Positions 1 to 64,000 are shown, numbered from the stretch's first letter. The stretch: 64,000 nucleotides of DNA from Massalongia carnosa (GCA_965645245.1 OZ287067.1:2046001-2110000), one strand, 5' to 3'. A program made the numbers and translations. Notes: generated by a model from the letters alone, not told the origin.

Positions 1-2505
1 TCTCTAGATGATTGTTCTGCTCGGCATGGTTGTATCAAGGATGCGAAAGCACCCCTATCACTCCCTCGTGCCCGTGCTTGTGCCCATGCTCGTGCTTCAT
101 GCTTTGTACTTTGTGCTCATGTGTGAGACCAATCAGCCATCTTGCTTATTCTAAAACATATCACTCGATTCGCCTTTTATTGCCCTTCCACTTTCCCGTC
201 TTTCGCATCTGCACCATGCGTGTGCTAACTGGCTGGCCGCAAGCGAGGAGCTGAACAGATAATGCTCCCCCATTCTCTCCCAAAATAGATGACTTCCAAA
301 AATTTTTTTTTAACAGATAGGATTCATCTGGTAGGTACTCTGCCTTGATCATCACGGATACGAATACGGAACCATTGCGGCTATTCGGGTTAGAAAGGCA
401 GTCCACATGGCATGTCACACTTCACAAGGTTTCGAGGATAGGGCATATTTCATTTCTCGGAAGGAGTCGAATCAAGATGCATATTTATTCCATACAGTAG
501 GTAATGCCGCAGGTTGGAGAAACAATAAACGGGGGGGGGTGAGGAAGGGGGTGCGTGGATTGGTGGACCGTAGGACCGGGACAGAGACGATCATTCAGAA
601 CATGCTGCGAGCAGTACTCTATAACGGTCCAACGGTCGTTCCTGGGTAAGGGGCCAGGAAGATCATGGCCGTTGACAATTTACGATTTATGATTTCGGCA
701 TCCATCACGGAAAGCCAGGTAATTTGATAAGCTCGCCTTTATCTCCGATTCCGCCGTCCTAACACAGCGTACAAAAAAGGTACGAATGCCCCGAGGAGAA
801 AACATCCATGTAGGCACGATGAGTAGATGTGCCTTTCTCTTACTAATGGATGTCTCCCGTACTCTGTACCGAGTACATGAATGCTTGGCCCTCATCCAGC
901 AGTGTTCGAATGCTAAATTAGAGTACTCGGAGGAACAAAGTGCTTGAAACTACTCGGTAGCTCTGGAAGGAATTGATATCTGTTGACTTGACTGTTGTGC
1001 CCGAGTATGCGTCCTCTTCTAACGGAAAGAAACTCAACACGGAATGAATGATATACAGAGCGCCGATGACACGATGATGGACACGATGATGGAGGGAGTG
1101 TGTAAAGAGTATAGTTGGTCATTCGTTGACCCATCCGGAGCTATCCCCGATACAATGGACCTCACGCATCGTCTCCCCTTTCCCTTACAGCGTGGACGAG
1201 GTACTTAGGTTAGAACCTCACTAAACTTAGTCCTCAACTTCCATCCTCCCACGTCTCCCTGCCGCCCTTCCATCCCTCTTCCCTACCGATCCTGCGCTTA
1301 GTGCAGCCCTGCCTGCACCCAAGAGCAGCTAACCAGCTTCATCTCCTCCACCAAATACTCGTGCAGCCACGCGAGACAAAAGACCAGACTGGCCGACCGA
1401 ACGCCACCGAAGACCCCTCCCCCCCCAATTCACTTCCTTCACCCAGCCAAAGGCTTCCAAATTAATGCCTTGAAATACTGAAGCCAAACCTGAACCAGGC
1501 CTCTTCCAACCAACCTTCGGCGCGCTGTGACCCTCCAAACCCCACGGATTACAGAATACAGAGTACTGCCTCTGCTCCTGCGTTGTTTACCGCTCGTCTG
1601 GACTATCCAATCCATTTAATCCCCCATCTCCCATCCCCCATCCCCAAAAGAGCCTCAGCTGCTGTATGAAACAGCAGGAAGAAATACAATCAATGCCCAT
1701 CGATATCAACGACATCTGTGTCAATTCTATCGGGTTTTTGGATGATCCGTTAACCTCCAGTTTATTGGCACGCTGTGGATTTCTTTCGTAACTCGTGAAT
1801 CGAGAGGGCTGCAATCGCGCAATACCTTGCCACCCGGGGTGTTGCTCGAGTATACCTTCGCGGCCGCCCACCGAATGTGAGTTGTGTGCTCTAAAGTGTG
1901 TCTTGGTTCTCGCGCGAATTGTAACTCGGCCTTCCGAACCAGCTGCGGCCTTCAGCCTGGCTGCGTATGTTAAAGGTGCACTTGACATTCTACTGCTCGA
2001 CGTGTTGGAAGCTGACGCTGGGCTCGATTTTCTTAACAGCTGCCGAGGGATTTCTTCAAGTCATCGGGCGAAGCCGACAAGGGAAGAAGACACTGCCAGT
2101 TTAAAAAGTAACATCAACGTTGAGTAGGACAGCGTTCATTCGAGGCCGATCATTACAGCGTGCTACGACGGGTTCGAAGGTTTGTATCACTGCAGCAAAA
2201 GCTCCCGTCACCCTACTGCATTCTCTCGTTGCCTGGCGTCCCACAGCGGTAACACGGAGGCTCTGAGGGCGGACCCGTCTCCTTGCATGACCCGTACACA
2301 GCGGCCATTAGTGCCGAGGGGCTCGACGGTACTTTGCATTTTAAGATTTTTCTGAAGATAGATCACGATCGGATGTGTTGGTCGGCGCTTTCTCTCAAGG
2401 TCTCCCTATGCATACACCTAGCGATACTGTCAGAAAAGACCTATCGGTGACAGTGATTCATCTCCAGTTTTTGTAGCCGTTTGCGTAGGATATTATTAAC
2501 TCAGA

Positions 2506-4575
2506 ATGGAGACTACCTTTATTTCAATACATGGTCAGGAACTTTGATATGCATTCCTGCTTTGGATTCGAATGACATCGACTGACGTATGGAACGTAGA
2601 TCTCTCCTTGGACGCTCGGCTGCTCTACGTCTCTACCTCCATTGTCGATATTCTAGGTTACTCACCTCAGGACATCATTGGCAAATCATGCTGGGAATAT
2701 TTCCATCCAAATGAAATCCCTTTTGCAAGAGCCATTCATGGACGGGGTGTTCGGCTGGACAAGGCAGCTGTGCTCAACTACTGTCAGATCAAAAATAGGG
2801 ATGGCCGATGGGTCGGCTGTGAGTGTGTTTTCACCGTGGTTCACGATGTGCTTGTAGCTAGCACAAGCGTCTATCGATGTGGAAGTAAAAGCCAAAGTAT
2901 GTGCTCCCGCCACCTTGAGCGTTTGCATTTTTCGTGCCCCTAGAGCTAAGAAAACGGTCTAGAGCGAGCCAAAGATGCTCCCGTTATACGTCGGCTCTTT
3001 TCTTCATCACCGCGAGATCCCCGATATCACATGCTTTCCTACATCTCCCACAAATTCTCTCAAGAACTGCGCCCACAATCTCACGAGCCAAGGGCAGCCC
3101 TTTTTCTCAACCGTTTCACACGAACGCTAACCATTATGTACGCCACGAACGGGTTGGCAAATGTTCTCGGAATCACGGCGGACGAGCTGAATGGAAAAAG
3201 CTTTTACTACTGCATACAAGAAAACTGCCTGCAGGAAGCAGTTCGTTGTTTAGAAAGTGCAAAAGCCAACGATTCCATTGCCTATCTGCGTTTTTGGTTT
3301 CGAGATCCTCGCCAGGATGATCGGATAGATCATGATGAATCGATGGGAGACGGTCACAGCAGCGGCGATGACGAGGATGGAGGCGTCCATCTGGAAGAAC
3401 ACATGGACGAAGGTAGCCACGAAGTCGTGCGCGGTAACAGCTATTCAAACTCCCAACCAAGGTCTTCAGTAGACCATGGGTCTTCTCAGGCGATGGATCG
3501 GAACCCCATGGATCCGAATTCACGGTCGTCAACCGGTGATAGCACCGACCTCGATGCGCAAGGTAACGACGCCATCTTCGACCCACCACCTGCATCGCAA
3601 TCGTCCCGCTCATCTATTTCAGTATTAACGTCAGAGGATGGGCATCAATCGATGGGGAGATCTTACACCCCAAGCCAATTACGGATCGAGCTCGAAGCGG
3701 TCGTTTCTTGCACATCAGACGGGCTGGTCGTGATCCTTCGCAGAGCACGTGCGGTTCTCCCGCAAGTGGCGCAGTCCACAGCGCAACCTGTCGAACATCC
3801 TTATGCCAATGGCTTCTTTGCATCCCCGTGGGCTACAGACCCCATCCTTCCCGATCCGGTACACCGACCGCAAAGCGAGCAGCCATCTTGGGCCCGACCC
3901 TCTCTGGCGCCTTCTCAGGCGCCTTCTCATCCCACCGCGGCCCAAGCCCACTACGCAGTAGTCAACGGACCCGACTCGGAAGGATTCATGAACACCATTC
4001 GCGAGGTGGCCGTGTTCGCTTGGGCACTCACAGGCATCAACGGGTCCTTGGCTCAATACGGTCGCGGAAAATCGCGAGGTGAATCTCAGCCGCCCGGCGG
4101 TCTACCTATTTGGGAACCTGATTCTAACGTGGGACCGGAGAGGGAGCTCAGTACCGGGTTTGGCGGCCATTCCGGGCGTACAGACACTAATTGCTATCAT
4201 CAGAAGCGAGACCATGCGCATGTTAGCAATGGGAACGGTGGACACAGGAATGGCAATGGATGCAGTGATGGGGACGGTAACCATAATGTCCGTGATGATT
4301 ACGGAAACGGCGGAAGAAATAATTATGGCAACGGCAATGCTCTTGGTAAACCATATGACTACGGCAATGCTCTTGGTAAACCATATGACAACCACCCTTT
4401 GCTGGCGGGCCAAGGTCCCCACAAAGGTACGGGTGTCGGCGTCGGCAGCGGCGGTACCTCCTGGTTGTATGACACTGCGCAACCTGTGAAGCGATGGGAC
4501 CGAGTTTATTCAAACGAGCATACCAGCGAGTACGAAATCAGGCATTACGACGAAACGAGACGGTTTGGGCAATAA
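2506..4575 (+). CDS. PAS domain-containing protein (3 exons)
   Basis: ATG at 2506 (METTFISIH), GT-AG introns at about 2534-2599 and 2897-2962. PAS signature LLYVSTSIVDILGYSPQDIIGKSCWEYFHP, then a second PAS-like segment in ORF 3031-4575. Confidence 0.85.
4330..4389 (+). repeat. 30-bp tandem duplication within the CDS (GNALGKPYD x2)
   Basis: acggcaatgctcttggtaaaccatatgac occurs twice in tandem, in frame. Confidence 0.9.
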
Positions 4576-5130
4576 AGTATGCTTCTCTAGGAGTCGGAGT
4601 TGAAAGCGCGCTCATCACATATTTTGTTTTTTAACCCAATCTTCCTCTCCATAATTGGCTTGGCTCTTTTATTATGTAGGCAGAATTGGGTTGTACCAAA
4701 AGATGCAGCATGGATAATGATTTGTATGTTATTTGCTTGATGATGTACTCTAATTCTGACGCAATATACATCTATACCCCGTTCACTGTTCCTATATCTC
4801 TATAGAGTGGATTCTAATATTGATTAGGTCCTTTGGGGGTGTGGGGGTTATTCTCCGTGTCTCTTTTTAGCCCCCTATTCCTTCATCTTCTCCCATCTAT
4901 CTCTCTTTCCTTCCCGACCACTGATTCCTTTTTCCTTTTTCCTTTTTCTTCCCCTCCTCCCCAAACCAAAACACCATCTCTTACCACCCAATCTTGGACA
5001 AGGAGAGAAAAAAAAGGAACCTAATGAGCAGAAGAAACAAAACCAGACAGAACAAATCTAAATCTAAAGGATCCTTAGCGCCAAAAATAGGAAATAAACA
5101 AGATCGAAGGGGCTAGCAGGCAGGCAAGAC

Positions 5131-5287
5131 TACGCCGCGCAACGGGTTCGGTTTAATGTAGTAAAACCCAACCCAACCCGAATGTGGCGAACCCTATGGT
5201 TTTTGGTGTGCGGGTTGGGTTTTTGAGTGAAAACCCCGGTGGCAAATCGCTTTTTTTGCTCGAAAACCCAACCCGTTGCGCGGCGTA
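5131..5287. mobile_element. MITE-like element, about 155 bp, with TA ends
   Basis: Perfect 18-bp inverted repeat tacgccgcgcaacgggtt (5131-5148) / aacccgttgcgcggcgta (5270-5287); internal aacccaaccc/gggttgggtt repeats; no coding capacity. Confidence 0.75.
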
Positions 5288-6023
5288 TTCATTCTCATTT
5301 TGTTTGCAAATTGACATCTCATCAAATCAACATACTTGAATTCATTTATGCTTTGAAACATTTTCATATTGACGTGTTCAGTTCAATCGATCAACAATAT
5401 GAATTCTCGTTAACCTCGTACGATTGACTGCGCGTCATTTGCAACCGTTTTGATCTCTAAAACGTCGCTTCATGATGATTCGAGAAACATCGAGCATAAT
5501 GTTAGCTTGCAACTTCAGAAATTGTCGACGATTCTTGGATTTCGATTTCATCGCTGCTCCTATCAAATGACGATTTTCTCGTGCTGTGATTATTTTGAGT
5601 CGATCAGACCGTACTTTCGATTTGTGATCGTCGCGTGTTATACTCTTCTTTAAAGTGTTTTTTTATGATGAAACGACTTCATTGCGAAAACTTCTCGTGT
5701 ATAATATTAACGAAAGCGTCGACGGGGCTCATATCGTACATTTCAGTTCTGCTTATGACGGGCACTTCTTTGCGCGTGATTTTGGGCTGTTTAGAGATAC
5801 GTGATGATGGCATGATGAATTGAAAGATGGTTGTTTACTTTTCAAAACTAAAAGATTCTCGCCTATTCGGACACTTCTGACCCCGCATAATAGAGAGAGG
5901 GAGAGAGGGAATAGATTGGAAATTCCGGGGTGCGAAAAAAACCAAAAAAAAACAATTGTCTTGCCATCCACGGCTTGGGGGGTTTCGGGTAGTGGGCTAT
6001 TAGACTTTTTTGGTGCGGGTGTA
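5288..6023 (-). mobile_element. Degenerate, 3'-truncated Tc1/mariner transposon relic
   Basis: Minus-strand translation with stops and frameshifts gives RKEVPVISR...SKVRSDRLKIITARENRHLI...K*RAVNRTRL...RLN*TRQY...*FDEMSI, matching Tc1 HTH, GRP-like and WSDE motifs. Putative TIR end TA|CACCCGCACCAAAAAAGT at 6023. Confidence 0.75.
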
Positions 6024-6396
6024 AGGGAAAATTTGGGAGGCTGAGGAGGTAAAAAAAAAAATGTTTAGCGCCCTTGGTGGCAGGAAATCTTTATTCCTTC
6101 CTTTCCATGCCCCCTTCCCGTTTCCCACCTTTTCTCTCCCTACTTTTCTTTCTTCCTCGCTCCGGATAAGATACATCTTTGCCCGGAAAAAATATCACAA
6201 AGGATAAGCGGCACGAGGGAAGGAAAAAAAAAGGGGGTGTAGGGATGTGAGGGAATCAGGAGTGTTGGATCAATAGGTGTCAACGCCTGAAGATGGTAGA
6301 AATTCACAGCTTGATGTCCAAGAAATCTTCAAACAATTATTGACCACGAATCCAATGTGCCCACCATATTCAGATTACCAACATCAAGGGAAACCC

Positions 6397-8655
6397 TTAA
6401 TCAACCACACCCTTCATATCCGCCCAACTTGGCTCTACGCCCTTGCAAACCCCCTCATACCCTAAAAACGTCCCCTGGCCCTGTTCCACCCCCTCCGTCG
6501 TCCAAAACATGGTCCAGTTTGTGCCCGGCATCTTCCACGTGCCTCTGGCTCGCTCAAAATACCACTTATTGACAGGATTGTCCTTGCGGCTGCGCCAACA
6601 CACTCCGCCTGGGAAGCAGTCGCGCACCATCGCCTTGAAGACAATATCCGCCACGCCACCGGCGCCCTGAGAACGCTTGAGCACGGCAAATTTGTCCAGG
6701 TAAGGAATCATGGAAGTCAGGGAGCCATTGGGGATTGCGGGAGGGTTTTCCCACGTGAGGAGCGCGCCGCCTTCATATTCGCCTGCAATGATGACACCAG
6801 CTATGCGGTTGTTGATGCGAGAAAGGTAGTGGTGGACGTCCAGTTTTCGGTTGAAAGAATCTTCGATCAGGTGGACGAGGCGAGAAAGATCGATACGGGG
6901 GTCTGAAAGTTGGATTGATGGTGATAAGGATGTCGGAGGTGTCCAAGGGTGACTGAGTGGGTCGGGTATGATACTGATGGGCATGCCACGTTTAACGAAA
7001 GTAGCTGGAGAAGGCGCATCCTTGGGGGGTAGTGCATTCGGGACGGGTTTGAGGCTGTAATTTGAAGGTAAGGAGCATGAGATTATAGGCTTATCAGTAA
7101 ATAGATTATGAATCAGTGGGTTTTGGTGTCTCCGAGTTCCCACACCAAGGCTCTGTGTGGGCTGCACCGAGTTTCTTCTGGAATTGGCCGCTTCTTCTGC
7201 GGTGGTTATAATGGCCGAGGAAGAAGGCGGTAGGATGGCAAGAGTATGCTTTAGAAGATCTAGATTTCTAATATGAGCTTGTCCACTTAAAATTTGCTTT
7301 CGATAACCAGGAAATGACGCGGTATCTCGGGAGGTTGAAGGTGTAAGGGCGGATTCGGCTATCTTGGTGATGGGGATGGAGCAGCCCACCGGGAAAGAAG
7401 TACCAAACTTCGGGTCTATCGAAGCTTGCAAGTCATCCTTGATCCCTTGATATTCTTGCTCAAGATTAACAAAAACATGAGATCCATGCCATGTATCTCC
7501 CGAAGGTATTCCGCCAAGCGGATCCAGCAAAATAATGCGGTCCAGCGAGATCTCTTTCTGTAGGCTTTTAACCATTTCAGCAACTTTGTACGGATCGTCC
7601 TCGAATAGAGGTTGCGCCTGTAATCCAGCAAAGTCTCGTGCCAGGGCGAGTACAACATCATCAGCTGCAACAGGAGCTAGAGTCTGATTGGAAGTACATC
7701 CAATTGGTGCAACGACGGGAAGCACTCCTCTTCGCAATGGTGCCATTAGGAGGCTCCGATGAGTTATCCGCAGCGGACCACGCACTTTGACTAATGACTT
7801 ATCATCCTGCACCGATGATATCCGAACGACACTATCCAGCCGCCGGGCGCCTTTACTACTGCGAGAATCGATGGCCGCAACTAAACGATCGCTCTGCTCA
7901 ATAACCACACGGCAGGTCTCAAAGGGATCTCTGGTATGCCCATCCTCACAGTCTATGATGACCACGCAACTTAATCCTAGACGTGTAAGCTGAGATAGAG
8001 TACGTCCAACACCTTGCAACACAGCATAACTAATTGTCTGAGGTGCTCTGATCTTCACAAGAGCAACATGGAGAGATTCAGTGCCTTGATCGATAAACCG
8101 ATTCTCAGGGATCATTTGGGTAAAGACGGGACTCTGGTCGACAGCTCTGATGGGAAGATGTAGATTCCCGAGATTCACACCCACGTATGTGGCCTTGGCT
8201 GAAGGTCTCCTTTGATCATAACCCTTGAGCTTTGGGGGGCTGAACCGTGCAAGGTAGGATCTAGCTTCGCGCTTGGTTGCCGTAGCACCCAGAACGTCAA
8301 GGAAAAGATCCTGCATGGCGGTCAGCTAGGCAATCTATGCCTTGCGGTATTCTTTCTACCTTGTTTGTAGTATCTTCTCGTTCTCTCTTGCTCGTGTCCT
8401 CGGCTAACTTCGGGCTGTGGCTCGTGGAGGTGGAAAGGCGCTGAGATTTAATAGGTAAAGTTATAGACTGTGCGGATGGAGAGCAAGCTCTCTGGTGGTA
8501 GGTAGCTCTTAGACATGGTGCTTGTAAAAAATGGCCCGCCTATGGCAGCAAGTTAGCAAAGAGTGTATTTCTCTTTTTTTCAAATGTGGAGGTAAGCAAA
8601 CCAGAAAATGGTTCTGTAGCCTGTCTTTCCCCAAGGCCAAAATGCGACATGTCAT
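6397..8655 (-). CDS. ARG2: Mitochondrial amino-acid N-acetyltransferase (N-acetylglutamate synthase)
   Basis: 639-aa ORF with ATATKREARSYL and C-terminal NAT domain YLDKFAV...WRSRKDNPVNKWYFERA. Two small 5' exons inferred (introns about 8311-8359 and 8540-8601) encode a targeting-like peptide; the start is tentative. Confidence 0.9.
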
Positions 8656-10511
8656 GTTTCATCGTTGGCAGGAAAGGCCAAAGATATCTGAGAGAAATAG
8701 TAATGCATAGATAAGGTAGTAGTTTATGACCTTGAGCGCAAGCAAATTACGACATTCTTCCTATCACAATAGACAGAGTAGTCATAAGTGACTTGAAGCG
8801 AGGTTTCGTGTTAGTTAACTAGTAGCTCCGTATTCTGTGACGAGTACTCTGTACAAAAGTATTCTGTCCTCGTACAAGGTACTTAGCGTGCTTAAGTACG
8901 GAGCACTCATACACACTCCGTAACAGAATACTAGTACGGAGTGAGTGCTTAACGCCCATATTACTTCCCCGAAGGTAGATTGCGACCCTCAATAAGTGCC
9001 ATAGCTATACAACTCCACGATGCGACGTTTTCTTCTCGGCTAATAGAAGGTCAATTGCCTTTAGCACTCTTCAAATATAGGCGTCTTACGAAGTAGATGA
9101 AATTGGAACGATTGGCCGGTCTGCTCTTGTTTACCACATTGCGATCAACAGAATGGATAACGACTGGTTTGATTGATTTGACGTCTGCTTTATCAATCCT
9201 CCTATTAATCAAGTCAGACATCTATCTATATTGCATCTGAATCTCCTTCGTTCGATCAACCTACAGGCCTAAAATGTCCAATGCCCCTTGCCTGATTTGT
9301 AGTAAATACTGCAATCACCCGTTATTTCTTTACAGGCAACGTTGTCAGCTATTATTCGTAGGAGTGCTATCGGATAGACTGGCCGCTTCACGAGCAGCTG
9401 TGTTGCCAAGCGAACACTCTGCGTGCACGTCCTGCACAAGCCTATAAATTTACATTTTGCTTTCCCGGGTCATCTTAATCCGATGAGCTAGTCTGGGTAG
9501 AATGCAGGATTGACATAGAAAATGTTGATTGTTAACATGGTTAGAGTGGTGAGTGTGTAGGCGTTTTCTTTCTAGCATACCGCTTTGTTTAGCGTAACTA
9601 GATACGTAATCGGGCCCCGAAGAATATCCTCGAATTGGTTTCCAGCATGGCTCCCAACAAAAGGGGCCCGAAAAAACTTTCAATCTTGGTGCTATAGCTG
9701 GAAAAGGGGCTGGCCACTGTTCGCGTGGTCCGGTAACCGTAATGAAAAAAATGGGAGTCTTTCATGATCCGCCATGGCACATGGGTATTATTCTAGGAGA
9801 TCTCGGAGATGCGGTGGGTGATTTTGCTGCTTGTGGGGGTGAGATGGTCCAAAAAGTGGATGTTGCAATAATGGCTTTCAAAACTGATGTGAAAATTGAA
9901 ACCAATGCTAAAGCGGTCAGGATTGCATGTAAAGGCGATCATGAAATTTTGGGATGAGGCTGCAAAACCATCTTTGATAGCGGAAAAGCTACCCTAACGG
10001 GTGCTGAACAATATCATAGCCAACTGCAGTGGAAGTGCCAAAAAGCCACATGGTCTTCCAAGAGATACTCCCTTCTATTTCAAGTCTAGTCATCGATACC
10101 CATTACGCCGAGCTTGGGGAGATGACATATCAGCTTCGAAAAACTCCGATGTAATATATGTACACAGAAGCCTCGATCCAGGCTGAGGGATTAGATCTGC
10201 GCACCTTCTCCTTCGGCTGGATGCCATTGCAGTGACAACACAGCGCTGGCAGTGTCTTTAGTAGTGCGCGCAGATAGCACAGAGGTCACTCCAGAGCAAG
10301 TTAAGGTTTCCTGCCGTTACTACCCAATAAAGCTTCAATCTTAATGTAACGACTTGATACCAGGATATATCTTGGAAACACAAAGAGCCGAAGTTTCTCT
10401 CCTTGATTACTCTGGTAGAGTCTGCATGATTCTGGGGTATGCATCATGCCGGAAAGGTAGTAACAGACATGAGATGGTCATATGCTTGTGCTATTGACCA
10501 TACAGTACTCT

Positions 10512-12362
10512 GTAATCGTGCTAAACCACTTTCGGAATGGAAGAGCTTCCCTTAGTGCTTACCAGCTCAATGACGCATTGGGCTCAATGTCGTTTTTTCT
10601 ACTATCTATCCATCAAACAATTCACCTCGTCATCAAAACAACACCGATTGTCAATTTTGCAACTTTTATACGTAGAGAAGTGACTACTCTATCAAAGATG
10701 TGTCATTGATGAGAAAGGCTATTTGATTCAGCTGAGAATATTTTTTTTCTCAGCCGCTTTCTCCTCCCTAGCCTTCTTTCGTTTTGCCTTTTCTTCCTCC
10801 TTCTGCTTTCTTTTTGAACAAAGCTCCCTACACTGACTCACCTTGATGATTCCACCCTGAGAGGCCACCTGTCCACTAAGAACGGCCCGTTTCTGACGTG
10901 ATGAAGCTGCTTCCTGCATGGCATGAAGGTCTCGGGTGGTCAAATTCAAAGCATGGGCGGAGGCCACTGAGCCTCGAACAAATCGTTCAATTTGTTGAAC
11001 CTCCAGCTTATCATTGGGTCCCGCTTTGGCAATGGCTCTCTGAAACTTTCGACCGTACCGAACAATCGATTCGGGCCCATTGGGTGTATGTTGATTCAAT
11101 GGAAGAGGGGGGGGAGGCAGTTCGAATGGCTGACTCCCTCAATTGTGCCTCCTTTTCCCGAATTTTGTCCAGGACAACATTTGGGTTAAACGGTACGATT
11201 CCGGTTGATTTGAACGCATGACGGATGTCCCCCAACCGGACAGCTCGATCTATAGCCTCGGTGTGATAGTGTTTAAACGATTGAAAAACACCTACGTCCA
11301 ATGGCTGAGTGAGATGAGTGAAATGAGCTGGTAATCGAAACAAAACGATATTGTTGGCGGTGGCTAGTTCAAAGAATGGGATGGTCATATGCGATCCAAA
11401 ACCGTCAATGATTAAAAGTAGCCATGCACCCTGCCTTTTGCTACTCGCATGCTCGATGAAATGATTCAACTAGTCCATAGCTAAATCATCATTTGAATAA
11501 CCACTGTCGCTGGTGCCAATGAGAATGTCATCGTGTAAATCATTTTCCTGACACCATTTATGCAAAATCTGCACCCCTGAAATGATGATCAAAGGGGGAA
11601 TCACCCCTCCAGAACTTATACATTCCACCGTCGTGATTTAATCACGATTATCCGGATCCGTCATTCGCAAAGGCTTTTTCGGGTCCATGGTAATCACCAT
11701 TTGAGCCCGTCCACAGCCAATGCGAAAGCCTGTTTCATCCATGTTCCAAACATCCACCTCGGTGATGCCCTTGTCTCTCATAACAGCCTTCAATTTATAG
11801 AAATAATCCCTCATATCTATGAGACTATGAATATATTTTTCGTTCCGTCGCCAGGGGCTTTTGTTTGCGCTTGTTGTATTGAGAATTTCGCTCAAGAAAT
11901 CGACTGAACCACTGATGCCCTACCTTTCGATTCTCTGAACGAATCAAATAATTCGCCGCCCCCATAATCATCTTCAGCCTAGCGCACATATTGAATCGGT
12001 CACATCGATCAATATACTCGCGAATCGCCTCCTCTTGCTCCTCCGTAAGAGCTTTATTGACGCTGGGGCGGGTGCTTTTCGAGTTGGACCCATTCCATCG
12101 TCTTTGAAGTTGACGAATGGGCACGTCGTATGCACGCGCAGCCTTCGTACAATTCTTGTACCAACCTTCATTAAGCGCGTCGATGGCCTCTTCAATACGA
12201 TTTTCGAGTTTATAATAAGAATCAGAAGGCATGGTGTGGAGTTTTTACGTGTCAAAGATGGTGGGTAGATGATGGAAAAAACGACATTGAGCCCAATGCG
12301 TCATTGAGCTGGTAAGCACAAAGGGATGCTCTTCCATTCCGAAAGTGGTTTAGCACGATTAC
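10512..12362 (-). mobile_element. Fot1/pogo-family DNA transposon with disrupted transposase
   Basis: About 87-bp near-perfect TIRs (10512-10599 / 12276-12362) with TA at both ends. ORF fragments 12232->10728 carry HTH-CENPB and DDE_1 motifs (WNMDETGFRIG, LLIIDGFGSH, THLTQPLDVGVF), broken by frameshifts and stops. Confidence 0.95.
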
Positions 12363-12575
12363 CTAGAAATCCATTGTTATGTTTCAAGGGAGCTAATACC
12401 TATCCTTACCGCTAGTGGTAAGGATTTACACGAGACAGTATTATACCTGACTAGTACGCTCCTCAACCCACGAACAGCAGGCGGCGAAAACAAAATAACT
12501 TTTTCGAACCATCAAAACTCGAACATATACCGATAACTCCAACCCCATTCCATCCTCCATTTTTCTCCGGAAACT

Positions 12576-13701
12576 ATGTCTAAATTAGCCAAGTAAGACT
12601 TCAAGCTCTTCTTTAGCCCGCTCTCCCAAAAATATATCAACTAACCATCCATATCTCTTCTTGCAGCCGCCCAGATTGGGCCGACGACGAGGAATTTGAC
12701 GATTCCACCACCCTCCCCCCCCAGCAAATCACCACCAACAAAGACGGCACCAAAACTGTGATATCCTACCGCTTTAACGATGACGGTAAGAAAGTGAAGA
12801 CGACCCGTCGCATTCGCACTACTGTCGTTAAAGAAACCGTCAACCCCCGTGTCGCTGAGCGCCGCGCGTGGTCAAAGTTCGGCCTGGAGAAAGGTCACGC
12901 TGCGGGGCCAGCGTTTGACACCACCAGCGTTGGCGAGAACATTATTTTTCGCCCCAGTGTGACGTGGAAGAAGGACGGAAAGGAGGAAAAACCGGAGACA
13001 AACAGCATTAAGGCCCAGCTAAAGGACAAGAAGGTTAAGTGCCGCATTTGCGATGGGGAGCATTTCACCGCGAGGTGTTCGTTCAAAGATAAGATGGCTC
13101 CGATTGGAGAAGAGGGGGCTGCGGGAGCTGCAGGCACCAACGGCGCTGATGGGGAGGAGGAGGCGCCCAAGGAGGGCGGGCTAGGGACAGGAGGCGGGGG
13201 ATATGTGCCACCGCATTTGCGTAAGGGAGCCGGAGCTTCGGCAGGGGAGAGGATGGGAGGGAAGCACGAACGAGACGATCTCGCCACGCTGAGAGTTACA
13301 AACGTGAGCCCGTCGGAGGGAGGTCCTGCTCATTTCCGTACCCTCGCTGACACCCGACTCTTTTGCTAGGTCTCCGAGTTCGCCGAAGAGAATGACCTCC
13401 GTGAGATATTTGAGCGCTTCGGCCGCGTTACTCGCGTCTTCCTCGCCAAGGATCGCGACACGCAAAGAGCGAAGGGGTTTGCGTTCATCAGTTTCCAGGA
13501 GCGAAGTGATGCGGCAAAGGCGTGCGAGAAGATTGACGGGTGTAAGCTATTTTGCTCCTTTCTGTCTTTTCTTCACGTTTCTTCTACCCATTTATAGTCT
13601 TCTCATTATTTGAGTATAGACAGGAAGCTGACACGGTGGGAGTTTTAGATGGCTACGGACATCTCATCCTACGTGTAGAATTTGCAAAGAGGGCGACGTA
13701 A
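12576..13701 (+). CDS. TIF35: Translation initiation factor eIF3 subunit G (4 exons)
   Basis: DWADDEE N-terminus, zinc motif [16 protein letters not shown] (LRVTNVSE...[10 protein letters not shown]...KGFAFISF), ends [10 protein letters not shown]. Confidence 0.95.
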
Positions 13702-14797
13702 AAACTTTTTGGGTTCTCGATTATTCTATTTTCAAAACTCCATTACCACTACCCAAAGTTAGGTATTGTAGAAAAGTAGGGGTATGCATAAAAATGGGCT
13801 GGAAAGGCGCTGGATTTATGGCTTACAACCTCCCTTTTTTCCCCCTAAAAATTAGGGGTTCACTTTTAATGTTTATGATTCCTAAGTTCACCCAATGTTT
13901 CTCTCAGAATGTTTTCAATCCAGTTCTTTCACTTCAGACAGATCCCCCAACCCCCGCATCTCCTTGCTCTCACCTTCTCCTTCCCCCCAATCTTACCAAT
14001 CACCCCTTCCTTCCCTTCATCTCCTTTCCGGTTCAATCACACCTTCCCTTAAAAGCCCTCACCATGCCTCTTATTTCTTTCTCCGCTATCTTCCACAAAT
14101 TTGTGCCTGGACCTCCGAACCCCCCTCCCCTATTTAGCTTAAATTTAAATTCCTCGGTCCTTCGTTGCCGACGCGACAGACTCCACGTTTTTAGCGTTCG
14201 TTCTCGAAAGTTATCAGTTGAAAATGTGCATGCTTCCAATAAGAGCTGGGAATTATAAGAACGGATGAATGGATGAATGGAGATTAGGGTTTGGCAATAG
14301 AAAAAGCAGCTGAAGGCCTGAGAACAGCAGCGTTTTCAAAAGACGATCAATGGAACGAAAGCGTGTATTGTGGGAGCGGGAGACGAGGAGAGTGAAAGTA
14401 AGCATATCTAGCATGCAAATGAGTCGAAGTTCCGATATATATGAAAAGGGGAAACTGCGTGGCTGATTATTATATTCTGGTTTCTTCATAAGAGAGGGCT
14501 AGTATTTTGCCCTTGCGCTTCCCTGCCCGCCTGTGCGCGGAGGAAAAAATTCCCCAATCTATCTATACATTCACCCGCCTGGATTTTTCCACCTCTTGCC
14601 TTGCATCCACATGAAAAAAAACCCCTCTCCCTCCCACCCCCTTTGGGACTCCCGCACAACCATTTTCACTGACCCGGACTCATCCAAGACAAAAAACTAC
14701 CAACCAACGTTTATATCTTTCCAGATATCACTTCTGGCCCCGATGGTTCCTTCCAAGCAACCCCTAACCCCTAAGGCCTTTAGAAGCAAAAACCCTA

Positions 14798-17700
14798 TCA
14801 TCGCAACGTAGCCTCGATCCTCCCGCGTAGTATTCGACATTCCTCTGCCATGGTCGCATCCAACATGCCACTCTGTAGCACCATCTGTAGCGTCTCCGAC
14901 ACCGCTGCCGCACTTTCCTCGCTTCCGAGCACCTTGACGTGCCCGCGGCTCGTGTGCTGGTACCACAGACGCACGACGTGCAGCAAATCGCGCACAACGT
15001 AACGCGCATTGGGGCCTTGAAACGGGGCTTCGTCGCCGTAGAACATGTCCTCGAGCACGGCGAAAAGGGACTCGAACGGGACGCCGATCTCCACCAGGGT
15101 GTCCGTGACCCAGGTTTCCAGGCCAACGCCGTTTTGGTACTCAAATGCGTAGCGTTTGAGCATAGGGAGGAGGTCAGCAACGGGGAACATGGTGTCTGAA
15201 AGGTTGAGGCGGGGCGCCAGGCTGCGGATTTTTTCTACAATGGCTTCGTAAGGGAGGAGGTCGCCGCGTCTAAGAGTCTCGACGTGGGTGTTTTCGAGGA
15301 GGTTTTGCCAGGTGGTGCGAATGTCTGCGGGGTTGCGGTGATCGGCAGCTTGGTATATGAGAAGGCAGAGGTCGAAGTAACTGGCTTGGTCGGCGTAGGT
15401 GTTGTAAAGCTGGGGCAAATCGTTAGATGAGTTTACATTCTCATAGGTTTCCGGCGGAAGGAGCAAAAAATACTGACTTCGCTGATGCTTAGAACGGGGC
15501 CATTTAGTGCCTTGAGCACTTCGGGCTTTCGACTGGGTGCGATGCGCTCGTCAGATTTGAGGCGCTGGAGAAGATCGTCTTGGATGTTGGCAAGGTCTAA
15601 GAGGTCCGATATTTCTCGGAGAAGGACTTGCCTCGCTGGTCGGGCAATGCCAGGCGCGTAGGTGTTTGCATTCGCCTTTGCCAAGCTCAGATACTCAATC
15701 CGTCGATCAAGCGGCAGCTCGAATCCACTCTTCGCAAGAGCGAGCTGCACTGCAGCTGCATCATTGTAACGTTCTGCTTGGCCGTAATACTTCCAAAGAA
15801 GATTGGCATGTTCGATGTCCTCCGATGCCTTTCGCACCAGGTAAGTAACGACATATGGGGTCTTAATTCCAAGCAACCGATCGGCTTGGCCTTGTTCAAG
15901 ATACCAATCGTACAGGTTTGTTTGAAAGACTTCGTCCATGGACGTATCAATGACCTCGTAAGCTTCCATTCTCCGCCTTTCAGAAATTGAGGTTTGGCCA
16001 TCTGCCACACTCAAAGCCTGATTCGAGGACTGGTCTAGCAACAGTATGACTTGATGGATTAGGTCGTAACATCGTTTTCGTGATTCAAAGGTGGGTATCC
16101 GAGGATCCTGAACGCGTTAATATTTCGTAGATGTGGTAAACGCAGGGAGCATACCTGTTCAGGTCTTCCATCTTGTATCCAAGACAGCGCCCGATTCCCT
16201 CGGTCTGCCTCATGAGCCACATCAAGAGCCAGCTCTATAGCCCCAGCGAAGAAATGCATATGGAGGAATTGCTGCACCGCCCATTGTAGCTGTTCCATCG
16301 AAAGGCTTGCTGTAACCTGCTTAAATAGCCGTAGGCTCTCATTTAATAGATTACGGGCAAACTCGGACTGACTGCCCACTTCGGAAGCCTTCTTCAGCTG
16401 CTCCTGAGCTTTAAATATCACGACATCGTCAGCGCTGCAGAAGCTTCCACATCTTCTTCTCAAAGCCTCTGCCACAGTTTCAACATTTGATCCATTGGCA
16501 ATGTTCCGATTAACTATGGCCTTGACTAATTCTTTCGCCAACTCCTTTCCTTTAACTGTGGTGAACAAACCTTCATAGGTGAGACCCCGGAGTTGTTGTC
16601 TGGTCTCATTGGTGAGGGTGAGTATTATTTCCTCTATTTTTTCGTCAAATAGAACTAGGACAAAAGAGAGGCCTTCTATGATATCACGTATGAGGACCTG
16701 GATCGAATGCAACGCCCGATGCTCGGCTTGAAGAGAAACCTCTTCTTGTTTAGTGGACGCTCGCCCGAGAGCATCCGGGCCAGCCAGACCGTCAATGAAG
16801 CTCTTGTTGGTTTCCAGAAACTCGTTAACTCTGGAAAGATCCTGTTGAATGTCATGAAGTTTTGCCAGGCCCACAGCCGGAGATACTGTGAGACCTCCGC
16901 TCGCAGAGTGCCTCTCCTCCGCAATGGGAGCTTTCCAGATCGAACGAACAAGCCTTGCCACATACAACGACAACCCTTCATGGCGTGGCGAAGGCCGCAC
17001 CAGATCGATTGTCGGTAACGACTGGTCTACCACCGAGTTTTCGTTAAATTGCGGTTTGCCCCCAAACTCGATGAAAGCTTTGCGAGCGTACTCAAGTATC
17101 TCTGGATCTGCAATTCCTGCACCACGTTGATCCTGCGTGCCATCAAATCCCTGACCGCATGCCACAGCCAATGCTATTGACGCCGTTTCGCCGCGTCCAT
17201 ATTGCCGGATGAATTTTTTAACCTGTACTTCGAGTCCTTCATCGCCTCCACCAAGTTTTATTGCAGTTGCAAACATATCTACGAGTCTCTTCCTTCGTAG
17301 CATTTGAATTCCGGTATTGGTCAGAATTGCGACCTCGGATGCAACTTTGTCATACTGCACTGCAAGTTCATTTCCAAACCCTGTTGGGGACGATGCAGCA
17401 GAAAACGGCGCCGACGCCAAACCAATATCTTCGGCGTGACTGCTGAGGCCAATCCAAACGCCAAGTTCAGAGTATTGTGATAGTCTTAAGGGGTCTTGAG
17501 GACGCCCAATGCGGCCCGAATCAGGTCCAGAGACGAACAACCGGTCAATTATGCCTCGGGGCTCCTGAGGTACCAAGCAAAAGAAATAGCCCGGAGGGTA
17601 TCGAACGGCAGATCGGGTTGGATTCAAGGCCTTGGATGAAGTATTTACCCCCTGTGCGCCCAGCCGGTTTCCGTTTCGTGGTGAACCTTGCCGCGTGCCT

Positions 17701-19063
17701 AATTGAGGATCGGGTGGAGGAAATTTAACATGTTGTACCTGCATGCTGCTCGGTGCGTTGGAGGAATCTGTGATTGACCACCCATAAGATGACGTGGCGC
17801 TCATGAAAACTCGACATCCTGTGGATGTGGTGGCCATTAGATGCAGCTTGGAAGCTTCCTGGGAGGAAATGGGATTGATGGACACTATCGTCATTTTGGA
17901 GGATATCAAGTCTGATTGCGACGTCATGTGCCCAATATTGCTAAGCGTTTGGCTTAGAGGTTTTGATATGACAAGGGAAAGCCCAAGGTTTGATTGCATA
18001 TGAAATGTACGGATAGTAGAATATGACGAGAGTGTATACATTAGTTGTCTTGTGTCATCCACCGCAATTTGGGTTATGTACTCTTGCTGGGGTCGTGTAC
18101 CAAATGGAAACGCAGGCGCAAAGGCAGCAATGCCTGCGGTGGTATGATTGATTTTAGTGCATCGGCTTCGAAACCATCTCTCTTCCTGCTGATATGTGGC
18201 TTCATACACGTCGTCGCTACCCCTTCCCGCAAAGAATACTCTCCCAGTAGCAGCAGAGCCCTCAATGAAATTCACATCAATACCTTTGACAGAAAGTGAC
18301 ATATGTGTAGAATATAAAGAGAGGGAATGACCCCCGGTTTTCTCTGGCTGCGCCGATACACCTACAAGATGCATTTCTGTAGTTGTGGCAACAACGAGAA
18401 GTCGGTTGACTTGAGGAACAAAAACACCTGGCCGAGGAACCACCATTCGGACTGCAGTAATGGTGCTTGTTTGCTCCTCAAATCCCAAAAGTTCCGGGTT
18501 TGGGTTTGTGTAATCCCATACATAGAGAGCATTGTCGATGGATACCCAGGCATGGTTGAAATCCGCGAACAATCCCATCATGGTGTTGACCTGTGCTCGA
18601 TTGTATTGCTCAAATATCTTGTCAGGTATAGCGTACAGCTTGCCCTTCTGGAACGGTGCCCATGCCCCTTGGGTTGAGATTTCGTACTCGGAAGATATCC
18701 CCTCTAAGCGCTTGTTAGCTTCATGGCGCAAGACGTTTCAGTTCTGTCATACTTACGGCCGATATAGGTATCTAGCTCCGGATACTTGGTCTCCTGAGCC
18801 AAAACTTCGTTGACTGTTTTTGCGGCTCGATCGATGGGCTTTAAATTCTCTCCTGGTGGCTTTCCACCGTCCGCCGTGACCTGTTGCCCTTGCGCGGCAG
18901 GCGTTAGGCCCTGGCCCTGAAAGCCATGGTTCTTGGTTGAACCAGCCGAAAGTGAGCGTGATATAGGTGGTGGAAGTTGACCAGATGGATATCTGCTCAG
19001 CGCAGGCGTCTGAACGTATGCGCCAGGTAGTGGTCGTTGAGGGGTTTGAACGGGAAAAGACAT
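14798..19063 (-). CDS. NUP170: Nucleoporin Nup157/Nup170 (Nup155 family), multi-exon
   Basis: Exon ORFs 18704-19348, 16059-18731, 15433-16041 and 14798-15466; motifs AWAPFQK, MGLFA...AWVSIDNALYVWDY, LRRRCGSFCSADDV, RIEYLS.A. Confidence 0.93.
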
Positions 19064-19402
19064 GCTCCGTGAGCGAATGTGCAATTCTCCTGGGTTGGTA
19101 AGCTTCCGACATGCGGTGCAAGATTTAATCCAAATGCCCTCGCTATCAGTCTTCAGGCTGCAAGCCAGAAGATCTTCTGAAGCGACAAAGGCTGGAGGAT
19201 ATATGAGAAGTGCGATGATGAACGCGTCCAAATTGTTTTTCTCTGGAATGAGAACATTAGCTACCACGTGACTGGGAGAAGAGCGAGCTCCTCGCGCGGA
19301 GCACCGAGGGTTAGTCAGGAACCGGATTCGTTTCCGGTCAAAAATCATCCCAATTCCCTATTCTTTCAGGAACCCACCGACCCTTGGAAACTACTATTTA
19401 CA

Positions 19403-20062
19403 ATGCCACCCTCAAAGCAGCTCCTTCGGGCTACAACTATGGGCATCAGGTCATACTCGCGAATTAGGAGCCGTTGCGTACAATGTTCGTATTCCACCGC
19501 GTCCACTTCGAGCATTACTACGGCCCCTGAACCTCCTTTACTCGCTAAGATCCGCTCTGATCTGAAGGACGCTTTGAAAGAAAAGGACACTAACCGGTGA
19601 GTCCAACTGCTCAAACTCCCCATCCTTTACGGTGTTAACATTGGAGGTCATAGTTTGAACGTCGTACGGGGGATCCTGGCAGAAATAGTCAGCTTCTCGA
19701 AAGTTAACAAACCCGTCACGACAGACGCTCAATTGGTTGCGCTGCTCAAGTCGCGCACCAAGCTCTCTAAGTCTGCCGCTGCGGATTTCAATGCTAATCA
19801 GCGGGACGACCTGAAAGATAATGAGGAGGCGCAAATTGCTGTCCTGGAGGAGTATATTAATAGTGTGGAGAAGGTTTCGGAAAAAAAATTGACGGAGCTG
19901 GCGGATGAGGTCGCGAACAGATTGGAGGCGATTGGAGTAAAACTACACATGGGCAGTCTCATCAAGGGCGTACTTTTTGCTGTGGAAGGGAGACCGGTCG
20001 AGATGGCAAATGTTACAAGGATTGTCCGGAATACTCTGATAAAACGGCACCGAGAATCATAG
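19403..20062 (+). CDS. AIM41: Mitochondrial YqeY/GatB-like protein (2 exons)
   Basis: Targeting-like N-terminus, then PPLLAKIRSDLKDALKEKDTNR|LNVVRGILAE...F..NQRDDL..EEAQIAVLEEY. Confidence 0.8.
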
Positions 20063-20945
20063 ATCTCTTCATTTGAGAAGGTTCTTGGTCAGACACTCGC
20101 CAAACTCGTCCTGGCTTCGGGGGACTTTAATCTAGAATGCAATAACAAAACGTGCTGGTATGCATGGGAACCTGCCTTTCTCGGAAGTGTTCTTCTTACC
20201 GGATCAACTACTTAATTGGCTGGGCATATAAACTGCATGGAAAATTTAGATTCATGGAGCATGCAATTTCTAGCACGTTTATCTGGAGTCCCGATCCAGG
20301 CATAACCCCCTTTTCTTCCTATCCTGTCTCCCGGTAATATCATAACCCCTAGGTATCCCAAACTACCACACACCAATCACCTGCATTAAAACGGTTTTTC
20401 TTGCTAACTCGGAGAAATCAGCACGGTGATGTTATCCACATTGGCCCAGATTCTTGTTAGGTCCTCAAACACGCAGCTATTCATGTACCCAACCACAGGG
20501 TAAATGTTCAACTATCCATCTGTATCAAAATCTTACTCGACAAATCTTCACTAACTTGTTCATGCAGCTAAGTTACAACAATAGAAAAGCATCGGGAACC
20601 AAGGCGTTCATATTGAAGGACTGAGGATAGTGGGAGATAAATAGATGGATGAAAAGACTCTTTGATTGGACGGTAGAATGAGGGGGATGATTGAGGGTGG
20701 CAAGACGAAAGGCCGATGAACTGGATAAAAAGCGGCGCCGCTCTATCAAGAGTGCTGAGAGCTTACTGTGTACAGAGTACTGTGTACAGAGTACTTCTGT
20801 ACTCGGTAAACTCGGGTAAATATCTACTTTTTACAGCTCAACGCTCACGGCGGATTAATCCCTCCACCTCCCTCCGCGTTTCCTTTCCCTCTTCTTCCCC
20901 CATATTAGTACCACCTTGAAGACGCCCAAACACGCTTCATACTTT

Positions 20946-22748
20946 ATGTCGCACAACTCGGCTGATCTCCCCAGGCCCAATGGCGAACATACCACCGGCG
21001 AACGTACACCACTACTCCACGAAGGATGTGGCAATGGCAATCACCAGACCAACAAGGCTGTAACCTCTGAGGTCGAGCCCAGTACTGCAAAGCTTTTAAG
21101 CATCATGTGCTTTGTATGGCTGGGATCCTTCCTTGCGGCCTTGGGTACGTTATGCGCTCCGATTTGCCTCCAAAATTGGCCACACGTAGGAACCTGACAC
21201 CGCGCTTGATCGGTATCAGATACTACCGTTACCTCAACGCTCTCAGCGCCTATCTCCTCGTCGTTTCATTCGTTATCGCTAATATCATGGTTGGGATCGT
21301 CGTACCTGATCGCTAATGCCGCACTTCAGCCTTTAAGCGGGAAACTGACGGATATCTACTCTCGTCGCTCCGGTTTACTCGTTTGCTCCATCGTCTTCGC
21401 TGTGGGAAACCTGGTCTGCGGTATTGCAAGGAGCCAATCTGCCATCATCCTCGGCCGCGTGGTTACCGGCCTGGGTGGTGGTGGTCTCACTGCTATTTCT
21501 ACGTTTGTGGCTAATGATCTGGTGCCGCTCCGAAGTCGAGGCCTCTGGCAAGGATTTGGAAACATCATGTTTGGGATGGGCCATGGCCTGGGCGGCGTCT
21601 TTGGTGGCTTTATCAATGATGGCTGGGGGTGGCGATGGGCATTCATAATTCAAACGCCGCTGGCGCTGCTTTCCGGCTTTGGCGTCTGGTGCACTCTACC
21701 CGTTCCCAGGGCGGCAAAATCGGGTCGGGAAAAGTCCCGACTTTATCGGGTGGATTTCACCGGCTCGGCGCTGTTGGTCGTAGCTTTAACTTTACTGCTA
21801 CTGGCGCTGAACTCGGGGGGCTCCGTTGTGCCTTGGGCGCATCCTTTAGTAACGGTTACTCTTCCGGCTGCAGCTGTGTTGCTGGGCACCTTCATCTACG
21901 TAGAGGCGTTTGTCGCTCCCGAACCGGTTATCCCCGTGCGGATCCTACTCGATCGAAGCGTCGCGGCCGCTTGCCTGACCAACTGGTTCAACTCCATGGC
22001 CCTCTTCTCGCTGGTCTACTACGTGCCCATCCTATTTCAGTTGCAAGGCCGCTCCACCACCACTGTAGGTGCGCAGCTGATCCCACTCAGCATTGGCACT
22101 GCATTCGGGTCGCTAAACGCTGGCATTATCATACGCGCCACCGGTCGCTTTCAACGCCTCGGCATCGCGATCCTGCTCGTCTTCCTCGCTGGTGCGCTTG
22201 GTTTCGCAGCTAACACCCACCTGGACACCCCCGCGTGGAGCTCGATGCTCAACCTCTTACTCGTTGGCTCCGGTTATGGGGGTACCCTCACCGTCATGTT
22301 GCTTGCGCTGCTAGCCTCGGTACCGCGCGACATGCAGGCCGTCGCGACCGCTACGTCGTACGCATTCCGCTCCACCGGCTCCACCATCGGCGTCACGCTT
22401 GCCTCACTTCTATTCCGCAGCGTGCTACTCCGGCGGCTGCGGGACCTTTTTAGCGATTTCCCAAATGCGACCACGGAGATCGCGCGCATCGCGGACGATT
22501 TTGGTGCCATGTGGCGGTTGCCGATAGGGTTGCGGGCAGGGGTGCTGAGTTGCTACATAGAAGCTTTGAAGGCGGTGTTTATTGTGGTTGTTGGGTTCGC
22601 GGCATTAGCAGTCGGGTGTGGGATGTTTGTTGCGGAGAGAGAATTGGGGTTGACGTTGCAAGGGCCGGGGAAGAACAGTGGTGATGATATTCATGATGGG
22701 GGCGGTAATGGTGGAGTTGGAGGCGAGGAGGTGGAAAATCGATCCTAA
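20946..22748 (+). CDS. MFS transporter, 14-TMS DHA2/VBA-like
   Basis: ERTPLL dileucine motif, SYLIANAALQPLSGKLTDIYSRR, DLVPLRSRGLWQG; one intron about 21145-21219. Confidence 0.9.
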
Positions 22749-23584
22749 ACCACCTTGGAAAAGCAAAATGCTAAAACAGAAAATATTGAGTAAACAACCT
22801 CCTTTAAAAAGCTCGGCAAGGAGATTCCATGATCTTTGACGTGGCTAGATACCTCGTAGTGAAGGAAAAGAACGGGAAAACCTCCCCATGATTCCAGTCT
22901 TTTTCCAACCTATCTATCTTCTGCTAGCCATAGTAAAACAAAGATATCCAACCCTCCTTTCAGGTTTCCCTATCACCTAAAGAAGAGCTTCACCCGCAAA
23001 GGCCGATCAAATAGGTAAGCCAAAATTCGGGAAGTAGAAAGACCAACCCTCTCCAATTCGTCCCTTCCTCCACTAAAACATGGAAATCCTTCGATTAATA
23101 GAGCCATAGAACCCTGAATAATTTTGGGAAAAAGGGAGTTGGTTATAATTTCACTAGTTGGCTCATTCAGTCTCGTAAAGTGCTGACAGTAAGAAGGAGA
23201 AGAAAATCGTCTGGTATAACAAGGAAGAGGGGGTAAAGAAAGGAAAGGGTTATTATTGGGGTATTTCATTTTGTTCTTCAGGTAGCAGGAGGACATTAAG
23301 TGAAAAATTGATAAAGAGCGATGGACGAAGGGATTGAAGATTTGTAATTTTTTTGGAAGATAGGTCTAGGTGGGGGGTTATAGAGGATGCTTATAGTACT
23401 CAGGATCTATGGCTCGGGCAAAAAGGGTTCAATGTTAGATAAGAATTAGGTCCCTTGTAGCTCTTCACAACCGCTTTTGAGACTTGCTTATCCATAGCCG
23501 CAGAGACACATGAGAAGAAGAGAAAATTGGGAGCTTAGAACTCAGTTGACGTATTGCTTTATGTTAAACTGCTTAGAGCAAAAC

Positions 23585-25814
23585 TTAAACGACCTCGACT
23601 ACTCTCTTCGTCCAGCCATGCAATGGATCGCAAGTGTCGAAAAGAACAGCGAGTCCGATGCGAACATACCGACCATCTATGTCTTCCTTGAGATTAATGC
23701 GTCGCAGGAGCAACGCAGAGATGAATTCTTTTGTCGGATATTTTGGGCCTGCGTATCGGAATTTCCCTATTTGAAGACATCCCATTTCGACAACACCAGC
23801 CGGGTCTTCGGCAACATCTAGCCGAGCGGAAGCGCGAGTTTCTGAATGCCCTTGCAGTATCAGTGGCGTTGGGTAACTCTCTGCGAATCTGTTAAGGGGG
23901 GCATTCAAGGCGGTAGCGAGTTTTACATCAGTCCAGAGTCCAAGCAAAACTATCGACCCGGAAGCACTCCCTAGGCAGCCGTTAGCAGTAAGACTAGGGG
24001 AATAATCCAAAAGCTGGACGCTATGCTCGTATGAATGATGGAGGGAAGCGCCCGTTGCTAAAAGATTAATGGTTCCAAAAAGTTGCGCGGAGGATTGATC
24101 CGTTACAAGGTCAAGCGCTGCCCAGCTCCAGGAAGGTGCTCGCGTTGTAGAAGTTTTGGCCATCACGGATGGTGGGTCGCAGTACCATTGCAATCCTCGT
24201 TCAATATCAGATTTCCAAAGACCCGCCAGATAGGTATCGCCCGTGCGCAACTGGACTTGTCGAGCTATACCTGCAATTGCTGGGAGCTTGTCGGTATATT
24301 TAGTCAGCTTCAGGCCGGCATAAGTCCCTACTACATGATACCATTGGTCGTAAATGTTATCTCGCATATGGTAACTCCAGCCTGGCGGGTTTGGGGATAT
24401 GTTCAAAGTCAAACTCGACTTTTCAATCTCGTGCGTGGAGCCGCTTTCCGCATTTGAGTGCTCTGCATGGGCATGGAATTCCGCTCTTAGCATGCCTTCA
24501 ATACCGCCGGGAATTTGCTCCTCAACTACAGGGTCCGTATCATGGAATCCCTCGGCCAAGGTCTTCGTTTGGCATTGCCAGATTATTTGTTGCCCGCCAA
24601 AATGCAGAGTTCGGGCTGCTAGAAGACGTTCCTGCAAAACCCATGCTCTCTGCGTCAAAGGTCCAACTATCTCCTCAAAACCATACCATTCTATCCTGGG
24701 CCTTACATAAACCGGTAAGCTCGCCCCATCTCCTCGATGGAGGCGGCAAAAGATTCCGGCCCTGCGCTTTCGCAAAAAACCCGCCGTACTTTCTACAGCA
24801 TTCGTGGCCGCGATGGTGATGACGGAGTTTTTGTAAATGTCTCCCATTTTGGCTGACTCTTGCATCCAGTCCTCGGCTGAGTCCTGAATGATGCACAAGC
24901 TGTCGATCCATAGGTATTGGATGTCCAGCAGCCTTGTGACGATTATTGCTTCACGAAAATTCCGAGGCATTTCGGCCATGGAGATCCCTTGTATTCTCTT
25001 CTCGAGCGTGGCTGAAGTCAGCTTCAATGTGCCTGTCTTGCCCCAGCAGTGACTTAGTGTAGCCCATTGTCCATGTTGGGCCCCGCTTCGATATAGACGA
25101 GGCGTGCGAGAGCCATCAGATGGTCCAACGTCTATCAAACGCCTTGGCATCGTATACTTAGCGTCTGCGTGGCATCCAGGGTGAGATATTTGGCATGTCG
25201 AGAACCATTCCTTGAATATGCGAGTAGCAGTATTAGATAAAGGGTCAGGCGAAATCAACCTACAACGAGCGTATCCCTTTAAATCGTTAATCCGCTCGCC
25301 TACCGCAAACATCATTCAGCCCTACTTAGCCCAAAACTTGACGTTGAACAATACCCCTATGCGTCCACACTTCAAGAGCTCTCCAAAAAAATGTATCCAG
25401 AGTTTTCGGTATCGTTGGAGTCTTTGGCAGGTTGTTGGCGAAAGTTGGTATAATTACAATCTCGAAGATACCTGCATCATCTTGTCGTATTGTTCCGTCA
25501 AGAAGACATATGTAAATTTGAGCACTGCGGTTTGTTCGAAGCTTGATAATCAAGTCTGACTCCAACTCGTTCTCGGCAGATCCATAAATTCTGTCATCGT
25601 TATTCCAAGTCTGCTCTTCTTCAAGTACTTGAGAGATTAACAGGCAGAGACTGCATTCATTATGGGCAGAGGTACACAGAGCCGTAAAGTTCGCATGATG
25701 TTGATAAGCCCTCTCATATTTTACTAGTTTACACCGCTCAGTTTTATCATCGTATTCAGTCTCGAAGGCAACGAGCTTGTCAAGTCGAATTCCTTGACAG
25801 AGGATGCAAAGCAT
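23585..25814 (-). CDS. Heterokaryon incompatibility (HET) domain protein (2 exons)
   Basis: N-terminal MLCILC; HET motifs PRRLIDV, WATLSHCWG, YLWIDSLCIIQDS.EDW..ES..MG.IY, RAWVLQERLL, RAPSWSWAA. Confidence 0.93.
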
Positions 25815-26418
25815 GGTAAGCTTGGCTCGCTGCCTCGAGCAGAGAAGATCAAATGAAAGCTAAAGTGAGACAACAATATTGGCTTAGCGGTCGTCGGTCC
25901 AGAAAGCAATCGGCGTATAGAATATAAAAGCTTTACTAGGGGTTGCAGGCAGAGAAAGAACTTAAGACTCAGACCTCAGGTTAGCGGCGCAGCTGAAACT
26001 AGCTAGATTAATCGTGTCAAGAAACTAGTAGGCGACTCGCGATTATGGTCAGATCAAGACGACAACATTTGCCACCGCCCAGTTCCTCCTAGTATGGAAA
26101 TATCTCAGTGATTTGGAAATCTCATCTCCTCGCTTTAAACACGCTGGAGATCTTTGCTTCTATATCGCCTTCATAAAACTCGTCATCCTAGTACGTATAT
26201 ACGGCGTTGGACAGCTGTCCTTCTGCATCCCACAAGTTCCTCTGGGTTGACGGCTTGTCAGTTCCAGTTTCTGCTTGTATTTATCTGTCTGTTCGTATTT
26301 GTCTACACCTTGTTCCGGAAAATAAGAAATACCATCACGTATCTACATTTTGTGTGCCAGGCACAGGAATCCGAGATACCAATATAGCTTATACATGACG
26401 AGGTTATCGTTTGAAAAC

Positions 26419-29400
26419 CATGGACGTCTTATGAGGAACACAAACTCTCTCTCCATACTACAGTATAACGTCAGAAATGACAGAGTGAGTACTATGTTAC
26501 CCCTCTTAGCAGACCCGAACACTCAGGATTATGACATTATCGCTATTCAAGAACCCTGGCGCAATCCCTTTGCTCCTACCACATTAAGCTCTCATCAAAG
26601 TGGATTTCACCTATTATATCGTCCAAATGGAGATATAAGAGTATGTTTCTACATCAACGACTCAATTGATCCCGATAGTTGGGAAGTAGAATTCCCGTCG
26701 GCAGACATGTGCACCCTAATAATACGCACAAAAATTGGAGAAACAGCAGAAGTGATTCACGTTCATAACGTGTACAATCCTTCCCCCGCTTCCTATTCCT
26801 CTATAGACAGTCCGTCAACTTTACCGATTGTAAAACGTCAGTTAACGACAGGATCAGATCACATTTTGTTAGGCGACTTCAACCTACATCATCCCCTTTG
26901 GAACGATCCGTCCAGAACAACGCAACATGCGGGCGCAGATCAACTGTTAAATATAATTGAAGAGTCCAGTCTATCACTAACGCTACCAAAAGGCACTATC
27001 ACATGGGAGGCTAGACAATCGTTCAGCACAATCGACCTTGTATTCATGTCGGAGAATCTAACCGAAAGATTAGAACATTGCATGTCAAGACTTGAACTCA
27101 ATCAGTCATCTGATCACATACCAATCTCGACCCGAATAACACTTGACAGTGAGCCTCAAACAATCATCGAGCGTAGGGCATGGAAGTTATTGAACATGGA
27201 AAAATTGAGGGAAGCTGAAAAACAGGCTCCCCCCATTACTACCCCACGTTCTCACGCCGAAATTGACGCGTAAACCGTATCGATCCAAAAATTCCTTCAA
27301 GAAGTCATAAATGCCGCCGTTCCATGGCCAGACCTAGTAAGTACGCTAAACCCTTTTGGAATGATGATTGCAGTGTAATTACGAAAGAAACACGCAGGCT
27401 CAGACGAGTCTGGACCAATTCCAGAGACCTCTCAGACTGGATAACATACACGAAGTCCAATCACAGAAAACAAAAGTTATTCAAAAAGCTAAAAGACTAT
27501 CGTTTCGCAAGGAAATAGAAAAAGCCACTGAATCATCCATGGGATTATGGCGACTAGCCAAATGGGCAAAAGACAAAAGTGAAAAGACAAGAGAACTTCC
27601 AAAAATGCCTAACCTCATCAAAGACGGCCAAATAGCATCCACATTCGAGGAAAAAACGGATATGCTTAAACAGAAACTCTTCCCACCCGCCCCTCCTGCT
27701 GACCTCAGCGATATAGAGGGCTCTTTCTATCCTAGCCCTCCCCACTGTCCCATAATCGTAACCAGATCGGAAGTGACAGAATCGATACGCCGACTCAAAC
27801 CCGACATGGCCCCTGGTCCGGACGGAATAGCCAACAGAATTGTCAAGGCGTGCTCCGAAAAGCTGTCCGATTTACTAACTCCTTTGTTTCAAGCATGCAT
27901 AGATCAGGCATATCATCCACGCACATTCAAGACCGCAAATACAATCACACTGAGAAAGATAGACAAAGACGACTATACGGCTCCGAACGCCTATCGCCCC
28001 ATAGCACTTCTGAACATGCTCGGCAAGGTTATGGAATCTATCATGTCCAAGAAAATTACTCACCTAGCGGAAACCCACAGACTCCTACCGGACACACAGA
28101 TGGGGGCCAGAAGAGGAAGATCAACCGAAACTGCTCTGGAATTGTTAACCGAACAAATTCACACAGTATGGGGACAAGGCAACGACAAAATAGCTACTCT
28201 GTTAAGCATGGACGTAGCAGGAGCGTATGATACAGTGTCACATCGACGTTTAATTCATAACCTGCGCAAACGAAAAATCCCAAATCGGATTACTGACTGG
28301 GTAGACAGTTTTTTAAACGGAAGGAGCACCACGCTAGCAATACATAGCCGAGTCACCGGCATATTCGAAGTACGAACTGGAATACCACAAGGCTCTCCTA
28401 TTTCTCCTATCCTTTATCTATTCTATAACGCAGACCTGTTAGACATATGTGAAAGACCCGGAACAAACACGAGCGCCTTAGGTTTCGTAGACGACATAAA
28501 CGTACTAGCATATGGGAAAAGCACGGAAGAAAACTGCAAAATGCTGGAGGAAATTCACAAGAAATGCGAAAAATGGGCTATTCGACACGGATCAGTTTTT
28601 GCACCGAAAAAGTACGAACTGATACACTTGTCAAGAAATCCGAAGAAATTCAACATGTCTACTGTCGTTAGAATAGAAAACAGCATCATAGAACCAAAAA
28701 CGGACATTAGAATCTTGGGACTTCGTATCGACACAAAATTGAAATGGGGTCCGCACGTCAGAAAGATCCAGGAAAAATTGACAAAACAATCCAAGGCACT
28801 GACAAAAATTTCTACCTCCACATGGGGCGCCACCTTTCCAAAAGCCCGCCAAGTATACACCGCCGTAGTCCGTCCGGCCATGACGTATGGTTCTACCATA
28901 TGGCACACGCCAAAGGAAATAAAAAAATCGAACGGCATCTCAAACAAGCTAGCTGTCATACAGAATAAATGCTTACGAACTATAGCTGGGGCATTTAAGG
29001 CGACTCCCATACCGGTACTGGAGCGGAAACGTATATAGCCCCAATTGATATACATCTAGATCAACTTCAGGCTCAGGCTAGATATCGCTTATGTCAGGGA
29101 GGTCAAAAGAAATTCATCATCAATGCATGCAACTCCATTGCAAACAAACTCAGAGGACGGGCTGGAAGAAAGCGAGCTCCTGCGAGTACTCCGGGAACGC
29201 TGAAATATGCATGGGCCAAGAAAATAACATCGGACACACAGAAAAGCCTGATGCCGGTAGCGAACCCACCATGGGCCGAAACCCCCCCAAATACAGCTCG
29301 AGACATCCAAGAAGCGCGTGCCGTTCAAGGCAAAATAATCGCAAAAATAAAACAACGACATACAGACGCATGCCAGACCTCTTGGAAATCATATCAGAAC

Positions 29401-30011
29401 CTCACATCTACGCCTACTCCAGCACAAGCAGCCCCACTCACAAAAACACGCATCAAATTACACGAAACTCTAGCCAAAGCAGAAAGCGCTCTATCAATTC
29501 AGATACGCTCAGAAAAGATAGGTCTAGCCGACTTCCTATTTAGACGTCGCGTTCCCGACGTCTTGACACCGAAGTGTCCATGTGGCTGGCCAAAACAAAC
29601 CGCGAAACATGTAATCATGTTTTGCAAACTCAACAGTAACAGACGTTCAATGTTACGCTCCATAGGAACAAATAATTATAGACTCATTACTGACTCATCC
29701 AGAGCGATGAAACTAGTTACCGCTTGGTTAATGAAGACCGGCTTACTAACCCAGTTCTCACTGGCAGCACAGCATTTATATCATTGACAATTGGCGATTA
29801 AATACGTCGATTCTTTTCTTTAACTTTTCATCGGTCAACTGTTCTTTAGGAAGATCTCTCGACGGAGACTCGGAGAGTATTCGTAGAAGTATCGGATTAC
29901 TTGGTTTTTCTTCCTCAAAAGGTTTTCCATGTATTATATAATCCCATAGACTTGCCCGCATGGGCGGCCTTCGGCCGGTACCACATCGGAATAAGAATTA
30001 TCATCATCATC
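26419..30011 (+). mobile_element. 5'-truncated Tad1-like non-LTR retrotransposon (LINE), ORF2 disrupted
   Basis: APE endonuclease (ILQYN, IAIQEPW, LLGDFNLHH, SDHIPI), RT (APGPDGI, YRPIALLN, GIPQGSPISP, FVDD) and C-terminal CPCG...H...C. (ATC)n tail; 13-bp TSD atcgtttgaaaac at 26406-26418 and 30012-30024. Stop at 27271 and frameshifts near 27475 and 29030. Confidence 0.95.
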
Positions 30012-30302
30012 ATCGTTTGAAAACATAGCACTCCAAATTAAGGTGGAATGTTTCGCTTCTTTTCGCTCCTCGTGTGCTTCAGTTATATATTACGTATTCA
30101 ATGATTATTTCCAAGAATTCATGGTGGCTGGAAGAGCTGAAAATTCTACATGTTCTTGCTAACGCGTTCCAAGCTGACAGCTGGCGGGATTCTTGGAGGG
30201 AGGATATTTACTCACAGTAAGGTATTATGTCTGGATACAACTGTGCACAATGTTGAAAGTTTAGCTCTAATCTTAGCCTTCACATACACATATTCACAAT
30301 AT

Positions 30303-30337
30303 GATGATGATGATGATGATGATGATTCTTATTCCGA
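30303..30337 (-). mobile_element. 35-bp, extremely 5'-truncated copy of the LINE 3' end
   Basis: Reverse complement tcggaataaga(atc)8 matches the LINE terminus at 29986-30014; flanked by a 13-bp TSD atattcacaatat (30290-30302 and 30338-30350). Confidence 0.9.
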
Positions 30338-31273
30338 ATATTCACAATATAACAGGCGCGGAAAAGCTTCTTTTTTTATCAGCTTCGATGTCAAATATCT
30401 TCCGGGGTTTATTCTTATAGTGACGTTCATCCTCAACGGTGTTGGAGGGTTGAAGATACGATTTACAGATTGTTGGCAGCCCATATGTAGGACTTTCTCA
30501 CCCGTCTCTATCCAAAGTTCGGTGGCGGGAAGAATTATCTTCAAACGCCAGCGTTCTTTAAGTAGTGAACTAGACCAAAAGGGCTCAACATTCAAGTCAA
30601 GAAGTACGGCACCGCGTATAGGCCCGTGGAGGAAGAATCAAGTTTTGGCTTATCGAGCGGATTCAGCTTAGACAAACTTTGGGGCAGCAAAAGCAGTTCC
30701 GATGCATGGGTCGCTAGAGGGCAAAGTCGACGTCTTGGATAAACTAACTAACAAGTTTTCTTGACAGACTTGACCCACATCTTAGAACCTTCTTTCTTTG
30801 GAGCCAATGCTCCACCGTCACCCGTTTTCCCTATCACTCTTTATCCCTGCTGCGCAGGCTTGAGAGTAGAGGTCAACGGTTGAGTCTTCCAGGAGTATGG
30901 CTCTTGTTGAGCAGTTTTATACTGATAAAAGGTACATGAAGTTAAATCAGTTATTGAGTGGAGAATTCAGGCCTCCTACTGACCTGTTGAGTTTATTTAG
31001 ATAGTTTAACACATTCCCCTTTTTTCAATAGCATAACAAAGCAAAACGAATTAATAATGAGTGCCTACGTACGTAGCCAAAATGAAAGTTGAGATGAAAT
31101 AAAGCTTGAAGCTACCTTGTTCTAAAATGAAGCTTTGAAAACTTCGACCAGTTGGCTGAAGCGTTACTTATCGAAGTATACGAATAAGAGGTGTAGGAAA
31201 ACGACAATCAAGGCATCCTTTGAAAGACTTGGAGCGGCGCTGATAGCACATTTTGGTTCTCCATTCCCAATAG

Positions 31274-32651
<1,378 letters not shown>

Positions 32652-32782
32652 GGTTAACAGCGTTCTCTCCCGTACCGTGTAGCTACCTATACTTTCCGCC
32701 TTTGTTGTGGATCTGAACCCCCATTGCTACTATTCCCGACCACCAATCACCCTCATCTCCACCCCAGCCCCAGTTATGTATC

Positions 32783-33249
32783 TCACTGAATGTACCACCC
32801 CCACTGCCGAACCATCCAAGCCAAACTCCCCGTACTCACCATCACCGGGCCTGCCAACCCAGCCCCCCACCTCGTACTTCCAAAAACTAGCCACTCACTC
32901 GCGAAATGAGTGAACGCAATTCCATAGGTCCACAGCGCCAGCTGATACGCAACTGGGTTGTCGATATGGTACGCGGCGTAGAACCGCACGACGGCAGACA
33001 AGAATGTCCAGGTGCCGAAGGTTCGCGCTGAGAGGGCATTCACGGGCCGCGCAGGCGAGGAGTAGACCTGCGCGGTGTAGGTTAGGGTTAGGTAGGATTG
33101 AACACTGTTGAGGACGGAGACAAGGGAGACCTGGAGGAGAAAAATGTTAGATTGAGTAGTTCGGGGGAAGGGAGAGGGTGGGGAAAGCGGACGAGAGTGA
33201 GCCAGTATGGAAGGAGCCCTCTGTCGCTAGGGGGAAGATAGGAGGCCAT
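32783..33249 (-). CDS. ERG28: Ergosterol biosynthesis protein Erg28 (2 exons)
   Basis: MASYLPP...LLPYW, then LSARTFGTWTFLSAVVRFYAAY...HFASEWLVF. Confidence 0.92.
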
Positions 33250-33324
33250 GATGATGGAGCGATGCAATGTTTATGGAAAGATTTCCAAACTTTCGGAGAA
33301 TATCGAGTAAAATTTGTAAATAAG

Positions 33325-33333
33325 TATATAAAA
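33325..33333 (+). promoter_or_regulatory. TATA element about 30 bp upstream of the tRNA
   Basis: tatataaaa at -33 to -25 relative to tRNA position 1. Confidence 0.5.
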
Positions 33334-33357
33334 CTATGAGATCGTGATTTGAAGTAC

Positions 33358-33524
33358 GGAAAGGTGGCCGAGCGGTCTAAGGCGTGCGACGTGAGTGTCT
33401 TCTCCCTCCTGCAATATCCTCTTGATTACTAAATCTTTAATAGTCAAGCTCTAAGCTTCAGCTGTTCAGCAGTTTGATTATTCGCATATCGAAAGATGCA
33501 GGGGTTCGAATCCCCTCCTTTTCA
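33358..33524 (+). tRNA. tRNA-Leu(CAA) with two introns: 53-nt GT-AG intron (33391-33443) and canonical 37/38 intron (33449-33480)
   Basis: Acceptor GGAAAGG/CCTTTTC plus A73; A-box TGGCCGAGCGGTCTAAGGC; anticodon stem TGCGA/TCGCA; loop C|TCAAG|T after removing both inserts; long variable arm TATCGAAAGATG; T-arm AGGGGTTCGAATCCCCT. Confidence 0.92.
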
Positions 33525-33544
33525 TTTTTCATTTTTCATTTTTG
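33525..33544 (+). terminator. RNA polymerase III terminator (T-runs)
   Basis: tttttcatttttcatttttt directly after the discriminator base. Confidence 0.8.
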
Positions 33545-33733
33545 ATTTGGCTCTCCAATGCTCTCCAAGTGAAGAGCAAATGTGGGGGTCGTTGAACCAC
33601 CGGTTCACACTTGCTCAAGCGATTTTGCTCAAGCGATTTGATCTTTGTGCGATTTCCTATTTTTCGTAACAAGTTGGGCTCGATCTTACTCTGCAGCCAT
33701 CCTGCCGATACTATCCTGCATCTTTAGACAGTC

Positions 33734-34906
33734 ATGGCGGATCTAAATTGCATTTTTCAAGCCTTGACTCTAGGTCTGGTGGGAGACCCGCATGCAGAAG
33801 CCAGCACCAGTCAGAAACCCCTTGTTGTCGTCTCCGCCCTAATCGGCCTCGTGTTCATTGCCTTCAAAATCCTCAGCTTCGTCCGTCTCCTCACTAGCCT
33901 CTTCATCCTCCCTGGAAAACCAGTATGTACTGTCCTCTCCATCTTGACCTCCCCAATGGCTTGAGCTCCCCCCCTCCCCTATAGTCTCTTACAATAGATT
34001 CCGCGCATGCTTATCCTCTTCCTCTCTAATAAAAAGCTCTCATCCTTCGGCCCCCCAAACTCGTGGGCCCTCGTCACCGGCGCCTCGGATGGCATCGGCA
34101 AAGAATTCGCCCTTCAACTCTCCCGCTACCATTTCTCCATTCTCCTCGTCTCCCGCACGCAATCAAAACTCGACGCCATTGCTGCCGAAATCCGTGCCCA
34201 CAAACCCTCTCTCACCACAAGAACCTTTGCGATCGATTTCGCCCACGCCACGCCCGCCGAATACGCGCGTCTCGCGACTACGATCCAGGAGCTCAAAATT
34301 GCCATTCTGATCAACAACGTCGGCGCCTCCCACGCCATCCCCGTCTCCTTCGCCGACACCCCTGAGCGGGAAATGGAAGACATCATCGCCATCAACACCC
34401 TCGCCACCCTGCGCGTCACACGCCTCGTCCTGCCCGGCATGCTAGCCCGTAAGTGCGGGCTGATTCTCACGATGGGATCTTTCGCAGGCCTGGTCCCTAC
34501 CCCGCTGTTGGCCACTTATAGCGGCTCCAAAGCCTTCCTGCAGCACTGGTCCAGCGCGCTCGGTGCCGAGTGCGAGCCTGCCGGCATCACCGTGCATCTG
34601 GTGCAGAGCTACCTCGTTGCGAGCGCCATGTCGAAGATTCGTCGAGCGAGCGCTACCGTGCCCGCGCCTAGGGAGTTCGTGAGGTGTGTGTTGAGAAAGG
34701 TGGGCCGCGCGGGTGGGGCGCAGGGATGGGCGTATACGGGTACGCCTTGGTGGACTCACGCTGTTGGGGAGTGGGCGGTAGGAGCCGTTGGGGGGTTTAC
34801 GGCCGGGTGGGTGGTGAGATGGAATCGCGGGATGCATGAAGAGATCCGCCGGCGGGCGATGAGGAAGAGGGAAAGGGAAGCGAGGGGTGGGAAAAAGGGG
34901 AATTAG
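33734..34906 (+). CDS. IFA38: Very-long-chain 3-oxoacyl-CoA reductase (SDR), 2 exons
   Basis: WALVTGASDGIGKEFA, LINNVG.SH.IP, LLATYSGSKAFL, SAMSKIRR; C-terminal KKGN. Confidence 0.92.
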
Positions 34907-35349
34907 GGGGGATTTGGCAGGATTGGAGGGATCAAGACAAAGGAGTGGGCAGGGAACTCCCACGTCTCTTTTGTTACTACATAGCTTGCCGGGGGGGGGG
35001 GGAATAGTTATTTTACAACTTACCGCATGATTGGGAGGAATTTATATACATCATTGAAAAGAAACCATCTGACTGGGAAACCACCCATACTAAACAAAGC
35101 CCACCTGCTTGCCACCGAACTATACCGGGTATCATTGATATCATAAAGCAGCAAAATTACCCCTTCCCACTCACCAGCTGCATACCATTCGCCAAATGCG
35201 TAAACGGAAACCTCCTCACCTATCCATTCTATGCGCACCTTTCTTCTTTCCCATTTTCATCATCCGATAGATGTAGCCAGTTCCCTCCTCCCACCCATGC
35301 GCCCCTCAACCGGTGGGGTCTGCCCTCACAATCACCATCACCATCACCA

Positions 35350-36822
35350 TCACCATTTTCGTTCCCGATATTTCATGCTCCCCCGTCCCTTGAACTTAAC
35401 TTCCGGCTCTCCTCCGCCGCCTTCCTCCAGTGCGGGGGCCAGACGTCCCTCCCCCCCAGCCCAGCTCCTTCCCAGTGCATTCCGGGCCCCTTCGTTGAAT
35501 TTGGCGTTGTGGATGCTGTTAATTGTGGATTTTCCGTTTCTGCGATCGCCAAGGTAGCCAGCGTTCCCCCTTTCCACGGAATGGTCTTCCCACCGGCTTG
35601 CCTTCCTTTCCTCTTCCTCCTTTGCCAGAGCTTGTTCATCACCCCATCGCTCTCTCCGCCCCGCCTTTTTTCTTCTTGGTGACCTCGACCTCGACCGCTG
35701 CTTCGATCGAGATCGGCGACGCCGGAGGTGCGGAGAATGGGCTTCCCCTCGAGAGCGCGAGCGAGAAGGGGGTAGACTACGCTTGCGACGGCGGGGATGG
35801 TAGTGGGAGGAGTGCGGGCCTTGAGACGGAGCCGTGGGCGATGGGGAGCGTGAGAGGCTGCGGCCGCGCCGGGTTTCGTCAATGGCAAAGTCGCTACGAC
35901 GGCGGGTTGGTTTGGTGGCTTTTTCATGAAACGGCGAGGACGAGTGGGGATTTTGGGAGGAGAGGGAGTGCCGTGATGGGGAGGGGTCGGCGGGCTTACG
36001 ACCTCGATCGTGTGGGGATCTGCGCTGCTGGGGAGATTTTGGTCCAAGGGAATGGGATTGAAGAGCTACTTCGACGTGTCCCTGGCTGTGGCGGTTGAGG
36101 CCAAGCTCGCCGCAGCAAGCGATGACGAGGTCTTCAAGCGGGCGGTCTTTGCCGTCGACAGGGACTTTAGACATTCGGGCAAGGGTTTCCTGACCGGATA
36201 CGATGTGCCCGAAAACAGCGTGTTTCACGTTCAGATGGGGACATGGTGCAAGCGTGATGAAGAATCTAGGCCGGCGTGAGTTTATTGGATTGTTGCTGGA
36301 TATATTTGTACATGGCAAATCGAGTGAACGAACTGAGATTGATCGACAGAATGGGAGACAGGATTGCTGGAAAGTGACTCACTGACTGCTATTCGTGCCT
36401 GGCCCTCTGTTCGCCATGCATACCAATCCCTCCTTATCGATTTGCCTCCATCCAATATTCTCATCCTCAAACCCCTCACCGTAGATACTTGCCCCGCCTG
36501 TGCCATCGCCCGCTGTGATGTCTCCGCCTTGGATCATGAAATCGTCAATCACGCGGTGGAAGAGCGAGAGCTTGTATGTCAATGGCCTCGAGGCAGACGG
36601 TGGGGTGAATGAAGATGTACATAGTGCACGGAAGCTAGTAGGTGAAGATAGCGTCAGCGAGGAGCTTACGAGGCAATAGAAGGAGAAGAAAGGGCGGGGG
36701 ACTTGCTTTTCACATGTTTTGGGTGCTTTGTCAACGAACAGCTCAACTACAACCCGTCCGTAGAACTCGGCACCCCATTGAATATCAAAGAACACCAATG
36801 GTCGAGATGGTGGTTCTGCCAT
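35350..36822 (-). CDS. Cyclophilin-type peptidyl-prolyl isomerase with RS-rich C-terminus (CYP-G/SRcyp-like)
   Basis: VFFDI...[58 protein letters not shown] repeats; ends [14 protein letters not shown]. Confidence 0.9.
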
Positions 36823-39800
36823 CGAGGAGGATTGCGTTGAGGGAGAAGGAAGCATGAAGATTCGGTGTTTGGATCCAAAGTAGGGACACGCTCGAGCGGT
36901 GGGAACAGCTTCGATACACTTTCATTCACCAGCGACTGGATTACAAACATTCCCAATCTTCGCTGTGAGCGTTACGAGCTATTGGGGAGCCGGTCAGAGT
37001 ACATACTTCTTTTCGAGGAGAAATACAACGTCGCCTTTTTCGAGCGACTCTGAACAATCGGTCCTATTGGTTATCTACTACCACATAGTAGGTTACATAT
37101 CTATCATCATCTACAAACTAGTTGATACGGAGTGGTATGCAGCATCTTACTCTACATTCAAGCAAAACGCACACTCTGAATATGTGAATGGCTCACCCCC
37201 AAGGAATGGTTAGCCAAGCATCAGCCCACTTCATCAAAGCGAGATCTTAGCACCCCTCAGCCCCTTAATCGTTTGGGGCCAAAATCAAAGGAGCTTCAAT
37301 GCTGAGGAGAGTTTATGATCGGTTGGGATGCAACCGCCGATGACAGGACTTTATGCCATCATTGAGCGCTAGATTGTCCTCGGTATTAGTTTCTGTGACA
37401 GTGATACGACGAAGGACGACAAGGACAGACACCTAGGGTGTCGGATAAGTAGATATGAGCATAAAGATAGTTAGAGCGGATATTAAGATTATTTGACAAT
37501 GCCCGAACATCTGTCAATCGAGTTGCTCTAAGAATGCGCTGATTGGTAACAAACACAGAGAATGAATGATTCATATGGGAGATTTGACTTGGAAGCTTCC
37601 TGTGCAACGGTAGGTTGAGTAGCGGTCCAGCTCCAAGCGATTATTGAAATTTCCAGTCAGGTTAACATATAGTGTAACTTATATTGAAATTTGGCCGCTG
37701 GGTAGGATTAAAAACAATCCACCGTCTGCATAGCAATGAGCGTTGTTACCCAAAACTTGCTCTGGAGCAAAGTTTAAAGGGTTAAGATGGCTTGACAAAA
37801 AACTAGCCCCCAGTTAGACATTATGCATTCATGAAGGCAGGCTGTGGCTACACCAAAAACGGGGTAGCTTGGACCTACACAACTTGTCAGATTGCTGATA
37901 CCTATCTCTTGTCAGTTAAGGTCAGTTAACCTTAGATACGGTTAAGCAGGCCTGAAAATAAGTGAAAATCCCATTGTTAATCTTTAGTTATAAGGGTCTG
38001 AGCGGAACTCTCGGATCCCTAAACGAAGACCAAGCTAGAAGATATCTGCAGCTCTAGGTCACGTGACATCATGCCCTCCTTAAGCAACGTGGATTAACAG
38101 TAGCTGCGTGGTTGGGCGGCATCTTGTACATCCTTGTCCCATCAGCTCTCTTTCCCTGATAAAAAAGCACTTTAAAGCTCTTGAAGTTACCTCAGCGCTG
38201 ACCGAGGCATTCTGATTTTCGGCTCTTGAAGGCAACGAGATGGCAACACGGTGGCGATGGATGAGAAACAGGTGAAAGAGAGGGGAGGGCCGAAGGGCGC
38301 CTGTATGTGTTTGGTCGTGGCGCTGCAGCTTGCCATCATCCCAATGCTAATGCGAATGCATTACAAAGAACCGTTCCTTAATTGCCAGCAAGCTATATTG
38401 GCCGTTGGGATTTTTGGAGGTTTTGACGCCCCGGGGATTGCTGCCAGTGAAGCAAGCGCTACATAATACAGTTGGGTGTTAACACGGTTTTACTTACGGG
38501 AGAGGTACTCAAGCACATGAAAGGGGGGGGGTTTGTACGTGATAGTCCCAATCTACGATGAAGGCCAAAAATTGGGTTCCGCATTGTTGAACTAATCTGT
38601 TTAGAAGAAAAACAGACCAGGTGTGATGCGAACAAAGCGCGACGACGCTATCTCGGGTAAGGGAAAGAAACCGCGAAGGATTCTACCAAGAGTTCGATCA
38701 GCATGTTGAACTCAACGAAGCCCAAAAAGGGGTTGAAAGTGGCGAACCTCGTTATAACTACCTATAAATTTAATCCAGTATCTATATTGGACAGGGGCAA
38801 AGGAATTTTCAGCATTCATGTTATAAATATAGAACGATCATGAAGTATGAGTAAACGATAGACTAGAAAGTTAGCCTTCAGGATGCTGTCCATACTGAAT
38901 GATAGGATTAAGAAGAAGGGCCACCTATGAAAAAAGGTAGCCCCCACGCCTTAACCTCTCCACTCTGTTCTAGGGCAGGTGATTTACCGTGCGCTCGTCA
39001 TTCCAAGAGCGGTTTGAAGTTTCTCGTGCAGTAGCCTGATACCTGGTGACTGAAAAGCCTGCAAGAAACTGCCGAACCTTGGCACAGTAGGAGAATCAGC
39101 TCATGGAAGTAAGGCGAAATATGTGTGACGTTGTCGGAAAGTCGATTGTCAGAAGAAGATCAAAGGAGGTCGAGGATTGGGATGATGATCGGAGTTCTCT
39201 TCGCAGTGTTGTGCAGATATTTCCTGCAGAGTTGACTGACGTAAAGGGTACAATGCACGTAGCAGTGTTAAACAAGGAACGAAGAATTTTTCAAAGTTCT
39301 GTATCTGAGTAAGTAGATTTTCATGTGCTGTCTTCATCCTCCCCTGTCATGCGCTAGCTCGTATTAAAAGGAAATTACCATTTCATAAGATGAGGGACTA
39401 GAGAAAAGCTAGTATGAAGTAACTATTTGTACTTCTCTCATAAATTAGTGTACTTTGATCAAAGGACACAGAGTAGCCGCTACACGTCTCAAACTGAACG
39501 TTGACAAGTTACTGTCAATATGCTCAGTTGCAGATCGGCTTAGACCATACTCGTTGCGTACTCTTGCATTTGATGGCGCACGAAAAGTGCGGGACCCGAA
39601 GAAGTGGTTGAGACTTGGAAAAGGGTCCTGGAGTCTGGTGATCCGGGTACCAAACACGGGGATTCGTCGTTTCTGGCTACCCACAGGAAGCAGCCGAAGC
39701 CGGGGCACGCGTGCTGCATATTCCGTCCCAGATTCCGGATTATCATGAAGGTCCACATGAAGGAAAATGACGCAGAATTTGGGGTTTTGACAGGTTTTCA

Positions 39801-41118
39801 GAGCATCTCTAAGGTTTGGTTGGCTGATGCAGCAAGCATCTGATCCGCAGGATGCAGTGCCGAGCATGCATGGATTTAGAGAACCATTAGCTATTGCGAC
39901 AATTGGCAACCTTTTTGCGCCTTGCTTCGTACAATGATTCCTTCCAACAACGAGCTTTTCGCCAGCCTAATTCAGTGATTCCGATGAAGGCTTTCGAGAC
40001 TGCAGCTAGACGGTGGAGATGCCGCGGTGCTGGAGGAAGAACCCGTGGACTCGGTTAAACTTTGACTTTTTGGGGCGGTTTCGGCCGGAAAGCTTCCTGG
40101 CTTGATGGAGATCTAACGATCGCCAAAGAGCGGTGAAGTCCTTGGAAAACGATCCTTCCAATTATCGTGTCCAATAAGAGGCTCCGCTGAAGCCGATATA
40201 GAAAGACTAAAGCTTAGAGGTACGGGGAAAACCCAAGGCCATGTCACTGGATAGAGGCTCGGGCCAGTGGTGTTGGGTCCCAGCAGCGGCACCAAGACGA
40301 CAGACATGAAATGCTTTTGCTCGCACGTGTTTAATTTGTGTCGATGGTTGATGAAAGAGCAGATAAGACGTCTGGTTAGCCCGCCCCCAGGTCTGTGACC
40401 ATAATATCTTGCCAGCGAAGTCAAGCCATGGTCCTCTAAGAGACGTCCATAGTATGAAGATACCACACATGTACCCAACTCTTCGACTGGAAAAGGGCTA
40501 AGACAACTACAGGTGTATCCCACAGGGCCCCACAGGGCCTTCGATTTTGGTTGTCTTTTGAATGAAAGACGTTTCATCAAGCCATGATCGGTGGGAGCGA
40601 AGATATGTTGGTCAGCAGTGGATGAAATGAAACGATACTGGTGCCAGGCCCCTTGTAGACTCTAAAGGATTTTTTGTACCCGTCGCCGAAGCTACGAAGT
40701 TGCATGCCTCCTCTGTAAGACCGCATTCTCACTTTGTTAGCTGCGTCTTACTCCCTGTAATATAAACAATATACTATGTTGGCTCGATGACGTCCCTAAC
40801 GTGGGATGGCAGTGCCGAAGTACCATAAATGCTCTTGAGGATTTAAGGCCTGAAAGCTTTGGTTTCCACTGGTGAGATCCTACATAATGAGCTATGAATA
40901 CTCCAATGAAATTGCTTCTGAAGAGTGCCAGCGAAGCCGAATAAGGCATCCTGGCAGCAAAGAGAGCGCAGAAGTATATGCAGCTGAGCCCCTTTGTATT
41001 AATTTTCCCTCCAACACAGCACCACAGCGGATATCTGAAAATCCCCAAAGAGCTCTCCTTTCCTGAAATCCTCGAATCTAAAAGCCCCAGGAAGAAACAT
41101 AATCAAATAAACTCAAAC

Positions 41119-42772
41119 ATGGCGTAAATTGAACCTGTTGGCGAGAGAGTTTCGGGCATTGGAAGCCAAGCGAGCTGACCATGCACTCATCTAGAGACGT
41201 ACAAAACGATACAGTAGAAGTGGAAAGGCAGTATTTGCGACTTACTACCGTTCACGGACGAGACTTTCAGAAATATTCTATCGACAACTCTATTCATATG
41301 GTTCCGATAGATGAGGTAGGCAAGAATGCTGATGATAGTCTTTCTTGCAACTTCCAGAAAGAAATACTCAAAGACAGATAGGATGAAACCGAACGACTCA
41401 CAGCTCAACATCAGCTGTTCGATCTTGTCTTTGATGGTAGACTTATTTTTCCTCCATTGGCTAACGTCTGGAATGTTTTGGACTGCGGCTATGGGGCAGC
41501 CTCCTGGGCTATCGAGCTGGCAGACACCTATCCTGATTGCACAGTAAATATGACCGGTCCAATTTTCTCAGGAGAGTACTGATCTTTCCACCTCCACACT
41601 TAGGTAATTGGGGTTGACATTTCTCCGCACATGAAACCCGACGATACTCCAGAGAACTTCTACCCCCAGGTACGTGCCTACGATAATACCAGGGCAATCT
41701 TCAATGCGAGCGTTTGAGCAATATAACGGCTCAAATGAGTCGCCACAAGCTAAAGGCCGGTAATGACATTCATCAATGTCCCTCTTTCCCTCCACATCCA
41801 TTTGAAACCTAATCTGGCCTTTCTGAAATGTATCGTTTAGGGGAAGAAGATACGTGTACAACCCATGCAACTCCCCATCTTACTTAGACACCTTGCCCTT
41901 ATGTCATCCAAGGGCGAACATGGGATAAGGCAGCTGACGATGATTCATAGCTCGATGACATGAATCGTCCATTCACGTTCCAACCAAACACATTTGACCT
42001 AGTTCATTCACGACTCGTTGCTGGAGGAATCAACAGATCCCGGTGGCCCGCATACCTTCGGGATATCAAAAAGTGCGTTCCGAAATAGACCACATCTTTC
42101 GCCACCTACCCCCAAGCCATTCCAAGTTCGCTGATCTAAGATAAGAGTTCTGAGGCCTGGCGGATGGGTACAGATGGTTGAATGTTACTACATGTGCCAG
42201 TCAGATAACGGCTCTATCACCGAAGCACACGCCCTTCAGCAGTGGAGCAACAATTATATCAGATCGATCGAGGGAACAAAGGATCCAAGAATTCCTTTGC
42301 AGCTGCAGAATCTCTGCACCGCTGCAGGGTTCGTCGATATTGAGAGCCAAATGATCCCTTTGCCGCTTTGCGGATGGTCAACCAGTATGGAACCATTTAA
42401 TCTTTTCCATGCGTGTGTAATATAAAATGCTGTATTATTTTTTCTCACGACTAGGCTTGATTAGCGTGATGTGATGTCTTCACCGAGACAGACTAATGAA
42501 TGCTGGTAGATCCAAGACAGCGTCAAATCGGCCGGGCAAATGAAGCAAATACCTCGCAGTTGCTAAATGCATTGGCCTTATTTCCGTTCTCCAGAAGGCT
42601 TGGCATGACGATCCAGGAGATTGATGTGCTTGTAGCTCGGGCTCGGGCTGATGCGGTCAATCCTAATCTCAAGGCTTATTTTCCTCTGTGAGAACTGAAG
42701 TCTTCTCAGTCTTAGAATCTGAGCTGATAAACTTGCAGATATGTTTGCATTGGAAGGAAACCTGGCGGATAA
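41119..42772 (+). CDS. LaeA-like SAM-dependent methyltransferase (LlmF/UmtA-type), about 8 exons
   Basis: Spliced product contains P.DE..ER...H, VLDCGYGAASWA, VIGVDISP, FDLVHSRLVAGGI, VLRPGGWVQMVE, IPLCGW, YVCIGRKP. Confidence 0.85.
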
Positions 42773-44713
42773 TATCGATGGCCGAAAAAGATAGGTTGAT
42801 AGGTATTGAGCATTGTTTGACTTGCCGCAAGGTACCTGGTGTGGAAGGAAAGCATCTTGGAGCCTGTTTTTCTTCTTTCAAATTAATTGATTGCTCAAGT
42901 TGATTTCGCGTAACTCATCCTGATTGATCATCAGGTTAGCAAAAGTGCCTTTCCGTGTTCCTTACAATGGCTCTATTTACGTACGTCGAGCCAATCCATC
43001 CTCGGTTTAAACGAGAACGCGGTAGTTGGCCACCTTTCCATGATTTTCTTTCTGAAAAATGGAGTTATGTTGTTGTGAAAGTCGACAGAAGCGGCATGAA
43101 AATCATGGAAAGACCCCACGAGGATGTATCTGGGTCGGCGACGTGCCCTTAAGCCCCGACAAGTTCATCCGCACACTTATCCAAGTTGTGCAAAATTGAC
43201 GTGAACACCCAGGGTTGTGACCAGGGGATTTTTCAAGAGGACTCAGGCCTCACCCATGGGGCCATAAACGATGCAAAAACCCTGCTGACAATTCTTGGTA
43301 TGGTGAGAGTAATCTTGCTGACCAGCTAACCATGTCAGTCTCGGACAGTACCTCACAATCGTTGAACGGGACATGCATCGCAACCGTGTTCTAGGTCGAT
43401 ACATCAGGAATTGTTTACCCATGAACCGAGAACGGTTGCAGTGATATCAGCCTATGACATTACTGGAGACAAGGACGAACGTGGACAGTTGAAGAATGCA
43501 GAGAAGAGGAGACAGATCACCTATAGTGGAGATGTCAAGGTCGACGTGAGAGAGTGAGACGAGGAGGACGGAGAGATGCGAGGCATGATGGGACGATGAA
43601 AGGGTTTTTGGGTGCCGAATACGTACTCTAACTTAGTTTTGCAGTTTTCCAAGCGGTGGGCCAAAAGTCAAAAAGGTCAGGAAAATCCCAGCAGTCTGGT
43701 ACCGAGAATCAACTACTTCCCTACCACATACTCTGGACCGACTAACCACCCAGGTAACCTACCTCACCCACTCTTCCCACCCAACTCCCCCATACACCCC
43801 CGTGTCGACGACGGAGGCACTATCCGGACGCACATTGAATCAATAAAATAAAATAAATAGAAACACAGAAAACCCTGCCATAAGAGGGAATCAAGACGTC
43901 AAGTATGTTCCAAGTACAGAGGATGGCAACGTGGATGATTAATTGATAAGATACCTATCTGCCAGATTCCATTGCTTACACCTGGACGAAAAGCGATTTG
44001 GACGGAAGTTGCTGTCTCCATCCTATCTACCTGCCTTAGGTATCTCCTTGCGCGAACAGAAGGGCCACTATCACCGCTTGATCATGTACATGATCACCGA
44101 TGCACCACGAATCCTGAGAGCAGTTAAGTCACGTGGTAAGACAATGCGCCCTCTTCCAAACCGTTATGACTATGAAAGCTCAACGTCCGGTTGTCATTGG
44201 TACGTGTCACGCTGTCAGTGCACTTGCCGGTGACGAGCCCTGCAGTAAGTAGTGCATTGGTCGTAGCAAGAGCGATGTCTGGGAGTTGATGTACTTGTGC
44301 GCGTGAAATGGGATTTTTCCAAGTATCAAGCGTTTGACAGCCATTTGGAGTTCGGGCTGAAAAAGCGAGAGAAAGCCCTTTTAGGCCAAGCTGTCAAATT
44401 CCGGTCCCAGGGGTGTAATTATCGATAATGCGCCACAATTTACACCTAGCATTAGCCCTAATTCCAGCCCTGAGTCAAAGCTCAGGGGCCCGCATGACTA
44501 ACTGAGCACGTGATCGTCTACTGGAAGTACCTTGTACGTACCTAGTTACTCTGTACTCCAGCCCGCTGTCCCCACGGAGCCAGCTGCGACCCGTACTCTG
44601 TATACTCAACCCGTTCAGCGAGAGCAAGTTACTCATTGCGTGATACTCCCTGTACGGACCACTTCCTGCACGAATAACATGCCGAAAAGCTTGGATTCCA
44701 ACTAAAATCCAGC

Positions 44714-45794
<1,081 letters not shown>

Positions 45795-47408
45795 TTAGGG
45801 GTGATGTAGGGCGTGTACTCGTTTATCATGAGTGTTTAGATAAGCCTATTGCGGTACCAGTGAAGTATTGCATATACTGCGAACGATGATCCAACTCCTT
45901 TCATATTTCTATTGACAGCAAGAGACAGCAAGAGCAACAGCTTCGGTGGCCAAGGGCTCTGTTGGTACAGGGGCCTAGAGGACCGGTTAAGAATGATATA
46001 ACCCCAGGTTATTATCCTTCCGCCAAAAGCTTTAGGCCCCCCAGATCATCTTCTATTCACCTTTGAATTCAGCAACTTAATAAAACAATTCCGACTGCCA
46101 AGGAACATTTCGTATTTGTTATAGTTCCACATACTTTTTTAAAACTATCGTCGTCGCTTTCCTCCTTCATTCCCATAAGCAAAATTCCACGCATGTACTC
46201 GCCTCTTCACGCTATATTTCTTTACCACCTATTGTAGGGATCAATTCATTTGGAACCTCCTTTCATTATTACTCCTTCTCTCCCAGCATCATCATTTAAG
46301 CCTGTTCTCTAAAATACTCGGGATGTGTTTGTATTCGCCGCCTTGCTCTCTACCGTATGCTCCATTTGTGTTTTTTCAACTCATCAACATCTCGTATGAT
46401 TTCTATCACTAAACCTCCGTACCTCTGGGCCAAGGATGAGCCCCTACGCATTTCCATAACTTCTATCTTTCTCGCCGTACAGAGAAACGGGAGCCGTGTC
46501 TCTTCTCCTATAGGGTTAGAGTTTTGTAGATGTTGTCTTTCTCCGCTGAGTGCAGTTTGCTCATGGTTTTTCAGGGTCCCTTCGAGATCTCAGTCCCGCA
46601 TGACTCTTTTTTCATTGGAGGGAAAAATTCAATGAAAAACCCGTCGCTTCTGAGCCCCTTGCCTCCAACCACAACTTTCCTCATACGAGAATAGTATAGA
46701 AGCAGCTCCTTTTCCCTGCTACTGATGATCTAGGTTCCGAACTTCCCGTTTTCCGGAACGTCTAATCCCAGGTAGATCCACCTTGCTTACCTAGGTGGTG
46801 GAAGAGGATGTTGAAGGAGAGATTGAAGAAATCAAATATCGAGAAATCCAAGAGATCAAGAGATCTAGAGACAAGGCGATGAAGAACCCATTCCCAAGCC
46901 CAGAACACAAATTCTCGCATCGGTTTTTATCATCCAGTAACTAAAGCACGCGTTCAACATAAAGGGTCGCCCTGAAGTGGGAAACATACATGTTTGTTCG
47001 ATTCGTTGACCGGTCGTTCGTCTATGTATCTATCTTTCCGGTGCTAGGTATTTCAATGTACACAGCATGCCACAGCCCAATACAATCCAACCAGTCCTCT
47101 TCGTCAAGGTCCTTCCTTCTCTCCTTGCAAATGGGATACGTTGCTTAAAGGAAGCTGATGGGTTGGTTGATGTGGGAGGAGGGGCTTGAAAGTAACAGAC
47201 GAGTAGCTCGAATTGGCCTGATTGAATTGCAAAATGTACGGCGCCCGCCTTGAGATTATGGAGCCTGAAATACTCCTGGCTTTTAGCCCGCTTTAGGAGG
47301 GAAGGTGTGATGGACCTGTGAAACGCCTTCCTGAAAAACCCCCAAGCCCCATTTCCCCGGATCCTATCCCCGTTCCCCAAGCTAACGCCAATGCTTTTCC
47401 TCCGCCGC

Positions 47409-50336
47409 TCACCCCCCCGCCCCCCCCTCCTCCTTATCCGCTGCTGTGCTCAGCTGCGCGCACAACCGGCTCATCGCCACCGTCTCCGTCGCGGCGTAGT
47501 AATCCAGCGCCTCGAGGAGCAGCCGCAAGTGATGGTTGAAATTATACTCGTACTTGCTCAGCATGTCCTCCATTTTCACTAGGCGGCCAGGGTCGTGGCT
47601 GAGCAGGGCGTCCGGGATCGGGTGGCGTACCGAAGGGTACTGCGTGGCGAGGTAGGCGCGGGCGCGGGACGTGCCGGCGAGGGAGGGGTCCGCGGCGCAG
47701 AGTTGGCGCGTGAGGGTCGAGGTCCAGGTGGTGAAGAGGTGGCAGACGGAGGTGATTTTGGAGTGAATCTTTGGCGAGGAGGGGGGAAGGTTAGCCAAAG
47801 GAAGGGGAAGCAGATTGAGGACTCTATAGCGAGAGGGGGAGGATTAGGAAGATGGAGAGCAAGAGCTAACCTTGAGAAGCTTGGAATTCATCAGCATACA
47901 TTCCTTCAGACATGTGTCGAGGAAATCAACGTGGTCTTCCATCAGTTCATCCACGGTCCGATTGTGGACTCCCTTCTGCGCCCCGTCGCGGCCACGCGTG
48001 TCTGTACCGTGCACGCGCGCCATGAGCGTTTGCCAGTTTGGCTCGATCACCTCGGCCGTGCAGTAGTAGGTGAATTGCTGCACGAAGACCAGCATGCGGG
48101 CTCGTAGTGTCCACGTGCGGCGCTTCCACTGCTCCAGCTTTGAGTCTGTGCTGCGGGTCGTCCAGCTTACAACTTTGTGGTGCTCTTTCCAACTGTTCAC
48201 GAGTAACCCTTCAAGATGGCGCATAGAGACGAGGTAGCGAAACAGGATCTGGTAGCGCACCACCGTTTTACTGCTGATGACGAGGGAGAGGGGGAAGGGA
48301 ACGGAGAATTTCAGCTCCAGGGCTTCAAACCCTGTCATGCTCGTATCTTCCTCAGTAGATACTTGGGTGGAGGGAGTGCGGTATCGGTCAATGCTTTCGT
48401 ATGGATTGTCATCTTCGAGGCCTTTAACGTTCACAACATGCATCAAGAATTTTGTTAAGCCAACGCCATTCATGTGCACCTTAACGTCTTCCTTGAAAGA
48501 ATCGTGCGCCGCAACGCTGCCAGGCTGGCGGAGCACAAGATCTAGGAGCGACTGTAGCTTTCCTACGTTGACCCCTTTCCATGGCTTTTTGAGCTCAGAC
48601 TCGCTCAAATCGAGAAAATAAGTGAAGAAGTCAGACCGGTCGAGAAAAAAATAGTGCTTTAACGAGCGAAGTCGAGCAGGCAAAGCATGTGTGGTAAGAA
48701 GCAAGTTCAGCAGCGAAGAGTTTGCGTGGGCGTAGGCTCCGTTGACATTTTCAAGAAATCGTGGATCGTCAAACGACTTTGGCACATCCCGGACCTCTTT
48801 GCTTACATCCACTCCACCACATTCACGAACCACATTAAGGTATTTGCCAGCCAGAAGAACCTTCTCTTTCACTCCTTCGAGCTGCGGTGGGACGTCGTCC
48901 TTCCGAAAAGTATACCTTTTTTCCCAATATTGGTCTGTAAAGTCCTCCTCTAGTTTTTCTCGTTTGATGCTCTCCTGCTCTCTAATGAGAAAGTCCCCAT
49001 GCGGGTCTTTGATTCCTCCATGGTGCAACCATTCATTCAGCATAGCCATATACGGTCGGCTAGCATCGTGTAGCAGAGTCTGAAGCAAAGATTTTGCAGC
49101 AGGATCGCCTGACATGAAAGAAAGCCGCTCGGACAAGAGGCGAAGCATATTTCCCCCTTTACACAGTTTCTTCTCCATGCTCCCAGGAGCGAGGTCTCCG
49201 CCTTCTCGAAGTTGTTCGAGAATATTCTCCATATCATCGTCGAGGCCATCGGTTGAATCATCAAGATCGTCATCCAAAAGAGAATTTTTGCGCAATATCT
49301 CTTGGCCTAAAATGTAAATCTGAGACATCAAATGCTTGGTAGGAATTGTGTGTAAATGAAGTACGTGTAGCGTAAATGCAGGATTAGAAATCGATTGGTG
49401 CTCCAACTGCGCAATGAGAACCAAGTAATCCTTAAGAATTTTTCGTATAGAAGCACAAAGCGCATGATTAATGGCACCAAACTCATCTCGGCTCTGAACC
49501 TCCACAAATGCCTCAATCGCGCTGTAGTACGTCGCCATCATAAGAACCGAGTTGGTTAGATCTCGTAAACTGGGGTCTAACCCTGGTAAGATCCGATAGC
49601 TTGGGCCTGCAAACCGGTCCTTTTCCATCGAGGGCTTGTACGAATCAGCGAACCGAATGTATTGCCCTTCATATCCCATGAAAATAAACAGTAAATCTTC
49701 TATTACTACTGACTCTTGCTCGTCTACCGAAAGCTGCTTCAGCGGCTTGGGCTCCAGAGATTGTGGCAGGAGATGCGCAAGAGGGGGTGTGGAAACGCGA
49801 GCAGCGAGAGGAGCAGTCGTATGAGAAGTAAGTGATACTTGGGGTTTCCATATTGCTGTGCAAGCTCATGATTAGCGTGGTATCTAAAACATACTCTTCC
49901 TGACCGACGTGTTCAACTCACGTAAGGCTTCCTTCTTTTTACTAGTAGCTAAAGGTGAATTCCTCGCAGCCCAACTACTTACCCTTGGTGATTCAATATC
50001 TTTTTGCGCCCTTTCGTGCACATCTTTACCTAGCGTTTCCTTTACAGGGTTCTGCTCATAAACCCGGAAGTTTTCTCTCGTAGCGAACCGTATCCTTTCC
50101 GTTTGTGGTTCACTCGTGATCTGTGATGAGCCATTTGCTCGCAGGGCATCAGATGCGGTCCTTCGATATGGTGCATTGCTTGCTGAGTCATGGGGAAAGA
50201 GCTCCTCCCTGGAATCAGGTCTTGCATGAGCTTGACCTCCAAGGCGAGAGGAGGGGACGCGGGGCCTTGCACCAACCGTGGCCGAACCCCGTTGATCGTT
50301 ATTTGCTGCGCTTCGGGTGTTGCCTGAACTTATCAT
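47409..50336 (-). CDS. SPC97: Gamma-tubulin complex component GCP2 (Spc97/Alp4)
   Basis: EDLLFIFMGYEGQYI, YWEKRY...LAGKYLNVVRECG, LKHYFFLDRSDF, VPFPLSLVIS, H..FLDTCLKECML; introns about 49863-49924 and 47770-47870. Confidence 0.93.
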
Positions 50337-50642
50337 AATCGATTTCTCAACCGGTTTACTTTTGCAACGGTCTTTTCTCTTTCATGTTTGTTCGTGTCCT
50401 CGGTCTTGGGATTGTTTGAAGGTGGAGGGGACGCGCCTAGGATCCGCGCCGTGACCGATTAGGCTTAGCATTATATAAGAGCTCATCACTGCGTGGGCGG
50501 AAGAAGCCTCTCTTTCGAGCTTCGTTTTCCACAAGGTGAAGAATAAACCCAACCAATACTGTTAGCCTTAGAGAATAGAGCTTTAAACTTCTGGGTCTTA
50601 GCTTCGAATCTTCATTTCAAAAATCCGTTGCCATTTTCCAAA

Positions 50643-51665
50643 ATGTTTATCGCACGGTCAGAATATGGTGAGTTTGTTCTTTACCATTTTCAAGAAGCTA
50701 TATTTGCTAATCAAGCCCTTCAGATCGTGGCATAAAGTATGTATACTCCCCAAACCATCTCGAAATATCCATATTACTGATCAAACCCTCCTCCCGTAGT
50801 ACATTCTCCCCCGAAGGCCGCCTCTTCCAAGTCGAATACTCCCTCGAAGCTATAAAGCTTGGCTCAACAGCAATAGGTGTACCCCACCCACCTTCTTGAC
50901 CTTCTCTCTTTCCGAATTGATGAACTCTCAGGTCTCAACCTCCACCGGCGTAATACTTGGTGTGGAAAAACGCGTAACCAGCACCCTCCTAGAAACTTCT
51001 TCGGTCGAGAAGATCGTCGAGATAGACCGGCACATCGGCTGCGCCATGTCCGGGCTCCAAGCCGACGCCCGCTCCATGGTTGAGCACGCCCGTGTTGAGT
51101 CGCAGTCGCACGCCTTTCACTATAATGAACCTCTGCGCGTTGAGAGCTGCACGCAGGCCATCTGCGACCTCGCGCTTAGGTTTGGCGAAGGAGCGGAAGG
51201 GGAGGAGAGCATTATGAGTCGGCCGTTTGGCGTTGCGTTGTTGGTTGCAGGGATCGACGAGGATGGGCCGCAGCTGTATGTCGTTTTTTCCTGCCCTTTC
51301 CCCCAATATTCTATCCTTCCCTTCCCAAGCGCGCGCAGCCCCCCTTCCCACCAAATTTCTCGGGCTAACTTCTCGCCCTGTCGAAAAGCTACCACGCCGA
51401 ACCCTCCGGCACCTTCTACCGCTACGATGCCAAAGCTATCGGCAGCGGCAGCGAAGGCGCGCAAGCGGAGTTGCAATCCGAATTTCACAAATCCCTTACC
51501 CTCGAGGAGGCCGAGACGCTGGTGCTGAAGACGCTGAAGCAGGTCATGGAGGAGAAACTCGATGCTAAAAACGTACAGCTGGCCAGTGTAACGAAGGATC
51601 GGGGATTTCGGATCTACGGGGATGACGAGATGGAAGGGGTTGTTGGTAGGTTAGGTGGGAACTAA
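50643..51665 (+). CDS. PUP2: 20S proteasome subunit alpha-5
   Basis: [26 protein letters not shown]..., [27 protein letters not shown]. Confidence 0.96.
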
Positions 51666-52792
51666 GCGGTTGGAGGGAGCGAATGAAATTGATAGATGTT
51701 TGATTCGGTATTGATTCCCGACTTCCTCGGCCAGCAAGAGATCACCTGTACGTGGCGCTGGCTACGAACCTTCTGTTTATCAGGAGAGCCAACGATCTCA
51801 CACGACTACCACGACCACGAGATTGAAGACTTTTCAATTACGAATGCGCGTTTACCCCACCAATGAAGAGCACGGACGCATGGAAAAGCATACTATGTGT
51901 ATAGCAGCTATCTTTCCCCTGAATATTTGATAAAGTAAATCCATCCTCATGAATTGAACTTCGCTCGCAAGTCTCTTCACCTGTGACTGTCAAAACCTCT
52001 TTATATGTAGCATGAATGAAACTAGCAAAGTAGAAAATAAAATTCAAAAATCTATAAACAAAGACGGTCCTTTCAATCGATCGAAGAGCCCCACTAGCTA
52101 TATCCGACTATGAATTAACCCTCTAACTGTTTGCCACCTGCGCCTATTGGAGAACGGGAGACGAGAAGAAAAAGGGAAAGTGGAAAGGAGCTATAATAAC
52201 AGGGGAAAGAATTGAAAAGGAAAAAATCTGTGCCGGACTAAACATCCATCTACCTAGTTACCTTCCTACCTGGCTCTTCTGAGTGGGTCGCTCAGTTTGT
52301 CAATTCATGAAAAACCAGAATCAAGTAATCCCAAAACTAGAAACAAATGGGCGACATGAACACAATAAACAAAGAAACAGAGAGGATAGCAGAGGAAGAA
52401 CAAGATAGGTAGTTGATCCATTAAGCGCTGAAGTGCAACTCCCCCCCTTTCTCTAACCACTTCCTCAATTAACCCTCTTAAATGTAGCCCTATTCTACGC
52501 AGGTAATCTAAATTACCGTAGAAGCCAAGCTGACTCTAAGCCGATGATTCGGGTGCAAAACAAATGGAAATTCGTGAAGGTTCCCGTCGTCATTATTCAT
52601 ACACCACCCCTGTTTTCTCGGTGTTTTTCCGATCATCACGGCAACTGCCCTTCTTCCAAACAACATCACACCCCAACTCTCACAACGTTTCGAGAAACGA
52701 ATGCCCGGTGTAGAAGTACATCCAATCCATCCTGGGATGGATCGAAAAATTGTATGCCCCCCTTTTATCTCCTTAATTTCACGTTTCAGGCC

Positions 52793-55700
52793 CTAATCCT
52801 GTAATCTCAACACTTTCATATCCTCCTCGACGCTCAAAATCCCCATAGCCCAGTAGACCCTCGTGCCAGGGTTAACGGTAATGAATCGCCGATCATTGTT
52901 ATCCTTGGGTGGATACATCGCCGCCACAGGGTCCCGGCTCCGGCCCGCAACTCGATCGTCTTTGGCCGCCATATTCATCGTCCGCTGGTACGCCGGCCCC
53001 TTACCCATTTCCGCCGCTCGCATCCAGCTGCGCTCGCACCCGGACGCGATGAGCGCGCTAGTCTGCCATCCCGTCAGCCGCGCCACATCGCGCAGCTTAG
53101 TGATGGTCCATCCCCGCTGGGCTGCATCGCGATATTGCACACCAGCGTGAAAGAGACCCATGCACGAGTCCGTCAGGGCGGCGCCATGAGTGGGGTTAAG
53201 AGGGGTGGTGTTGGTTAGAGGTTGGATGCCAGCGCAGATGCGGCCAATGGTATTAGCCCAGCTAGCAGTAACAGGGGCAGCAGCGCCGACGGCGGCCATA
53301 GCGGCCGGAGGCATGGACGGGTGACCGCGGGCGGCCATGAGGCGGGCGGTGTAGAAGAGGGCCCAGACGCAGGAAATAGAGTAGGCGCGGTAGTAGAGAG
53401 CCGGGCCGAACGGGGTGGATAGGGGTTGCATATGATCAGGCGAAAGGGGTTGGTAGTCGGGACCGAGGCTTTCTTCGAAGACGTCGAGAGCATTGCAAAG
53501 GTCGTTCCATTCCCGCTCGGCTTCAATGGTGGCCGCTTCTAGAGCCTGCTCCTCTGCGGGGGAGCTATTGCGATGCCTAATTTCCGGTTGTTCCTGCGTG
53601 AACCCGGATGGTAAGCGGACGGGGCCTGTTGGTGGCAACATTCCATACATGGAAGGTGGTTGTTGTTGCATATTAGAGGGTTGAGGGTAGCCGGCCAGAT
53701 TTGGTGGCGACACTTCTTGGTTTGATTGGCTCGGGGGCTCGGGGAAGCCGCCTGGCTGGGCGTTCCTTCGATTTGGGCTCACCTCTGAAGCTCTAATCTT
53801 TCTTTTTTGGTCCTTGCCGTTGAAATCGGCAATTCGAGCGACGAGCAGAATGAGATGGTCCATAGTCCCAAAAACCGCATCCAACTTGCCGACCGGAGCT
53901 CTAGGCGGACAATGACTCCACCGCTCGTAAGGCAATCTAGGTGAGATTAGCGTCTCTCATGGAAAACCCCGTCGAAGGATACCAACAAAAGCCGGTTTCC
54001 GCTGACCATGCTCTGATACATATCCTGTTTGCGATACCACCAGAACAAATCACATTGAACGTCAAAATTCTCCATTTCTTTAGCTGTAAGCGGTTGGCAA
54101 TCCGAGTCTGCTAGTGCGCCAATTTCATGTACACTGCCATACTGCTTGTAACTTGTTCTCCAGCCCGTTAAAGCGCTTACAAGGTTTTCATCAATATAAT
54201 CCTGGTCAAGTGCTAGATCGTTGCTCGGAGGAAGCTCGTCGTATGTATATTTGTAGCCGTTGTTGCCTTGATGAGACAATCGAGTTCTTCTCTCTCTTTC
54301 CAACTGGACTTTGTGCGCTTTGGCTCGTTTGCCCAATCCGACAAAATCGATGTCCATTATCAGCTGCCTCGCACCAGCAAGGTGGCTGTTCCACTTGTTG
54401 TGCTCCGCGGTCGTAACTTCGTAGAAACCGAGCAGAAGAGTAGCCGCAAGCGTGGCAACTTCTTGCCGTTTGGTTGGCTTACTCAAGGCTTTCGCAACTC
54501 TTCGAAGAGCATAATGATAATGCTTCAGCGATGGGGTCGGAGAAGTTTGTTGAAGCTTGGCTATGTGTAGGCTGGCCAGCGCCAGCATTGCATGGAGGAG
54601 TCCTTGATTGGTCAGAGCAAGCATTGGCATCGTGTAGGTCCAAAGCGATCGTTGCGAAGGTGGCACTGGATGACCGGAAAACATGATGGAAGGATTCGCA
54701 GGATGACGCTCACCTAGGGAAAGCGTGGGAGCTGTCGCGGTAATGAAATGACAAAATACTCGGGCAGTTTGGGGATCCATGAGCGGGGAAGCGGTATAGA
54801 CAGGATGGTAGGTTGCTAAAACGTTGGGTTCGTTCAGGAATCCATGCAACGATCTGATTCCCCTGCTGTTTTGATTCGCCGAAAGAGCTAGCATTAATCC
54901 AAGATCCGAGGTTGATGCAGCTGCCAAGCGGCCGTGCGTAGCCACGTTCTCTTCGTCGGAATCAACATCCCAGTAATCGTCTTCTCGATCGTCTACGGTG
55001 GAAAAAGGTTGCAGCAACGGGAACATGTATGGGTCCGAAGCCGTTTGAGGAGTCTGATCTGTCAGGCGCATCAGCGCTAGCTCTCAACAGCATGTCACCA
55101 TAAACCTGGAAATGGGCACGAAATGGAGTGAAACGGTTGGTTCTCATCACAATGGGGATTGATACATACCATTGCCTTCCTGTTTGAGCCATTCAACCCC
55201 TGTGTTGATTGGACGATTGGGCTGAGGGATAACGGACGGATGACCACTTTGGGCTGGTTTACGCCAGAGATCCGGATTACTTTCCTGTGGCTGGCTTGCA
55301 TAGGCCATTTGCGAAAAACGGTCAGTTCGACTCGCTTCAGACATGACACTCCTAGCAGGGCTCATTCCATATCTTTCACGGTTAGCGTACCCCACCAATT
55401 GGGCGTTGGACGATGGTGAGCTGTGAGACCAATCCGACGTCAAGCCCGAATGACTCATTTCAATGCCATTCTCGCTTTCACCAGGGCCCTGAGCCGGAAA
55501 CGAGGGATGCGCATTTGTCCTTGTGTAACTTGTGGTATTCCGGTCAGTGACATAGCTATCTTGAGTCGTACCTTGAGAAATATCCAGAGCTAAAAGGGTT
55601 TGGTGAGCCCGAGGAGGTGGGTCATGATGTAGGTACATTTGGCTGTTATATGGATAGCCATATTGGCTGCAGAGATCTCCCGAGATTGGATGGCCAGTCA

Positions 55701-56261
55701 TCGCAGCCATCGAGCTGGATTCCGCATGATCGTCCTGAGCCGAGGGACGCGGTGCAATCACGGGCAAAGGGACTTGGTTCGCCGAATGATGGAGCTGCAT
55801 CTGGCCATACTGGGCTGCTGCCGGATCTCGACCTGAGAGAGGATGAAATTGGACAGACGTCCCCTGTGGAGCTCCTAGGCCCGGGCGAAAGGCGCTAAGA
55901 GGATCTTTAAAGATCACTCGAGGAGTGTAGCCCTCGCAGTTGCGTTTCGACTTGACGCAATTACTACACGTTGGTCGCTCCTCTCCGCATTTAATGCGCC
56001 GCTTCCTACATGCTATAATCCATTAACTCGGGACGAACCCGGTGGAGACCACGTTCGTGGCTTACTCAGGCAGCCAGTCTTCGTGCGCTTTCGTGCTTTC
56101 AATGGATTGGAGACTCGGGACGCATCTGCTGTGCCGGAGTTGGAGTTTTTTGATGCGTCAGCGGCGACTACGTCGTCATTGTCCTCGGTTTTGATAGCTT
56201 GTGCCTGATGAGCCTCTTCACTGACCGACGGACTGCCTATTGTCGTCCTAGATGATGCCAT
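52793..56261 (-). CDS. Zn(II)2Cys6 transcription factor with Fungal_trans_2-type domain
   Basis: RKRTKTGCL|TCRKRRIKCGEERPTCSNCVKSKRNCEGY; later LLHAMLALASLH...HY..AL...LAATLLLGFYE...W..HL.GA. Confidence 0.9.
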
Positions 56262-56941
56262 CTTCCTTTGCTAGGCCGTAATTCTCTATTCACTGTGAAA
56301 AGCTAGTCGAGGGTCGACTGAGTTTCATAAAGTTCATCTGAAGCTTGCTGTTTTATTAATCGCAAGGCCGTCACTCTCGATTTTATATATATGCTCATTG
56401 CGGTAACTATGTCGGACAAGCTAATACTTCTCAGGCCGCCGTTAAATGTCCAAAGGTTTGACGCAGAATCGGCGGCACACATGCAACGGCGCCTTCCTCG
56501 TGCCCAGTTGCAGCAGTAGTGAAAGCTATATGCTCTATGGAGATGATTGGGGGCTGTCCCAACTTGCCTAGCGCGGGCTACTTAAAGGAAGTCGACCCTG
56601 CAAATGGGGAATAGGAGAAGATTAGTGGCGTTTTTTGGGGGGGAAAGAGGGTTTGGATAGGCATGCCATGAGCCAACGAAGAGAACAGAGAAATGGCGGA
56701 AGGATCGAGATAGATTTGCTGGCGCTCTGTTCTATAGCGTTCGGAGGAGGAGGAGGATGGACGGAAGTAGTCAGACTAGCAGATGCACCGCGCCATGGCG
56801 CTATGGCGCTACATGCGTGTGAGTGTTTTGGCCATTTTCTGGGGATCCTAGATCATCTCATCATACGCTATGGTCTATACTCTCTAGATACATACTCTAT
56901 AAAGAAGCGAATGCAGACTCGATTAACCTCATTAATTCACT

Positions 56942-57043
56942 CCATCCAACCATCAACCATCCAACCATCCAACCATCCAATCATCCAATCATCCAACCAT
57001 CCAATCATCCAATCATCCAATCATCCAATCATCCAATCATCCA
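56942..57043. repeat. Octamer tandem repeat (CATCCAAY) x about 12
   Basis: catccaac units followed mainly by catccaat units, upstream of the Zn2Cys6 gene. Confidence 0.92.
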
Positions 57044-59518
57044 CAGGCGTAACGTAACGACTGGTCTAGATGCGCCTGGGGGTTAAGTTGGTGTGCAAAT
57101 TACGGATTATGTAGTACTCTGTACGAGGTCCTCTCCGCATTATTTCATATGTTTCAGTACTACGGAGTATATAGACTTTATACGGAGTACTCGGTCCGTT
57201 CAGAACACTATTTATTATCCGTCAGGCGCAACGCAACACGAGACAAACTCCCTTCAAACGTTGCAAAGCAATGCAAAGCAAGTTCGAACGAAAGATACTT
57301 TCGGGGACGGAATGAAGTCATTCGGGCCCCTGTTTCTCCCTTACAGATGTTTTTCCCAGAAACGAAATGTTTCCTTGTGTTCTTGTGTTTCGCTGCCAGA
57401 TACGAACCTGTCAGGAAGATCTAGTCCGGAAAGAGGAAGCTCCGCCCCGTAGCCCTATTGTGAAGTGATGATGTGATTGTTCTTAAGCCGTCGGCCTTGA
57501 CAAAAGACCTGTATTCGCAGGGATACCACTCCTATCGCGTTCTGATTGGCTTGCTGCTGCAAGATATCGGCGGCATGCTCCGTTATCCTTGTCACCATTG
57601 TAAAGGCTGCCGAACAAGAACCAAAAGTAGTACAGCACCCTCGTCATGCGCTATCTTGGATGAGAACGGAGAAGGACCGAAGATACTCTGTAACGGAACG
57701 GAAGTAGTCGGTGTATAGATACTTCAGCTAAGGGAGTGACGCGGTTAGTCGCTTTTCCACTCTCCAACCTTTGCACCTGTACAGTGTAAAGTACAGCGTA
57801 CAACATTACAGAGTACAACAACAGTACAGAGTACAGAGTCATAGTATCTAGATACAGAGAATGGCAAAGTGCAGAGTACACGATACTTGCTTAGGTGCGT
57901 AACGTTACCTACGTAAGGATTGTTTCTGACACACATGCACTTTCCCTCTCCCGCAGCTCGCAGCTCGCAACTCGCAGCCTACCGACAGACTGGACACGCA
58001 GCCTTCCTAAAAGCAAAAAATAAGCGCCACAACATTCAAGCCTAGAAGAAACCCGATGGAAGCTTTGGGATGGAAGGCAGAGAACATTCCATGCATCAGG
58101 ATGACTATCCAGGCCGACTCCGTAGCAAAATAATAAGGCTGAGATTAGGGAAAGGAGGACGGCGTCGATGTGGCTTCAAGAGCCGGTGGACTGACCGGTT
58201 TGGGACGGTCGACGCCGACTCATCACGGCAAGGACCCAATGAGATATGCCCGAATCATGACTAGTAGCTACATTGTACTTAAATCAAGGAGAGGAGCCGG
58301 CCTAACTACCTAGCCTAGGAAGAGAGTCACTACGTATTCCGCACTCCTTAATATCGAGTAGACAGGCCATCATAGAAAATCCCATTCCTCAAGCAAATCA
58401 GTTAGCCTTCTAACCTACAACTTTCTTCCGCACGTGGTTTGTTTGATAAATTATCTATCGAATCGAAGCAGCAACGATGCATCATAGTTGGGGAGAACAT
58501 TGGTCGCGCAGCCCTCTTCTTTGGGAAATAGAACAGGCTGTTAGTGTGGTCTGATAACTAACTTTTTGTCCCTTTTGTTTACTCCGTACTTCCCAGCAAG
58601 ACCCCGTTGTTTATGTTCCTGCGTTAGCTTTCGGACCCGGGTGGCATACGCTTCTGCAAGTAAGAGGTTCGAGATAATAGGTGGCAGGAGTACTTCGTAC
58701 ATAGGCCGCCATTCAAGGAAGTCCGTGAGGCTGCGTATTCGCGATAATGACTGACTGACGATTCTTTCGCGGGCATTGCACGTTCTTATTAAGCAGAGGC
58801 ATGGATATCGAGACTGGTCGAATTCCCCCCACCGTCCACTGATGATAGGTTTACATGAACATAGGACATAGCTAAAGCTCGGTGGTGGAATCGGAGCCCC
58901 TGATCAGAATATGCTTCCGCAACTGCAGAGTATGTACTCTGTACTCCGTAGGTACATATCTTAGGCATCTGATGTGGAAACCTAAAGTGAAGTCCAATCT
59001 CAAGGCTTGTCCTGTCAATGTCAATGCTTCGAAAGAAAGCCTTGCCAATAACTCCGGAGATGCACACACCCTCCGCCTTGAATGAAGTATGGATGTACTC
59101 TCGGTCATTCGGCCGGATTCTCAATTCATTTTGCGTGCGTGCATGTCTTTGACTGGGACGCATCAAAAAACGTAGCGGTCTGTCCAGGTCGATTGTCAAG
59201 ATAGTGGTTGGTGCTTTTCCTACCAGGCACCTGTTTCAACGGCGACGGGAGATTACGAAAAAAAGGAAAAACTAAAAATCAGAAAACGGAGAGCTCTTGG
59301 CCCATGGGCTGAAGCGACGACGGCAGCAGTTTCAAGCTTTGAACTCGACATCTCTCCAACCAAGAAACACGATTCCATCACTAAGTCGCATAGTTGCTCC
59401 CATTATCTAAGGTACTCTGCAACCGCGCAACCTCCTCACTCGAGAAGGCAAATCGCTTTTCCCTGTCGAAGTACCAGTCTTCACCCAACTTCCGCACGAG
59501 CGATCTCATGCCGATTTT

Positions 59519-60919
59519 CTACCCCTTCATCGCCAAACCCAGCACGAACGCGAATGCCATTATTGCTGTCAACATCTTACTCCTCTGCCTCACCCCCCCT
59601 CCCTCGAAACTCAAAACATTACTACCCCCAACACCCGCTGCACTGAACCCTACATTTCCACCCTGGTAGAGATCCCTGGTCCCCGTTGCAGACGCACTTG
59701 ACGCATTGAGTCTGCCATCCACATATAATGGCACCAACGCCTTGCTGCTGGCAGTCGCTGGGGCAGTTGGATATGTTGGGTACGCAGTATGAATAAAGGG
59801 ATCTGTGCTGGGCGACGAAAAATCAGCAATCGCGGCGAGAGAGCCGGCGAGCGAAGAAGAGATATCAGTTGTGGGAAGATATGCGTCTACCGAGGAAACA
59901 ATGGTGGTGGAGGCATCGATGGAGGCTGATGGTGTAGCAACGGAGGAGGGAGATGAAGCAACGTACGACGAAGCGGTCGTAACGGACGATGTAGGCACCA
60001 CGGTCGAGGACGCAAGAACAGAGTTTGTTGGTGCTACGGTAGCAACGGGAGTTGAGGAAGCAGGTACCATGGACGAAGAGACACCTGCCGTGGACGAAGG
60101 AGCTATCATAGTTGATGAAGGGATAACTGTCGTTGACGAGACGATACCGGTTGGTGAGGTGACAACGATGGTGCTAGGTGTGGATGAGGTAGCCGATGAT
60201 GCAGCCGAAGCAATATTGAATTGAGGTGAGTAATTCGTGGTACCTGACTGATTGATCGAGAAGGCGTATGTGCCTGCTGGGAGGGATGCGGACGGGGTCC
60301 AGGTAAAGGGCGAGGTGGTTACCGAAGCTAGATTAGGGAGAGAAGTAAGTAAGCTGGAGAGATTATTGATTGATGTATGTAAGGGCGGGGGTGTAAGGGA
60401 GTAGAGCAAGAGCGTTGATGAAAAGATTGCGAGAAGTTCACAAGGGAATACTTACATGCAACAGTGTCAATCAGCTGCAGATTCGTCGGTGGACCGTTGA
60501 GGAGAAGAACAGTCACGGGCTAAATCATTTGTGGTCTCGTGTCAGCCCCATCAGCCAGAAGTTCATTTTTCCTATCATGGAGGTTCGGAATATCAACTAC
60601 TTTGCCGTCCTTCTTCACTGGCCTTTTACCACATTTTTCTCGTCCCGCTTCTCGTCCTTGGCACAACCTATACAAGCAAGAGTGTATAGGAGGGGAACGC
60701 GACACAGTCATATCTTTGTCTCACATGGGAACCATTCAATCCACCTCGAGAGGATTAACGACAAAAGTCTGCACGAACCTGTCCGTTTCCTGTCCAAGAA
60801 ACATTAAATAGGCTTCCCGCTACCACGTGTGAGTAATCGGGTATCGTGAACGATACCACTTGGGCAAGCGCGAGCGTTGGCGCCAGCACCGCCGAGAGGA
60901 TTAACGGTAGAAGGTGCAT
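59519..60919 (-). CDS. Secreted Ser/Thr-rich, probably GPI-anchored cell-wall protein (Kre9/Knh-like N-terminus)
   Basis: Signal peptide MHLLPLILSAVLAPTLALA; FT.P...FNVSW|PVTVLLLNGP..NL; FTWTP..SLP.GTYAF.I..NYSPQF; S/T tract; hydrophobic C-terminus. Confidence 0.85.
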
Positions 60920-63065
60920 TGTCTTGCTTTCGTCAAGTATCTTGGTTTTCGATTTCTTTTTTTCAAACAATCAAAATAGTGTAGGGCGCGAGAGGGTGGT
61001 TGGACTAAAAAGAAGGAACTGCCCGAGAGAGTTGCAGCGCAGAGAGAAAAAGAAAGCGACAGTTATGTGGGCTCTTGATTGAGAATTCCTTCAGTTCTTC
61101 AGCGAAAATAGGGGTAGAGAGAAGGAAACAGGTATGTTCTTGAGTATTGTTTTTATTTGTTCAAGCTTCGAAATCCTGGTATATGAGTGATCTTAAATCT
61201 CCATTTTTTGTATACATTTTACACAGTTTCAAGAATTGCATTCCAACAACGCGTAAACATGCATACCACACCACTAACAATGAAACCAAACACGTTTGGT
61301 CGAGTCTCCTGCCGGACACAATACATGTCAGGAAACTACACCTTTAGTTAGGTCGGTCAATGAAGACACGCTGTACCTTTAAACCTTCTTCTTAACATGA
61401 CTACCCAGGAGCTGGCAGCAAGACACCATCTATACGAGTACATGGTACTATCTACGAGCCTGTGATTTATCAGGGGCTTACGATCTCACCTCTCGTGGAT
61501 GGAGTTGCAGTCAAGGAAGGTCATCAACACAGCCAAATGAGGCCCTACTGCCACGCATGCAGCCTAAACTCCATCTTATATCCTCATTCATTCATTCATT
61601 GAAATACTATTTCGATTACAGAAAGAAGCCTTAACAAGCCTATACGCGCATCCCGGATGCACAATCGGCTAGAACCAAAAGCAAATCTACTTTTAGAAGT
61701 TTGAACATCGTCCTCAATCAATCATATCATTTAATCTTAGACCCTGGTGTTATTTTACATCATACTTGTTCATTCATGAATCATCATCATCAATCTATAC
61801 CCAACATCAACCTTATAATCTACTCTGCGGGACATTCAGAGAATTTTTTCAATCGCGTTTCTCATAGGTAAAAAGCATGTGCGCACCCATTCCAGCAATA
61901 CCTATAAGAACTATTAAATCACTAATATTGAATCCGTTTCTCAATCCTTAATCAATCAATCAATATTGCCAAACCCTTCATTTACATGACATTGTTATAT
62001 ATACACTCGATGAATCTCTCCTTCCCCCTTTCTTAAAATCTACCTCAGGCGTAAAACCCCCCATTAAAAAACTCCGAAAGCGAGAGAGCACTAGACAACT
62101 TATGGGTTCATGTCCGAAAAAGATTCGATGGGATCATAAATTTCTTCATCTCATTCGTATTATTCTTGATAGTCTCGGATCTTTCGACAAGTGAACCCCG
62201 TCCATTGAAAACGTCTGACTTCACCACATTCATTTCCATTCCATTCCATTCCTCTCCTTTCTCTCCATTCTGTCTTCCTCTCATCTCTTTTCCTTCCACA
62301 CCTCTACCCCCACTAGCCTTTTCTCTCCTTTCTCCCCTCCCCCCTTCCCCATCTTTTAGGTTGCGAAAAAAACCGGGGGGAAGACCGGAAGGATGAAATG
62401 GATAAATGAGAAGATGTATGAAAAGAAGGGGGGGGGGAGGGGGTAGAAAAGTGGGGGAAAGGAGTACGTACGTAGGGAGGAATGGAGGGAGGCGGTTTTG
62501 GTTTGATTCGGTTGATTTATGAGGGGAAGGACAGTCACAAAGAGAGTGTGTGTAAGAGAGAGAAGCGCCATTTTTCAAAATACAGATGTATGTATACATG
62601 CAGGGATACATGCAAAAACGTGTATTTCAATAAAAAGGAAACCTCCCCTCCCTCGAACCCCCCGTTTCCTAGAAACTGATAGATAGATATACTCGTATAA
62701 CACAATGACTGATGACTAAGAGATACATAGGTAATCCCCATCCTATCCAATCATGAGTCGTACCTTGCAGGTATTTATCTATCTATTTATCTATGTGAGA
62801 TCTCCCTAATGCGAAACGCATAGCAAGACGATGAAACACTCAATCGGTAGGGGCGGTTTGGAGTTGCTCCGTTACGGAGATATAGTTAGGCTAGGAGGAG
62901 GGGGGGTGGGGGGCGATTATTTTGGGAGGCTGTTAGCAGCTAAGGATAACAGGTGGGCAGAAGGGTTGTTGGGAGCTAAATGCTAGGTAGGTAGAGATAA
63001 GTAGGCAGGGAAAGAAAAACGGGGAGTGGAGAGGATTTGAGCGGGTGAGGGGGGGAATTTATTTG

Positions 63066-64000
63066 TCAAGCCGCTAGCCCGCGCTTCTCGGACTCGGAGA
63101 AGAAGATAATCTGTATTAAGAGAAGGGGGTTTAGCTTGGATTGGACGTGGAAGGGGTGGTCGGTGAGAGGGACTGGGGGTTGCAAAACGTACCATGCGCC
63201 AGAGTTTCTTCACCAAGACTTCGGCTTCTTCGTCCAAGGCCTAGAAAGGGTGGAAGTTAGCAAGCAACCCCACCAGAAACAAGAAAGATTAAACAACCAA
63301 CGATAGAGGATACAATGGGGGGAAAAGTGGATGGAGAAAACGAAAACTTACCCCTTCAAGCTGCTCAACCAACGCTTGCGGCTCGCCCCTTTTCCGAATA
63401 TGCTCCTCTACCACCTCCACCAACATCTGCTCCTGCACCCCCAAATACTCGACAATCTTCTTCTCCACAAACGGCTTCAGCTGCTCGCCCAGCACCGTCT
63501 CGTCCACAAACTCCCATTTGACTGCCCACTGCCACAGTCCCTCCCTGTCCGACGGAATATCTGCCGCCAGCTGCCTCACCGCCTGCGCGCGCTCCTCCTC
63601 TGTCAACCCGAGCGCGTCGGCCGCGCTATCAAACTTGATTGGCACGAGCGTGCGCTTGGTCGTCGTGTCCGCCTCCTCCTCGTCTTCTAGCAGGCCCTCC
63701 ACTTCCGCCACCGTACGCCGGCTGTTCGTGGCTGCCGCTTGCGCCTTCTGCGCCGCGGCACCAAGGGACAGTTTGAAGCGCTGCGGTTCGCGTGCGGGCG
63801 CTGCTTTGGAATCCAGCTCCATGGCTTGGCGGTTGAGGAAGTCGTCGGCCATGCCACGAGCCTGCTCGCGCTGCTGCACGTCACGCGCGCGGTCGCGGTC
63901 CTCGGCCGCACGATCTAGGTCGTCAAGGTGGATCTCGCGCGCACGGAACGAGGCGCGGTTTCGGATCCAGAGACTACGATCCAGATAGTATTCTTCGACT
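63066..64000 (-). CDS. U1 snRNP-associated PWI-domain protein (Snu71/RBM25/Usp107 family), 3' part
   Basis: R/D/E-rich region, then PWI IP..REGLW...LKPFVEKKIVEYLGVQE...LDEEAEVLVKKLWRM|IIFFSESEKRGLAA*; runs off the window end. Confidence 0.88.

Follow-up and report, generated by a model that had tools for sequence, protein, structure and literature searches.

Can a nuclear tRNA gene be interrupted by a spliceosomal intron? Eukaryotic tRNA introns are described as sitting at position 37/38 (in the available part of PMC4090602), and the available parts of three accounts assign to tRNA genes only endonuclease introns at this site (PMC12530127, PMC4090602, PMC10275265). A 2025 paper calls the three intron types completely unrelated (excerpt of PMC12530127), and in the excerpt of a 2023 tRNA review the spliceosome is mentioned once, only as a contrast (PMC10275265); the word stem "spliceosom" is absent from PMC4090602. 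The question is raised by a locus in the 64,000-nucleotide stretch of DNA analysed here (the window), in which a preliminary description had placed a tRNA-Leu(CAA) gene carrying a spliceosomal-type intron inside the anticodon loop in addition to its normal tRNA intron. The same description had remarked that spliceosomal introns are not known to be an established feature of tRNA genes, and our searches agree with it: in the full-text literature, with subscription journals and old scans outside the scope, no description of a natural spliceosomal intron in a nuclear tRNA gene was found, the sole phrase match being "non-spliceosomal tRNA introns."

Architecture of the tRNA-Leu(CAA) gene

Once two inserts are left out, positions 33358-33524 of the plus strand form a complete type-II tRNA-Leu(CAA) gene, as judged by sequence reading and by ARAGORN. 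The 5' exon (33358-33390, nt 1-32) provides the 5' strand of the acceptor stem, the D arm, the 5' strand of the anticodon stem (TGCGA), and C32. It is followed by a 53-nt insert between nt 32 and 33 (insert 1, 33391-33443, GTGAGT...TACTAAA...TAG), by a 5-nt micro-exon TCAAG (33444-33448) that holds U33, the anticodon CAA, and G37, and by a 32-nt insert at the canonical 37/38 site (insert 2, 33449-33480) with TTTGA at 33473-33477. The 3' exon (33481-33524, nt 38-73) contains the 3' strand of the anticodon stem (TCGCA), the variable arm, the T arm, the 3' strand of the acceptor stem, and A73. All these elements are on the plus strand. The two strands of the anticodon stem are consequently 92 nt apart instead of the normal 7, separated by C, insert 1 (53 nt), TCAAG, insert 2 (32 nt), and T.

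No defect was seen in the exons. The acceptor stem GGAAAGG/CCTTTTC includes one G-U pair; the D arm reads GCC-GAGCGGTCTAA-GGC, with the A box TGGCCGAGCGG inside it (33365-33375, +); the anticodon stem is TGCGA/TCGCA; the variable arm has 13 nt; and the T arm AGGGG-TTCGAAT-CCCCT encloses the B box GGTTCGAATCC (33503-33513, +), both boxes having been identified by sequence reading. Every stem is paired, and the A and B boxes, U33, G37, A73, and the terminators are all present. With both inserts excised, the gene shows what is expected of a nuclear tRNA-Leu(CAA), namely, a cloverleaf, a long variable arm, A73, the anticodon CAA, and A and B boxes. The anatomy given in the preliminary description was thus recovered, both in our reading of the sequence and in the ARAGORN cloverleaf obtained after both inserts were cut.

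A TATA-like element, TATATAAAA, is located upstream on the plus strand at 33325-33333, that is, at -33 to -25 relative to tRNA position 1. From its sequence and place, it may be a Pol III upstream element but could instead serve a neighbouring Pol II gene. Downstream lies a T-rich trailer (33525-33545, +) with three T5 runs, the first of which (33525-33529) directly follows A73 and resembles a Pol III terminator. This T-rich region, taken from 33519 to 33545, is a short tandem repeat of TTTTTCA-type or TTTTCAT-like units.

Insert 2 behaves as a canonical tRNA intron. At the 37/38 site, it forms an anticodon-intron helix with 4 of 4 pairs, as expected for an endonuclease intron, and a fold constrained to the tRNA domains with insert 1 removed gave an ordinary intron-containing pre-tRNA in which the anticodon is paired with TTTGA. 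This part of the earlier interpretation can therefore be kept.

Standard tRNA finders handle the gene poorly, as had been anticipated. Under default settings, ARAGORN found no tRNA in the whole window, and without the intron option neither the native gene nor any of the single-deletion variants gave a call. When introns were allowed, the native gene was reported as one gene, a Thr(tgt) tRNA with a single 85-nt intron; this call was rejected as nonsensical. No single excision can yield U33. With insert 2 cut and introns allowed, the ARAGORN call was Leu(caa), the 53-nt intron being placed at gcgac-Intron-tcaag, and with both inserts cut by coordinates it was a clean 82-nt tRNA-Leu(caa). In ARAGORN, a clean Leu(caa) call needs the removal of both inserts, and their exact excision restores the 82-nt tRNA in silico. 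A search of the whole window against Rfam at gathering thresholds returned nothing, and no tRNA match was obtained for 33250-33650 at E<=10. Both tools fail here and, by construction, on the metagenome cases described below. Since finders fail on such genes, genomes may seem short of tRNAs that are actually present.

Splice signals and surroundings of insert 1

The borders of insert 1 were argued from the logic of U33, the anticodon, and a purine at position 37. By sequence reading, U33, a Leu anticodon, and purine 37 can be had together only at TCAAG within the 92 nt. Because the base preceding TCAAG is G, position 32 must be the C that follows the stem. The tRNA structure alone therefore sets the borders, and the insert so defined starts with GTGAGT and ends with TAG. 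Both the left border (C versus G) and the right border (G versus T) are fixed, and neither slides. ARAGORN is too permissive to yield unique borders: in exhaustive single deletions with introns allowed, it called 128 of 7,140 variants of the window gene as Leu.

Within these borders, insert 1 has a 5' splice site, GTGAGT (33391-33396), that agrees with the extended consensus GTRNGT, a body that includes a pyrimidine-rich stretch, a branch-site motif, TACTAAA (33427-33433), whose branch A lies ~11 nt before the 3' end, and a 3' splice site, TAG (33441-33443), that agrees with YAG, the last bases being AATAG. The yeast-type branch motif is TACTAAC, from which TACTAAA differs by one letter. The 5' splice site is preceded by C, where G is usual. 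T-runs are not avoided in the inserts beyond chance, the P of finding no T4 being 0.29-0.45.

A random insertion could in principle merely resemble an intron. All 53-nt segments of the window on both strands were therefore counted (n=127,895). GT..AG ends alone occur in 431 of them, and nothing more speaks for chance; GTNNGT..YAG occurs in 10 and GTRAGT..YAG in 3, 2 of which additionally contain CTRA at a distance of 6-34 nt from their end. The frequency of GTRAGT in the window is 0.00032 per position. As the borders are fixed by structure and the extended signals are so rare, chance is no serious explanation; four further inserts in other genes, presented below, share the signals, and we give the idea next to no credence.

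An intron of another class was also considered. Group I introns of the tRNA-Leu anticodon loop, known from cyanobacteria and plastids, exceed 200 nt, have a group I core, and lie within the anticodon. This candidate was rejected, insert 1 having only 53 nt and Rfam giving no group I family in 33250-33650 at E<=10. No other copy of insert 1 was seen in the 64-kb window or in the loci that were fetched, and no duplicated flank is visible. In line with this, insert 1 does not look like an introner or introner-like element, as it has no second copy in the window and no contig from elsewhere in sequencing run X1 (described below) falls on 33391-33443.

Insert 1 could instead be a second endonuclease-type intron, placed at 32/33, as in archaea, nucleomorphs, and Cyanidioschyzon. 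Some eukaryotes do have non-canonical endonuclease introns (PMC4090602, in the part available), and two marine metagenome genes described below (L075 and L094) have short inserts at odd positions that are not GT-AG. Against this proposal, insert 1 was tested in both orientations and no bulge-helix-bulge was found, with 1-2 of 4 pairs in the central helix; its length of 53 nt and its full set of GT-AG signals would also have to be a coincidence. We regard removal of insert 1 by the endonuclease as highly improbable. The spliceosomal character of its sequence is, by contrast, well supported by the motifs read from the DNA, and the preliminary description of a spliceosomal-type sequence between C32 and U33, with GTGAGT, TACTAAA, and TAG, stands, with no bulge-helix-bulge to set against it.

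For comparison with local mRNA introns, an ORF-bridging intron finder was too noisy and Pfam profile continuity was used instead, an intron being accepted when the flanking exon pieces matched consecutive parts of one Pfam profile. Pfam matches on both sides were present in 3 of 12 tested junction pairs, and all 3 were continuous. These introns are located in a cyclophilin gene (36333-36386, -; 54 nt, GTCAGT..CAG), a galactose-1-phosphate uridylyltransferase gene (31674-31722, +; 49 nt, GTGTGT..CAG), and a proteasome subunit gene (51276-51388, +; 113 nt, GTATGT..AAG). The size of insert 1 (53 nt) agrees with these lengths of 49, 54, and 113 nt, as had been claimed for the mRNA introns of this genome. 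The cyclophilin-domain gene as a whole (35350-36921, -), which contains the 54-nt intron, encodes a long arginine/serine-rich tail and looks like a splicing-associated cyclophilin. A fungal-specific transcription-factor domain is also encoded in the window according to Pfam; this domain and the shortness of the introns would suit an ascomycete.

Around the tRNA gene, the intergenic region is divergent and 484 nt long. On one side is an Erg28-family gene on the minus strand (Pfam Erg28 32840-33226), whose ATG at 33249 is 108 nt from the tRNA gene; on the other is a short-chain dehydrogenase gene on the plus strand (Pfam adh_short 33998-34657, ATG 33734), compatible with a 3-ketoacyl-CoA reductase. 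The neighbours had been named as ERG28 and IFA38, which is right in kind. The position of the tRNA gene in this region, where it shares its strand with the adh_short gene that follows it downstream, would suit a situation where insert 1 is spliced only from a Pol II read-through transcript, coming from an upstream start of the reductase gene or from a non-coding RNA, with the tRNA released from it or never made. Against this, A and B boxes lie within the tRNA gene itself, a TATA-like element is found upstream of it, and three T5 runs come directly after A73; a CCAAT motif at ~33553, between the tRNA gene and the reductase ATG, weakly suggests that the Pol II promoter is located after the tRNA. 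We consider splicing confined to a Pol II transcript improbable.

From the arrangement of signals and exons, we lean towards reading insert 1 as a true spliceosomal intron of the U2 type (GT-AG) in a live Pol III tRNA-Leu(CAA) gene. Its host, with A and B boxes and T5 terminators, is then a Pol III-type gene and not the Pol II gene that usually hosts such introns.

Occurrence of the locus and of similar genes

DNA of the locus was found in five sequencing runs from three studies, one labelled lichen metagenome; no RNA run was listed among them. The runs that carry it are near-identical to the window (share of words 0.90-1.00), which makes this a within-species comparison only. Contigs of three runs (X1, X3, and X4) contain the whole gene with both inserts unchanged, and the initial 38 nt of insert 1 are covered by a contig of X5; the gene is crossed without a break by a 26.7-kb contig of X1 and by a 9.9-kb contig of X3. 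Over 2,401 nt, X4 departs from the window by 7 substitutions and a single 7-nt deletion, all of which lie outside 33358-33518; these numbers are too few to speak of constraint. X4 lacks one 7-nt unit of the T-rich trailer (at 33519), so that the number of terminator T-runs is polymorphic.

The main competitor of a functional intron is a young pseudogene. A spliceosomal intron would have been copied into one tRNA-Leu(CAA) gene, for example by reverse splicing into a tRNA transcript, with reverse transcription and recombination as the next steps, or by serving as filler DNA where a break was mended; it would stay unspliced in the Pol III transcript, leaving the gene dead or nearly so, and a different Leu(CAA) gene or tRNA-Leu(UAA) would have to read UUG. 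A eukaryotic tRNA gene with an insertion at an odd place is usually one of many synonymous copies and is presumed to be a pseudogene, the exceptions being nucleomorphs and Cyanidioschyzon with short or bulge-helix-bulge-type tRNA introns (PMC4090602, in the part available). Our comparisons are moreover all within one species, and a recent event would likewise leave the exons intact.

The predicted fold of the precursor also speaks for a pseudogene. In it, AATAG at the 3' end of insert 1 and the adjoining UCAA pair with TTGATTATT, which ends insert 2 on its 3' side, in a helix of 9 bp, so that the usual anticodon-intron helix is extended into insert 1 (33439-33452 with 33470-33482). The 3' splice site of insert 1 falls within this helix and would thus be hidden; excision of insert 2 first would free it. 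In this model, the helix could be due to chance in AT-rich sequence or could be a link between the two splicing steps.

Other observations point away from a pseudogene. No joint that skips insert 1, as expected of an intron-less form, was found in the contigs of four runs, and only the main contig among the 8 records of X1 touches 33358-33518. This counts weakly against a pseudogene and is a weak hint that the genome is without a near-identical or intron-less second copy; contigs show presence and would miss a divergent isodecoder. In addition, UUG accounts for 46 of the 308 Leu codons (15%) in the Pfam-supported exon pieces of the window. As the codon is in regular use, a tRNA that reads UUG is required.

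One minor record of X3 (record 10) is a 151-nt contig with a depth of 2.7, compared with 853 for the main contig. It matches the 3' exon (33481-33524) with 3 differences, and this match is preceded by another intron-like sequence containing TCTTGA. The record is probably the Leu(CAA) gene of another, rarer fungus in the sample.

Similar genes were sought in metagenomes with a pattern that required a D arm of the Leu type and, further on, any base but T at position 33. At least 117 loci matched, and most of the matches listed are algal Leu tRNAs with a one-base register shift. A script that sought the matching acceptor strand behind the T arm identified six loci with long interruptions among the matches listed; because this filter demanded an intact acceptor and T arm, the intactness of those genes is partly selected. 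At least three further Leu tRNA genes were found to carry at least four long inserts, all with a GTNAGT start and a CAG end, and no bulge-helix-bulge was found in any of the four.

The first of these genes, a Leu(UAA) (L040, 392-543, +), has a 51-nt insert, GTCAGT...GCTAAT...TTTTCAG, at 26/27 and a 19-nt canonical intron. A Leu(CAA) gene (L071, 157-434, -) has a 151-nt insert, GTGAGT...TTGCAG, at 26/27 and a 45-nt canonical intron; the same gene with the same inserts was present in a second sample (L115, 57-334, -), the two differing at 4 positions in 625 nt, with none in the exons, none in the GT-AG insert, and one in the canonical intron, again too few to be informative. The third, a Leu(CAG) gene (L027, 154-434, -), is without a canonical intron and has two GT-AG inserts, one of 96 nt at 25/26 or 26/27 (GTGAGT...CTTGCAG) and one of 103 nt at 41/42 (GTAAGT...ATTCAG); when both were cut, the anticodon stem GTACG/CGTAC was restored and ARAGORN gave a clean 82-nt call. 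Exact removal of the GT-AG inserts, and of the canonical introns where present, restores a tRNA in all three genes (L027, L040, and L071/L115). Three borders of the metagenome inserts can slide by one G. With the window included, every long non-canonical insert that could be resolved among the matches listed (5 of 5) has GT..AG ends and begins with GTNAGT, and GT..AG ends were found in 0 of 3 canonical introns (window gene, L040, and L071). From their sequences, these genes suggest that the phenomenon is wider than this window.

The same pattern in three further genes is difficult to combine with a young pseudogene at our locus, above all in the Leu(CAG) gene, where two GT-AG inserts interrupt an otherwise perfect gene and repeated hits on a dead gene would be hard to accept. 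Weighing both sides, we see a young pseudogene as unlikely, although it is the competitor to be taken seriously.

Several other loci came out of the metagenome scan. For four of them (L056, L030, L050, and L054), no division into a tRNA and its inserts could be worked out. Two of these were among the six loci flagged for long interruptions, the other four being the three genes above: L050, which was rejected as a false match, and L056. The latter (392-521, +) is an AT-rich, 129-nt gene of Leu-like type; its acceptor, D arm, and T arm are perfect, and its anticodon stem TCAGT/ACTGA closes on four bases only and is followed by ~60 extra nt. Two marine metagenome Leu(UAA) genes on the minus strand (L075 and L094) appear to contain two short inserts without GT-AG ends, one of ~10 nt in the anticodon arm and one of ~7-8 nt in the T loop; with both cut, ARAGORN called Leu(taa). 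These short inserts resemble the short non-canonical introns of nucleomorphs, and L065 is a truncated relative of the two genes. In L077 and L005, otherwise normal intron-containing Leu tRNA genes, the near-universal U33 is replaced by C or G. Scans of viral contigs and of genome contigs gave 0 matches for the patterns tried.

Proposed maturation and comparison with known systems

Under the functional reading, in which insert 1 is a spliceosomal intron of a live gene, Pol III would transcribe the gene from its A and B boxes and stop in the T5 runs, giving a precursor of ~170 nt. In the nucleus, U1 and U2 would recognise GUGAGU and UACUAAA, and the spliceosome would remove a 53-nt lariat and join C32 to U33. 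What is left would be an ordinary pre-tRNA-Leu(CAA), which the tRNA splicing endonuclease would cut at 37/38 and whose halves the tRNA ligase would join. The gene would thus be alive, and the spliceosome would be needed for making this tRNA. An order in which the spliceosome acts before the endonuclease is suggested by analogy, because the tRNA splicing endonuclease of budding yeast is located on mitochondria (PMC4090602, in the part available).

Across all cases, the GT-AG inserts occupy 25/26 or 26/27, 32/33, and 41/42, in a probable lichen fungus and in at least three metagenome genes. On this basis, we tentatively propose, with some reserve, that spliceosomal introns may be a recurrent, functional interruption of nuclear tRNA genes, gained independently in several eukaryotic lineages and at different positions. 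If this is true, Pol III pre-tRNAs would be regular substrates of the spliceosome, and some tRNAs would need two unrelated splicing machines; here the decoding of UUG, 15% of the Leu codons in the sampled exons, would depend on the spliceosome. Current tRNA finders would systematically miss such genes, leaving apparent gaps in tRNA sets. The division of the three intron kinds by class of host gene would be broken, and tRNA would join the short list of non-Pol II intron hosts, which holds U6, other snRNAs, and rDNA. A real case would put a known kind of intron into a new class of host, apparently not as a one-off, and would bear on how introns are gained, for instance by reverse splicing into abundant RNAs.

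The nearest relative of insert 2 is the canonical intron of fungal pre-tRNA-Leu(CAA), reportedly studied in the yeast gene SUP53 by Strobel and Abelson in 1986. Insert 2 resembles it in its length of ~32 nt, its 37/38 position, and its pairing with the anticodon, whereas insert 1 has no counterpart there. That a Pol III tRNA precursor can be combined with a spliceosomal intron is said to have been demonstrated by Koehrer, Vogel and Domdey (EMBO J, 1990), in whose artificial yeast pre-tRNA an actin intron was reportedly removed by the machinery that splices pre-mRNA. The route would thus be feasible in principle; that construct was engineered, whereas the present case would be a natural gene.

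Spliceosomal introns are also said to occur in ascomycete rDNA, with many lichen-formers among the hosts (Bhattacharya et al., 2000, as cited in PMC5855946 and PMC6652019). As in our case, the introns there are of spliceosomal type and lie in a non-coding RNA gene that is not transcribed by Pol II, and DNA of the window was likewise found in a lichen metagenome run. The rDNA hosts, however, are Pol I rRNA genes, whereas our locus is a Pol III tRNA gene. In the nucleomorphs of cryptophytes and chlorarachniophytes and in Cyanidioschyzon merolae, nuclear-type tRNA genes are described whose introns lie elsewhere than at 37/38, at times two or even three in one gene (PMC4090602, in the part available). 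Those introns are 3-24 nt long or depend on a bulge-helix-bulge and are cut by the endonuclease, in contrast to insert 1 with its 53 nt, GT-AG ends, and absence of a bulge-helix-bulge (PMC4090602, same part).

The closest parallel is the U6 gene of fungi. In Schizosaccharomyces pombe, the sole U6 gene has Pol III as its polymerase and carries an intron which the spliceosome takes out (PMC5855946, excerpt). According to the same excerpt, the snRNA genes for U1, U2, and U5 and the rDNA of ascomycetes can likewise contain spliceosomal introns, tRNA not being listed in it (PMC5855946). The likeness to U6 lies in a short GT-AG intron with a canonical 5' site, branch, and 3' site inside a Pol III non-coding RNA gene. 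The present host differs in being a tRNA with a second, endonuclease-type intron, and its splicing is predicted from sequence; as tRNA does not belong to the spliceosome, an origin of insert 1 by reverse splicing at the catalytic centre is not obvious. The U6 precedent nevertheless implies that a Pol II host is not obligatory for a spliceosomal intron (PMC5855946, excerpt).
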